In this document: piece after piece, positions 1 through 64,000 of the stretch
Position numbering within the stretch: position 1 is the stretch's first letter
Layout: every line of letters begins with the position of its first letter
Source of the DNA: Candidatus Krumholzibacteriia bacterium
GTDB lineage: Bacteria; Krumholzibacteriota; Krumholzibacteriia; Krumholzibacteriales; Krumholzibacteriaceae
Reading direction: 5' to 3'
Length of the DNA: 64,000 nt
Assembly (NCBI GenBank): GCA_963836185.1
Contig: CAWIIQ010000001.1
Coordinates: forward strand, 32,001-96,000
Notes under the pieces: model-generated
Told to the model about the DNA's origin: nothing
What the model saw: only the letters and a program-made list of their open reading frames with translations
The model's database searches: none
Position numbers and translations under genes: made by a program

Positions 1-2705
1 TGATATACTTCACCGGGACGGTGAACAGCCCGTTCATGTTCCTTGTCGTCGTTCCGCTCTTCTTCGCGGGCAGGCTCCTTCCCGCGATGTCGGCCGGATT
101 CGCCGTTACATTCGTCACCATAGCGACGATAGCGACACTCGGCCTGCTCGAGCTCAAAGGGATCATCCCCCACAACTCGGTCCTCGGCGGAGCGTTCGCC
201 GGGCCGGCAGAATCGCATTACCTTATAGGGACGCTCCTGGTCGTCGGCGGATTCATGAGCCTGATGACATACCTGTTCGGTACATTCTACGATAACTTCC
301 AGGTCTATTTCCAGGACGCCGAGCAACGCCTGGACTCCTCGCGCAAGAGAATTCTCGAACTGACCCGCCTCTATGACATAAGCCTCGGGATCAACTCGGT
401 GATAAGCCTCGATACCCTGCTCAAGATGGTATGCAAGGAAGTCACACTTCTGCTGAGGCGTCCGTGGGCCGCCGTCGCCCTGATATCTCAGAAAAACGAA
501 GTCGTCAAGTTTATCGAGCTCGGGGCGGGGGATGCCTGCGCCGATGATCTGTGTGATAAGCTTGAAGATGATCCGCTGCTGCGCGAGATGATCGGCAGCG
601 AGGAGGGGCTCACGGTCGAGAACGCCTCACGTCACGAGACGCTGGGGAAATCACTCCTTATAAAGGAGAGGGGACTCAGGCCCATCCTTGCCGTGCCGGT
701 GATGTCCGGTCACGATTCTCAGGGCGTTCTGTTCGTAGGCGACCATGAGAATGAGCCGTTCAGCGACGAGGATATCAAGTTGATGGCGATACTCTCCGGC
801 CAGATCTCAACCGCCATCGAGAAGAGCCGGCTCTACGAGGTGATGACAGGAAGGATCCGCCGCCTGGAGCGTGAGAACGGGACGCTGGAGAACTCGAACA
901 AGCTGAAGATGGGATATATCTCTCACGTTTCGCACGAGCTCAAGACACCGCTTACATCTATAAAGGCATATGTCGAATCGCTGACCGAGAATATCAATGA
1001 CCCGGGATTCACCGAGGGGCAGGATTTCCTCGGCGTGATCTCGAACGAGACCGACAGGCTGATCCGGCTCGTTAACAAGGTCCTCGACATATCGAAGATC
1101 GAGTTCGGGCAGAGGACCCTGCGGCGAAGGCTGTTCGATATGCACGGTCTCGTGACCGAAGTCGATACTGCGCTGCAGCCGTATCTCTGCGACAAGAACC
1201 TTCGCCTGCTCATCGATTTCCCCGATTCCCTGCCGCTCGTGGATGGAGACGAGGACCTTGTCAAGCAGGTGCTGATCAACCTGATAGGAAACGCCGTGAA
1301 GTTCTCTTCTCCCGGCTCGAGGATATTCCTCGGAGCGGAGGAAGAGGCCGTCTCGATAAAGGTCACTATACGCGACGAGGGAGTCGGCATACCTGAAGAC
1401 GACCTGAAGAATATCTTCAAGCAGTTCTACCAGGTAGGCAGCGATTCATCCGAGGGAGTGGGCCTCGGGCTCGCGATCGTAAAGAACATAGTGGAGCAGC
1501 ACGGCGGGTACGTGAATGTCTCCAGCGAGATAAACGAGGGGAGCACGTTCACCTTCACGCTGCCGAAGGAACATCATTTCAACGATCTGCTCGGATATAT
1601 CTTCGATTCGATGGACGCTCGCGACGAGATCCAGGAGATGTTCCAGCTCGCCGTGAAGGTCGTAGCCGAGCTTCTGTCGGCGAAGATCGTATCGATGATG
1701 CTCCTCGACCGCGACCGCAAGGAACTCTTTATCAAGGTCGCATACGGCCTCGATGAGAGGATCGTGGAGAACGCCCGCGTGAAAGTGGGTATGAGTGTCG
1801 CCGGCCGCGTCGCGGAGACGGGAGAGCCCCTCCTTATAGAGGACATAGAGGATACCTCTCTCGCTTCGGTGAGATCTAACAATCCGCAGTATGAGACGAA
1901 GTCGCTGCTGAGCGTGCCGCTCATCGTCGGTTCGACGGTCATCGGCGTCATCAACGCGAATAACAAGACCTCGGGCAAGCCTTTCACCGAGGACGACATG
2001 GTCCTGATGCAGAGCATATCCGAGAGGATCTCAAAGGTCATCGAGCGCATGCGTACGGCGGAGGATTTCCACGCCTTCCTGCACGAGACGATCTCGTCGC
2101 TGAACTCGCTTCTCGAGATCTGCGAGGCCGACGAGGCCGGCATGCGCAACAGGATGGTCGAATGGGCGGTCAGGATCGCGAGGAAGCTCAGCCTGCCCGA
2201 AAAAGAGATACAGGTCATCCAGTTCGTCTCGAGCGTTCATGATGTGGGCATGACGACGATCAGCGACAACATACTCTCGAAGACGCTCGACCTGACACCG
2301 GACGAGATAGACGAGATACACAAGCACCCTCAGAGGGGCGCGACGATAATGAGGCCGCTGGAGTTCGTAGAGGCGGTAAGCCAGACGATGCTCTTCCATC
2401 ACGAGAAGCTGGACGGCACGGGATACCCGATGGGCCTGAAGGGCAACCAGATACCGATAGGCGCGAGGATCATCGCCGTGCTGGACGCGTGGGTCGCCAT
2501 GGTGAGCGAACGCCCGTTCAGGAGAAAGCTCGCTCTCGATGAATCGATCAACGAGCTCGTGGAAAACGCGGGGAAACAGTTCGACCGCGAAGTCATCGGC
2601 GCATTTATGGAAGTGCTCGTTGACGAGGGTCAGATAGAGATAGAGGAATACGCGGGGATAAGAGACAGGCTGAGATTCGGCGGCAGGCATCACGCCATGC
2701 CGTAG
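1..2705 (+). CDS. Membrane sensor hybrid: TM region-GAF-HisKA-HATPase_c-GAF-HD-GYP-like (5' truncated by window edge)
   Basis: Frame is open back to the window start (IYFTGTVNSPF). H-box SHELKTPLT, N-box NLIGNAVKF, G1 DEGVGIP, G2 GVGLGLAI; two GAF-like segments; C-terminal HDVG...HHEKLDGTGYP. Confidence 0.85.
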   Translation, partial: IYFTGTVNSPFMFLVVVPLFFAGRLLPAMSAGFAVTFVTIATIATLGLLELKGIIPHNSVLGGAFAGPAESHYLIGTLLVVGGFMSLMTYLFGTFYDNFQVYFQDAEQRLDSSRKRILELTRLYDISLGINSVISLDTLLKMVCKEVTLLLRRPWAAVALISQKNEVVKFIELGAGDACADDLCDKLEDDPLLREMIGSEEGLTVENASRHETLGKSLLIKERGLRPILAVPVMSGHDSQGVLFVGDHENEPFSDEDIKLMAILSGQISTAIEKSRLYEVMTGRIRRLERENGTLENSNKLKMGYISHVSHELKTPLTSIKAYVESLTENINDPGFTEGQDFLGVISNETDRLIRLVNKVLDISKIEFGQRTLRRRLFDMHGLVTEVDTALQPYLCDKNLRLLIDFPDSLPLVDGDEDLVKQVLINLIGNAVKFSSPGSRIFLGAEEEAVSIKVTIRDEGVGIPEDDLKNIFKQFYQVGSDSSEGVGLGLAIVKNIVEQHGGYVNVSSEINEGSTFTFTLPKEHHFNDLLGYIFDSMDARDEIQEMFQLAVKVVAELLSAKIVSMMLLDRDRKELFIKVAYGLDERIVENARVKVGMSVAGRVAETGEPLLIEDIEDTSLASVRSNNPQYETKSLLSVPLIVGSTVIGVINANNKTSGKPFTEDDMVLMQSISERISKVIERMRTAEDFHAFLHETISSLNSLLEICEADEAGMRNRMVEWAVRIARKLSLPEKEIQVIQFVSSVHDVGMTTISDNILSKTLDLTPDEIDEIHKHPQRGATIMRPLEFVEAVSQTMLFHHEKLDGTGYPMGLKGNQIPIGARIIAVLDAWVAMVSERPFRRKLALDESINELVENAGKQFDREVIGAFMEVLVDEGQIEIEEYAGIRDRLRFGGRHHAMP

Positions 2706-5700
2706 ATGGAGTATTCGATGCTCAGGACCGGTGCGGAACATATGTTTACAGGTGAGACCGGAGCGGTGACGTACCTTTTCGTCCTGCTTCTTCTCTCGCT
2801 CTCCTGCGTCTGCAGGGCTGTCTCGGCCCGCAGGGAAGGCGGAAGGAAGGAGCTCGGCGCGCTGTCGGCGGGGCTGCTGCTTTTCGTCGGTGCACGCGCC
2901 CTGGGCCTTTTCACGATGAGATCGGCAGGGGAGAATCTTTCGCTGTTCGCGGCAGTCGCCGGGCTGGCGGGACTCTACCTGATGATAACCTCGATAGTGT
3001 CCGGCCGGAGGAAAGGCGACTATTCTCCGCTGAGCAGAACGGTCCTGGGAGGAGGCCTTATCGCAGGAGCTGCCCTCGGAGGCGCGGCCCTCGTCCTCCT
3101 GCCTGATTCGGTCACCGGCCCCGCGGCGTTGAAGACAGGACATATATTCGCCGCCGCCGTCCCGGCGGGACTTATCACGGGAATGCTGATCGAGAAAGGG
3201 CGCAGGTCGGCTGGAGGCTGGTCCGCCGTACGTAGCGCGGGAGGGTTCTTCATAGGCTCTGCCGCTGCTGTTTTTCTCTCTGCCGCGGCCGTCGTCGCGA
3301 CCATAGGATGGGCCGGGTTCCCCGGAGGCGGGACATTCGTGCTCCAGCTGGGCGCGCTTCTCGACGTGGCGGGGATGTTCCTTTTCCTCGCCTGGCTGAC
3401 GCTCGAGCCGGCGGGCAGAAGGCAACCGGGAGCCATCGATGAGGCAGCGGCGGGCGATGCTCTGCCGGAGGATGCCGAAGAAGAGATCAGACCGGGACTG
3501 CGGGTCATGGAGATCAGCCGCGCCGTAGTCACGGGCCAGAGGGAGACAGAGGTCTACAGGGATATAGCGGCTTCGATCTGCGATGAGACAGGCGCGGACT
3601 TCGTCGTCGTGCGCGCTTCGAGTGAAGGCGACGAGAGATTCGAGGTAAAGGGATTCTCGGCGGAAGGCTATGAATCTGTTTCCCCCGCTTTTTCGCTGAG
3701 CCTTACAAGGGACCGGCTGGAAAGTCACAGCGGCATCGGGCGGGACGGCTCCAACGTGCTCGTCCTCGACGAGAAGGCCCTCGGTGAGGACAGGGAGGCG
3801 TTCGTGCCTTCGATGTTCCTCGACGTAAAGGGATCTGTCGCCGTGATGCCGGTCGGAGTGGCCGGCATGGAAAGAGCCGTGGTGATCGCCGGTTTCTTCC
3901 GCGACGGATTGCCTGCGGCCGTCCACGAAGTGTTCGAGGCTTACGGGATGAACATCATGCAGATCGTCGAGCGCGAAGTGTGGTCGGGAAGGACAAGAAA
4001 AAGGGAGAAGGACCTGGCGCTCTGCAAGGAGGAGCTCGAGAGTGTCAACCAGATGAAGAGCAATTTCCTCTCGATCGTATCGCACGAGCTCAGAACGCCG
4101 CTGACATCGGTAAAGGCATATACGGAGACGCTGATGGATAACGTCGAGTCTGTCGAGACCGACACCGTCCGCGATTTCCTGAAGGTGATGGGGGAGGAGA
4201 ACGACCGTGTCATCTCTCTCGTCGACAATATACTGAACTATTCATGCATGGAGAACGGGCACCTCAAGGTCGAGAAAGCGGAGTGCGATCTCGGCGAGCT
4301 GATAGAGGAGGTGCACGCCGGGCTGGAGAACAGGATGCTGACCGAGCGCGTCAACAGCGAGATCAAGCTGCCGCGGGGCAAGGTCGTCGTCGATGCCGAC
4401 AGGGAACTTATCCGGCAGATGCTCACCAACCTGATGAGTAACGCGATCAAGTTTACCCCTGAAGGCGGACGGGTCACCGTCGTTCTCGAAGAGGAAGCCT
4501 CCGCCGCGAGGATCGTCGTCCAGGATACGGGCAAGGGGATCCCGGAGGACCAGCTCGAAAAGATATTCGAGAGATTCCACCAGGTAGACGCGAGCGACAC
4601 GCGCGAGCATGGAGGCTCGGGCCTCGGGCTGGCTATATGCAAGAACATCGTTGAATGGCACGACGGCAGGATATGGGTCGAGAACGTCAAGGAGGCGGGA
4701 GCGAAGTTCACCGTGATGATCCCGATGAAGGATATCATAGTGCGGCACGCGATCTCGTCGGGATTCATCGGCTCGGTCCGGTTCGAGAGGGAGCGGTTCC
4801 TCACCCTTCTCGTCGAGATGCTGTCCGGGTTCCTGCAGGCGAGAAAATCTTCGATCATGCTCTTCGATCCGCGCGACCGCACGCTGCAGGTCGTAGCGGC
4901 CAAGGGGCTCGATCCCGAGTTCGTCCAGAATTCCCGTGTCGAGGTGGGAGACCGCATATCCGGAAAGGTATTCGCCGAGGAGGAAGCTCTCCATGTATTC
5001 GACATCGAGAACGATTCAAAGGTGTCGAGGAGCAACAACACGGCGTACTACTGGACGAAGTCGTTTATCTCGGTGCCGCTGCGCGACGGGAACGACGTCA
5101 TCGGCGTGCTCAACGTCGCCGATCACGTCGACAACAGGGGATTCACAGAGGCCGACCGCGAGATCCTCGAGTCTCTCGGGCCGGTCATCTCGGGGATGGT
5201 CAAGAAGCTCGATGCCTATGAGACAGTATCCTCGAATTTCGAGAAGCTCAAGGACGCCATGAAGAGCATCCTTCATATAAGGGAAGTCTGGGGCGCGAGA
5301 AACATGCTGAACTTCACGATAATCGCCATGTCGGTCGCGCGCAGGCTCAACCTGGACGAGAAATCGCTGACGGCGCTGAGGATGGGCATGAGCATGTACG
5401 ATCTCGGCATGATGAAGATCCCGAGGTCGCTGAGGGTCAAGAAGGAGAGCCTCACCGAGAAGGAATGGGACAAGCTCAGGGAGCATCCCGACCTCGGTTA
5501 CGCGCTCGTCTCTCCGATGGGGCTCGATGAGAGGATCATGAAGATGGTCCGCGGCCATCACGAGCATTTCGACGGCAGCGGCTATCCGGCCGGCCTGATG
5601 AAGGACGAGATACCGATCGAGGCGAGGATCCTCAACGTGGTCGATTCCTTCAGGGCGCTTATAACGCCGGGACCGTACCGCCGGTGCTTCTCGATAGACG

Positions 5701-5924
5701 AGGCTAAAAACGAGATCATTCAGGGCTCAGGCAAGAGATTCGACCCGAAGGTGGTCGGCGCGTTCGTGAAAGCGCTTCACGACCTTGGAGCCAGGGACGA
5801 TAGATGCGAGCTCGTCCTCGACGCGGTCGAGAGGGAGCTTGAAGAGAAAAAGCTGGAAAACGAAGAAACGACAGAAACAGAGACAACCGAAACAACACAG
5901 GAAACAGTCAAGGAAGGTGTTTGA
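2706..5924 (+). CDS. Paralogous membrane sensor hybrid: multi-TM-GAF-like-HisKA-HATPase_c-GAF-degenerate HD-GYP
   Basis: H-box SHELRTPLT, NLMSNAIKF, DTGKGIP, GGSGLGLAI; C-terminal YDLG...HHEHFDGSGYP; starts directly after the upstream TAG. Exact start uncertain. Confidence 0.85.
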   Translation: MEYSMLRTGAEHMFTGETGAVTYLFVLLLLSLSCVCRAVSARREGGRKELGALSAGLLLFVGARALGLFTMRSAGENLSLFAAVAGLAGLYLMITSIVSGRRKGDYSPLSRTVLGGGLIAGAALGGAALVLLPDSVTGPAALKTGHIFAAAVPAGLITGMLIEKGRRSAGGWSAVRSAGGFFIGSAAAVFLSAAAVVATIGWAGFPGGGTFVLQLGALLDVAGMFLFLAWLTLEPAGRRQPGAIDEAAAGDALPEDAEEEIRPGLRVMEISRAVVTGQRETEVYRDIAASICDETGADFVVVRASSEGDERFEVKGFSAEGYESVSPAFSLSLTRDRLESHSGIGRDGSNVLVLDEKALGEDREAFVPSMFLDVKGSVAVMPVGVAGMERAVVIAGFFRDGLPAAVHEVFEAYGMNIMQIVEREVWSGRTRKREKDLALCKEELESVNQMKSNFLSIVSHELRTPLTSVKAYTETLMDNVESVETDTVRDFLKVMGEENDRVISLVDNILNYSCMENGHLKVEKAECDLGELIEEVHAGLENRMLTERVNSEIKLPRGKVVVDADRELIRQMLTNLMSNAIKFTPEGGRVTVVLEEEASAARIVVQDTGKGIPEDQLEKIFERFHQVDASDTREHGGSGLGLAICKNIVEWHDGRIWVENVKEAGAKFTVMIPMKDIIVRHAISSGFIGSVRFERERFLTLLVEMLSGFLQARKSSIMLFDPRDRTLQVVAAKGLDPEFVQNSRVEVGDRISGKVFAEEEALHVFDIENDSKVSRSNNTAYYWTKSFISVPLRDGNDVIGVLNVADHVDNRGFTEADREILESLGPVISGMVKKLDAYETVSSNFEKLKDAMKSILHIREVWGARNMLNFTIIAMSVARRLNLDEKSLTALRMGMSMYDLGMMKIPRSLRVKKESLTEKEWDKLREHPDLGYALVSPMGLDERIMKMVRGHHEHFDGSGYPAGLMKDEIPIEARILNVVDSFRALITPGPYRRCFSIDEAKNEIIQGSGKRFDPKVVGAFVKALHDLGARDDRCELVLDAVERELEEKKLENEETTETETTETTQETVKEGV

Positions 5925-6301
5925 TGGCGAAGGGCAAGATACTCGTCGTAGACGATGAGGTTAACATCACGCAGATCCTCGAGTTCAGCATCGGGGCGGA
6001 AGGTTACGAGGTCGTGACAGCGGCGAACGGCGAAGAGGCGATAGACAAGGCTCGCCGCGAGCAGCCCGACCTGATCATCCTCGATGTCATGATGCCGAAG
6101 ATCGATGGGTACGAGGCATGCAGGATACTCAAGGCCAATCCCCTGACCAAGGGTATCCCTGTCGTCCTGCTGACCGCAAAGGGCAGGGACATCGACAAGA
6201 GGCTCGGCTACGAGGTGGGAGCCACCGACTACATCATCAAGCCGTTCAGCCCGAACAAGCTCGTGGACAGGATCCACCAGCTGCTGGTCGGCTCGAAATA
6301 G
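5924..6301 (+). CDS. Single-domain (CheY-like) response regulator receiver
   Basis: KILVVDDE, LDVMMP (phospho-Asp), LLTAK, KPF; ATG overlaps the upstream TGA. Confidence 0.93.
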   Translation: MAKGKILVVDDEVNITQILEFSIGAEGYEVVTAANGEEAIDKARREQPDLIILDVMMPKIDGYEACRILKANPLTKGIPVVLLTAKGRDIDKRLGYEVGATDYIIKPFSPNKLVDRIHQLLVGSK

Positions 6302-6333
6302 TCAGGCTCAGTCATCTTCGATGGCTAATCAGG

Positions 6334-6363
6334 TTGCCCGGCGCGGCCTTCACGTCATATACT
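6334..6363 (+). promoter_or_regulatory. Putative sigma70 promoter for priA
   Basis: TTGCCC-18 nt-TATACT, ending 7 nt before the GTG at 6371. Confidence 0.55.
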
Positions 6364-6370
6364 CCGCGAT

Positions 6371-8380
6371 GTGATGACACCGCGCCGCGAAATACACGGC
6401 TTTGCCGAGATCGCGCTTCCCGTCCCCGTGGACGGGACTTTTACCTATATAGTGCCTGAAGAGATGCGGGAATCGATCGTTCCCGGGTGCCGCGTCATGG
6501 TGCCGTTCGGCCGCAGGAAGATGACCGGCTACGTGATCTCGACCCACATCGGATACTCCCGAAGGATTCAAGCTCAAGAAGATATCGACGCTGCTCGACG
6601 AGGAGCCGCTGATCACGCCCGCGCTCCTCGAACTCGCCCGCTGGATGGCCGAGTATTACGTCCACTCACCCGGCGAGGTCCTCAGGGCGATACTCCCCGC
6701 CTCGCTCAAGGGAAAGGGAAGGAAGAAACCTTCCGTCTCGAGCGATTCGATGTTTCCCGAGGACGAATTCCGCCCCGAGCTGACCGCCGAGCAGGAAAAG
6801 GCTTTCAACGCGATCACCGGTTCGGTCGAAAGGGAAGAGTTCGCGCGCTATCTCATCTTCGGAGTCACCGGCAGCGGCAAGACCGAGGTCTACCTCAGGT
6901 GCATCGAAGAGGTCCTGGCCAGCGGGGGGCGCGCGATCGTCCTGATCCCGGAGATATCGCTCGTGCCGCAGACGACGGCCAGGTTCCGCAGGAGGTTCGG
7001 GGAGAGGGTGGCGGTCATTCACAGCAGGCTGACCGGGCCGCAGCGGGCCTCGATCTGGAGGGACGCTGCCGCCGGCAGGGTGGATGTCGTCATCGGGGCG
7101 CGTTCGGCAGTCTTCGTCCCGCTCAAGGGCCTGCGGATGATCGTCGTCGACGAGGAGCAGGACTCGTCGTTCAAGCAGCAGGAGAAGCCACGGTACAGCG
7201 CGCTTGATGTGGCGGAGTTCAGGGCGCGCACGGAGAACGCCGTCATGGTCACCGGCTCGGCCACCCCTTCTCTCGAGTCGTGGCACAGGTCGTACGGCCC
7301 CGCGATAGATAGAGGTTCATCCTCCCCGACCGTCCCGGAGCGGGGGAGCTTCCGCCTGTCGAGATCATAGACATGCGCAAGAAACGCAGGGGGATCTCCG
7401 AAGATCTTCTCGATGCCCTCGATTCGTGCGTCTCCGCGGGGAGACAGGCGATAGTCCTGATAAACCGCAGGGGGTTCGCGAACTACCTCCAGTGCCCGAA
7501 GTGCGGATGGGTAGGAAGCTGTCCGAACTGCTCGATATCGCTCACCTGGCACAGCAGGGGAGGCAGGCTCGCGTGCCATTACTGCGGCTACAGCGGGAGC
7601 ACGCCGGAGAAATGCCCCGAATGCGGCTCGTACGGCTTCGTCCGCCTCGGCGGTGGGACGCAGAAGGTCGAATCGGACCTGGTCAACCTTCTTCCCGGCG
7701 TGAGGATCCTGAGGATGGATCTCGACACGACGGCAGGAACGAGCGGTCACTCCGATATTCTCGAGAAGTTCGCCGGGGGCGGGGCCGATATCCTTCTCGG
7801 GACACAGATGGTAGCCAAGGGGCATCACTACCCGAACGTCACCGTCGTGGGCATCCTTTCGGCCGATGCCGGCCTGAACTTCCCCGACTTCCGCGCGTCC
7901 GAGAGGACCTTCCAGCTCCTCTCCCAGGCGGCTGGAAGGACGGGCAGGGGCAGCGAGGGGGGAAAGGTCTACATCCAGACATATACGCCGGAGCATTATA
8001 TCTTCGATTTTATTGTAAGGCACGATTTCCCGGGTTTCGCCTCGGCGGAGATCGATTCAAGGGTCCAGTTCGACTATCCGCCGGCTGGCCGCCTGATCCT
8101 GCTGACGGTATCGGCAAAGACGCAGGGTGGGGCGATGGAGGGCGGCGAGGCGGCGGCGGAGGCAGCCGCGGCGTCGGGGGCAGTGCCCGAGCTGAGCATT
8201 CTCGGCCCGGTGCCCGCGATGATAGAGAGATTGAGGGGGATGTTCAGGGTCCAGCTCCTCGTCCGTGCCGGTATCGGGGCGCAGGAGAAACGGAAACTGG
8301 TCGATGCTGCCCGCGGCGCCCTGTCCGGGATGCGGGGGACCACACTGCAGTGGGACGTCGACCCTCTCGATATCTTCTGA
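6371..8380 (+). CDS. priA: Primosomal protein N' (PriA helicase), split by at least two apparent frameshifts (~6550, ~7300-7370)
   Basis: GCRVMVPFGRR N-terminus, GVTGSGKTEVY, DEEQDSSFKQ, SATPSLES, CxxC zinc motifs, GTQMVAKG, QAAGRTGR spread over ORFs 6371-7207, 6645-7370 and 7373-8380. Confidence 0.92.
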
Positions 8381-8402
8381 TGTCCCACGAGGGGCTTTCC
8401 GC

Positions 8403-8431
8403 TTGACAGAGCGGCGGCCGGTTGCTAATTT
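8403..8431 (+). promoter_or_regulatory. Sigma70-type promoter upstream of TPR lipoprotein
   Basis: TTGACA-17 nt-TAATTT with extended -10 TG. Confidence 0.7.
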
Positions 8432-8609
8432 TCCAGTGTAAAGAGAAGATACCACGATACTTCCATTTCCCGTCCAGACTTATCGATGTCGGGAAGATTC
8501 CCCGGGTTCACAGCAGAAACTTGTACAAGTGCACCCGCTGAAGGTTTGTTTCGTGACAGGGAGAGATCGAAGGTAAGGAACCGAGGTTTCGAAGGAGGTC
8601 AGTTCGCAC

Positions 8610-9662
8610 ATGAACAGGAAGCATATCATACTTGTGCTCCTCGTCGCCGCTCTCGCGACAGTCTTCGCGTGCAAGAGTGTTGAGACTACGAGCGCGATGC
8701 TTCATAACCAGACCGGCAACTACGAGGATGCCATCGCACAGGCCAAGCTCGGCCTCGAGAAGGATCCCAATGATGCCGAGGCGCATTTCCAGCTCGGCAT
8801 CTCATATTCGTACATCGAAGAGATGGCGCTGTCGTACGAGAACTTCATGAAAGCGGCAGAGCTTGATCCCAATAAGCAGAAGCTTGCCGAGGACAACATC
8901 AAATCGAACTGGGCCCGCCATTTCAACGCCGGAATCGCCGAGTTCCAGGGCGATAACATCGAAGGCGCCGCCGTCGAGTTCAAGGAGACCGTCGATGCCG
9001 ATCCGAGGCAGATCAAGGGATGGCTCAACCTGGCGAAGGCATACAACTCGCTCGCTGATACGGATACGACATACTGGGATAAGTCTTTTCTTGTAGCCGA
9101 CACGCTGATGGTGCTCGTCTCTGAAGACGACCAGGACTACGGCAAGGTCCTCGAGCTCGCCGGCAAGGTCCTTATCATCAAGGGCGAGGATGACAGAGCT
9201 TACGAGATATTCGAAAAACTGATGAGGGACGATCCGGTCAACGCCGAGATAATCGAGGAAATAGGAAACAGCTACCTCCTCGAGGAAAACTGGGAACAGG
9301 CCGTAAGATTCTTCCAGCTGGCGTCGGACGGCCGCCGTGCGACGGAGACAGAGAGCTTCGATCTCTATTACAACATGGGAGTCTGCCATCTGAGGCTCGA
9401 CCAGTTCCTGCTTTCCGCCGACGCGTTTCAGAACGCCCTTATTATCGAACCTGAGAACAAGGCCGCGCACTACAGTCTTCTGCTTGCCTACTATTCGGGC
9501 GAGTTCTGGGACGAGGCGATCATGCAGGGCCAGATCTACACGGAGAAGTTCCCCGATGAAGAGAGGGGCTGGCAGATCCTGAGTCTCTCCTTCAGCAAGA
9601 AAGGTATGAAGATCAAGGCCGAGGAAGCGGCCAGGAAATATCAGGAGTTGATGGGAGGCTGA
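8610..9662 (+). CDS. Tetratricopeptide-repeat lipoprotein
   Basis: Signal peptide with lipobox-like VFA-C; repeated TPR patterns (DPNDAEAHFQLG, YYNMGVCH, EPENKAAHYSL); SD AGGAGG. Confidence 0.8.
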   Translation: MNRKHIILVLLVAALATVFACKSVETTSAMLHNQTGNYEDAIAQAKLGLEKDPNDAEAHFQLGISYSYIEEMALSYENFMKAAELDPNKQKLAEDNIKSNWARHFNAGIAEFQGDNIEGAAVEFKETVDADPRQIKGWLNLAKAYNSLADTDTTYWDKSFLVADTLMVLVSEDDQDYGKVLELAGKVLIIKGEDDRAYEIFEKLMRDDPVNAEIIEEIGNSYLLEENWEQAVRFFQLASDGRRATETESFDLYYNMGVCHLRLDQFLLSADAFQNALIIEPENKAAHYSLLLAYYSGEFWDEAIMQGQIYTEKFPDEERGWQILSLSFSKKGMKIKAEEAARKYQELMGG

Positions 9663-9673
9663 GAGGACTTTCG

Positions 9674-9701
9674 CGGGGACGCGCCCTCAGGCGCGTCCCC
9701 G
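9674..9701 (+). terminator. GC-rich hairpin after TPR gene (possible terminator or stabiliser)
   Basis: Perfect 12-bp stem CGGGGACGCGCC / GGCGCGTCCCCG, 4-nt loop; no clear U-tract. Confidence 0.5.
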
Positions 9702-9751
9702 TCAACGCTTCGCCCCGCCGGTGTTCTCTCCACGCAGACTTCCCATTTGTC

Positions 9752-9780
9752 TTGACACGAGGAGGATTCTCGAATATTAT
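9752..9780 (+). promoter_or_regulatory. Sigma70 promoter for rho
   Basis: TTGACA-17 nt-TATTAT. Confidence 0.75.
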
Positions 9781-10056
9781 TGTCAGTGTAAGGGTCGGAT
9801 TCTTCGATGTCCCCAGTTCTCCCAGAAAGATGGAGGTTTTTCCCGGCAACGGGTCCTCGCGTAAGCCCATTTGATGATTGTCACATATCATATTCGAGCA
9901 ATACGGAATCCATCGACATCAACGGAGACATCGGCCAGAGCGGTCGATATCGACGAGTTGGATAAATCCCGATTTCATGTAAGAAAGGAAATGCAAGTGA
10001 ACCCGCGGGGCAGCGCCCGGCGGTAGTGAGGGGTCACAGTAAAGAGGTTTTAATCT

Positions 10057-11304
10057 ATGGAAATAGCAGAACTGAAAAAGAGAAAGATCGACGAGCTGAT
10101 GGCGATGGCCGTCGAGCTGAAGATCAGCGAGGCGAGCAGCCTGAGGAAGCAGGAGCTGATATTCAGGATCCTCGAGGAGCAGGCCAAGCAGAACGGCTTC
10201 ATATTCAACGAGGGAGTCCTCCAGGTCCTGCCGGAAGGTTACGGATTCCTCAGGTCGCCCGATTACAATTATCTTCCCGGGCCGGATGACATCTATGTCT
10301 CGCCGTCCCAGATCAAGAAGTTCTCTCTCCGCACGGGAGATACCGTGTCGGGGCAGGTGAGGTCGCCAAAGGATTCGGAGAGGTATTTCGCCCTTCTGAA
10401 GGTCGAGGCGGTCAACGGGGAGCATCCGGAGGAAGCGAAGAAGAAGACTCTCTTCGACAACCTCACGCCCCTTTATCCAGAGGATATGATCAACCTCGAG
10501 CACGAGCCGGGGGATATGTCGACGAGGCTGATGAACCTGCTCACGCCGATAGGCAAGGGGCAGAGGGCCCTGATCGTAGCCCCGCCGAGGACAGGAAAGA
10601 CGATCCTTCTCCAGAAGATAGCCAACTCGATAACGGCGAATCACCCCGAAATAGTACTTATCGTCCTTCTGATAGACGAGCGCCCCGAAGAGGTCACGGA
10701 CATGCAGCGTTCGGTGCATGGCGAGGTCATCAGCTCGACTTTCGACGAGCCGGCCGACAGGCACGTGCATGTCGCCGATATGGTCATCCAGAAGGCGAAG
10801 CGGCTTGTGGAGCACGGCAAGGACGTCGTGATCCTGCTCGACTCGATCACGAGGCTTGCCAGGGCGCACAATGCCGTCGTCCCCCATTCGGGCAAGATCC
10901 TCTCGGGAGGCGTCGACTCCAACGCGCTCCAGAGGCCGAAGAGGTTCTTCGGCGCGGCCCGTAACACGGAGGAGCAGGGAAGCCTGACGATCATCGCCAC
11001 GGCTCTTATCGAGACGGGAAGCCGGATGGACGAGGTCATCTTCGAGGAGTTCAAGGGAACGGGTAACCTCGAGATAGTCCTCGACCGCAGGCTCGCCGAC
11101 AAGAGGGTATGGCCGGCGATCGACATCTTCCGCTCGGGAACGAGGAAGGAAGAGCTTCTTCTCGACGAGAAGGTGCTGAGCAAGGTCTATATCCTCCGCA
11201 AGTTCCTCAGCGACAAGTCCTGCGTCGAGGCGATGGAGTTCCTTCTCGACAAGGTTTCGAGGACGAAAACGAACAATAAATTCCTCCAGTCGATGAACGC
11301 TTAA
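10057..11304 (+). CDS. rho: Transcription termination factor Rho
   Basis: [44 protein letters not shown]. Confidence 0.98.
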
Positions 11305-11327
11305 CGGCCGCTGGAAGAAAATTATGT

Positions 11328-11356
11328 TTGATATCGCCGGGGCGTGTTATTAAATT
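11328..11356 (+). promoter_or_regulatory. Possible promoter for the rpmE operon
   Basis: TTGATA-17 nt-TAAATT in an AT-rich gap. Confidence 0.45.
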
Positions 11357-11421
11357 GTCTATTCCCCGGCAGTTGCCGATTTAATGGAAGTGATAACAGG
11401 GATAATACCGGAGAAAATGAG

Positions 11422-11652
11422 ATGAAGAAGGAAATCCATCCCGAGTACAAGCCGACGACGATCACCTGCCTCTGTGGCAACGTGATAGAAACACGTTCCA
11501 CCGCGGAAGAGATCCACGTCGAGATCTGCTCGCAGTGCCACCCGTTTTTCACCGGAAAGCAGAAGCTGATCGATACGGCGGGACGCGTCGAGAGATTCCA
11601 GCGCAAGTACGGCGATTACAGGAAGAAAGCCGGCGAGCAGGGCAAGAAGTAG
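11422..11652 (+). CDS. rpmE: 50S ribosomal protein bL31 (Zn-binding type)
   Basis: MKKEIHPEY...CLCG...[13 protein letters not shown]...GRVERF. Confidence 0.96.
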
Positions 11653-11701
11653 CTCCAGCCTCACTGGTCTTCAATCAGGACAGAGGGAAGTATGCCCGAC
11701 T

Positions 11702-12610
11702 GTGGGGGAAAAACGTCCCCAGGTCGGCGGCCAGGCCGTTATCGAGGGCGTGATGATGCGTTCGCCCTCCGGCATAGCCACGGCTGTCCGGACACAGAGC
11801 GGCAGGATCGTGGTCAGGACCGAGCCTTTTGTCAGCCTCACTAAAAAATCGAAGTTCTTCGGCCTTCCCGTGATACGCGGAGCGGTGGCCCTTATCGAGA
11901 CGTTCATCGTGGCGCTCAAGGCGCTTGCCTTCTCGGCCGACGAATCGATCAGCGAGGATGACGATGAAGAGAGAAAGAGAGCGACGGGAGTATCGTGGCA
12001 GATGGGCCTGGCCATGGCCGGGGCGGTCCTGCTCGGAATGGCGCTCTTCTTCTATGTCCCTCTTCTGCTGACGGAGCTTCTCGGGATCGAGAACGGCATC
12101 CTGTTCAACCTCGTCGACGGGCTCTTCAGGCTGATCATCATATTCCTCTATATCTACGCGATCACCCGGTGGAAGGACATGCAGAGGGTCTTCGAGTATC
12201 ACGGCGCCGAGCACAAGGCGATCTTCACATTCGAGGAGGGCGTCGAGGTGACGCCGGAGAACGCGATGAGACATCCGCGTCTCCATCCGAGGTGCAGCAC
12301 GTCCTTTCTTCTCATCGTGGTCCTTGTCAGTGTGATCGTCTTCACCTTTACCGGCAGGCCGGACAACATCGGCCAGAGGTTCTTCCGGCTCGCGATGATC
12401 CCCCTGATCGGCGGCCTGTCGTACGAGGTGCTCAAGGCATCCTCGAGGCCGAAGTTCCGAAAGTTCTTCGGGTTCGTCTACTGGCCGGGGATCATGATGC
12501 AGAAGCTCACTACCAGGGAGCCGTCCATCGACCAGATCGAAGTGGCCATAGCCGCCCTGAACGCCAGCCTGGCGGACAATTTACTGGAATCCAGACAGTT
12601 TATAGATTAG
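11702..12610 (+). CDS. DUF1385 (YqhQ-like) membrane protein
   Basis: [40 protein letters not shown]; usual position between rpmE and prfA. Confidence 0.88.
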
Positions 12611-12683
12611 TGTTTTTTGCGGGATCAGCGGCCGGAAGCGGAATCTTCCGCGCGTGCCGTACCCTTTCCGCCGGAGGACCGGA

Positions 12684-13782
12684 ATGAGCAGTAACGACAG
12701 ATATGACAATGTCCTTTCCCGCTACGACCAGCTCGGCGAAGAGCTGGGCAAGCCGGAAAACATCAGGGACCAGAGAAAGTACAGGGAGCTTGCCCGCGAA
12801 CGGAGCGACCTCGGCGCCGCCGTGACTGCGATAAAGGAATATCTCGAGCTGGCGGCGACGGCCGCTGACGACGACGAGGCGGTCTCCGCCTCGGATGACG
12901 AGGAGCTCGTCGAGATGGCGAAAGCGGAGCTCGAGGAGATAAGGCCGCGGATGGCCGAGCTCGAGGAGAAGATAAAGCTGCTCCTCATCCCGAGCGACCC
13001 GGACGATTCGCGGAACACGGTCTTTGAGATAAGGGCCGGAACGGGCGGGGACGAGGCGGCCCTCTTCGCCGCCGACCTGGCGAGGATGTACAGGCTCTAC
13101 GCCGAGGGGCAGAAGTGGAAGATCGAGATACTCAGCAGCAACGTGACCGAGAAGGGCGGCTTCAAGGAGATCATCTTCCTTATCACCGGAGAGAACGCGT
13201 TCGGGAACCTCAAGTTCGAGAGCGGCGTGCACAGGGTCCAGAGGGTCCCGGTCACCGAGTCGGGCGGGAGGATACATACCTCGGCGGTCTCCGTCGCGGT
13301 GCTTCCCGAGGCCGAAGAGGTCGATATCGACATCGAGGCGAATGACCTCAAGATAGATGTCTACAGGTCGAGCGGGCCGGGCGGACAGAGCGTCAACACG
13401 ACGGACTCCGCCGTCCGCATCACGCATATCCCGACCGGGCTCGTCGTCACCTGCCAGGACGAGAAATCCCAGCACAAGAACAAGGCCAAGGCGCTCAAGG
13501 TGCTCAGATCGCGTCTTCTCGAGAAGGCGCGCAGCGAGCAGGAGGCCGAGGTCGCCGCCCAGAGGCGGAGCATGGTCGGCTCGGGCGACCGCAGCGCCAA
13601 GATCAGGACGTACAACTTCCCGCAGGGAAGGGTCACCGATCACAGGATAGGGCTGACGGTGCACAATCTCGGAGGTATCCTCGACGGTGACCTCGACGCA
13701 GGTCATCGAGGAACTTGCCGTGGCTCACCGCGAGGAGCTTCTCGCGATGGAAATGGAAAAGGGAAACGCAGCGGAGGGTTGA
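12684..13782 (+). CDS. prfA: Peptide chain release factor 1 (apparent frameshift ~13700 near the C-terminus)
   Basis: [24 protein letters not shown] (PxT), [26 protein letters not shown]; C-terminal helix continues in another frame to TGA 13780-13782. Confidence 0.95.
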
Positions 13783-13786
13783 CGGA

Positions 13787-15912
<2,126 letters not shown>

Positions 15913-17839
15913 TTGAAACACGTGATAATAGGAACCGCCGGGCATGTCGACCACGGCAAGACCGAGCTGGTCAAAGCGCTCACGGGGCATGATACCGACC
16001 GTCTCTCCGAGGAGAAGAAGCGGGGGATATCGATCGTCCTGGGATTCGCTCCGATAGATCTCGGCTCCGGATGTCGAGGCCGGCGTCGTCGATGTGCCGG
16101 GCCACGAGCGGTTCGTAAAGAACATGGTCTCCGGAGCTGTCGGTGTCGACGTCGCGCTGATCGTAGTCGCTGCCGACGAGGGCGTGATGCCCCAGACAGA
16201 GGAACACTTCGAGGTGCTCCGGCTGCTCGGCGTCCGCAGCGGCGTGATCGCCATCACAAAGATGGACCTCGCCGACGATGAGATCGCCGGCGTGGTCGAA
16301 AGCGAGGTCGCCGACCTTCTCGAGGGGACGCAGCTCGAGGGCAGCCCGTTCGTGAGGACATCGATAGTCATCGGCGAGGGGATAGAGGAGACTAAGGGCG
16401 GCGCTCCTGGCGCGTGCCTCGGAAGAGGTGGCAGGGAGGATCGCCCGGCGGATTCTTCAGGATGCCTGTCGACAGGGTCTTCACGAGAAGCGGCATAGGG
16501 ACGATCGTGACCGGGACGACATGGAGCGGGCACGTTAAGAGCGGGGGACGAGACTGGCGCTTGAGCCGCAGGGGCGTAAAGTCAGGGTGAGAGAGGTCCA
16601 GTCGTTCGAGCATGATATCGGCGAGTCGGTCTCGGGGATGCGCACGGCGCTGGCCCTTCACGGCGTCAAGGTCGAGGATGTATCTACGGAAACCAGCTCG
16701 ATCGAACAGGGCGTGCTTCCCGTCTCTTCGATGATCGATGTCCGTATCGAGATGAGCACCCTGCCCGGCTCGAAACTCAAGAACAGGCAGAGGGTGAGAT
16801 TCCATCATGCCGCAGCCGAGCTTCTGGCGCGCGTGGTCCTTCTTGACAGCCGAGCAGCTCGGGCCGGGCGACAGCGGGATGATCCAGCTGCGTCTCGAGA
16901 AGCCGGCCGCCGCTATGGGAGGCGACCGGTTCGTGCTGCGGACATATTCGCCGATGAGGATACTTGCCGGGGGACGGATCCTCGATCCAGCGGCGCCGAA
17001 GGAGAAACGTTTCCAGGAAGACAGGCTGGCGCTCCTTGCCGAGCTCGATTCGGGAGAGGCGGAGCGTATGGTCGAAGCCCTCGCGGCTGCCGCGGGACCG
17101 GCGGGACTCGTGCCGGGCAGGCTCTCGATGTACGGGATCGGGCCATGAGGCGGCGATTAAAACGGCGCGGGCCCTCGAGGCGGCGGGAACCCTCGGCTCG
17201 GACGGCGACCGGTTTTATCACCACGATACGGTGGAGCGATGCGAAGAAAAGATATTCGCCGCCCTGGACGAATGTTACCGGCGGGAACGAGCTGGTATGG
17301 GGCGTCGACCGCGAGGAGCTCCGCGCGCTTGCCGGACTTACGGGCAGCCCCCTCTTCGACCATCTGCTCGAGAAGGGCAGGTCCGGCGGGAAGCTCTTCT
17401 TCAAGGGGGGCAAGGTCAGGGCCGGCTCGGACGAGCTCGAGCTTACCGGAGAGATGAAGGCCTCGTCGAGAAGCTCGGAGGCCTTCTTCGCTGAAGCGGG
17501 ATGGAAGTTTCCGATGAAGGGCGACCTCCTCAAGGCAGCGGCGGGCGACGAGAAAAAGATGAACAGCTGTCATCCATATATTGCAGGATGGCGGGAAGAT
17601 AGTGCGCGTCGGGGGAGAGGGCTGGATATCGGCTGCAGCTCTGTCCGGGATCACATCAAAGGTGGCCGGAGATCATCGGAGAGAAAGGCTCGATGACGAT
17701 CGGGGATTTCAAGGACGCGTTCGGGCTGTCGAGGAAATATGCCGTCCCGCTGCTCGAATATCTCGACATGAATAACTTTACGAGGCGCGAAGGAGATGCA
17801 AGGGTAGCGGGCCCCGCGCTGGAGGGAGAAACAGGATGA
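15913..17839 (+). CDS. selB: Selenocysteine-specific elongation factor SelB (multiple apparent frameshifts)
   Basis: [55 protein letters not shown]-terminal winged-helix [13 protein letters not shown]. Confidence 0.9.
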
Positions 17840-18906
17840 GAGGGCAGGCGGAGAGAAGGAAGACGAAACAGGTCTTCTACGGTGGTGTGGCTGTAGGCGG
17901 GGATGCTCCCGTCAGCATCCAGTCGATGTGCACCTGTCCTGCTTCCCTCACGGAGGAGGCCATCCTCGAGACCGGGGCGCTGGCCCGTGCCGGCTGCCAG
18001 ATAGTCCGTGTCGCGATCCGTGACGAGGGCGACCTCGCGGCGCTCCCGGCGATCATCGCTGAGAGCAGCATGCCGGTAATAGCCGACATCCATTTCCATC
18101 ACATCCTTGCCGTCGGCGCGGCGAAAGCGGGCGCTGCCGGACTGCGGATCAACCCCGGCAACATCGGGAGCGAGGAGAAGGTGCGGGCGGTGATAGAAGC
18201 GGCGGGTGAAGCGGGGATACCGGTCCGAGTAGGAGTCAACGCGGGAAGCCTCGAGAAGAGGCTGAAGGATCTCGCGCACAGCGAGCCGGCGAGGGCCCTG
18301 AGCGAGAGCGCCTCCCGGTACATGGAGATGATCTCGGGATGGGGATTCAAGGAGATGATATTCAGCCTCAAGTCCTCCGATCCGGATGTCACGGTCGAGG
18401 CGAACGCCCTCTTTGCCACGGGCAATGACTACCCGATCCACGCGGGCGTTACCGAGGCGGGCCCGCCGCTCAGCGGCGCCGCAAGATCGGTAGTCGCGCT
18501 GACGAAGCTCCTGTCCATGGGGATCGGGGATACGATCCGCGTATCGCTCTCAGGCGATCCGGTCAACGAGGTGATCGTGGCTGCCGCCCTGCTCACATCG
18601 CTCGGATTGCGGGACGATTTTCCGAGGATCATATCGTGCCCGACCTGCGGCAGGTGCCATCTCGAGGTCGGATCGATCGCCGCCAGGCTCGAGAGAGAGA
18701 TCAGCGGGTGCGGAGCGGATATCAGCGTTGCGGTGATGGGATGCGAGGTGAACGGTCCCGGGGAGGCCCGTGAGGCCGATATCGGGATCGCCGGCTCGAA
18801 GAAGGGCGCGGTCCTCTTCCGCAGGGGCGAGATCGTCCGTATGATCGACGGGGACCCCCTCGAGACCCTTCTCGCGGAGGTCAGGGCCCTCCTCGACGAG
18901 GCGTAA
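17836..18906 (+). CDS. ispG: 4-hydroxy-3-methylbut-2-en-1-yl diphosphate synthase IspG
   Basis: PVSIQSM, IADIHF, RINPGNIG, GIGDTIRVSL, SCPTCGR, VMGCEVNGPGEA. Confidence 0.96.
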   Translation: MRGQAERRKTKQVFYGGVAVGGDAPVSIQSMCTCPASLTEEAILETGALARAGCQIVRVAIRDEGDLAALPAIIAESSMPVIADIHFHHILAVGAAKAGAAGLRINPGNIGSEEKVRAVIEAAGEAGIPVRVGVNAGSLEKRLKDLAHSEPARALSESASRYMEMISGWGFKEMIFSLKSSDPDVTVEANALFATGNDYPIHAGVTEAGPPLSGAARSVVALTKLLSMGIGDTIRVSLSGDPVNEVIVAAALLTSLGLRDDFPRIISCPTCGRCHLEVGSIAARLEREISGCGADISVAVMGCEVNGPGEAREADIGIAGSKKGAVLFRRGEIVRMIDGDPLETLLAEVRALLDEA

Positions 18907-19069
18907 ACTATTTTTACAATACGTCCGTTTATCAGACAGAATCATCTGGAAAAATTATTGAAAGTATGGTATATTCGGTCCCGCACGAAGATATGACCTG
19001 TTCTGTGGAAATTTTCAACGGACAGGGAGTGAAGTGGCATCTACCCATGAGGTAGAGAGGAGGTCTTTG

Positions 19070-19438
19070 ATGAGGGGCAGCAGCAAGATCCTGATGGCGC
19101 TTATCGCCGTGATCATTCTCGCCGCACCTTTCGCCAAGGCGGAAGACGAATTATGTCTGCCCACAGATAAGACAGCAGGGTCGACTTACAAGGTGGTCAT
19201 CTTTGACAACGTGATCTACAGGATAGTTACTGACATACCCTGTGAAATGTTGTTTTACAAGGTCGATAATGATCACCATTCTCTGACCATCAAGCCCGCC
19301 GGCGATAAGGTGACGGTGACACCGTTCTGTGTGGTGTCTGTCCAGTGGGGATCTTTCCCTCCGTTGTCACTTGGCCTGGAAATCGGCGGAAGCAACAGTT
19401 GGCTCCTTGGAACGGAAACGGGCTACGCGGAGAAATAG
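19070..19438 (+). CDS. Small secreted hypothetical protein (~122 aa)
   Basis: SD GAGGAGG before the ATG; Sec signal ending AKA; beta-rich mature part; preceded by an AT-rich region with TGGTATATT. Confidence 0.65.
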   Translation: MRGSSKILMALIAVIILAAPFAKAEDELCLPTDKTAGSTYKVVIFDNVIYRIVTDIPCEMLFYKVDNDHHSLTIKPAGDKVTVTPFCVVSVQWGSFPPLSLGLEIGGSNSWLLGTETGYAEK

Positions 19439-19681
19439 CCGAGAAAGAAATTTAACGCGCCTTCAAGAAATTTTACCCGTCTTCGGGAGGCCCGGCATTG
19501 GAGAAGTGACATCTTTTTCAGGCGGGCCTCGATTTGTATTCGGGGCAGCCGTTTAGAGTGATGCCTCTTTCGCCCCATTTAGGCAGGTCTGGTACGGCTC
19601 TTGCCCTCTATATATTTCCCGTTGGTAACAGGAAGCGATGGCTGATGCGGTTGCGGACGAAGGATGTCCCGGCCGCGCAGA

Positions 19682-19713
19682 AAGAAGAGGAGCCCGAGAG
19701 GGCTCCTCTTCTT
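19682..19713. terminator. Bidirectional intrinsic terminator between convergent genes
   Basis: Perfect 14-bp inverted repeat AAGAAGAGGAGCCC-GAGA-GGGCTCCTCTTCTT, pyrimidine-rich tail on both strands. Confidence 0.75.
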
Positions 19714-19737
19714 ATCCATTCGAAGAGGATATTCGAA

Positions 19738-21412
19738 TCAATCCCCGATACTGCTTTCCGGAAGGCGCGGAGTGACAAAGAGGGTCTTCGACCTGATGCA
19801 GGTGGCCGTGCCCGGCTTCGCGCCGCGCGCGCGCCGGACATACTTCTTCTCGGCGCAGATCACCGGGACAGTTCCAGAGCCTCTCGCCTTGCTGAACCAG
19901 GCGGCGACTTCGGCGGCCTTTTCTATCACACTCGCCGGTGTCGAGCGGTTGGCGCCCCTCAGTACGACGTGCGAGCCGGGTGTTCCCTGGGCGTGGAACC
20001 AGAGGTCCGTCGGTTTCGCGTACCGGTGGGTGAGCTCGTCGTTCTCCCTGTCGCTCTTGCCGACCAGTATCGTGTGGGTGTCGTCCAATTTGAAAGACTT
20101 GAAGCGGGGCTTTCCATCTTCTTTGTCCTTAGCCTTAAGTGTGCCGTGAATGCCCTCCGGGATGATCATGGCTGCAAGTTCGGCTATATCCTCGATCGCG
20201 TCGGTCCTCGCGATGCTTTTTTCGAGGTCCGTTACGTCTTCCCTTATGCTCGCCCTGCGGGCCTTGATTATTTCGAGCCCCTTGTCGCCTTTCTTTGCCC
20301 TGCGGAAATAGGCCTGGATGTTCTTCTCGGGATCGAGGGCGGGATCGAGCGGTATGGTGATCTCGTCCTCGCCGTTGAAATCCATCGCCGTGATCTCATC
20401 CATCCCCGTCCTGAGCCTGTGCCGCCATGTGACGAGCATGTTCCCCATGTATCGCAGCTCTTCGGCGCGTCTCGCCGACTCGAGATCCTCCTCGACATTG
20501 GCGAGGAGGCGGCGCGTCTTCTTCAGAGCACGGCGATGATGCTTCGACGCCGCTTTTTTCAGCCAGACGGTATAGACGGGCAGGATCTTCTCTTCGCTTC
20601 TCATGTCGAAGACGGCCGTCATCTCATCCGGGCTGCCTGTCCTCGGGCCGAAAGGGATCGCGACCGGATATGCCGCACAGCTTCCGCGGTCACCCGCCTC
20701 GGGGAGATCGTAGATCTTCCATTCGAATGTGCCGGATGAGAGGCGCTCACCGATCTCCCTGACCGCTCCGGTCAGCCCCTCCGGATCCGATCCGAATTTC
20801 GCGGCGAGGGCCTTCGAGAGGACCGGGTCGATCCCTCCGATCGCCCTTACGAGAAGAGAGGAAATGTCCGGTTCCTGCTTCTCATCTTCCTGCCCATCCA
20901 CCATGGGGATATCGATATCCCACTTATCCGGCAGGGCGAGAAGGGTCCATCTCTTCGGCGGGGGAAGCTGGCCGGGCGAACCGGGCGGACGTGAACCCGA
21001 AGCGCCGAATGTCTCGAGGGCATGCCTTGTCCCCTCCCTGAAAAGGGCCGCCGCCCGGAATACCGGTGAGAGGTCTATCCTGAGGGTAAGGGCTCCGCTT
21101 TCGCCCCAGCTCTTTTTCTCGTCGAATCTCATGAGGATGACGCGGTCGAGGCCGAGAGGCTCGACAGACGCGACCTGCGTTCCGGCCAGGTCGCTCAGGA
21201 AAGGCTTCGAAACCTCTTCGGGCAGCAGCCTCTCCCCGGAGAGGATGATCTCCGATTCCCTTCCCGCGCTGACGAGGTGGAGAAAGCGGCGGCCCTTCGC
21301 CCGAGAAGACGATAGTCATCCCTCCGGCGAATCTCGAGGCCGACTCGACGGTCCTGCCCCTGAGCAGCACGTCGAGCTCGATGGCGAATGCGTATGCGGT
21401 CATTGAGTTCAC
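19738..21412 (-). CDS. rqcH: RqcH / Rqc2 / FbpA-family (NFACT) ribosome quality-control protein (apparent frameshift ~21290)
   Basis: N-terminal MNSMTAYAFAIEL, GLDRVI (DR motif), QAYFRRAKK, C-terminal NFACT-R motifs GKSDRENDELT and DLWFHAQGTPGSHVVL. Confidence 0.85.
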
Positions 21413-21418
21413 GGCGGA

Positions 21419-21447
21419 AGCATAAGTGTCGGGAGGGCTTAAGTCAA
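21419..21447 (-). promoter_or_regulatory. Sigma70 promoter for rqcH
   Basis: Minus strand TTGACT-17 nt-TATGCT, 6 nt before the GTG start. Confidence 0.6.
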
Positions 21448-21471
21448 ACTGAACCGCTTCCGTCGATTTTG

Positions 21472-21500
21472 TGGACAGGAAAGGCGGATGACTGTAATAT
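21472..21500 (+). promoter_or_regulatory. Sigma70 promoter for the yicC-gmk operon (divergent from rqcH)
   Basis: TGGACA-17 nt-TAATAT. Confidence 0.55.
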
Positions 21501-21539
21501 CACGGCCGAAGCGAAAATAATCTGGAAGGAGAATATCAG

Positions 21540-22416
21540 ATGGTGACGAGTATGACCGGGTACGGAAAGGGCTCCGCGCCGGTCGGCGGCGGGAAGATCG
21601 ATGTAGAGATACGAACGGTGAACCACAGGTTCATAGACTTCTCGATCAGGGTTCCCAGGCCTCTGAACGGTTACGAGAGGGAGATAGAGAAAGCGGTGAG
21701 GCGCAAGGTCAGGCGCGGCCATGTCTACGTCAATGTCATCTTCGACAAGCCGGCGGATTCGACGACGTCGGCGGTAAATAAAAAGCTCCTCAGGCAGACA
21801 TACAGGGAACTGACCTCCTTCGCGAAGAAGGAAGGGATCCCCGGCGAGCTCGAGATAGGCACTCTTCTGATGCTGCCCGACATGTTCAGGCCGGAGATAG
21901 ACACGATCCCGCCGGCCAGCCCTGAAGGCCGCTCTGAAGAAGTCCCTCGCCGAAGCGGTCGACAACCTGGCCGATATGAGGGACAGGGAAGGGAAAACCC
22001 TTCAGGCCGATATGGCAAAGAGGCTGAAGGATATATCGAAGGCGGCGGCGAAGATCGAGAAGAAGGCACCGAAGGCTCTCAAGCAGACTCTCGAGAGGGC
22101 GCACAAAAGGCTGGAGAATCTCCTGGGGAAGGCCGAGGTCAGCAGCGACAGGTGGGCGATCGAGGCTGCGGCTCTTGCCGACAGGACGGACTTCTCCGAG
22201 GAGCTGGTCAGGCTGAACAGCCATCTCGGTGAGTTCGCCGCGGTGCTCGGCAAAGGCGGAGAGATTTCGAAGAAACTGACCTTCCTCCTTCAGGAGATCC
22301 ACCGCGAAGCGACGACGATGGGCAACAAGTCTGCCGACCCGGTAGTCATCAGGGACTGCCTCGCGATCAAGGAAGAGGTCGAGAAGATCAGGGAACAGGT
22401 ACAGAACCTCGAGTGA
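21540..22416 (+). CDS. yicC: YicC/YloC family endoribonuclease (apparent frameshift ~21920)
   Basis: SMTGYG, EIRTVNHRF, DFSEELVRLNSHL, LLQEIHREATTMGNK, EKIREQVQNLE. Confidence 0.92.
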
Positions 22417-22429
22417 CGGGATATACGCC

Positions 22430-23017
22430 TTGGAGACTCTGATAGTAGTGATATCCGGCCCTTCGGGGGTCGGCAAGTCTACCGTTGCCGGGATGGTCCT
22501 CGAAAAGTCGCCCGGCATGGTCAGGTCGGTCTCGTTGACCACGAGAAAACCGAGGGGCGCTGACGTCGACGGCGAGGATTACCATTTCGTATCGGAGGCC
22601 GAGTTCGCCGCGAGGCGGGATGCCGGCGCTCTCCTCGAGTGGGCCGAGGTCCACGGCAATCTCTACGGGACCGAAGCGGCGCAGGTAGACCGGCAGCTCG
22701 CCGGGGGAAAGAGCGTCCTGCTCGAGATCGATGTCCAGGGAGGCAGGAGCGTGAAAACGGCCAGACCGGACGCCGTCCTCATATTTCTGCTCCCCCCGTC
22801 TGACGAGATCCTCGAGACCCGGCTCAGGGGCAGGGGCACGGACGATGAGGAGGTGATCCTCAAAAGGCTCGCGAACGCCCGCAGGGAGCTCCTGTCGGCA
22901 AAACACTACGATTACACAGTCGTCAACGACCATCTCGACGGATGCGTAAGCGAGGTGCTCGGAATCATCGGGGCCGAATCGGGGTCGATGCGGCCGAAAG
23001 GTCCTGAACTCACATAA
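22430..23017 (+). CDS. gmk: Guanylate kinase
   Basis: ISGPSGVGKST, TTRKPR, DGEDYHFVS, GNLYGT, EIDVQG. Confidence 0.96.
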   Translation: METLIVVISGPSGVGKSTVAGMVLEKSPGMVRSVSLTTRKPRGADVDGEDYHFVSEAEFAARRDAGALLEWAEVHGNLYGTEAAQVDRQLAGGKSVLLEIDVQGGRSVKTARPDAVLIFLLPPSDEILETRLRGRGTDDEEVILKRLANARRELLSAKHYDYTVVNDHLDGCVSEVLGIIGAESGSMRPKGPELT

Positions 23018-23173
23018 TGATATAGGTATTGCTAATTCCCGGGATTTGTATTAGTAATATATATTCCTGCAAAATCCGGCCGGAGAGGCGCGCCGGCAGC
23101 GCCCGGGGTGTCGTGTCTCTTCCGCGGAAAGCGGGATGAGGAGAACTGCCGTTTAAAACTGAGAGGTTAATAG

Positions 23174-23383
23174 ATGGAGACTGAATCAATGGAAAAGATC
23201 CTGGAAACGATTGACAACAGGTACGAAGCAATCAGGGTCATCGCCAAAGAGGCCCGCAGGATAAACACGATCATCCGGCTCTCCGGGGAAGAGTTCGACG
23301 AGAAACCCACTACTATCGCGATCAATCGTACGGTCGCCGGGAAAGTGAAATTCAAGTATGAGCAGCAGGAGGAGCAGGAGTAA
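23174..23383 (+). CDS. rpoZ: RNA polymerase omega subunit
   Basis: NRYEAIRVIAKEARRI and KPTTIA motifs; gmk-rpoZ-coaBC synteny. Confidence 0.82.
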   Translation: METESMEKILETIDNRYEAIRVIAKEARRINTIIRLSGEEFDEKPTTIAINRTVAGKVKFKYEQQEEQE

Positions 23384-24602
23384 GGGGGATGGTGGCCTCG
23401 AAGGCAGAAAGATCCTTCTAGTCGTCACCGGGGGAATTTCCGCTTACAAGTCCGCTTTTCTCGTCCGGTTGCTCGTGCGGGCAGGTGCGGTCGTCAGGGT
23501 GCTGATGACGGACGCGGCCACCAGGTTCGTTACTCCGCTTACATTCGAGGTCCTTTCAGGGAATCCCGTCCCGATGGAGATGTTCGCCTCGCGCACGGAC
23601 GCGCCGGTAGAGCATGTCGACCTCGCAGTATGGGCCGACGCAGTCGTCATCGCGCCGGCTACAGCTGATTTCATCGGAAAGGTCGCCGGCGGGATCGCCG
23701 ACGATCTCCCCTCTACGGTCGTCTGCGCCGCCAGGTGCCCCGTCTGGCTCGCCCCGGCGATGAATGACGGTATGTGGGACAACCCCGCCGTCAGGCGCAA
23801 CATCGGCCTCCTCGCCGGTGACGGCAGGCATATCATAGAGCCTGGCGAGGGAGACCTTGCCTGCGGCACAAGTGGCGCAGGCAGGATGGCCGAGCCCTGC
23901 GAGATCGTGTCGAGGCTTCGATCGTCCTTCGGCCCGGGGCCGCTCGAGGGAGTCCGCGTGCTCGTCACGGCGGGACGGACTGAAGAGGATATCGACCCGG
24001 TAAGATATATATCGAACCGCTCGAGCGGGAAGATGGGATTCGCGCTCGCCCGCCGAGCGACTGAGCTCGGCGCGAAAGTGACGCTTATTCACGGGCCGGT
24101 GGATGTCGCCCCTCCCGCGGTGAGCAGTGTGACCCGCGTCGGCAGTTCGGCGGAGATGAAGAAAGCGGTAACGAAGGCTTTCCCGGGATGCGATATGCTT
24201 ATCATGGCCGCCGCGGTCGCCGACTATACACCGGCGGGGAAAGCGGGCCGGAAGATCAGGAGGGAAAAGTCCGCGATGTCGCTCGACCTCGAGCCGACAG
24301 CCGACATCCTCGCGGGCCTCGCCGGAAAGAAGAAGACCGGACAGGTCGTCGTCGGGTTCGCGCTCGAGAGCGAAGACGGAGAGGCCTCGGCTCGCAGGAA
24401 GGGGAAGTCGAAGGGTTGCGACTACGTCGTCCTCAATATGATCGGCCGCACAACGGGCTTCGATACCGACACGAACAATGTTACTATATTCAAAGGCGCG
24501 AAAAAGATCGCCGGGACGGACCTCGTGACCAAGTATGAGGCTGCGTCGGCGATTCTCGATATACTGGCTGAAGACGGGCGTGTGAAGAAAGCGGCCGGAT
24601 GA
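23358..24602 (+). CDS. coaBC: Bifunctional phosphopantothenoylcysteine decarboxylase/ligase CoaBC
   Basis: VTGGISAYK, APATAD, PAMN, LACG..GAGRM, IDPVRYISNRSSGKMG, AAAVADY, VGFALE. Confidence 0.96.
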   Translation: MSSRRSRSKGDGGLEGRKILLVVTGGISAYKSAFLVRLLVRAGAVVRVLMTDAATRFVTPLTFEVLSGNPVPMEMFASRTDAPVEHVDLAVWADAVVIAPATADFIGKVAGGIADDLPSTVVCAARCPVWLAPAMNDGMWDNPAVRRNIGLLAGDGRHIIEPGEGDLACGTSGAGRMAEPCEIVSRLRSSFGPGPLEGVRVLVTAGRTEEDIDPVRYISNRSSGKMGFALARRATELGAKVTLIHGPVDVAPPAVSSVTRVGSSAEMKKAVTKAFPGCDMLIMAAAVADYTPAGKAGRKIRREKSAMSLDLEPTADILAGLAGKKKTGQVVVGFALESEDGEASARRKGKSKGCDYVVLNMIGRTTGFDTDTNNVTIFKGAKKIAGTDLVTKYEAASAILDILAEDGRVKKAAG

Positions 24603-25321
24603 AAGACGCGATCAGGCACCTGAAGCGGCGCGGTTCGCTCTCGGGGGGCGTTATATATGCCGTTCGCGGGGACGAGCCCGTGCAAGTACCGGCGAACGAA
24701 CCTGTGAAGGAAGAGATCATCGTGAAGACCTCACCTGCGAAGCCGGGAGCTCTCGATACCGGCCTCGATGAGCTCGAGAAGATGGTCGCCGGCTGCACGA
24801 AGTGCGCGCTGCACGAGACGCGGACCAGGACCGTTTTTGGCTCAGGCAGCCCGACGGCGGATCTCGTCTTCATCGGGGAGGCCCCTGGAAGGGACGAGGA
24901 CCTGCAGGGAGTGCCGTTCGTCGGAAGGGCGGGCAAGCTCCTGGACAAGATGATCGCGGCGATCGGGTTCACTCGCGAAGATGTATTCATTGCGAATATC
25001 CTCAAGTGCAGGCCGCCGAACAACAGGGACCCGAAAGAAGACGAAGTCGCAGCCTGCGGGAATTATCTTGCCAGGCAGATAGAATTGCTCGACCCGGTTA
25101 TCATCTGCGCCCTAGGAAGGGTCGCCGGGCAGAACCTGCTGGGGAAGAACGAGCCTCTGCGGGTCCTGAGAGAGGGCGAGCATCATTACAACGGGATACG
25201 CGTTATTGTGACATACCACCCCGCGGCCCTGCTGAGGAACCCGAACTGGAAGAAGGGCGCGTGGGAGGATCTGCAGCTGCTCAAGAAGCTGCATGACGAG
25301 TACACGGGAAGCGGAGGGTGA
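24599..25321 (+). CDS. Uracil-DNA glycosylase family 4 (Fe-S)
   Basis: CTKCAL, IGEAPG..ED..G.PFVGRAG, KCRPPNNRDP, TYHPAALLR. Confidence 0.93.
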   Translation: MKDAIRHLKRRGSLSGGVIYAVRGDEPVQVPANEPVKEEIIVKTSPAKPGALDTGLDELEKMVAGCTKCALHETRTRTVFGSGSPTADLVFIGEAPGRDEDLQGVPFVGRAGKLLDKMIAAIGFTREDVFIANILKCRPPNNRDPKEDEVAACGNYLARQIELLDPVIICALGRVAGQNLLGKNEPLRVLREGEHHYNGIRVIVTYHPAALLRNPNWKKGAWEDLQLLKKLHDEYTGSGG

Positions 25322-25325
25322 TAGA

Positions 25326-26714
25326 ATGGCTCGGGACATGAATCAGACAATGGGCGCAGGCCTCCTTGAGAAGATGCCCCCTCAGGCGACTGAGGCGGAA
25401 AGGGCGGTGCTCGGCGGGATACTGCTCGAGCCGGAAGCGGCGACCCGCGCGATCGAGGTAGTCCTGCCGGAGGCCTTCTACCACCCGGCGCACGCTAGGA
25501 TATACAGGGCGATGATCGCCCTCTTCTCGAAGCATGAGCCGATCGATGTCATGACCCTCTCCGAGGAGATGCGCAAGTCCGGCGACCTCGAGTCGGCCGG
25601 CGGCATCGCCTTTCTCACCGAACTGGTCGACAGCGTGCCGAGCGCCGCGAACATCGAGCATTACGCGAAGATCGTCCTCGACAAGCATATCCTCAGGCAG
25701 CTGATCAGCGCGTCATCTGATATATCACGCGAGTGCTACAGGGCGGAGACTGACGCCGGCTCGATCCTCGACGAGGCCGAGCAGAAGATCTTTCGCGTCT
25801 CGGAATCGAGGGTCAGCCAGGGGTTCGCCCATATCAAGGATATCCTCAAGGAGAGGTTCGAGGAGATACAGCGCGTGCATGAGTCGCGCGAGAGTGTCAC
25901 GGGCCTCGGGACAGGATTCATAGACCTCGACAAGTACACCGCCGGTTTTCATCCGGGCGACATGGTGATCATCGCCGGGCGCCCCTCGATGGGAAAGACG
26001 AGTTTCGCTCTCAATATCGCACAGCATGTAGGCCTCGACGCGAAGAGGCCCGTGGCGATCTTCTCTCTCGAGATGTCCAAGGAACTTCTGGTCCAGAGGC
26101 TCCTGTGCTCGGAGGCGCAGGTCGATGCGCAGAAGGTCCGAAGGGGATTCACGTCGGCCAAGGACATAGAGCGGCTCACCAACGCCGCAGGCCTGCTCTC
26201 GGAGGCGCCGATATTCATCGACGATACGCCCGCCATCACTACGCTCGACATCAGGGCGAGGGCAAGGCGGCTGAAGGTCGAGAGGGACATCTCGATGATA
26301 GTAGTAGATTACCTGCAGCTCGCCCGAACTAGCGAGAGGATAGAGAACAGGCAGCAGGAGATCTCATCGATCTCGAGATCGATGAAGGCGCTCGCGAAGG
26401 AGCTCGGCGTGCCGGTCGTCGCGCTGTCCCAGCTCTCCAGAGCGGTCGAGGCCCGCGGCGGGGACAAGAGGCCGATGCTCTCCGACCTCAGAGAATCGGG
26501 AGCGATCGAGCAGGATGCCGACCTTGTCCTCTTCCTCTACAGGCCCGAGTTCTACGATCCGGGCGATCCGGAAAAGGAAGGCAAGGCCGAGCTGATCATC
26601 GGAAAGCAGAGGAACGGTCCTACCGGAACCGTCAACCTGATGTTCGAGAAACAGTACACGAGATTCCTCTCACTCGATACGTCCCACGTGCCCGAACAGG
26701 ACGGGGTATTCTGA
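25326..26714 (+). CDS. dnaB: Replicative DNA helicase DnaB
   Basis: AERAVLGGIL, AGRPSMGKT, FSLEMS, VDYLQL, LSQLSR, SDLRESGAIEQDAD, KQRNGPTG. Confidence 0.98.
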   Translation: MARDMNQTMGAGLLEKMPPQATEAERAVLGGILLEPEAATRAIEVVLPEAFYHPAHARIYRAMIALFSKHEPIDVMTLSEEMRKSGDLESAGGIAFLTELVDSVPSAANIEHYAKIVLDKHILRQLISASSDISRECYRAETDAGSILDEAEQKIFRVSESRVSQGFAHIKDILKERFEEIQRVHESRESVTGLGTGFIDLDKYTAGFHPGDMVIIAGRPSMGKTSFALNIAQHVGLDAKRPVAIFSLEMSKELLVQRLLCSEAQVDAQKVRRGFTSAKDIERLTNAAGLLSEAPIFIDDTPAITTLDIRARARRLKVERDISMIVVDYLQLARTSERIENRQQEISSISRSMKALAKELGVPVVALSQLSRAVEARGGDKRPMLSDLRESGAIEQDADLVLFLYRPEFYDPGDPEKEGKAELIIGKQRNGPTGTVNLMFEKQYTRFLSLDTSHVPEQDGVF

Positions 26715-26727
26715 CCGGAGGCGCCTT

Positions 26728-27516
26728 TTGGGGATCTTTGCGATACTGGGAAGGTTCTTCCTTGGATTCATAGAGGAGGTAGGCGGTATCTGCCTCCTTC
26801 TCTGGCGCGTGGCCCGTATTTCCCCCCGGATCTTCAGAAACATAGGCAACACCCTCATCCAGATGGAGAAGATCGGCATCGGCTCGATCCCGCTCGTAAT
26901 CGTCACCTCGATTTTCGTCGGGGCGGTTGCGTCGGTCCAGGCGGCCTACCAGTTCCAGGGTTATGTTCCGCTGAGGTTCCTCGGCGCGGTCGTCGGCAAG
27001 TCGGTGACCCTCGAGGTCGGCCCGGTGCTCACCGCGCTCGTTGTTGGCGGTCGCGTGAGCGCTGCGATCGCGGCGGAAGTAGGGACGATGAAGGTGACCG
27101 AGCAGATCGACGCGATGGAGATGATCGCGATCGACCCGGTCGAGTACCTTGTGCTCCCGAGGCTTGTCGCCGCGACACTGATGCTCCCAGTGCTGACCGT
27201 CTTCGCCGATTTTCTCGCGATCCTCGGAGGGATGGTGGTAGCCAATCTCGCCGTCGGCGTAAGCTTCAATGCCTTTGAGGAAGGGTTGACGATGTTCTTC
27301 AAGTACCAGGACGTAGTCGGCGGCCTTCTCAAGACTTTTACATTCGGATTCATAATAGCGCTCATGGGGTGCTACAACGGATTCAGGACGCAGGGCGGGG
27401 CCGAAGGAGTCGGCATATCCACGATGAAAGCGGTAGTCTCGTCGTGCCTTCTCATACTTGTCGCGAATTACCTTCTCGCGTTCCTGATATTCAACGTGTT
27501 GTTCGGAGCGGATTAA
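26728..27516 (+). CDS. mlaE: MlaE-family ABC permease
   Basis: LEVGPVLTALVVGGRVSAAIAAEVGTMKVTEQIDAM, GGAEGVG. Confidence 0.92.
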   Translation: MGIFAILGRFFLGFIEEVGGICLLLWRVARISPRIFRNIGNTLIQMEKIGIGSIPLVIVTSIFVGAVASVQAAYQFQGYVPLRFLGAVVGKSVTLEVGPVLTALVVGGRVSAAIAAEVGTMKVTEQIDAMEMIAIDPVEYLVLPRLVAATLMLPVLTVFADFLAILGGMVVANLAVGVSFNAFEEGLTMFFKYQDVVGGLLKTFTFGFIIALMGCYNGFRTQGGAEGVGISTMKAVVSSCLLILVANYLLAFLIFNVLFGAD

Positions 27517-27520
27517 CGGG

Positions 27521-28309
27521 ATGCGGAACGGAGCGGTTTTGAACGAGCCATGCGAAGGGCCGATCATCAGAATCAGGGACATCCACAAGCAATTCGGCAT
27601 GCTGGATGTACTCACCGGTGTCGACCTCGATATCACCTCGTGCGAGTCGCTCGTGATCCTCGGGCGCAGCGGATGCGGGAAGAGCGTTCTTCTGAAGCAT
27701 ATCACAGGGCTGATAAGCCCCGACCAAGGATCGATCATGTTCGAAGGCGAGGACATCACGAAGTTCAACAGGCAAAAGCTTTTTGAGATGAGAAAACACT
27801 TTGGTATGCTTTTTCAGGGCGCGGCACTCTTTGATTCGATGACGGTCGGCGAGAATGTAGGGCTGCCACTGGCGAAGCACGGGCACAAGTCGGACGAGGA
27901 GATCAGGGAGGTCGTGCTCGAGAAGCTCAAGCTCATCGGCCTGACCGACGTGATCGAAAGCTATCCTTCTCAGCTCAGCGGCGGGATGAAGAAAAGGGTC
28001 GGCCTGGCGAGAGCGATAGTGATGGACCCGCAGGTCGTGCTGTACGACGAGCCGACTACCGGCCTGGACCCGATCATGGCCGATGTCATAAACAGCCTGA
28101 TAAGGGATCTTCAGCACGAGCTGAAGATAACATCGGTAGTCGTGACACATGACATCAACAGCGCCTACAGGGTCGCCGACAGGATGACGATGCTTCACGA
28201 GGGGAAGATCATATATTCAGGGACACCGGAAGAGACGAAAGAGACGGACAACGCTATCGTAAGGCAGTTCATCGAGGGGCGCGCGGAGGGCCCCGTCAGG
28301 GCCGTATAG
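27521..28309 (+). CDS. mlaF: MlaF/Mkl-family ABC ATPase
   Basis: GRSGCGKS, FQGAALFDS, LSGGMKKRVGLARA, YDEPTTGLDP, VTHD. Confidence 0.92.
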   Translation: MRNGAVLNEPCEGPIIRIRDIHKQFGMLDVLTGVDLDITSCESLVILGRSGCGKSVLLKHITGLISPDQGSIMFEGEDITKFNRQKLFEMRKHFGMLFQGAALFDSMTVGENVGLPLAKHGHKSDEEIREVVLEKLKLIGLTDVIESYPSQLSGGMKKRVGLARAIVMDPQVVLYDEPTTGLDPIMADVINSLIRDLQHELKITSVVVTHDINSAYRVADRMTMLHEGKIIYSGTPEETKETDNAIVRQFIEGRAEGPVRAV

Positions 28310-28331
28310 AAACGGATATCAGGAGAGGCAG

Positions 28332-29225
28332 ATGAAATACAAATCACTCGAGCTGAAAGTCGGATTCACGGTCTTTATCGCCATACTGGCATTCTCCTTC
28401 GGGATGATGTGGCTCGAGGGATTCAAGCTGCGCGGCGAAAGGTACGAGGTGCACGCCGTCTTCCCGATGGTGGGAGGTGTCAACTCCGGCGATGCAGTCA
28501 ACGTGAACGGCGTCGAGAGGGGAGAGGTTACGAAGGTCAGCCTTCGCGATCGCGACGTGATCGTGACGATGTCTATCGATATCGAGACGAAGATACCCGA
28601 GGATTCGAAGGTCGTGCTGCAGACGCAGGGGATAATGGGCGAGCGCATCGTCACGATCATCGTCGGCCGGTCCGAGGTGATCATGGAGCCGGGCTCGATG
28701 ATCGAAGGCGTATACGACCCGGGGATCTCTGAAGCACTGTCATCGATGGGAAAGGTGATGGAGGACCTGCACTGGCTGACATCTGATATCAGGGAGATCG
28801 CCCAGGTACTCAGGGGAGAGGAGATCGCCGAGACTCTGAGAAATCTCGCCGACGCCAGCGAAGAGATGACAGTCCTGATCCGGGACCTCTCGCCCGATCT
28901 CAAGATGGGGGCGGCCGCTTTCAGTTCGTCGGCCGTCAGGGCGGACTCGATGATGGCCCGCAACGAGTCGAAGTTCGACAGCATCATCGTCAATCTTGAC
29001 GAGGCGACGAAGAAGATGCCGGCTCTCGCGGAGAGCCTCGAAGAGTTGACCGTCGCACTGAAGGATGTGACCGACAGGCTCAGGAGCACCGACAACACGA
29101 TGGGGACGCTGCTCAACGACAAGGAACTGCTGATCAAGCTCGAAGCTGCCATCACGGGCCTCGACGAGCTTGTCACCGATATTAAGGCAAATCCAAAGAA
29201 GTATCTCAAGGTCGAGGTATTCTAG
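28332..29225 (+). CDS. mlaD: MCE/MlaD-family substrate-binding protein with helical extension
   Basis: ELKVG N-terminal TM, MCE domain (GDAVNVNGVERGEV), C-terminal GTLLND...DIKANPKKY. Confidence 0.88.
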   Translation: MKYKSLELKVGFTVFIAILAFSFGMMWLEGFKLRGERYEVHAVFPMVGGVNSGDAVNVNGVERGEVTKVSLRDRDVIVTMSIDIETKIPEDSKVVLQTQGIMGERIVTIIVGRSEVIMEPGSMIEGVYDPGISEALSSMGKVMEDLHWLTSDIREIAQVLRGEEIAETLRNLADASEEMTVLIRDLSPDLKMGAAAFSSSAVRADSMMARNESKFDSIIVNLDEATKKMPALAESLEELTVALKDVTDRLRSTDNTMGTLLNDKELLIKLEAAITGLDELVTDIKANPKKYLKVEVF

Positions 29226-29241
29226 AAGGAGACAACCGAGG

Positions 29242-29958
29242 ATGACTGAGGAGAAGATAGTATGCCTCGTCGCGGCGGCGGGGAAAGGTAAAAGGTTCGG
29301 GCGGGAGACGCCCAAGACATTTCACGCGGTCGAGGGGCTGACCCTCCTCGTCAGGTCGCTCAAGAGCCTCGGCGCATGGGACGGGATATCGCGTTTCGTC
29401 GTGATGGTGCCGGAAGGATGGGAGAAGCAGGCGGAGGATGACCTCGCCGAAAACTTCGACGGCATCGAAGCGAAAGTGGTGGCCGGCGGTGAGACGAGAC
29501 AGGAGTCGGTCGCGATCGGGCTGGAGGCCGCCGGCGACGCGGATATCGTCCTCGTGCACGACGCGGCGAGGCCGTTCGTCTCTCCGGCGCTGATAGAGCG
29601 GGTGGTCGAGGGCGTGCGTGAGACGGGAGCTGCGGTGCCGGCCCTGCACATGACCGACACACTCGGGAGGCTGAGGGGGGAGGAACTCGACGCGATAGTC
29701 CCCAGGGACAAGGTAGTCGGGATACAGACCCCGCAGGGCTTCCGGACCGGAGTCCTCAGGAAAGCCTTCGAGGCCGCGGAAGGGTCGGAGCAGAAGATGA
29801 CCGATGAGAGTTCCCTCGTGCTGGCCGCCGGGATGCCGGTAAAGGTGGTCGACGGCGAGAGGTGGAACGTCAAGGTGACGGTCAAGGACGATATCGATAT
29901 AGTGATGAGTTTTCTTTCCGGAACGACGCTCGATCTCGAGTGCCTCGATGAAGGCTGA
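29242..29958 (+). CDS. ispD: 2-C-methyl-D-erythritol 4-phosphate cytidylyltransferase
   Basis: AAAGKGKRFG, GGETRQESV, VLVHDAARPF, QTPQGF, NVKVT. Confidence 0.95.
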   Translation: MTEEKIVCLVAAAGKGKRFGRETPKTFHAVEGLTLLVRSLKSLGAWDGISRFVVMVPEGWEKQAEDDLAENFDGIEAKVVAGGETRQESVAIGLEAAGDADIVLVHDAARPFVSPALIERVVEGVRETGAAVPALHMTDTLGRLRGEELDAIVPRDKVVGIQTPQGFRTGVLRKAFEAAEGSEQKMTDESSLVLAAGMPVKVVDGERWNVKVTVKDDIDIVMSFLSGTTLDLECLDEG

Positions 29959-29969
29959 CAGGCGGCAGG

Positions 29970-30446
29970 ATGATGAGAGTCGGAATAGGGTATGACATAC
30001 ATCCGCTGGTCGAGGGAAGGCCGCTCGTGCTCGGCGGGGTACGCCTGGAGCACGGCATGGGCCTCAGCGGCCACTCCGATGCCGACGCGCTCGTGCACGC
30101 TCTGTGCGACGCTATCCTCGGCGCGATGGGCGAGGGCGATCTGGGACGGCATTTCCCGGAGACAGAGGAATTCAGGGATATCGACAGCCTCAGGCTCCTC
30201 GAAAGGGTGGCGGCGATGATGGCGGATAAGGGATACAGGCTCGTAAACGCCGATTGCATCGTCCACGCCGAGCAGCCGGCGATATCTCCTCATTCATCCT
30301 CGATGGCCGGGGCGATGGCCGGGGCGGTGGGAACGGACCCGGGCAGGATCTCGGTGAAGGCGACCAGAGGAGAGGGCCTCGGCCCGGTCGGGGAGAAGCG
30401 CGCCATCGCGGCGAGGGCTGTCGTCCTGATCGAAAAGACTGAATGA
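29970..30446 (+). CDS. ispF: 2-C-methyl-D-erythritol 2,4-cyclodiphosphate synthase
   Basis: RVGIGYDIH, GHSDAD, GDLGRHFP, SVKAT. Confidence 0.96.
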   Translation: MMRVGIGYDIHPLVEGRPLVLGGVRLEHGMGLSGHSDADALVHALCDAILGAMGEGDLGRHFPETEEFRDIDSLRLLERVAAMMADKGYRLVNADCIVHAEQPAISPHSSSMAGAMAGAVGTDPGRISVKATRGEGLGPVGEKRAIAARAVVLIEKTE

Positions 30447-30462
30447 TGAAAGGTATTGAGAT

Positions 30463-31911
30463 TTGTCTGATATCAGAGTGAGATTTGCTCCGAGCCCTAC
30501 AGGTCTCCTGCATATAGGCGGAGCGCGGACGGCCCTTTTCAACTGGCTCTTCGCCAGGCACGAGTCGGGGAGTTTCGTGCTGCGGATAGAGGATACCGAT
30601 CTCGAGAGATCCAGCGAGCAGCTCGAACAGGGGTTGCTCGAGGATATCCGCTGGCTCGGGCTCGACTGGGACGAGGGCCCGGGGAAAGACGGAGGGCACG
30701 GCCCTTACCGTCAGTCGGAGCGGACCGGGATCTACAGGGAATATGCGGATAAGCTCGTAGAGAGCGGCCATGCCTATCCATGCTTCTGCACCGATGAGGA
30801 GCTGACGGAGAAGCGCGAGGCCGCGAAGGCGGGCGGGCTCCCTCCGAGGTACGACGGCACGTGCAGGAACTTCGGCGAAGACGAGAAGCGCGGGAAGAGA
30901 GATGCCGGCCTCCCCGAAAGCATCAGGTTCCTCGTCACGGGCGACGAGGTAAGAACAGTCGAGGACATGGCGCGCGGAACGGTCGAGTTCCCTCCGGACA
31001 TGGTCGGCGACTTCGTGATAATGCGCTCGAACGGGATGCCGACATACAACTTTGCCGTAGCGATAGATGACGGCCTAATGGAGATCACGCACGTCGTCAG
31101 GGGAGCGGAGCACCTGTCCAACACGGTCAGGCAGCTCCTCGTCTACGAGGCCCTCGATATGCCGGTCCCGAGGTTCGCGCACATCCCGCTGATCCTGGGA
31201 AGCGACAGGTCGAAGCTGAGCAAGAGACACGGCGCCCCGAACATAGATGACTACAGGAAGAAAGGCTACCCGGCCGAAGCGCTGATCAATTACCTCGCTT
31301 TTCTCGGATGGTCGACGAAGGGTGAGGATGAGATAATGTCGGTCGACGACCTGGTCGCTGAGTTCGAACTGTCGCGCGTATCGGACAGCCCGAGTATATT
31401 CGACGAGGACAAGCTGAACTGGGTCAGCGCCAACCATATCCGCCGGGGCGGCTCAGAGCGCTACCTCGAGCAGGCGATGTCCTTTTTCCCCGAAGAGCTT
31501 ACCGGAAGATACAGCGGCGAAGAGCTCTCGAAGATATTCGACATGGCCGCAGAGAATCTGCCATGCTTCGAGAGGCTTCCCGGTGAGACGGCGTCGTTTA
31601 TGCCGGGCCCTCCCGGATACGACGATGAGGCGCTCGGGACGCTCGCCGGATCAGAGGCAGTGCTCTCCGCGCTGAAGGAGAAGTTCGCTTCTCTTCCCGA
31701 CTGGAGTTACGATCCGCTCAAGGCGGCTATCAAGGAGACCGGCAAGGAGGCTGGAGTCAAGGGCAAGGGACTGTTCATGCCCCTGAGGGTCGCTGTTACC
31801 GGGCTGACCCACGGCCCCGATCTCACTTCGATACTCGTCCTGCGAGGCAGAGAGGATGTGGCTGGATCTATCGGCGCCGCAATCGGGAAAATTTCGAGGC
31901 AGGGGGGATGA
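30463..31911 (+). CDS. gltX: Glutamate--tRNA ligase
   Basis: RFAPSPTG.LHIGG, LRIEDTD, KLSKR, PLRVAVTG. Confidence 0.97.
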   Translation: MSDIRVRFAPSPTGLLHIGGARTALFNWLFARHESGSFVLRIEDTDLERSSEQLEQGLLEDIRWLGLDWDEGPGKDGGHGPYRQSERTGIYREYADKLVESGHAYPCFCTDEELTEKREAAKAGGLPPRYDGTCRNFGEDEKRGKRDAGLPESIRFLVTGDEVRTVEDMARGTVEFPPDMVGDFVIMRSNGMPTYNFAVAIDDGLMEITHVVRGAEHLSNTVRQLLVYEALDMPVPRFAHIPLILGSDRSKLSKRHGAPNIDDYRKKGYPAEALINYLAFLGWSTKGEDEIMSVDDLVAEFELSRVSDSPSIFDEDKLNWVSANHIRRGGSERYLEQAMSFFPEELTGRYSGEELSKIFDMAAENLPCFERLPGETASFMPGPPGYDDEALGTLAGSEAVLSALKEKFASLPDWSYDPLKAAIKETGKEAGVKGKGLFMPLRVAVTGLTHGPDLTSILVLRGREDVAGSIGAAIGKISRQGG

Positions 31912-32939
31912 TGAGTAAAAAGAAGAAGATGAATATAGCGGTCCTGATGGGAGGGCTTTCCGAGGAGAGAGAAGTATCCCTGGTCAGCGGGCAGGGAGTG
32001 CTCGAGGCGCTGCGCAGGCGCGGGCACGAGGTGTGCCCCGTCGATCCGGCGCTCCCGGCTGAGCAGCAGTCCGATTCATGTCTCGCCGTTATCGGCGACA
32101 CGCCTCCCGAAGCGATCCCCGCCCTGCCGGCCGACAAGGTCTTCGAGTGGCTGAAGCTCCCGCGGATCCTCGAGGCGGAACTCGTTTTCATCGGGCTGCA
32201 CGGCGGAGCGGGTGAAGACGGCACGGTCCAGGCCCTTCTCGATACGGCAGGCAAGGCCTACACCGGCACCGGTGTGCTCGGCAGCGCGCTCGCTATGAAC
32301 AAGGACAGGTCCAAGGCCCTCTTCAACGAGGCTGGGGTGCAGACGGCGCCGCACCTGCTGACGAGTATCAGCGGCGACGTAGAACTGCACAGGGTCATAG
32401 ATACGATCGAAACGGGGATCGGGTTTCCCGTTGTGATAAAACCTAACAACCAGGGCTCGAGCGTCGGGTTCTCCTTCGTCGAAAAGGCCGGGGACCTGCC
32501 CGCCGCCCTCAAGGAGGCTGCCAGGTACGGCGAACTGCTCGTGGAGAGGTACGTAGCGGGCAGGGAAGTGACCGCGGCGGTACTCGATGGAGAGGCCCTG
32601 CCGATCGTAGAGATCATCCCGGAGGGCGGGTTTTACGACTACACGAGAAAGTATACGAAGGGAACGAGCAGGTACGAGGTTCCCGCGAAGATCGATAAAA
32701 GAACAGAGGACAGGATCAAGCGCGAGGCGCTTCTCGCGTGGAACGCGCTTGACTGCAGGGATTACGCGAGGGTCGATTTCCGGCTGAGCGATGAGGGCGA
32801 GCCTTACTGTCTCGAGGTAAACACCCTGCCGGGCATGACCGAGCTGAGCCTCGTTCCCATGGCGGCCGCCGAGGCCGGCCTGCCCTTCGATGAACTTGTC
32901 GAGAGAATATGCCAGATGGCCCGCGAGAGGGGCAGATAG
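31908..32939 (+). CDS. ddl: D-alanine--D-alanine ligase
   Basis: GGLSEEREVSL, LHGGAGEDG, GSSVG, FYDYTRKY, EVNTLPGMT. Confidence 0.95.
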   Translation: MMSKKKKMNIAVLMGGLSEEREVSLVSGQGVLEALRRRGHEVCPVDPALPAEQQSDSCLAVIGDTPPEAIPALPADKVFEWLKLPRILEAELVFIGLHGGAGEDGTVQALLDTAGKAYTGTGVLGSALAMNKDRSKALFNEAGVQTAPHLLTSISGDVELHRVIDTIETGIGFPVVIKPNNQGSSVGFSFVEKAGDLPAALKEAARYGELLVERYVAGREVTAAVLDGEALPIVEIIPEGGFYDYTRKYTKGTSRYEVPAKIDKRTEDRIKREALLAWNALDCRDYARVDFRLSDEGEPYCLEVNTLPGMTELSLVPMAAAEAGLPFDELVERICQMARERGR

Positions 32940-32949
32940 CGAGGGAGAT

Positions 32950-34011
32950 ATGGACCGTACAGAACAGTTGCTGAAAGAATTCACTGACGCCGCCGGGGTA
33001 TCCGGAGCGGAGAGTGAAGTCTTCGCCCTGATGAAGAAACATCTCGGGAAGATCACCGAGATCAGCGGCGACCGCCTCGGATCGTTCATCGGGAAGCTCT
33101 CGAAGGGGAAGGATGCGCCGCGCGTAATGCTGACCGCGCACATGGACGAGATCGGGCTGATGGTCTCTCACTTTTCCGGGAATTTCATCAGGTTCAATCC
33201 GCTTGGTGGCTGGTGGTCCCCGAAGCTTGTCGGCCTGCCGGTGAGGATCATCACGAGAAAGGGCGACATCCACGGTGTCGTCGCGACAAGATCCCCCTTC
33301 CTCATGGAGAAGGACGAGAGGGACAAGCCGGTAAAACCGAAGGACATGTTCATCGACGTCGGCCTTGTCGGAAAGAAGAAGCCGGAGAGCCTTGGGATCA
33401 GGCCGGGGGACCCGGTGGTCCCCGTCTTTCCCTTCACCACGCTGCACGGCGGAAAAGCATACATGGCCAAGGCATGGGATGACCGCCTCGGCTGCGCGGC
33501 GATCTGCGAGGTCATGCACAAGCTCTCGAAGCTGCCCCTGCCGAACAGCGTATACGCGGTCGGCACCGTGCAGGAGGAGGTCGGGATAAGGGGCGCGGTG
33601 ACGAGCGGGCACGAAGTGTCGCCCGACGTCTGCTTTGCTATCGACGTCAATATCGCGAGGGACCTTCCCGGCTCGTCTGATGAAGAGCCCGAGAAGCTCG
33701 GCGGTGGTGTCTCGATCTGCGTATATGACGCTACGCTCATCCCCAACACGAAACTGAGGGATCTTGTCGCCGATGTGGCCGATAAAAAGAAGATCCCCTA
33801 CCATTTCAGCGCTATCCCCTTCGGCGGAACGGACGGGGGACGGATACATCTGAACGAATCAGGGGTTCCCACCCTTGTCATAGGGATCCCCACACGCTAT
33901 ATACACAGTGCCGCCGGGATCGTATACCGGAAGGATTATGACAACGCAGTCAAACTCCTCGTCGAGGTGACGAGGGTCCTGGACGCGAAGACAGTAGCCG
34001 GCCTCTCCTGA
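32950..34011 (+). CDS. M42-family metallo-aminopeptidase
   Basis: AHMDEIG, KAWDDRLG, VQEEVG, GGTDGG, PTRYIHS. Confidence 0.93.
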   Translation: MDRTEQLLKEFTDAAGVSGAESEVFALMKKHLGKITEISGDRLGSFIGKLSKGKDAPRVMLTAHMDEIGLMVSHFSGNFIRFNPLGGWWSPKLVGLPVRIITRKGDIHGVVATRSPFLMEKDERDKPVKPKDMFIDVGLVGKKKPESLGIRPGDPVVPVFPFTTLHGGKAYMAKAWDDRLGCAAICEVMHKLSKLPLPNSVYAVGTVQEEVGIRGAVTSGHEVSPDVCFAIDVNIARDLPGSSDEEPEKLGGGVSICVYDATLIPNTKLRDLVADVADKKKIPYHFSAIPFGGTDGGRIHLNESGVPTLVIGIPTRYIHSAAGIVYRKDYDNAVKLLVEVTRVLDAKTVAGLS

Positions 34012-34039
34012 GAGGGCGGCGGGAGGAAGGAACGGATCG

Positions 34040-35467
34040 ATGTCACTGCAGGTCTACAACAGGTACAAGGGTAGAAAAGAGGAGTTCCAGCCGGTCGAAG
34101 AGGGAAAGGTCGGGATCTATTTCTGCGGGATGACGGTCCAGGACAAGCCGCACATGGGGCATATGCTCGCCTTTGTCGCCGGCGACATGATAAGGCGCTA
34201 CCTGAAGTTCAGGGGGTACGATGTCAAGTATGTGCAGAATTTCACCGATGTAGACGACAAGATCATATCGAAGGCGAATGACGAGGGCATCGAGTTCACG
34301 GAAGTCGCCCAGAGAAATATAGACGAGTACTTCAGATTCGCCGGCGATCTCAATATCATGCCGGCGGACATCTATCCGAAGGCCACTGAACATATCGACG
34401 ATATAATCGGCCTGATAAAGAGACTCGAGGAGGAAGGGTTCGCCTACAAGGGCGGCAGCGACGTTTATTACCGTGTCAGGAAGTTCCCCGCATACGGGAA
34501 GCTCTCAGGCAGGATCATAGATGACCTGCAGTCCGGAGCTAGGATCGAAGTCGGTGATGAGAAAGAGGACCCCCTCGACTTTACTCTCTGGAAGGGAGCC
34601 AAGGAAGGGGAGCCGGCGTGGGATTCCCCCTGGGGGCCGGGTCGTCCGGGGTGGCATATCGAGTGCTCGGTGATGTCGATGAAGTATCTTGGAAACACAC
34701 TCGACATGCACGGCGGCGGGATGGACCTCGTCTTTCCGCATCACGAGAACGAGATCGCGCAGAGCGAGGCCGCCACGGGCAGCGAGTACGTGAAATATTG
34801 GATGCACAACGGCCTGCTCAACCTCAGCGGCGAGAAGATGTCGAAATCGACGGGGCATTTCTTCCTTATCGAGGACATACTGAAGGAGTTCTCCGGAGAA
34901 GTGGTAAGGTTCTACTTCCTTTCGACTCATTTCAGGAGCAACAGCGAGTTCGGGCGTGAACGGCTCGCGGAAGCTGCTGCCGGGTTCGAACGCATCCGCG
35001 AGTTCTGCACGAGGCTCGATGAGGCTCGCACGGCCTCGGAGGGCGGAGTTGGCTGGGACGACAGGATTAACGACCTTGTCAGCAAGGTCCGCGAGGATTT
35101 CATGGCCTCGATGGATGACGATTTCAACAGTGCCGAAGCGATAGGCCGCATATTCCATCTTATCCGGGAAGTTAATGTCATAACAGGCGGCGACATCGCG
35201 AAGCTCGCCGCATTTCCGGAATCGCTCGAGAAAATGCTCGGCGATTTCGAGACGTATGACTCGATCCTCGGACTCTTCGCCGAAGGCCTTCCAGGGGCAG
35301 GCACAGATATCCCCGATGAGGTCGTTCAGATGGTCAGGGACAGGGAAGAGGCGAGGAAATCGAAAGACTGGGCGAGGGCCGACGAGTTGCGGGACGCGGT
35401 CCTGGCGGCCGGCTTTACGATAGAGGACAGGGCTGAGGGGACGAGGATCAGTCGCTCGAAGAGTTGA
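34040..35467 (+). CDS. cysS: Cysteine--tRNA ligase
   Basis: CGMTV..HMGH, TDVDDKI, GRPGWHIECS, FPHHENE, KMSKS. Confidence 0.97.
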   Translation: MSLQVYNRYKGRKEEFQPVEEGKVGIYFCGMTVQDKPHMGHMLAFVAGDMIRRYLKFRGYDVKYVQNFTDVDDKIISKANDEGIEFTEVAQRNIDEYFRFAGDLNIMPADIYPKATEHIDDIIGLIKRLEEEGFAYKGGSDVYYRVRKFPAYGKLSGRIIDDLQSGARIEVGDEKEDPLDFTLWKGAKEGEPAWDSPWGPGRPGWHIECSVMSMKYLGNTLDMHGGGMDLVFPHHENEIAQSEAATGSEYVKYWMHNGLLNLSGEKMSKSTGHFFLIEDILKEFSGEVVRFYFLSTHFRSNSEFGRERLAEAAAGFERIREFCTRLDEARTASEGGVGWDDRINDLVSKVREDFMASMDDDFNSAEAIGRIFHLIREVNVITGGDIAKLAAFPESLEKMLGDFETYDSILGLFAEGLPGAGTDIPDEVVQMVRDREEARKSKDWARADELRDAVLAAGFTIEDRAEGTRISRSKS

Positions 35468-35936
35468 CGGGCATCAGGTCGCCCTTGGGCATCAACAGGA
35501 CCCAGAGCAGGATCGGAAGGAAAAAGTTGACCGTGAGGTTGAGGAACTCCGTTCCGGTCCAGAGCTGCTCGTTTCTCGTGAAAGCGCTCAGGAAAATGAA
35601 AAAGACGGTGATGATGTTGGCCGCCGTCAGTATGAGCACTCCGATCAGCGCCGGCCTGATCCTTTCCTTCCAGGCGACTCCATTTACCGCGATGACCAGC
35701 GAGAGATAGACTATCGGGTTCAGAGAGATCTCCTCGGTGACCTTGAGAGCGTTCTCCACGACAAGTGAGTTTCCGGTGAGGGCGACGAGCGGCTTCGCTC
35801 CGTACGCCACGACCAGGGTATAGTATCTCCCCGTGAACATCCAGGCGGTATAGAGCACAAGCGAGACGACGATAAACCGGACGAAGAAGATGAGGATCCT
35901 CTTCATGTCGGGCCTTCTTTCTCCCGCATCAGCCAT
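35448..35936 (-). CDS. Exosortase-associated integral membrane protein (exosortase-like layout, no catalytic Cys)
   Basis: About four TM segments with a WKERI..ALIG..IL pattern like exosortase TM cores; no Cys; directly downstream of the exosortase. Start could be 35906. Confidence 0.65.
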   Translation of the reverse strand: MADAGERRPDMKRILIFFVRFIVVSLVLYTAWMFTGRYYTLVVAYGAKPLVALTGNSLVVENALKVTEEISLNPIVYLSLVIAVNGVAWKERIRPALIGVLILTAANIITVFFIFLSAFTRNEQLWTGTEFLNLTVNFFLPILLWVLLMPKGDLMPVNSSSD

Positions 35937-35942
35937 ATCCGC

Positions 35943-36530
35943 CTATCCTGCCTTTCTCGGCTTGACGATCTTTGCCATCCAGAATATCACAAGCAGGAGC
36001 ATGAAGATGACGAAAATGACCTGCCAGAAGTATCCGTGGAAGAACCCGAACAGCTCTCTCTTGTGAAAAAGGACGAGAGAGACGACGACCATCCGGATCA
36101 GGTTGAGCAGATGGATGGCGGGGATCCCGATCAGCAGCCCGATCACCTTCTCCTTGATGCTTGCGGGGTATGCCCCGATGATCGAGAAATAGATCATCTT
36201 GGTATAGATGCCCGTGCATTCTGTGATGACGATGAGTCTCTCTCCGCCATGATCCGTATGGAATGTGAAAATGTTGCCGATGCGGGTAAACCAGTAGTTC
36301 AGTCTGTCGAGGACCCAGGCGAGCTCACTCGAAACGAGAAGCTGCATCGAGCCAGGTTCATGCGGATCATTCATCCCGTGAAGAAATCCGGGGATCCTTT
36401 TCGTCATTAAATAGGAAAAAAGCCAGAGGGCAAAGAAGAGAATCAGGAATACGATAAAATCCCTGCGGAAGGATCTTGAAATCCTTCGCGCCTCTCCCGT
36501 TTGACCTTCTGGCTTCTTTCCGTGGCCCAA
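35943..36530 (-). CDS. Exosortase/archaeosortase-family transpeptidase (XrtH-like)
   Basis: Multi-TM protein with ITECTG (Cys), LLNLIR (Arg) and FHGYFWQ (His) in family order; AYPAS..EK..G..IG pattern. Confidence 0.88.
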   Translation of the reverse strand: MGHGKKPEGQTGEARRISRSFRRDFIVFLILFFALWLFSYLMTKRIPGFLHGMNDPHEPGSMQLLVSSELAWVLDRLNYWFTRIGNIFTFHTDHGGERLIVITECTGIYTKMIYFSIIGAYPASIKEKVIGLLIGIPAIHLLNLIRMVVVSLVLFHKRELFGFFHGYFWQVIFVIFMLLLVIFWMAKIVKPRKAG

Positions 36531-36575
36531 CCGTTACTCTTTCAATACCTCACGATATAATCGGCAATTCGGTTC

Positions 36576-37526
36576 CTAGGCCTTGCTTACAGCGTGCCTC
36601 TTCATAATGACGGCGGCAGCGAGGATCATGGCAAGAACCAGGATCGTCACGACCGGAGCAGTGAAGAGAGGTACGGGGACAGGCTCGACTACGTGGATCG
36701 CCTGAACGCAGGTATCGTATACGGTGCCGGTGGCGGCATCCCATGCGATGATCGTCAGGGTGTCGTAATCGCAGACTGCGGCAGCGCCAGCATTGACGAT
36801 ACCATAAACGTCCCCACATGTTCCACCAACGACGCCTACGATCGTCTCAGACACTGCAAGCGCGGGGCCTACAACGCCGAGGCTCGTGATCGTGTAGTCA
36901 TAGTCGGTCGGCGGAGCACAAGGATCACCATTGCAGATCGCGAACGGGATGTAACCGGCGGTCACGCCCTGCTCGATGAAGTACAGGGTGTCCTGAAGGA
37001 TGGACAGTGCCGGAGGTGACTCCACGATCTCGATCGTCATGGTGTCGATCCAGTGGCGAAGTGTGCCACTGTAGTAACTGTCCTCACAGTCGCCACTGTC
37101 AGGCTGGCAAATGAGGTCGGTATCGCTGAAGCACTGGATCGCGATGACCATGTTGGTCGTACCGACGGTGACCGAGCAGGGAACCGTGATACAGGTCTCG
37201 TCCGGCCAGTAGTTGCCAGCGCCAAGCGTGAACGGACCATATACGCCAAACTCTTCCTCTTCAGACCAGGGGTTCGTCATCGTCCAGCCGAGCTCATCGG
37301 AAAGGACTACGCAGAACGTATCCGGATTGGGGCAGATCGAACCGGCGAGGAAGCCAAAGTTCGTAGGAGCAAGACCGAAGCATGCGGTCTCGCCAGCGAT
37401 CATTGTGGCGTCGCCACCGAATCCGTAAAAGAATCCGGGGTCGCCATCTTTGACCACGATGGCTGAGTTGGCAGCGACAGGAAGCAGCATCGTTATGGCA
37501 AGCGCCATGATTGCGAGCTTCTTCAT
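36576..37526 (-). CDS. Cys-rich acidic surface protein with C-terminal sorting signal (VPVPLF-TM-KR)
   Basis: SD GGAGGT; signal peptide MKKLAIMALAITMLLPVAANSA; 13 Cys; ends VEPVPVPLFTAPVVTILVLAMILAAAVIMKRHAVSKA; 45 bp upstream of the exosortase. Confidence 0.85.
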   Translation of the reverse strand: MKKLAIMALAITMLLPVAANSAIVVKDGDPGFFYGFGGDATMIAGETACFGLAPTNFGFLAGSICPNPDTFCVVLSDELGWTMTNPWSEEEEFGVYGPFTLGAGNYWPDETCITVPCSVTVGTTNMVIAIQCFSDTDLICQPDSGDCEDSYYSGTLRHWIDTMTIEIVESPPALSILQDTLYFIEQGVTAGYIPFAICNGDPCAPPTDYDYTITSLGVVGPALAVSETIVGVVGGTCGDVYGIVNAGAAAVCDYDTLTIIAWDAATGTVYDTCVQAIHVVEPVPVPLFTAPVVTILVLAMILAAAVIMKRHAVSKA

Positions 37527-37876
37527 TTTCGAAACCTCCAAGTTGAACAGTGAAGAAGTCATCCCTTTCGGGAATGTCGTCTTCGGATTAACAGACTTGA
37601 TTGGCCTGTCGGTGGTTTCTGCGGATTTGAAACAACCCGCGACCGGCCGCCAGGGTCAGAGCGTTATAGGTGCCCGTTGATTTACTGTCTGTTCTATCCT
37701 CCTTATCGGGTCAGCCCCTCTCGGGCATCGCGGTGAAACCGGGAAACGCACGTAAAGACATGACCGCCCCTACGCTCGATTCGATGGGTTTCCTTCCCGT
37801 TCAAAATTTCCCTACCGTACTGCTTCGTGAAGTATGCGGCAGGCCCTGGGCCTGAAGCGTACCTACCGACACTCAT

Positions 37877-37906
37877 ATATTACCACGGTCCTGCCGGATC
37901 CGTCAA
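37877..37906 (-). promoter_or_regulatory. Putative promoter for the surface protein/exosortase cassette
   Basis: Minus strand TTGACG-18 nt-TAATAT with extended -10 TG. Confidence 0.55.
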
Positions 37907-38235
37907 GTGTAAAATCCGCCCTTTAAAGAATATCCGTTGCCTCGAGGCCGGCTGTCCGTCTGCTCGGAATCCCCTCTGCGATCGAGCTGAAAATCACTGC
38001 CCGAGACACCGGGCCGCGAGGGATTCTACGCAGGCGGACAGCCGGGCACTCATTCAATAGAACCCCGAGAAGAGCAAAATAATTCAAAAAAAATATGATC
38101 CGGCGGGACAGCGGGTTCTTTCTTCCCCGTAAGCTTCCTTATTTCAGCGCTTTAGGCGGTGTGTTGGGTCTGGCGGGGATTTTTTGAAATCCCTGATCAT
38201 GCCGGCAGCCGACTGAGCCGGCCTGGAGCGAGTGT

Positions 38236-38244
38236 TTATCCACA
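38236..38244 (+). promoter_or_regulatory. Consensus DnaA box
   Basis: TTATCCACA exact match; a degenerate inverted copy TGTGGAAAT at 38259-38267. Confidence 0.4.
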
Positions 38245-38459
38245 GGCAGGGTGCATATTGTGGAAATCTCGAATATTTGTTGGTATGTAAAGAGTTAGGG
38301 TGTAGTGGGGCTTTCAGGGCCGGCGGAGTGTCCCGGGGCTGGAACAGGCCCGTGAGAATCCCTCGCGATCTTGTACGTTCCAGGGGGGTGTTGTTTCCTC
38401 GATCATAGAGGGGATTCCGAGGGCCCATCCCGGACCCCTCACCAGAGTTATTTTTTTTC

Positions 38460-38488
38460 TTGACAGTGAGTAAGGGCAAACGTATTAT
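38460..38488 (+). promoter_or_regulatory. Strong sigma70 promoter of the tRNA-tuf operon
   Basis: TTGACA-17 nt-TATTAT preceded by a T-tract (UP-element-like). Confidence 0.8.
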
Positions 38489-38528
38489 TCAGAACCTGAA
38501 ATTTAATCGGGGGCGTAATGCGCCCTAC

Positions 38529-38604
38529 GCTGGCGTAGCTCAATTGGTAGAGCAGCTGATTTGTAATCAGCAGGTTGGGGGTTCAAGTCCCTTCGCCAGC
38601 TCCA
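38529..38604 (+). tRNA. tRNA-Thr (TGT)
   Basis: Cloverleaf GCTGGCG/CGCCAGC, anticodon loop TTTGTAA, GTTCAAG T-loop, CCA end. Confidence 0.97.
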
Positions 38605-38726
38605 TGAGACTGAGTGGCCGGGGAAATTTTCCTTTCAATAAATACAGGAAAATTTTGAGGAGAAATACGGCCGGTAGGGATTTTTTGTCTTTACTCGGCT
38701 GGCCGGTCCTTCAGCGATAGATTCCC

Positions 38727-38811
38727 GGGGAGGTTCCCGAGCGGTCAAAGGGAACAGACTGTAAATCTGTCGGCGAAGCCTTCGGAGGTTCGAATCCTCC
38801 CCTCCCCACCA
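38727..38811 (+). tRNA. tRNA-Tyr (GTA)
   Basis: GGGGAGG/CCTCCCC acceptor, loop CTGTAAA, long variable arm, CCA end. Confidence 0.97.
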
Positions 38812-38862
38812 CGGATTCAAGAGCGGCACTGCCGCAAGGTGGATCGCTGTCTTGATAAAGGA

Positions 38863-38938
38863 GCGGGAGTAGCTCAGTTGGTAGAGCATCAGCCTTCCAA
38901 GCTGAGGGTCGCGGGTTCGAATCCCGTTTCCCGCTCCA
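38863..38938 (+). tRNA. tRNA-Gly (TCC)
   Basis: GCGGGAG acceptor, loop CTTCCAA, GTTCGAA, CCA end. Confidence 0.97.
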
Positions 38939-38960
38939 TATAGATGAGAGAGAACGGGAA

Positions 38961-39036
38961 GCCCACGTAGCTCAGATGGTAGAGCACTTCCTTGGTAAGG
39001 ACGAGGTCACCGGTTCAAATCCGGTCGTGGGCTCCA
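38961..39036 (+). tRNA. tRNA-Thr (GGT)
   Basis: GCCCACG/CGTGGGC acceptor, loop TTGGTAA, CCA end; one mismatch in the anticodon stem. Confidence 0.94.
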
Positions 39037-39070
39037 GTAATTAACCTTCCAGAGCAGGAGGAAGTTCTCC

Positions 39071-40265
39071 ATGGCCAAGGAGAAGTTTGAACGCAACAAG
39101 CCCCACGTAAACGTGGGAACGATCGGGCATGTCGATCATGGCAAGACCACGCTGACGGCAGCGATAACGAAGCATCTCTCCTCGAAGGGCATGGCGAACT
39201 TCGTGCCGTTCGACGAGATCGACAAGGCTCCCGAAGAGCGCGAGCGCGGGATCACGATCGCGACGGCTCACGTGGAGTACGAGACGGAGAACAGGCACTA
39301 CGCACACGTAGACTGCCCGGGACACGCCGATTACATCAAGAACATGATCACGGGCGCCGCGCAGATGGACGGCGGCATCGTGGTGGTATCGGCCGCAGAC
39401 GGTCCGATGCCTCAGACGAGGGAGCACATCCTCCTGGCTCGCCAGGTGAACGTGCCCTACCTGGTGATCTACATGAACAAGGTTGATCATGGTAGACGAC
39501 CCCGAGCTACTCGACCTGGTCGAGCTCGAGGTCAGGGAGCTACTGAGCGAGTACGATTTCCCCGGCGACGACATTCCGATCATCCGCGGGAGCGCTCTTC
39601 AGGCTCTGAACAGCGAAGACGCGGACAGCGAGGAAGTCAAGAGCATCTGGGAGCTGATGGACGCGATCGACAGTTACATACCGACGCCCGAGCGTGACAC
39701 GGACAAGCCGTTCCTGATGCCTATCGAGGACGTGTTCTCGATCACGGGGCGCGGCACGGTAGGTACCGGGCGTATCGAGCGCGGGATCGTCAAGGTGGGA
39801 GAGGCAGTAGAGGTGATCGGGATCAGGGACACGCAGAAGACCGTAGTGACCGGAGTCGAGATGTTCCGCAAGCTTCTCGACGAGGGTATGGCGGGCGACA
39901 ACGTGGGCCTGCTTCTTCGCGGGATGGACAAGGACAAGCTCGACCGCGGGATGGTCGTGGCGAAGCCCGGGTCGATCACACCTCACCTGAAGTTCAGGGG
40001 CAAGGTGTACGTGTTGAAGAAAGAGGAGGGCGGGCGACACACCCCGTTCTTCAACGGATATCGTCCGCAGTTCTATTTCAGGACGACGGATGTGACGGGA
40101 GTGGCGACGCTTCCCGAAGGGACCGAGATGGTAATGCCCGGCGATGATGTGGAGCTGTACATCGAGCTCATCACGCCGATAGCTATGGAGAAGGAACTTC
40201 GGTTTGCGATCCGTGAGGGCGGCAGGACCGTCGGTGCGGGTGTCGTGACCGAAATCGTAGAATAG
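39071..40265 (+). CDS. tuf: Elongation factor Tu, copy 1 (1-nt insertion at ~39490)
   Basis: [29 protein letters not shown]; near-identical to 55401-56594. Confidence 0.97.
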
Positions 40266-40269
40266 CGGG
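39071..40269 (+). repeat. ~1.2 kb direct repeat (tuf copy 1 vs copy 2 at 55401-56598)
   Basis: By eye the copies differ only in codons 2-3 and the extra T at 39490; identity runs through TAGCGGG. Confidence 0.9.
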
Positions 40270-40280
40270 GACTGGTCAAG

Positions 40281-40430
40281 ATGAGAGATCTGGCAATACT
40301 TGCCTGCGGCGAGTGCAAAAACAGAAATTACACGACGACGAAGAACAAGCGTCTTCATCCGGACAGACTCGAGCACAAGAAATACTGTCCGTTCTGCCGC
40401 AAGCACACAAAGCATAAGGAAACGCGCTAG
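40281..40430 (+). CDS. rpmG: 50S ribosomal protein bL33 (Zn-binding type; below the ORF-track cutoff)
   Basis: [49 protein letters not shown]. Confidence 0.96.
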
Positions 40431-40531
40431 AACCCGCGTTTTTAGAGGGCGGACACGACTCGGCGGCGCTTCGCGTCGCGGAGGTGCGGGTGTGTTGTCC
40501 GTCATGGTACCGTTCAGGAACGGAGAACCGT

Positions 40532-40720
40532 ATGTTCGAGAAGATCAGAAAGTTTTTCAGCGAGATCGTAGCCGAGTTGAAGAAAGTGACCTGGCCTACT
40601 CGCGATGAACTTAAGGAATCGACAAAACTCGTGATCATAGCAACCTTCGTGGTGACTCTGTTCGTCGGCCTGGTGGATCAGCTTCTGACGCTGCTCATCA
40701 GGCGGCTCCTCGGATGGTAA
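40532..40720 (+). CDS. secE: Preprotein translocase SecE
   Basis: ELKKVTWPTRDEL followed by one TM. Confidence 0.95.
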   Translation: MFEKIRKFFSEIVAELKKVTWPTRDELKESTKLVIIATFVVTLFVGLVDQLLTLLIRRLLGW

Positions 40721-40752
40721 CCTGAGCTGTTCTTGCAGACGGGATAAACACG

Positions 40753-41637
40753 ATGAACGAGGATACGACTAAAAACGAGGGGACCGAAAAGTCCCCCGAT
40801 GAAGTAATCATCTCTTCAGAAGAGCCGGAAACGGTCGCTGAAGAGGCGGGCGCCGTCATGCCTGAAGAGCTTTTCGATGAAGAGATGCTCGACAGCGAGG
40901 ACGACGATACCCCGCAGGAGGAATCGACGGAGGCTCCCGAAACCGAGGAGATCGCTTCCAACTCCGAGGAAGAGGCGGAGCCCGTTGACAAGGGGGAGGA
41001 ACCGGACGCGGAAACGGCCGGAGATACCCCCGAACCCGGAGAAACCCCGCAGGCTGAAGAAGCAGTGGCGGAGGGTGGCACCGATGTGGACGGTGCCGGT
41101 ATCGGTGCGAAAAAAATGCGCTGGTACGTCCTTCACACTTACTCCGGCCGGGAGGCAAAGGTCCGGGATACGATCGAGCGCCTGATCAGGGCTTCCGATA
41201 TGGAAGACCGGTTCGGCAAGGTTCTCGTAGCCACCGAAGAAGTGGCTGAGATGAAGAAGGGCAAGAAGACCGTTTCGAAGCGGAAGCTTTTTCCCAGCTA
41301 CATACTCATCGAGATGGAGATGACGAACGAGACGTGGAGTCTCATCGAAAACGTCCCCGGCGTAACACATTTCGTCGGCGGGGGCACGAAGCCTTTTCCC
41401 ATTCCGAAGAAGGAAGTCGACAGGATCCTTGGCCGGATGGAGAAGAAAGAGGGGATCATCCCCGAGGTCCCGTTCACGATCGGCGAACACGTCAGCGTGG
41501 TCGACGGACCCTTCTCCGAGTTTACCGGCATAGTCGACGAGATAAATCCGGAAAGGGGAAAGCTCAAGGTCCTCGTAAGCATTTTCGGGAGAGAGACCCC
41601 GGTCGAGCTCGACTTCCTTCAGGTCAAACCTCTATAG
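40753..41637 (+). CDS. nusG: Transcription factor NusG with ~120-aa acidic N-terminal extension
   Basis: [45 protein letters not shown]. Confidence 0.95.
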
Positions 41638-41695
41638 CAAGGGCAGACCGCCGGAACGAGGGCGCTCCGTTAATCAAACAGGAGCAGAAGATCCT

Positions 41696-42133
41696 ATGGC
41701 TAAGAAGTCAAAGAAGAAAGTGCTCAAGATCATCAAGCTACAGATCCCCGGCGGCCAGGCAACGCCTGCGCCTCCAGTGGGGCCGGCGCTTGGACAGATG
41801 CAGGTCAGCTCGGTGGACTTCTGCAAGCAGTTCAACGCCGCGACGACGAGCATGACGGGAACGATCGTCCCTGTGGAGATCACAGTTTACGCGGACAAGA
41901 GTTTCTCCTTCATTACCAAGTCCCCTCCCGCATCCGAGATGCTGCGTAAGGCGGCCGGGATCGCGAAGGGCTCGGGAGAGCCAAACAAGGATAAGGTAGC
42001 GAAGATAAAGCATGCACAGGTCGAGGAGATCGCGAAGGCCAAGATGAAAGACCTCAACGCGTTCGATCTCGATGCGGCTGTAAGGATGATCGAGGGTTCA
42101 GCCCGTTCAATGGGCATAATCATCGAAGATTAA
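41696..42133 (+). CDS. rplK: 50S ribosomal protein uL11
   Basis: [26 protein letters not shown]. Confidence 0.97.
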
Positions 42134-42150
42134 AAGAGAGTGGTCGAAAG

Positions 42151-42852
42151 ATGAAGCGCGGCAAGAAATACGATGAAAGCATGGCCCGTATCGATCGCAC
42201 GAGGGAATATCCCCTCGAAGAAGCGGTCGAGGTCATCAAGAACCTGCCCGCGGGAAATTTCGACGAAACGTTCGAGTTCTCGGCGAGGCTCGGTGTGAAC
42301 CCCAGGCATGCTGACCAGCAGGTCAGGGGTACCGTCCTGCTTCCTCATGGTACGGGCCGGGACGTTCGCGTCCTCGTTCTCACCAAGGGGGAGAAGGAGA
42401 TCGAAGCCAGTGAAGCCGGGGCCGACTTTGTCGGATCGGACGAATTCATCGAGAAGATAAAAGACGGTTGGTTCGAGTTCGATGTCGCTATCGCGACACC
42501 CGATATGATGGGTGAGGTAGGGAAACTGGGCCGTATCCTCGGTCCCAGGGGCCTTATGCCGAACCCGAAGGTCGGAACGGTCACATTCGATGTCGGCAAG
42601 GCGGTCAAGGACGCCAAGGCCGGCAAGATCGAATACCGTGTCGACAAGGGCTCGAACATTCACGTGCCGGTAGGCAAGGTTTCATTTGATAAGCAGAAAC
42701 TGGTCGAGAACATCCAGGCCCTCGTGCTGGAACTTCTCAGGGCGAAGCCCGCGTCGGCGAAAGGAAAGTATGTGCTCAGCCTGCACCTTTCCTCGACGAT
42801 GGGTCCGTCGGTGAAGCTTGACACAGCGGTTCTGCTGAACGAGCTGCGGTAG
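42151..42852 (+). CDS. rplA: 50S ribosomal protein uL1
   Basis: [35 protein letters not shown]. Confidence 0.97.
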
Positions 42853-42866
42853 AAAGGAGGTCGGAT

Positions 42867-43388
42867 ATGGTGCAGCCTGCGAAAACGGAAACAGTCGAGG
42901 AGCTCAAGAGATTGATCGAAGAATCGAAGAGTGTGATCCTCAACGATTTCACCGGACTCAATGTGGCGGACATCTCCGAGCTCCGCCGCCAGTGCCGTGA
43001 AAACGGTATCACGTTCAGGGTGATCAAGAACACCCTGGCAAGGAGAAGCTTCAACGAACTGGGCATCGAGGGCATGGACGCCCTCCTCGAGGGCCCGACC
43101 GCGTTAGCCGCTTCGGTGGTTGACGAAGTCGCCCCCGCCCATGTGATCAAGAAGTTTGCTGACGAGTATAAACTCCCCCGTTTCAAGGGGGGATATGTGG
43201 CCGGCCGGATCCTCGATGAGAAGGAGACGGTAAGGCTCGCGTCGCTCCCGTCACGCGATGTCCTCATCGCCACGACAGTCAGTGCGTTCCAGGCGCCGCT
43301 TCGAGGGCTTGTTGGAGTCCTCAATGCTTCCATGCGGGACCTGGTCGGCGTACTCGACGCGATCAAGGAAAAGAAGGGAGCGGCCTGA
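42867..43388 (+). CDS. rplJ: 50S ribosomal protein uL10
   Basis: DFTGLNV..ISELR, VIKNTL, LASLPSR. Confidence 0.95.
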   Translation: MVQPAKTETVEELKRLIEESKSVILNDFTGLNVADISELRRQCRENGITFRVIKNTLARRSFNELGIEGMDALLEGPTALAASVVDEVAPAHVIKKFADEYKLPRFKGGYVAGRILDEKETVRLASLPSRDVLIATTVSAFQAPLRGLVGVLNASMRDLVGVLDAIKEKKGAA

Positions 43389-43460
43389 TAGAGGCCGGGC
43401 GGCCGGCTCGATCGCCTGCCGCTGTACGTAGCCGTTAAACCGATTCGTTCGAAAGAGAGG

Positions 43461-44030
43461 ATGGCAATGCCCGCCAAGAAAGATGACGAAAAGAAAACTG
43501 CCGAGGCCGTAGAAGAGAAGGCCGAGGAGAAGGCTGAGAAGCCCAAGAAGAAAGCAGAGAAGAAGGCCGAAGAGAAGCCCGTAGAAGAGGCTCCGGCCGA
43601 GAAAAAGGCTGAAGAGCCGAAAGCCGAGGAGAAAAAAGTGGAGGCCAGCTCCAAGAATGTAGAGAAGATAGTCGAGGCAGTCGAGAAGATGACGGTACTC
43701 GAGCTTTCCGAGCTCGTAAAGGTCCTCGAGGACAGGTTCGGCGTAACCGCAGCCGCTCCGATGGCAATGATGCCCGGTATGATGATGGGCGGGGGCGCAG
43801 TTGAAGAGGCCGAGGAAAAGACCGAGTTCGACGTTGTCCTCACGGACTTCGGCAGCCAGAAGATCCAGGTCATCAAGGTCGTCAGGGCCATTACCGGCCT
43901 CGGACTGATCGAGGCGAAGAAAGTGGTCGAGGAGGTTCCTGGAACAGTCAAGGAAGGCGTCAACAAGGACGAAGCCGAAGAGATCAAGAAGCAGCTTGAA
44001 GAGGTCGGCGCGACAGTAGAAGTAAAGTAA
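43461..44030 (+). CDS. rplL: 50S ribosomal protein bL12 (L7/L12) with K/E/A-rich N-terminal extension; alternative start GTG 43638
   Basis: [47 protein letters not shown]. Confidence 0.95.
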
Positions 44031-44081
44031 CCGTTTTTAATATAGGTCGGCGAAGAGCCGAGACAAGGGGGATCGGTCTAC

Positions 44082-47872
<3,791 letters not shown>

Positions 47873-47889
47873 AGATACGGAGGTATCCG

Positions 47890-52001
<4,112 letters not shown>

Positions 52002-52044
52002 GTATGAGCCGGGAAGTGCCTCCCGACTCGACTAAATTTATTTC

Positions 52045-52073
52045 TTGACAGGGACATAACAGGATGTTAGATT
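52045..52073 (+). promoter_or_regulatory. Promoter of the str operon
   Basis: TTGACA-17 nt-TAGATT with extended -10 TG, AT-rich upstream. Confidence 0.75.
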
Positions 52074-52150
52074 GCTCATCTGCGCAATGATTTGCCTGTC
52101 GGTAGTTAAAATAATCGACAATAGAGCGAGAGCAGGAGAAAAGGTATAAC

Positions 52151-52535
52151 GTGCCTACTATTAATCAGTTAGTGCGAAAGGGCAGAAAAGCCCAGACAAA
52201 GAAGACAAGCGCTCCGGCGCTGCAGGCCTGTCCCCAGAAGCGGGGAGTCTGCACGAGGGTCTATACTTCGACGCCGAAAAAGCCCAACTCGGCTATCCGT
52301 AAGGTCGCTCAGAGTAAGGCTCGTAAACGGTTTCGAAGTGACCGCGTACATTCCCGGGGAGGGACATAATCTCCAGGAGCATTCGATCGTACTCGTCAGG
52401 GGAGGCAGGGTAAAGGATCTCCCCGGCGTCAGATATCATATAGTCCGCGGCACTCTTGACACCAGCGGTGTCGACGGCCGTACGAAGCGCCGTTCGAAGT
52501 ACGGCGTCAAGAGGCCCAAGAAGGCCACGTCCTAG
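52151..52535 (+). CDS. rpsL: 30S ribosomal protein uS12 (apparent 1-nt insertion ~52310)
   Basis: [41 protein letters not shown]. Confidence 0.96.
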
Positions 52536-52549
52536 AAGGAGCAATCGTA

Positions 52550-53020
52550 ATGCCTCGCAGACGGGAAGTAGTAAAAAGAGATATAACGCCTGATCCGAAG
52601 TACGGCGACGTCCTTCTGGCTCGTTTCATCAACTATCTGATGCGCAGGGGCAAGAAGAGTACGGCCGAGCGGATCGTATATGACGCCATCGATATGATCG
52701 AGGAGAAGACAGGCCAGAGTGGTGTCGATGTCCTCAAGAAGGCGATAGAGAATGTCAAGCCGGTCCTCGAGGTCACCTCGAGGAGGGTCGGCGGGGCCAC
52801 GTATCAGGTTCCGATCGAGGTCCGTCCCAATCGCAGGCTCGCGCTGGCGATGCGATGGATCATCGGCTACGCGAAGGACAGGCCCGAGAGAAAGATGGCG
52901 CAGAAGCTCTCCGTCGAGCTCCTCAACGCCTACAACAAAGAGGGCCCGTCGGTCAAGAAGCGCGAGGATACGCACAGAATGGCAGAGGCCAACAAGGCCT
53001 TCGCTCATTACAGGTGGTAG
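52550..53020 (+). CDS. rpsG: 30S ribosomal protein uS7
   Basis: [24 protein letters not shown]. Confidence 0.98.
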
Positions 53021-53258
53021 ACAGCATCCCCGGCTACTGCTGGTTCGGGATGCTTTGATATAAGAGGTGTGGGGTGGAATCCCTGCCGAAGCCTTCGAGT
53101 TGCAATTGAAGGAACCGGCGGGAAGACGAGGGAAAGAATTAAATGGTTTACAGGCAGCTTTGCTTTAACAGCATTAACCGCCGTATGACCCTCTGATCCC
53201 CTGTCGGGCTTTTGCCGGGCAGTCGGGAGATCATGGGTCCGGCGCTGGAGAAAGTTCG

Positions 53259-55339
53259 ATGTCAAGAGATTACCCTCTAGACAAGACTCGTAATATCGGT
53301 ATCGCCGCGCATATCGACGCGGGGAAGACTACCGTGACGGAAAGGATCCTGTTCTATTCGGGCAAGGTCCACCGTATGGGCGAGGTGCATGAGGGCAGCG
53401 CGGTGATGGACTGGATGGAGCAGGAGCGCGAACGCGGTATCACGATCACATCGGCCGCTACGACCTGCGACTGGAAGGATCACCGGATCAATATCATCGA
53501 TACCCCGGGGCACGTCGATTTCACCGTAGAGGTCGAGAGAAGCCTCAGGGTGCTTGACGGCGTCGTCGCGGTCTTCTGCGCGGTCGGCGGTGTCGAGCCG
53601 CAGTCCGAGACGGTATGGCGGCAGGCGGACAAGTATTCCATTCCGCGTCTCGCGTTCGTCAACAAGATGGATCGCGTAGGCTCGGATTTTCTGAATGTGG
53701 TGCAGATGATGCGCACGAAGCTCAAGGCGAACGCGATACCGGTCCAGCTCCCCATCGGAGCGGGAGAGGATTTTACCGGGATCGCCGACCTGATCAGCAT
53801 GAAAGCCTACACATATGACAACGAGAATCTCGGCTCTACATATGTAGAGAGTGTCATCCCGGAGGACCTGATGGTCTCGTGTGAGATGGCGAGAGAAGAG
53901 CTTCTCGAATCTCTCGCCGATTATGATGAAGAAATCGTTCATCACGTCCTGGACGGAGCCGACGTGAGTGAAGAGACTATAAGGAAGGCCCTGCGCAAGG
54001 CAGTGCTGGACGCGGCCGTCGTGCCGGTCCTCTGCGGTTCGGCCTTCAAGAACAAGGGCGTGCAGCATCTTCTCAATGCGGTCGTCGACCTTCTTCCCAA
54101 CCCGATGGATGTCCCGCCGGTAAAAGGCGTGAACCCCTTCTCGAAGCTGGAAGAGGAGAGGGCGGCCGATCCGAATGCGCCATTCGCGGCTCTCGTGTTC
54201 AAGGTCATGACGGACCCTTACGTCGGGCTGCTTCATTACATGAGGGTCTACAGCGGAACGGTCAAGACGGGGACGCATATCGTGAACGCGTCGAACAAGA
54301 AGAAGGAGCGCTTCGGCCGTGTGCTTCTCATGCACGCCAACAAGCGCGAAGAGCTGACCGAAGTATCGGCCGGCGACATCGTTGCGGTCGTCGGGTTGAA
54401 GCATTCGGGTACAGGTGACACGCTGTGCGATACGAAGCATCCTCTCATGCTCGAGATGATGGATTTCCCCGAGCCGGTGATCCCGTGGCGATAGAGCCGA
54501 AGACGAAGGCCGACGAACTGAAGCTTTCGGAGGCCCTGGGAAGGTTGAGCAACGAGGATCCTACATTCGTCGTAAAGATCGACGAGGATACAGGTCAGAC
54601 GCTGATATCCGGGATGGGCGAACTTCACCTCGAGATCCTGGTCGACAGGATGCTCAGGGAGTTCAGTGTCCACGCGAATGTCGGACGCCCCCAGGTCGCC
54701 TTCAAGGAGACGATCACGAAGAAGACCCGCAGCGAGGGACGATTCGTCCGCCAGAGCGGCGGAAGGGGCCAGTACGGGCATGCTATCGTCGAGATCGAGC
54801 CGAATCCCGGTGGAGGCTTCGAGTTCGAGACCAGGATGCGGGGAGCTGCTGTTCCCAAGCAGTATGTGCCGTATGTCGAGGAAGGTATCCGCCAGTCGAT
54901 GGCCAGCGGGCCTGTCAACGGCTGTCCGATGGTCGATGTGAAGGTCACTCTGATCGACGGCTCGTTCCACGAGGTCGATTCGAGCGAGCTGGCCTTCCGA
55001 GTCGCGGGCAGCATGGCCTTCAACGATGGAGTGAGGAAGGCCGGGCCGGTTCTTCTCGAGCCGGTAATGGACGTCGAAGTGGTTCTCCCGACGGAGTACG
55101 TCGGAGACGTCATGAGCGATCTTAATATGCGAAGAGGTAAAGTCGAAGGGATGTCCCAGCGCGCCGATACACAGGTTATTGCAGCGAGGGCGCCCCTTTC
55201 CGACATGTTCGGTTACGCGACAGCCCTGCGTTCGCTGACGCAGGGGCGGGCGATCTACAGCATGCAGTTCTCACATTATGACCGGGTGCCCGGAGAGATG
55301 GTCGCGCAGCTACAGGGCAGGGTGCGAGGTCTGGCCTGA
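53259..55339 (+). CDS. fusA: Elongation factor G (apparent 1-nt deletion ~54483)
   Basis: [48 protein letters not shown]. Confidence 0.97.
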
Positions 55340-55400
55340 GAGAGTATCGTGAAAGTCTGCCCGGCCTGATGCCGGAGCGGGTCGAGAAGGAGGAAGCCGG

Positions 55401-56594
55401 ATGGCTAAAGAGAAGTTTGAACGCAACAAGCCCCACGTAAACGTGGGAACGATCGGGCATGTCGATCATGGCAAGACCACGCTGACGGCAGCGATAACGA
55501 AGCATCTCTCCTCGAAGGGCATGGCGAACTTCGTGCCGTTCGACGAGATCGACAAGGCTCCCGAAGAGCGCGAGCGCGGGATCACGATCGCGACGGCTCA
55601 CGTGGAGTACGAGACGGAGAACAGGCACTACGCACACGTAGACTGCCCGGGACACGCCGATTACATCAAGAACATGATCACGGGCGCCGCGCAGATGGAC
55701 GGCGGCATCGTGGTGGTATCGGCCGCAGACGGTCCGATGCCTCAGACGAGGGAGCACATCCTCCTGGCTCGCCAGGTGAACGTGCCCTACCTGGTGATCT
55801 ACATGAACAAGGTTGATCAGGTAGACGACCCCGAGCTACTCGACCTGGTCGAGCTCGAGGTCAGGGAGCTACTGAGCGAGTACGATTTCCCCGGCGACGA
55901 CATTCCGATCATCCGCGGGAGCGCTCTTCAGGCTCTGAACAGCGAAGACGCGGACAGCGAGGAAGTCAAGAGCATCTGGGAGCTGATGGACGCGATCGAC
56001 AGTTACATACCGACGCCCGAGCGTGACACGGACAAGCCGTTCCTGATGCCTATCGAGGACGTGTTCTCGATCACGGGGCGCGGCACGGTAGGTACCGGGC
56101 GTATCGAGCGCGGGATCGTCAAGGTGGGAGAGGCAGTAGAGGTGATCGGGATCAGGGACACGCAGAAGACCGTAGTGACCGGAGTCGAGATGTTCCGCAA
56201 GCTTCTCGACGAGGGTATGGCGGGCGACAACGTGGGCCTGCTTCTTCGCGGGATGGACAAGGACAAGCTCGACCGCGGGATGGTCGTGGCGAAGCCCGGG
56301 TCGATCACACCTCACCTGAAGTTCAGGGGCAAGGTGTACGTGTTGAAGAAAGAGGAGGGCGGGCGACACACCCCGTTCTTCAACGGATATCGTCCGCAGT
56401 TCTATTTCAGGACGACGGATGTGACGGGAGTGGCGACGCTTCCCGAAGGGACCGAGATGGTAATGCCCGGCGATGATGTGGAGCTGTACATCGAGCTCAT
56501 CACGCCGATAGCTATGGAGAAGGAACTTCGGTTTGCGATCCGTGAGGGCGGCAGGACCGTCGGTGCGGGTGTCGTGACCGAAATCGTAGAATAG
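55401..56594 (+). CDS. tuf: Elongation factor Tu, copy 2 (intact)
   Basis: Complete 397-aa EF-Tu. Confidence 0.98.
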
Positions 56595-56613
56595 CGGGTT
56601 GGAGGTTTGCCCG

Positions 56614-56922
56614 GTGGATGGTCAGAACATAAGGATCAAGCTGAAAGCATTTGAACACTCAATGCTGGACCGATGCGCCGAGGAGATAGTAAAGACCGCG
56701 CGGAGGACTGGTTCGGAAGTATCCGGCCCTATTCCTCTTCCGACAAAACGGACTGTCTATACCGTTCTCCGCTCGCCGCATGTAAACAAGAAGTCGCGGG
56801 AACAGTTCGAGATCAGGGTGCACAAGAGGCTTATATGGATAACCAACGTTACTCCTAAAGCCGTGGATGCCCTGCAGAAGCTCGACCTCCCCGCCGGCGT
56901 TGATATCGAGATCAAAGTCTGA
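56614..56922 (+). CDS. rpsJ: 30S ribosomal protein uS10
   Basis: [29 protein letters not shown]; GTG start after SD GGAGGT. Confidence 0.97.
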
Positions 56923-56935
56923 TTCGGAGGATGAG

Positions 56936-57571
56936 ATGATAGGGTTGATCGGCAGGAAAATCGGGATGACCCAGGTCTTCGACGAGAAGGGAACAGTGAT
57001 CCCTGTGTCGGTGATCGAGGCGGGCCCGTGTCCTGTGGTGCAGGTTAAGACCGAGAAGACCGATGGCTACAACGCGATACAGATCGCGTTTGGAGAGGCC
57101 AGACAGTCACGCTCGAACCTGCCGCAGATGGGGCATTTCCGGAAAGCCGGACTCCCGCCTTACCGTTACGTCCAGGAATTCAGGGTGGACGATCCATCCG
57201 CCTTCGAGCCCGGCCAGCTGATCGGTGTCGGCATCTTCGCGGATGTCGCCACGGTCGATGTTACCGGCAAGTCGAAGGGCAAGGGATTCCAGGGCGTAGT
57301 GAAGCGCTTCGGATTCGGGGGCGGCAAGGCCTCCCACGGCGTTAACAAGGTGCACAGGGCGGGCGGTTCGATCGGAATGGCAGCCTGGCCGAGTCGTGTC
57401 CATAAGGGGACGAAGATGCCCGGCAGGATGGGTAACGCCAATAATCACGTAAAGAACCTCAAGGTCGTCGAAGTCGACACTGAAAACAACCTCCTGCTCG
57501 TCAGGGGCGCGGTACCGGGCGCGAGGAATACCATCCTCAGGCTCACCACCACGTCCGCGAAGCAGGGCTGA
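56936..57571 (+). CDS. rplC: 50S ribosomal protein uL3
   Basis: [25 protein letters not shown]. Confidence 0.97.
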
Positions 57572-57583
57572 GCATGAGGAAGA

Positions 57584-58213
57584 ATGATGGCAAGCGCGAA
57601 TCTATATGATTTTAACGGAGACCTGAAGGGCACGGTAGACCTTCCCGAATCGCTCTTCGGCGGTCCTGTGAACAAGTCGGTGCTGTACGACGTGGTGCGC
57701 ATGTACGAGGCCAACAGGCGGCTAGGGTCCGCCAATGCCAAGGAGCGCAGCGAGATCCGTTTCAGCAACGCCAAGCCTTACAGGCAGAAGGGCACCGGAC
57801 GGGCGAGAGCCGGCAGACGTTCCTCTCCGATCTGGAGAGGAGGCGGAGTCGTCTTCGCACCGAAGCCCAGGGATTACGGTTTTACCGTTCCCAAGAAGGT
57901 CAGGAGACTCGCTCTCAAATCGGCTCTGGCTGACAAGGGCGGAGAAGAGAGTGTGTTTGTGGTAGAGAGCGTCTCGATGGAAGCGCCGAAGACGAAGGTC
58001 TTCGCCGGGTTCCTCGAGGCAGCAGGGCTGTCGGGAAAGAAGATACTCTTCATCTCGGCAGGATTCGATGAGAACGTGTTCCGGTCGTCGAGAAATCTCA
58101 AGGGCGTCGAGTTTATACTCGCAGGCGATATGAACGCCCTCAAGATACTCAAGGCCGATACGCTGCTTTTCACGAAGGACGCCCTTGCGAAGATCGAGGA
58201 GGTGTTCGCGTAA
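57584..58213 (+). CDS. rplD: 50S ribosomal protein uL4
   Basis: KPYRQKGTGRARAG, SPIWRGGG. Confidence 0.97.
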   Translation: MMASANLYDFNGDLKGTVDLPESLFGGPVNKSVLYDVVRMYEANRRLGSANAKERSEIRFSNAKPYRQKGTGRARAGRRSSPIWRGGGVVFAPKPRDYGFTVPKKVRRLALKSALADKGGEESVFVVESVSMEAPKTKVFAGFLEAAGLSGKKILFISAGFDENVFRSSRNLKGVEFILAGDMNALKILKADTLLFTKDALAKIEEVFA

Positions 58214-58515
58214 TGGCCGATATCCGGAGGATCATCTTCAAGCCCGTGATTACGGAGCGGTCGGCGATACTGAAGGAAGCGGACAACAAGTTCGTTTTCG
58301 AGGTCGATCCCAGGGCGAACAAGAGAGAGATCAAGACCGCTGTCGAGAAGCTCTTCGGCGTTACGGTCCTGCAGGTGCGCACGACAATCCTGCGCGGCAA
58401 GCCGAAGACGACGTTCATGAGGTCCGGCCGGTTCACCGGCAAGCGCGTCGACCGTAAGAAGGCCTTTGTGACATTGGCCAAGGGTGAGAATATCGATATT
58501 TTCGATCAGGTATAG
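58213..58515 (+). CDS. rplW: 50S ribosomal protein uL23
   Basis: PVITE, ANKREIK.AVEKLFGV, KKAFVTL. Confidence 0.96.
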   Translation: MADIRRIIFKPVITERSAILKEADNKFVFEVDPRANKREIKTAVEKLFGVTVLQVRTTILRGKPKTTFMRSGRFTGKRVDRKKAFVTLAKGENIDIFDQV

Positions 58516-58587
58516 CTCGCCTCGTTGTATAGCCCCTCCAGGGGCTACATGAGGGCTCGCGGGTGAAAGAGAAAAAGGAACCGATCG

Positions 58588-59421
58588 ATGGCTCTGAAGA
58601 AGTTTAATCCGACTACGCCGACGCTGCGTTTCAAGACGGTCACTGATTACTCCGGCCTTACGAAGAAGGCTCCGGAGAAATCGCTTCTCGAACCGATCAA
58701 GAAGACTGGCGGACGCAACAACCAGGGACGCATTACGATGCGCCGAATGGGTGGGGGCCACAAGCGCCGCTACCGCAGGATCGATTTCAAGCGCGACAAG
58801 CACGGTGTTCCCGCGAAGGTCGCCTCGATAGAGTACGATCCGAACCGTTCTGCTTTCATCTCGCTCCTGCACTACGCGGACGGGGAGAAGCGTTACATCC
58901 TGACGCCTCACGGGATCAAGGAAGGTGACTCGGTCATATCGGGTCCCGACATCGATATCCATCCCGGCAACTCCCTGCCGCTCGAAAAGATCCCGACGGG
59001 TCTGTTCGTGCACAATATCGAGATGATCGCCGGCCGTGGGGGCCAGATGGTCCGAAGCGCCGGCGCGTATGCGCAGCTCATGGCGAAGGAAGGCAATTAC
59101 GTATCCCTGCGGCTGCCAAGCGGTGAGATCCGCATGGTCCGCAAGGAGTGCTACGCCACCATCGGCCAGGTGAGCAACATAGATCATGAGAACGTAACGA
59201 TCGGAAAGGCAGGCAGGTCCCGCTGGCTCGGCAAGAGGCCGAAGGTCAGGGGCGTTGCCATGAATCCGGTCGATCATCCTCACGGCGGCGGTGAGGGCCG
59301 TACCAGCGGTGGCGGTCATCCCGTGTCCCCCTGGGGCATGCCGACGAAGGGGTACAGGACGAGAGACAAGAAGAATCCCTCTGACAAGTATATCGTCCAC
59401 AGGCGAAAGAAGAAGAGGTAA
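58588..59421 (+). CDS. rplB: 50S ribosomal protein uL2
   Basis: [33 protein letters not shown]. Confidence 0.98.
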
Positions 59422-59424
59422 TAG

Positions 59425-59700
59425 ATGGCCAGATCACTGAAAAAAGGTCCCTTTATCGATTACAAGCTTCTCCGCAAGATCGAGGGAATGAACGAGACCG
59501 GCGAGAAGAGGGTCATCAAGACCTGGGCCAGGCGATCGACCATCTCTCCCGAGTTTGTGGGTCACACGCTGGCGGTCCACAGCGGGAAGAAGTTCGTTCC
59601 CGTCTTCATTACGGAGAACATGGTGGGTCACAAGGTCGGCGAGTTCGTAGCGACCAGGACTTACAGGGGACATACGAGCAAAGTAAAGAGAAAGCAGTAA
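59425..59700 (+). CDS. rpsS: 30S ribosomal protein uS19
   Basis: [17 protein letters not shown]. Confidence 0.97.
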
Positions 59701-59724
59701 GCAGATAAACGGAGGTAGGCGGAG

Positions 59725-60084
59725 ATGGAAGCACGCGCAAAAGCGCGGCAGGTGAGGGTCTCGGCGAGGAAGGCGAGAATAGTCGTCGATCTCGTGAGGG
59801 GACTGTCGGTCGAGAAGGCTCTCGAGACGCTGAAGTTCTCGAGTAAAGCCGTTGCGCGCCCGATCGAGAAGCTCGTTGTTTCGGCCATGCACAACCTGGC
59901 CGGACAGTTCGAGCATCCGGTAGAGCCTGCCGAGATGAAGATCAAGGAGATATTCGTCAACGAGGGCAGGACGATGTACCGGATCAGGCCGAGAGCACAG
60001 GGGCGCGCCTACCGAATCCGTAAGCGCAGCAGCAGTATAACCGTGGTCGTCGATTACAAAGGCGAACTCGAGACCGGAAAGTAA
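59725..60084 (+). CDS. rplV: 50S ribosomal protein uL22
   Basis: [22 protein letters not shown]. Confidence 0.97.
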
Positions 60085-60107
60085 GAAGGAAAGACGAGGA
60101 GGATATC

Positions 60108-60794
60108 TTGGGTCAGAAGACAAATCCCGTCGGATTGAGGCTCGGAATCAACCGGTCGTGGGACAGTAAATGGTTTACATCGAAGCATACAGCCGAATGG
60201 CTGGAGGAAGATATCAAGCTGAGGCGTTACGTCAAGAAGCGCCTGGCAAGGGCGGGCGTATCGAAGATCGAAGTAGAGCGCCGCGGCGACAAGGTCAAGA
60301 TCCATATCTATACGGCCAGGCCCGGTATGGTCATCGGACGAAAGGGTGCCGAAGTGGATTTCCTCAGTGAGGAGCTGGCCCACCTCACCGACAAGGAAGT
60401 AAACATAGATATCAAGGAAGTAAAAAAGCCCGAACTTAACGCGCAGCTCGTAGCGGAGCATATCGCGGGACAGCTCGAGCAGAGGGTATCCTTCAGGCGG
60501 GCGATGAAAAAGGCGATAGGCTCCGCTATGAGGATGGGAGCCCTCGGTATAAAGGTGAAATGCTCAGGCAGGCTCGGTGGCGCCGAGATGTCGAGGACGG
60601 AAGGTTACATGGACGGACGTGTTCCTCTGCATACCCTCCGCGCCGACATCGATTACGCCAGGGCGACTGCTTTTACGACATACGGCACAGTCGGCGTGAA
60701 GATCTGGATCTATCTGGGAGAGATTTTCCCCAGGGACTTCAAGAAGCAGCTGGCCGAGAACGCAATAGACGATTCGTCGAAGGACCGTCGCTAG
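60108..60794 (+). CDS. rpsC: 30S ribosomal protein uS3
   Basis: [32 protein letters not shown]. Confidence 0.98.
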
Positions 60795-60816
60795 AACGAA
60801 AGAGGTTGATTGAGCC

Positions 60817-61245
60817 ATGTTGATGCCGAAACGCACAAAATTCCGCAAACAGCAGCGGGGCCGGATGCGAGGCGCAGCCTACCGCGGTTCGAAGATCAGC
60901 TTCGGCGAGTTCGGACTGCAGGCCGAGGCTCCCGGCTGGATCACGAACAGGCAGATCGAAGCTGCTCGTGTCGCGATCATGCGTCATATCAAGAGGCAGG
61001 GAAAGTTGTGGATCCGCATCTTCCCCGACAAGCCCGTAACCGTGAAGCCCGCGGAGACCAGAATGGGCAAGGGTAAGGGCGCTCCCGAGTTCTGGGTGGC
61101 CGTCGTAAAGCCCGGCCGTATCATGTTCGAGCTCGCGGGTGTGGATCATAAGGAAGCAAAGAGAGCTATGGAGCTTGCTTCCGCGAAGCTTCCAATCAGG
61201 GTAAAGTTCGTTCGCCGTGTCGCTACTGGAAAGGTGGCCGGCTAG
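60817..61245 (+). CDS. rplP: 50S ribosomal protein uL16
   Basis: [18 protein letters not shown]. Confidence 0.98.
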
Positions 61246-61265
61246 ACAACCGGATGGTTTAAGAG

Positions 61266-61478
61266 ATGAAAGCTGTTGAACTGAAAGAATTGACAATGGA
61301 TGAGCTGATCGACCGCGAAGACGAGCTTGGTGAAGAGCTGACGCGTCTGCGGATACAGCTCTCGATCAAGCGTCTCGATAACCCCCTTCAGGTAAGGGTC
61401 GTCAGGCGTGACCTCGCAAGGGTAAAGACCATCATCGCCGAGAAGGCGGCGGCAGTGGACGGCGCGCAGGAAGGCTGA
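61266..61478 (+). CDS. rpmC: 50S ribosomal protein uL29
   Basis: EL..LR, NP...R.VRRDLARVKT. Confidence 0.95.
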   Translation: MKAVELKELTMDELIDREDELGEELTRLRIQLSIKRLDNPLQVRVVRRDLARVKTIIAEKAAAVDGAQEG

Positions 61479-61515
61479 CAGCTTTTCAAGGCGCACTGTA
61501 AGATGAGGAGTTGAA

Positions 61516-61773
61516 ATGGAAGAAAGAAAGCCCAGAAAAAGTCTTGTGGGGCGGGTCGTGAGCGACAAGATGGACAATACGGTGACGATATCCATCGAGC
61601 GCACTTTTCAGCACCCGATGTACAAGAAGATCGTCAAGAAGACGTCGAAGATCTGGGCGCACGACGCCGAGAACGAATGTCGGACCGGAGACAAGGTAAA
61701 AGTCATGTCGACGAGGCCGCTCAGCAAGCTGAAACGCTGGCGTGTCGTTGAGATCATTGAGAGGGCACAGTAG
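61516..61773 (+). CDS. rpsQ: 30S ribosomal protein uS17
   Basis: GRVVSDKMD, HPMYKK, TRPLSK.KRW. Confidence 0.97.
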   Translation: MEERKPRKSLVGRVVSDKMDNTVTISIERTFQHPMYKKIVKKTSKIWAHDAENECRTGDKVKVMSTRPLSKLKRWRVVEIIERAQ

Positions 61774-61782
61774 GAGACGACG

Positions 61783-62151
61783 ATGATCAAGATGCAGACA
61801 AATCTGGCTGTCGCGGACAACTCGGGAGCCAAAAGCATCCGGTGTATCAAGGTCCTCGGGGGCTCGAGAAGGCGCTACGCATCCATCGGGGATATCATAA
61901 GCGCTTCCGTTCGTGTAGCGATGCCGGGCGGAGCCGTCAAGAAGGGCGAAGTTGTCAAGTGCGTCATAGTGCGCACGAAGAAGGAAGTAAGGCGGAGAGA
62001 CGGATCGTATATCAGATTCGACCAGAATGCCGCCGTAATAATCAACGAGCAGAAAGAGCCAGTCGGGACGAGGATCTTCGGCCCGGTGGCAAGGGAGCTC
62101 AGGGAGAAAAAGTTCATGAAGATCGTCTCCCTGGCACCGGAGGTTATCTGA
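61783..62151 (+). CDS. rplN: 50S ribosomal protein uL14
   Basis: [28 protein letters not shown]. Confidence 0.98.
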
Positions 62152-62171
62152 ATACCGGGCGGAAACTCGAA

Positions 62172-62492
62172 ATGAAGATCAAGAAGAATGATACTGTAAG
62201 AGTAATCGCGGGCAACGCGAAAGGAACCGAAGGAAAGATCCTCAAGGTCTTTCCCGAAAGTAATCGTGTTATCGTCGAAAAGGTCAATATGATCAAGCGG
62301 CACACGAGGCAGACGAGTCAGGCCGACCAGGGCGGGATCGTCGAGAAGGAAGCGCCGATAAACGCTTCGAATGTGATTCTCATATGCCCGAAGTGCAGCA
62401 AGCCGACGAGAACGATGCACTCAAGCCTGTCCGACGGCCGCAAGGTCCGACGCTGCAAGAAGTGCAATGAGACACTGAGTGACGAGGATTAA
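62172..62492 (+). CDS. rplX: 50S ribosomal protein uL24
   Basis: MKIKKNDTV.VIAG, GGIVEKEAPI.ASNV. Confidence 0.96.
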   Translation: MKIKKNDTVRVIAGNAKGTEGKILKVFPESNRVIVEKVNMIKRHTRQTSQADQGGIVEKEAPINASNVILICPKCSKPTRTMHSSLSDGRKVRRCKKCNETLSDED

Positions 62493-62519
62493 CGTTAACT
62501 GATTCAGACGGTGAGACTA

Positions 62520-63074
62520 ATGGCTGAAAAAAAACCGAATGTCAGGCGGCTTTACGAAGAGAAGGCCATTCCCGAACTGATGAAGAAGTTCGGGTACAAG
62601 AATATCATGCAGGTGCCGCGTTTCGAAAAGATCGTCGTCAACATGGGGGTCGGAGAGGCCCAGCAGGACGCCAAGATCCTCGACGCGGCAGTAAAGGACA
62701 TGACTACGATCACGGGGCAGGCCCCGGTCGTATCCAGGGCGCGCAAGTCGATAGCGGGCTTCAAGCTCCGCGAAGGAGTCCCCGTGGGCTGCTTCGTCAC
62801 CCTCAGGGGAGAGCGCATGTGGGAGTTCTTCGACAGGCTCGTTAACGTCGCTGTCCCTCGAATCAGGGATTTCCGCGGCTTGAGCCCGAAGAGTTTCGAT
62901 GGACGGGGCAATTACTCGTTCGGCGTAAGAGAGCAGATCATATTCCCCGAGATCGATTACGACAAGATCCTGAAGGTCATGGGTATGGATATAACGATTG
63001 TAACAAGTGCCGGTACTGACGAAGAGGCCAGGGAGCTGATAACGCTCCTGGGTATGCCTCTGCGTCAGAACTGA
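62520..63074 (+). CDS. rplE: 50S ribosomal protein uL5
   Basis: [24 protein letters not shown]. Confidence 0.98.
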
Positions 63075-63088
63075 TCCAAGGAGGCTTC

Positions 63089-63274
63089 GTGGCCAAGAAG
63101 TGTTTGATAGCGAAAGCTAAAAGGGCGCCAAAGTTCAAGGTCCGCACATACAACCGGTGCAGCCGGTGCGGACGCTCGAGGGCGTACCTCAGGAGATTCG
63201 GAATCTGCCGCATATGCTTCAGGGAACTGGCGCTCGAGGGCAAGATCCCCGGTGTCGTCAAGGCAAGCTGGTAG
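63089..63274 (+). CDS. rpsN: 30S ribosomal protein uS14 (Zn-binding type Z)
   Basis: RCSRCGR...[16 protein letters not shown]. Confidence 0.97.
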
Positions 63275-63311
63275 TGCCGTTGGTATTGAAACAGACGAGG
63301 TGAATTTAGAG

Positions 63312-63707
63312 ATGATGACCGATCCCATTGCTGACATGCTGACCAGGATCAGAAACGCGTACAGGTCCAACAAGGACCATGTGGACATTCCTGCGTCGAA
63401 GATCAAGGCTCAGATCGCGCGGATAATGCTCGAGGGCGGATACATTAAGAACGTCAAGTTTATCGACGACGGCCTTCAGGGCTCGATTCGCGTTTACATT
63501 AAATACAACGAAGGCCGCAGATCGGCCATTGAGGGCATCCGAAGGATCAGCCTGCCCAGCCGCAGGGTGTATGTCACGAGAGACAGGCTTCCCAGGGTAA
63601 TGGGCGGCTTCGGCACTGCCATCATTTCGACGTCGCATGGAATAATGACCGACAAGGAAGCCCGCAAGGACGGCGTGGGCGGCGAGGTGCTCTGCCACAT
63701 CTGGTAG
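63312..63707 (+). CDS. rpsH: 30S ribosomal protein uS8
   Basis: [25 protein letters not shown]. Confidence 0.97.
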
Positions 63708-63735
63708 CGCTGCGCAGACGGAGGTTTAGAGAGTA

Positions 63736-64000
63736 ATGTCACGAGTTGGTAAGAATCCGATACAGGTCCCGGCCGGGGTGACGGTCGAGTTGAAGAACAA
63801 CAATATCAAGGTCAAGGGACCGAAGGGCGAGCTCGCGAGGACACTGCACCCTGACATGATCGTCGAAGCGTCGGCGGATGTAATCCTCGTGAAGAGGCCG
63901 ACCGAATCGAAGCCGCACAAATCGCTTCACGGACTGACCCGCACCCTCATCTTCAACATGGTCGAGGGAGTTTCGACAGGCTTTACACGTAACCTTGAGA
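63736..64000 (+). CDS. rplF: 50S ribosomal protein uL6 (3' truncated by window edge)
   Basis: MSRVGKNPI.VPAGV, VKGPKGEL, HGLTRTLIFNMVEGV. Confidence 0.95.
   Translation, partial: MSRVGKNPIQVPAGVTVELKNNNIKVKGPKGELARTLHPDMIVEASADVILVKRPTESKPHKSLHGLTRTLIFNMVEGVSTGFTRNLE

Follow-up and report, generated by a model that had tools for sequence, protein, structure and literature searches.

The 5′ end of the window, a stretch of 64,000 nucleotides from a Candidatus Krumholzibacteriia bacterium, lies within a cluster of five genes that is flanked by tsaD and priA and encodes a REC-GGDEF protein, a sensorless kinase, the membrane histidine kinases HK1 and HK2, and the receiver REC. REC-GGDEF (G000:C1:29886-30869), which is preceded by tsaD and carries a GGDDF motif, and the sensorless HisKA-HATPase protein of 272 aa (C1:30907-31725) are encoded immediately upstream of the window, where their place is marked at 1..2 (+ strand). 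The HK1 gene starts 288 nt 5′ of the window (G000:C1:31712), overlapping the sensorless kinase gene, and its in-window part (3..2705, +) belongs to a 997-aa protein with the order 6TM-GAF-HisKA-HATPase-GAF-HD-GYP. HK2 (2706..5924, +; 1072 aa) shares this domain order; its membrane region is variable and unrelated to that of HK1. REC (5924..6301, +) is a 125-aa single-domain receiver with Asp54, Thr84 and Lys106 as read from its sequence. An earlier, sequence-only reading of this DNA had described the abutting TAG ATG junction of HK1 with HK2 and the TGA/ATG overlap of HK2 with REC, and both are as described. It had also seen a module with one stand-alone receiver; REC is indeed such a receiver, but the cluster genes upstream of the window add another receiver protein, REC-GGDEF, and with the sensorless protein a third kinase. 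The link that it drew between phosphorelay and c-di-GMP signalling is supported by the content of the locus.

Kinase cores and membrane regions of HK1 and HK2

The shared domain order of the two adjacent kinases, which had been proposed before, was confirmed with Pfam and, for the first GAF domain of HK2, by profile-profile comparison. Pfam places HisKA of HK1 at residues 403-465, HATPase_c at 512-620 and HD_5 at 800-961, together with two GAF stretches; the corresponding HK2 matches are HisKA 450-518, HATPase_c 565-675, GAF 695-830 and HD_5 852-1016. On the DNA (all + strand), HK1 consists of a first GAF domain (354..845, limits approximate), a kinase core (918..1571) with the phospho-acceptor His408 at 933-935 and intact N, G1, F and G2 boxes, and a second GAF domain directly 3′ of the HATPase (1629..2048). 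In HK2 the divergent first GAF domain (3483..3980, limits approximate) went undetected by Pfam but matched the first GAF domain of HK1 with 95.8% probability, against 0.9% for a HATPase control; it is followed by a kinase core (4053..4730) with His460 at 4083-4085 and intact boxes, and by a second GAF domain assigned by Pfam (4788..5195). The two proteins are 37% identical across 613 aa.

Both proteins carry the phospho-acceptor histidine and the HATPase_c boxes of HisKA-type sensor kinases, and their kinase folds match HK853 and WalK. The H, N, G1 and G2 boxes, previously noted as intact, and the F box are kept in 39-40 of 40 aligned HK1 rows and in 40/40 HK2 rows; the sole H-box gap in HK1 is a truncated row, and in one further HK1 row the E and T after the histidine are altered. 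No NCBIfam family reached its cut-off among the best 25 matches per protein. An Atlas search with the kinase-to-tail region led to no new family; apart from a single Krumholzibacteriota cluster, its matches were generic GAF kinases. The architecture had been called unusual, and we agree: no solved structure spans the whole order, and the fusion was not found in the literature searched.

The membrane regions contain about six hydrophobic segments each and differ, as had been stated; they gave no alignment with each other (0.2%, profile-profile). The second half of the HK1 membrane domain (3..311, +) is weakly PilS-like (PF25323; E 0.0068, 16.6 bits, short of the Pfam cut-off of 27 bits); this family is listed for 5/7 of the HK1 segments given and is the top family for four. 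The top Atlas clusters for the membrane domain score 0.96, and some HK1 relatives have no membrane domain. PilS, in the portion of the source available, is a pilin-sensing kinase with six transmembrane segments (PMC6058289), a number that HK1 shares. The genome contains a type IV pilus locus, but it also encodes a separate PilS that scores above the PF25323 cut-off and adjoins pilR. Pilin sensing by the PilS-like domain of HK1 is a weak lead.

The HD-GYP tails lack residues that PmGH needs for activity

HD-GYP domains are annotated as c-di-GMP phosphodiesterases, and the tails of HK1 (2109..2621, +) and HK2 (5259..5780, +) belong to this fold family as judged by their HD_5/HD match, the HHE..GxGYP motif and a helical HD fold. 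A close counterpart is PmGH of Persephonella marina (PDB 4MCW/4MDZ), an active enzyme that stands alone; it has the same unit of GAF domain, long helix and HD-GYP (sequence match E 1.5e-21; fold match over 350 columns), and residues are numbered after it here. The HK1 tail keeps the equivalents of HD, H250, HH, GYP, D305, R314 and R317, with H189 replaced by Met, K225 by Met and D308 by Val. The HK2 tail keeps those of D222, H250, HH, GYP, D305 and R317; it has YD for HD, Asn for H189, Met for K225, Arg for D308 and Gly for R314.

These replacements recur across 80 aligned tails (40 HK1 and 40 HK2 rows). H189 is kept in none of them, nor is K225, which is always replaced by Met, Leu or Ile (Met in 40/40 HK1 rows), and D308 survives in two (both HK1, 2/40). 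H221 is kept in 40/40 HK1 rows versus 1/40 in HK2. The metal ligands D222, H250, H276, H277 and D305 are kept in 80/80 tails, so that HK1 retains six of the eight PmGH ligands throughout, and Y285 of the GYP loop is kept in 79/80. The column of the third-metal ligand E185, which lies in a poorly aligned loop, holds Glu or Asp in 5/41 HK1 and 5/41 HK2 rows. In HK2 the guanine-binding R314 is Gly in 26/40 rows and the D308 position is Arg in 31/40; that this Arg compensates for the lost R314 is a guess. Of the four residues H189, H221, K225 and D308, then, both tails lack the first, third and fourth, and only HK1 has H221. In the available part of the PmGH report, H189A, H221A, K225A and D308A each abolish or almost abolish activity (PMC4159591). 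Because residues essential in PmGH are replaced throughout, the ordinary phosphodiesterase output assumed by the sequence-only reading is unlikely for these noncanonical tails.

With 10 same-genus pairs each, the tails gave dN/dS values of 0.14 and 0.08, and the kinase cores 0.105 and 0.063. The tails are under purifying selection, and these values rule out decaying relics. As a control, three of the four other HD-GYP domains in the same genome have all four of H189, H221, K225 and D308, giving the organism three canonical HD-GYP enzymes.

A second comparison was made with DvhD of Desulfovibrio vulgaris (PDB 9RBZ/9RC0; PMC13090378; sequence match E 2.8e-20), a membrane protein with a noncanonical C-terminal HD-GYP domain behind a helical stalk, as in the tails. 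Binding of c-di-GMP to DvhD, at about 100 nM, is not followed by hydrolysis and splays the stalk helices; it is metal-free, with SQ and MN in place of HD and HH (PMC13090378). Six of the seven canonical-site contacts are mostly kept in HK1: among the 40 rows L577 is found in 40, Y621 in 39, M646 in 37 and R653 in 38, the R650 position is Arg in 33 and Lys in five, and an aromatic residue stands at Y652 in 40. K582 is kept in neither kinase, and the R650 equivalent is the position that is Gly in 26/40 HK2 rows. The loss of HD and HH ligands seen in DvhD does not extend to the tails, all 80 of which have D222 and HH; DvhD moreover controls a periplasmic protease, whereas these tails are kinase-borne and putative c-di-GMP binders.

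Distribution and origin of the cluster

The cluster is a Krumholzibacteriota locus. A kinase-tail match was found in 183/201 genomes of the phylum and a REC-GGDEF match in 191/201; the same kinase-tail fusion recurs in 36/41 genomes, which rules out misassembly or a chance fusion. HK1 lies directly 5′ of HK2 in 29/32 loci, so the linkage on which the earlier interpretation depended is conserved, and REC-GGDEF is upstream of the kinases in 29/32. In 17 further loci of the tsaD-priA type, HK1 and HK2 are at most one gene apart in 11. Single tailed kinases, of either tail type, occur in three loci (L072, L076, L089), one genome (G015) keeps HK2 beside a 63-residue HK1 remnant, and REC-GGDEF is still present in three loci where tailed kinases were not found. 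The phylum is uncultured and known here solely from metagenome-assembled genomes, which limits genetics. A search of sequencing runs listed no RNA run with a match.

Among 143 representative HD-GYP matches, K225 is kept in 0/24 kinase-fused versus 109/119 unfused domains. The kinase-fused tails probably share one origin, a monophyly taken from the unrooted split of a tree whose midpoint root falls within the fused group, and the residue counts are therefore not independent. Nitrospirota-type tails lack H221 in 32/32 cases and keep D222, H250, H276, H277 and D305 in 32/32; both solo forms seen in context (2/2) had no GGDEF neighbour. In a metagenome scan with the Nitrospirota-type alignment, a nonrandom sample used for context only, two of 81 HD-GYP frames (79 loci) were kinase-fused. 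Among scored candidates, 601 database matches reached E ≤1e-60.

REC-GGDEF and REC as candidate phosphorelay partners

The phospho-acceptor Asp of REC-GGDEF is kept in 44/44 rows. The signature is GGDDF in 43/44 rather than GG[D/E]EF, with His instead of the usual Arg before it in 44/44. The metal and GTP residues equivalent to D327, N335, D344, E370 (D370) and K442, in PleD numbering, are present in 44/44, and the REC-GGDEF sequence examined (P0005) has no RxxD at the I-site. A Hypr-type cGAMP synthase was rejected, as the specificity position is Asp, not Ser, in 44/44. Residues of this kind point to REC-GGDEF as a likely diguanylate cyclase; of GGDDF cyclases, one active and one inactive case are on record (PMC8835794).

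Because this protein heads the cluster, REC is not the only likely target of the kinases, contrary to the single-receiver relay first envisaged. When domains were ranked by specificity positions, HK2 came first and the small kinase second in likeness to HK1 among 18 other kinase domains, with REC-GGDEF second in likeness to REC among 32 other receivers. Both likenesses may merely reflect paralogy.

Discussion

We propose that HK1 and HK2, with intact kinase motifs, carry non-hydrolysing HD-GYP tails that sense c-di-GMP and regulate kinases whose targets are REC-GGDEF and REC, a reading to which we give an even chance. Sensing is suggested because the residues needed for hydrolysis in PmGH are lost. 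From the E-x-x-T after the histidine, both proteins would be bifunctional kinase/phosphatases; to judge from motifs and specificity positions, the three kinases may autophosphorylate and converge on REC-GGDEF and REC, the latter serving as a phosphate sink or a separate output. Phosphorylated REC-GGDEF would synthesise c-di-GMP, which would bind the tail, probably at the reduced metal site, and the bound tail would move the stalk helix and the GAF domain that connect it with the ATP-binding domain; kinase and phosphatase activity would thereby be rebalanced. Since the kinases are predicted to phosphorylate REC-GGDEF, a likely c-di-GMP synthase, the tails would feed back on this co-encoded enzyme and so complete a loop.

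Histidine kinases with c-di-GMP as a direct input, as proposed here, are known in CckA, ShkA and RavS, where the messenger is reported to be bound by the kinase core or a pseudo-receiver domain and not by an appended HD-GYP domain. SgmT and TmoK of Myxococcus xanthus are kinases that also carry a catalytically inactive c-di-GMP-enzyme domain but are hybrid kinases, with GGDEF as the module (PMC4686200). The inactive GGDEF tail of SgmT binds c-di-GMP, which is reported to control localisation (PMC4686200); SgmT and DvhD serve as functional precedents for the tails, and PmGH with a single iron left gave crystals in which the c-di-GMP was uncleaved (PMC4159591). RpfG (REC-HD-GYP) likewise links two-component signalling to HD-GYP, and Xanthomonas RpfG too is without H189, but RpfG is a downstream response regulator, while here the kinase itself bears the domain, from which K225 is also missing. 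No paper on a kinase-HD-GYP fusion of this type, and no HD-GYP counterpart of SgmT/TmoK, was found in the literature searched; the available parts of PMC9239204, PMC9756655, PMC6205966 and PMC8177086 contain no such fusion.

Several observations speak against our proposal. The five invariant ligands are dispensable for metal-free binding of the DvhD type and fit residual catalysis or metal sensing equally; the loss of H189, and probably of E185, in HK1 is as in Xanthomonas RpfG, whose very similar Lysobacter counterpart is reported active; TmoK bears a degenerate domain that does not bind (PMC4686200); and REC-GGDEF persists in the three loci where no tailed kinase was found. The frequent Gly at R314 in HK2, the missing K582 equivalent in both kinases, the lack of a GGDEF neighbour beside the two Nitrospirota-type solo forms and the uncertain activity of GGDDF cyclases weigh on the same side, as does the nonindependence of the residue counts.

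The TmoK precedent would suit tails that bind no nucleotide and act as protein-interaction or dimerisation modules, for instance by docking on REC-GGDEF or inhibiting another c-di-GMP enzyme. The kept GYP loop and the loss of R314 from most HK2 rows agree with such a role, and inactive HD-GYP proteins such as the RpfG-family HnoD act via protein contacts, as far as the available text goes (bioRxiv 2021.11.05.467447). We nevertheless consider it rather unlikely, given that HK1 keeps the guanine-side residues of DvhD and PmGH, that REC-GGDEF is just as conserved in loci where no tailed kinase turned up, and that five invariant metal ligands would seem to exceed the needs of a docking surface. 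Those ligands, six in HK1, together with the R314/K317 equivalents, would instead allow the HK1 tail, and perhaps that of HK2, to be a slow two-metal phosphodiesterase on a kinase that both activates the cyclase and lowers c-di-GMP in its vicinity, the reading nearest to the earlier idea. RpfG has neither E185 nor H189, yet the authors of the PmGH study predict that its centre is binuclear, and Lysobacter RpfG, very similar to that of Xanthomonas, is reported active. Slow hydrolysis is also rather unlikely, however, with Met at the essential K225 in every HK1 row, D308 in only 2/40, H221 absent from 39/40 HK2 rows and all 32 Nitrospirota-type forms, and three canonical enzymes already in the genome.

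Invariant ligands beside a variable R314, in the 80 tails as in the 32 Nitrospirota-type ones, could also mark a metal, oxygen or redox sensor in which a His/Asp site with iron or manganese controls the kinase through its occupancy or oxidation state and nucleotide binding is secondary or absent; active HD-GYP enzymes lose their activity when the iron centre is oxidised. Such a sensor has no precedent in the literature searched, the nucleotide contacts Y285 and the K317 equivalent are kept too, and a cyclase-like gene is the core of the cluster, so that we regard it as the most improbable of these alternatives. Compatible with any tail function is a mainly heterodimeric HK1/HK2 in which the HD/R314 tail pairs with the YD/R308 tail, as the abutting genes, their proximity across loci and the fixed, distinct substitutions of the two tails might suggest. 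The catalytic motifs of both proteins are complete, so neither requires a partner to work, and Nitrospirota-type forms are solo; we think a mainly heterodimeric pair unlikely. An obligate one is doubtful because single-kinase loci and the genome with the HK1 remnant exist.

Only tentatively would we extend the c-di-GMP-sensing proposal to a phylum-wide class of kinases in which a metal-retaining, non-hydrolysing HD-GYP domain is an allosteric c-di-GMP switch behind the ATP-binding domain. Complementary tails (HD/Arg314 and YD/Arg308) would set the phosphorylation of the kinases' own cyclase in a closed loop, HK1 would bring in pilin as a PilS-like input, and ATPase-dead pseudo-kinases of Nitrospirota would bear this tail too.

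It is only recently that a structure, that of DvhD, identified a degenerate HD-GYP domain as a receptor. If the tails bind c-di-GMP, they would represent a new route for control of a histidine kinase by this messenger, within a compact circuit of kinases, cyclase, sensor and phosphate sink that could be reconstituted in vitro with five soluble fragments. A hydrophobic residue for K225, loss of H189 and retention of five ligands form a fixed pattern, a natural experiment on which residues set hydrolysis apart from binding. The pattern also corrects the annotation of several hundred database proteins (the 601 matches above) as phosphodiesterases.

The tandem kinases belong to a conserved five-gene cluster

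The window opens inside the gene for the membrane kinase HK1 (997 aa), which starts 288 nt upstream. Its paralogue HK2 (2706-5924, 1072 aa) is joined to the end of HK1, TAG abutting ATG, and the HK2 stop codon overlaps by one base with the gene for REC, a lone 125-aa receiver; both junctions had been read correctly from the sequence alone. The sequence-only reading took the module to be two kinases and one receiver. These are present, but the unit has five genes, with two more lying upstream of HK1 and after tsaD: one for REC-GGDEF, a predicted c-di-GMP synthase, and one for a 272-aa kinase that lacks any sensor domain. Downstream of the cluster, priA (6371-8380) occupies three overlapping frames versus a single ~670-aa frame in relatives, likely through frameshift errors in the assembly (3.5 Mb in six contigs). 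It is followed at 8610-13808 by genes for a TPR lipoprotein-like protein, rho, rpmE, a conserved membrane protein and prfA, and then by prmC, murA and selB regions that likewise appear split into frames.

HK1 was matched in 36/41 genomes, and relatives with 63-86% identity carry the label Candidatus Krumholzibacteriota. We compared 32 loci. Matching relatives numbered 35, of which six on short contigs were omitted, leaving 29; the bacterium's own locus and two from labelled Krumholzibacteriota relatives complete the set. HK1 immediately precedes HK2 in 29/32, bearing out the linkage of the pair that the earlier proposal implied; REC-GGDEF lies upstream in 29/32 and REC downstream in 30/32. The remaining three loci have a receiver between HK1 and HK2, a contig edge, or an HK1 remnant only. 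In the genome with the remnant (G015), the two parts of the cluster (L041 and L082) lie ~1.3 Mb apart on a single contig and HK1 has shrunk to a 63-residue match beside an intact HK2, reflecting either natural loss of HK1 or an assembly artefact.

Across the phylum, a kinase-to-tail query matched 183/201 genomes at E 1e-70 or better (0/7 in family f5, 6/12 in f7), and REC-GGDEF was matched in 191/201. Twenty further stretches from 18 genomes, picked for divergence, displayed the order HK1-REC-HK2 (9/20), small kinase-HK1-HK2 (2/20), one tailed kinase alone (3/20) or REC-GGDEF and REC without a tailed kinase (3/20); the last three comprised the detached beginning of the cluster in G015 and a pair of unrelated REC-GGDEF loci. 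Given these variants, the core of the cluster is REC-GGDEF plus REC, with the tailed kinases being its usual, not indispensable, inputs.

HK1 and HK2 carry altered HD-GYP tails

Pfam domains HisKA, HATPase_c, GAF and HD_5 were detected in both kinases, in agreement with the proposed shared order TM-GAF-HisKA-HATPase-GAF-HD-GYP; the first GAF of HK2 is detectable solely via profile comparison (95.8%). The two proteins are 37% identical across 613 aa, and their membrane regions, already described as different, are unalignable. The kinase boxes, also described as intact, are conserved in 39-40/40 HK1 and 40/40 HK2 rows, and E-x-x-T follows the phospho-histidine in 38/40 and 40/40, respectively; both kinases look catalytically complete by sequence. 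An AlphaFold model of the kinase-GAF-HD-GYP part of HK1 (pLDDT 85.6, pTM 0.79) gave separate structural matches to kinase cores and to PmGH, the active GAF-HD-GYP phosphodiesterase of Persephonella marina; no listed solved chain exceeded a query TM-score of 0.33.

The C-terminal HD-GYP domains (tails) were scored in PmGH numbering over 40 HK1 and 40 HK2 rows, leaving out the two labelled-Krumholzibacteriota loci, one truncated HK2 and the G015 remnant. H189 and K225 are retained in 0/80 tails, K225 always being replaced by Met, Leu or Ile, and D308 in 2/80 (Arg in 31/40 HK2). D222, H250, H276, H277 and D305 are retained in 80/80 and Y285 in 79/80. Position 221 is His in 40/40 HK1 and Tyr in 39/40 HK2; position 314 is Arg or Lys in 38/40 HK1 and Gly in 26/40 HK2. 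In PmGH, H189 is reported as an H-site ligand and the proposed nucleophile as a bridge between the M and H irons, and H189A, H221A, K225A and D308A are described as abolishing activity or nearly so (PMC4159591). All these residues are kept in 3/4 other HD-GYP domains of the genome. Purifying selection acts on the tails as it does on the kinase cores. HK1 and HK2 belong to the HisKA kinases and have the HD-GYP fold in their tails, whose residue pattern departs from that of active PmGH-type enzymes.

The membrane region is absent from HK2 in several lineages (L036, L067, L087 and others) and from HK1 in some genomes of family f4; inputs have therefore been exchanged or lost, with core and tail retained. 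The HK1 membrane domain is weakly similar to PilS, described as sensing pilin via six TM segments (PMC6058289). However, the genome encodes a separate PilS of its own, and some HK1 relatives lack the PilS-like domain. By frame reading, the type IVa pilus locus (contig C1, 1996000-2013400) comprises pilB, pilT, pilC, pilS, pilR, pilin, an ABC transporter, pilD and pilMNOPQ, with pilS split over two frames. RLG, which we take to be the c-di-GMP motif of the MshEN domain, is seemingly absent from that of PilB.

A further degenerate/active HD-GYP tandem lies at C1:908175-911589. One of its two abutting genes encodes a canonical REC-GAF-HD-GYP protein. The other encodes 617 aa, read as STAS-like at the start, with GAF and a degenerate HD-GYP in which HD has become RD, K225 is Met and D305 is Glu.

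Predicted role of the tails in c-di-GMP signalling

At the specificity positions known from EnvZ/OmpR work, HK2 and the small kinase are closest to HK1 among 18 other kinase domains. REC-GGDEF ranks second of 32 other receivers in likeness to REC; the nearest is another lone receiver, directly after an HD-GYP gene (C1:1564901-1567555), which may be the counterpart of the extra receiver that other families have inserted between the two tailed kinases. This likeness is compatible with a branched pathway in which the three cluster kinases would share REC and REC-GGDEF as receivers, and paralogy alone could explain it. REC-GGDEF keeps its catalytic residues in 44/44 rows, but its motif is GGDDF; activity is reported for one GGDDF enzyme and lack of activity for another (PMC8835794). 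In this 92.5% complete assembly GGDEF was matched three times and a type IV pilus locus is present, and neither EAL nor flagellin was matched.

We favour, at roughly even chances, a prediction that the tails sense c-di-GMP, each feeding back on its own kinase, because of three precedents and the contacts kept in HK1. DvhD, a degenerate HD-GYP receptor from Desulfovibrio vulgaris, is reported to bind c-di-GMP tightly with its stalk helices splayed (PMC13090378); six of its seven canonical-site contacts are kept in HK1. Both tails differ from DvhD in retaining metal ligands. PmGH with one iron left reportedly still holds uncleaved c-di-GMP (PMC4159591), and SgmT is described as a kinase with an inactive tail that binds it (PMC4686200).

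The tail of TmoK, by contrast, is said in the same source not to bind c-di-GMP. An unlikely alternative is that the HK1 and HK2 tails serve as docking modules. That they are slow phosphodiesterases is slightly less probable, and a metal or redox sensor is the least probable of the three. Whether HK1 and HK2 act mainly as a heterodimer is a question separate from tail function; we consider it improbable, and single-kinase loci and G015 speak against an obligate heterodimer. For c-di-GMP-sensing tails, the wider setting includes CckA, ShkA and RavS, described as kinases under c-di-GMP control. Separately, such kinases and degenerate HD-GYP receptors have been described; no account of the two combined turned up in the literature searched. 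Full-text searches for a kinase-HD-GYP fusion or for this phylum, largely of literature outside subscription, yielded no description of one, and the available text of the HD-GYP survey by Galperin and Chou (bioRxiv 2021.11.05.467447) does not mention one.

Distribution and origin of the kinase-HD-GYP fusion

Of the top 150 cluster representatives retrieved with the tail query, 143 had an HD-GYP match; K225 was kept in 0/24 kinase-fused versus 109/119 unfused domains, and H189 in 1/24 versus 112/119. In a tree of 112 rows, built after random removal of 59/114 unfused rows, the split between canonical and kinase-fused domains had a support of 0.97, and a single fused protein fell at the edge. 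The fusion with residue loss is therefore probably a single ancient event, not 24.

Source labels of the fused relatives include Eisenbacteria, Nitrospirota and deltaproteobacterial MAGs. In 32 Nitrospirota-type proteins (alignment A4) the tails have the same altered pattern, with YD or FD, and the H box is kept in 31/32 with degenerate ATP-binding boxes, suggesting either pseudo-kinases or phosphotransfer/phosphatase-only proteins. Both genes viewed in context, encoding GAF-HisKA-(degenerate HATPase)-GAF-HD-GYP (L091:6929-9298 and L092:924-3188), are solo with no GGDEF neighbour. As fused tails occur solo in other lineages, the fusion is distributed more widely than the tandem HK1-HK2 pair. 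The arrangement first noticed in the window is real and conserved.
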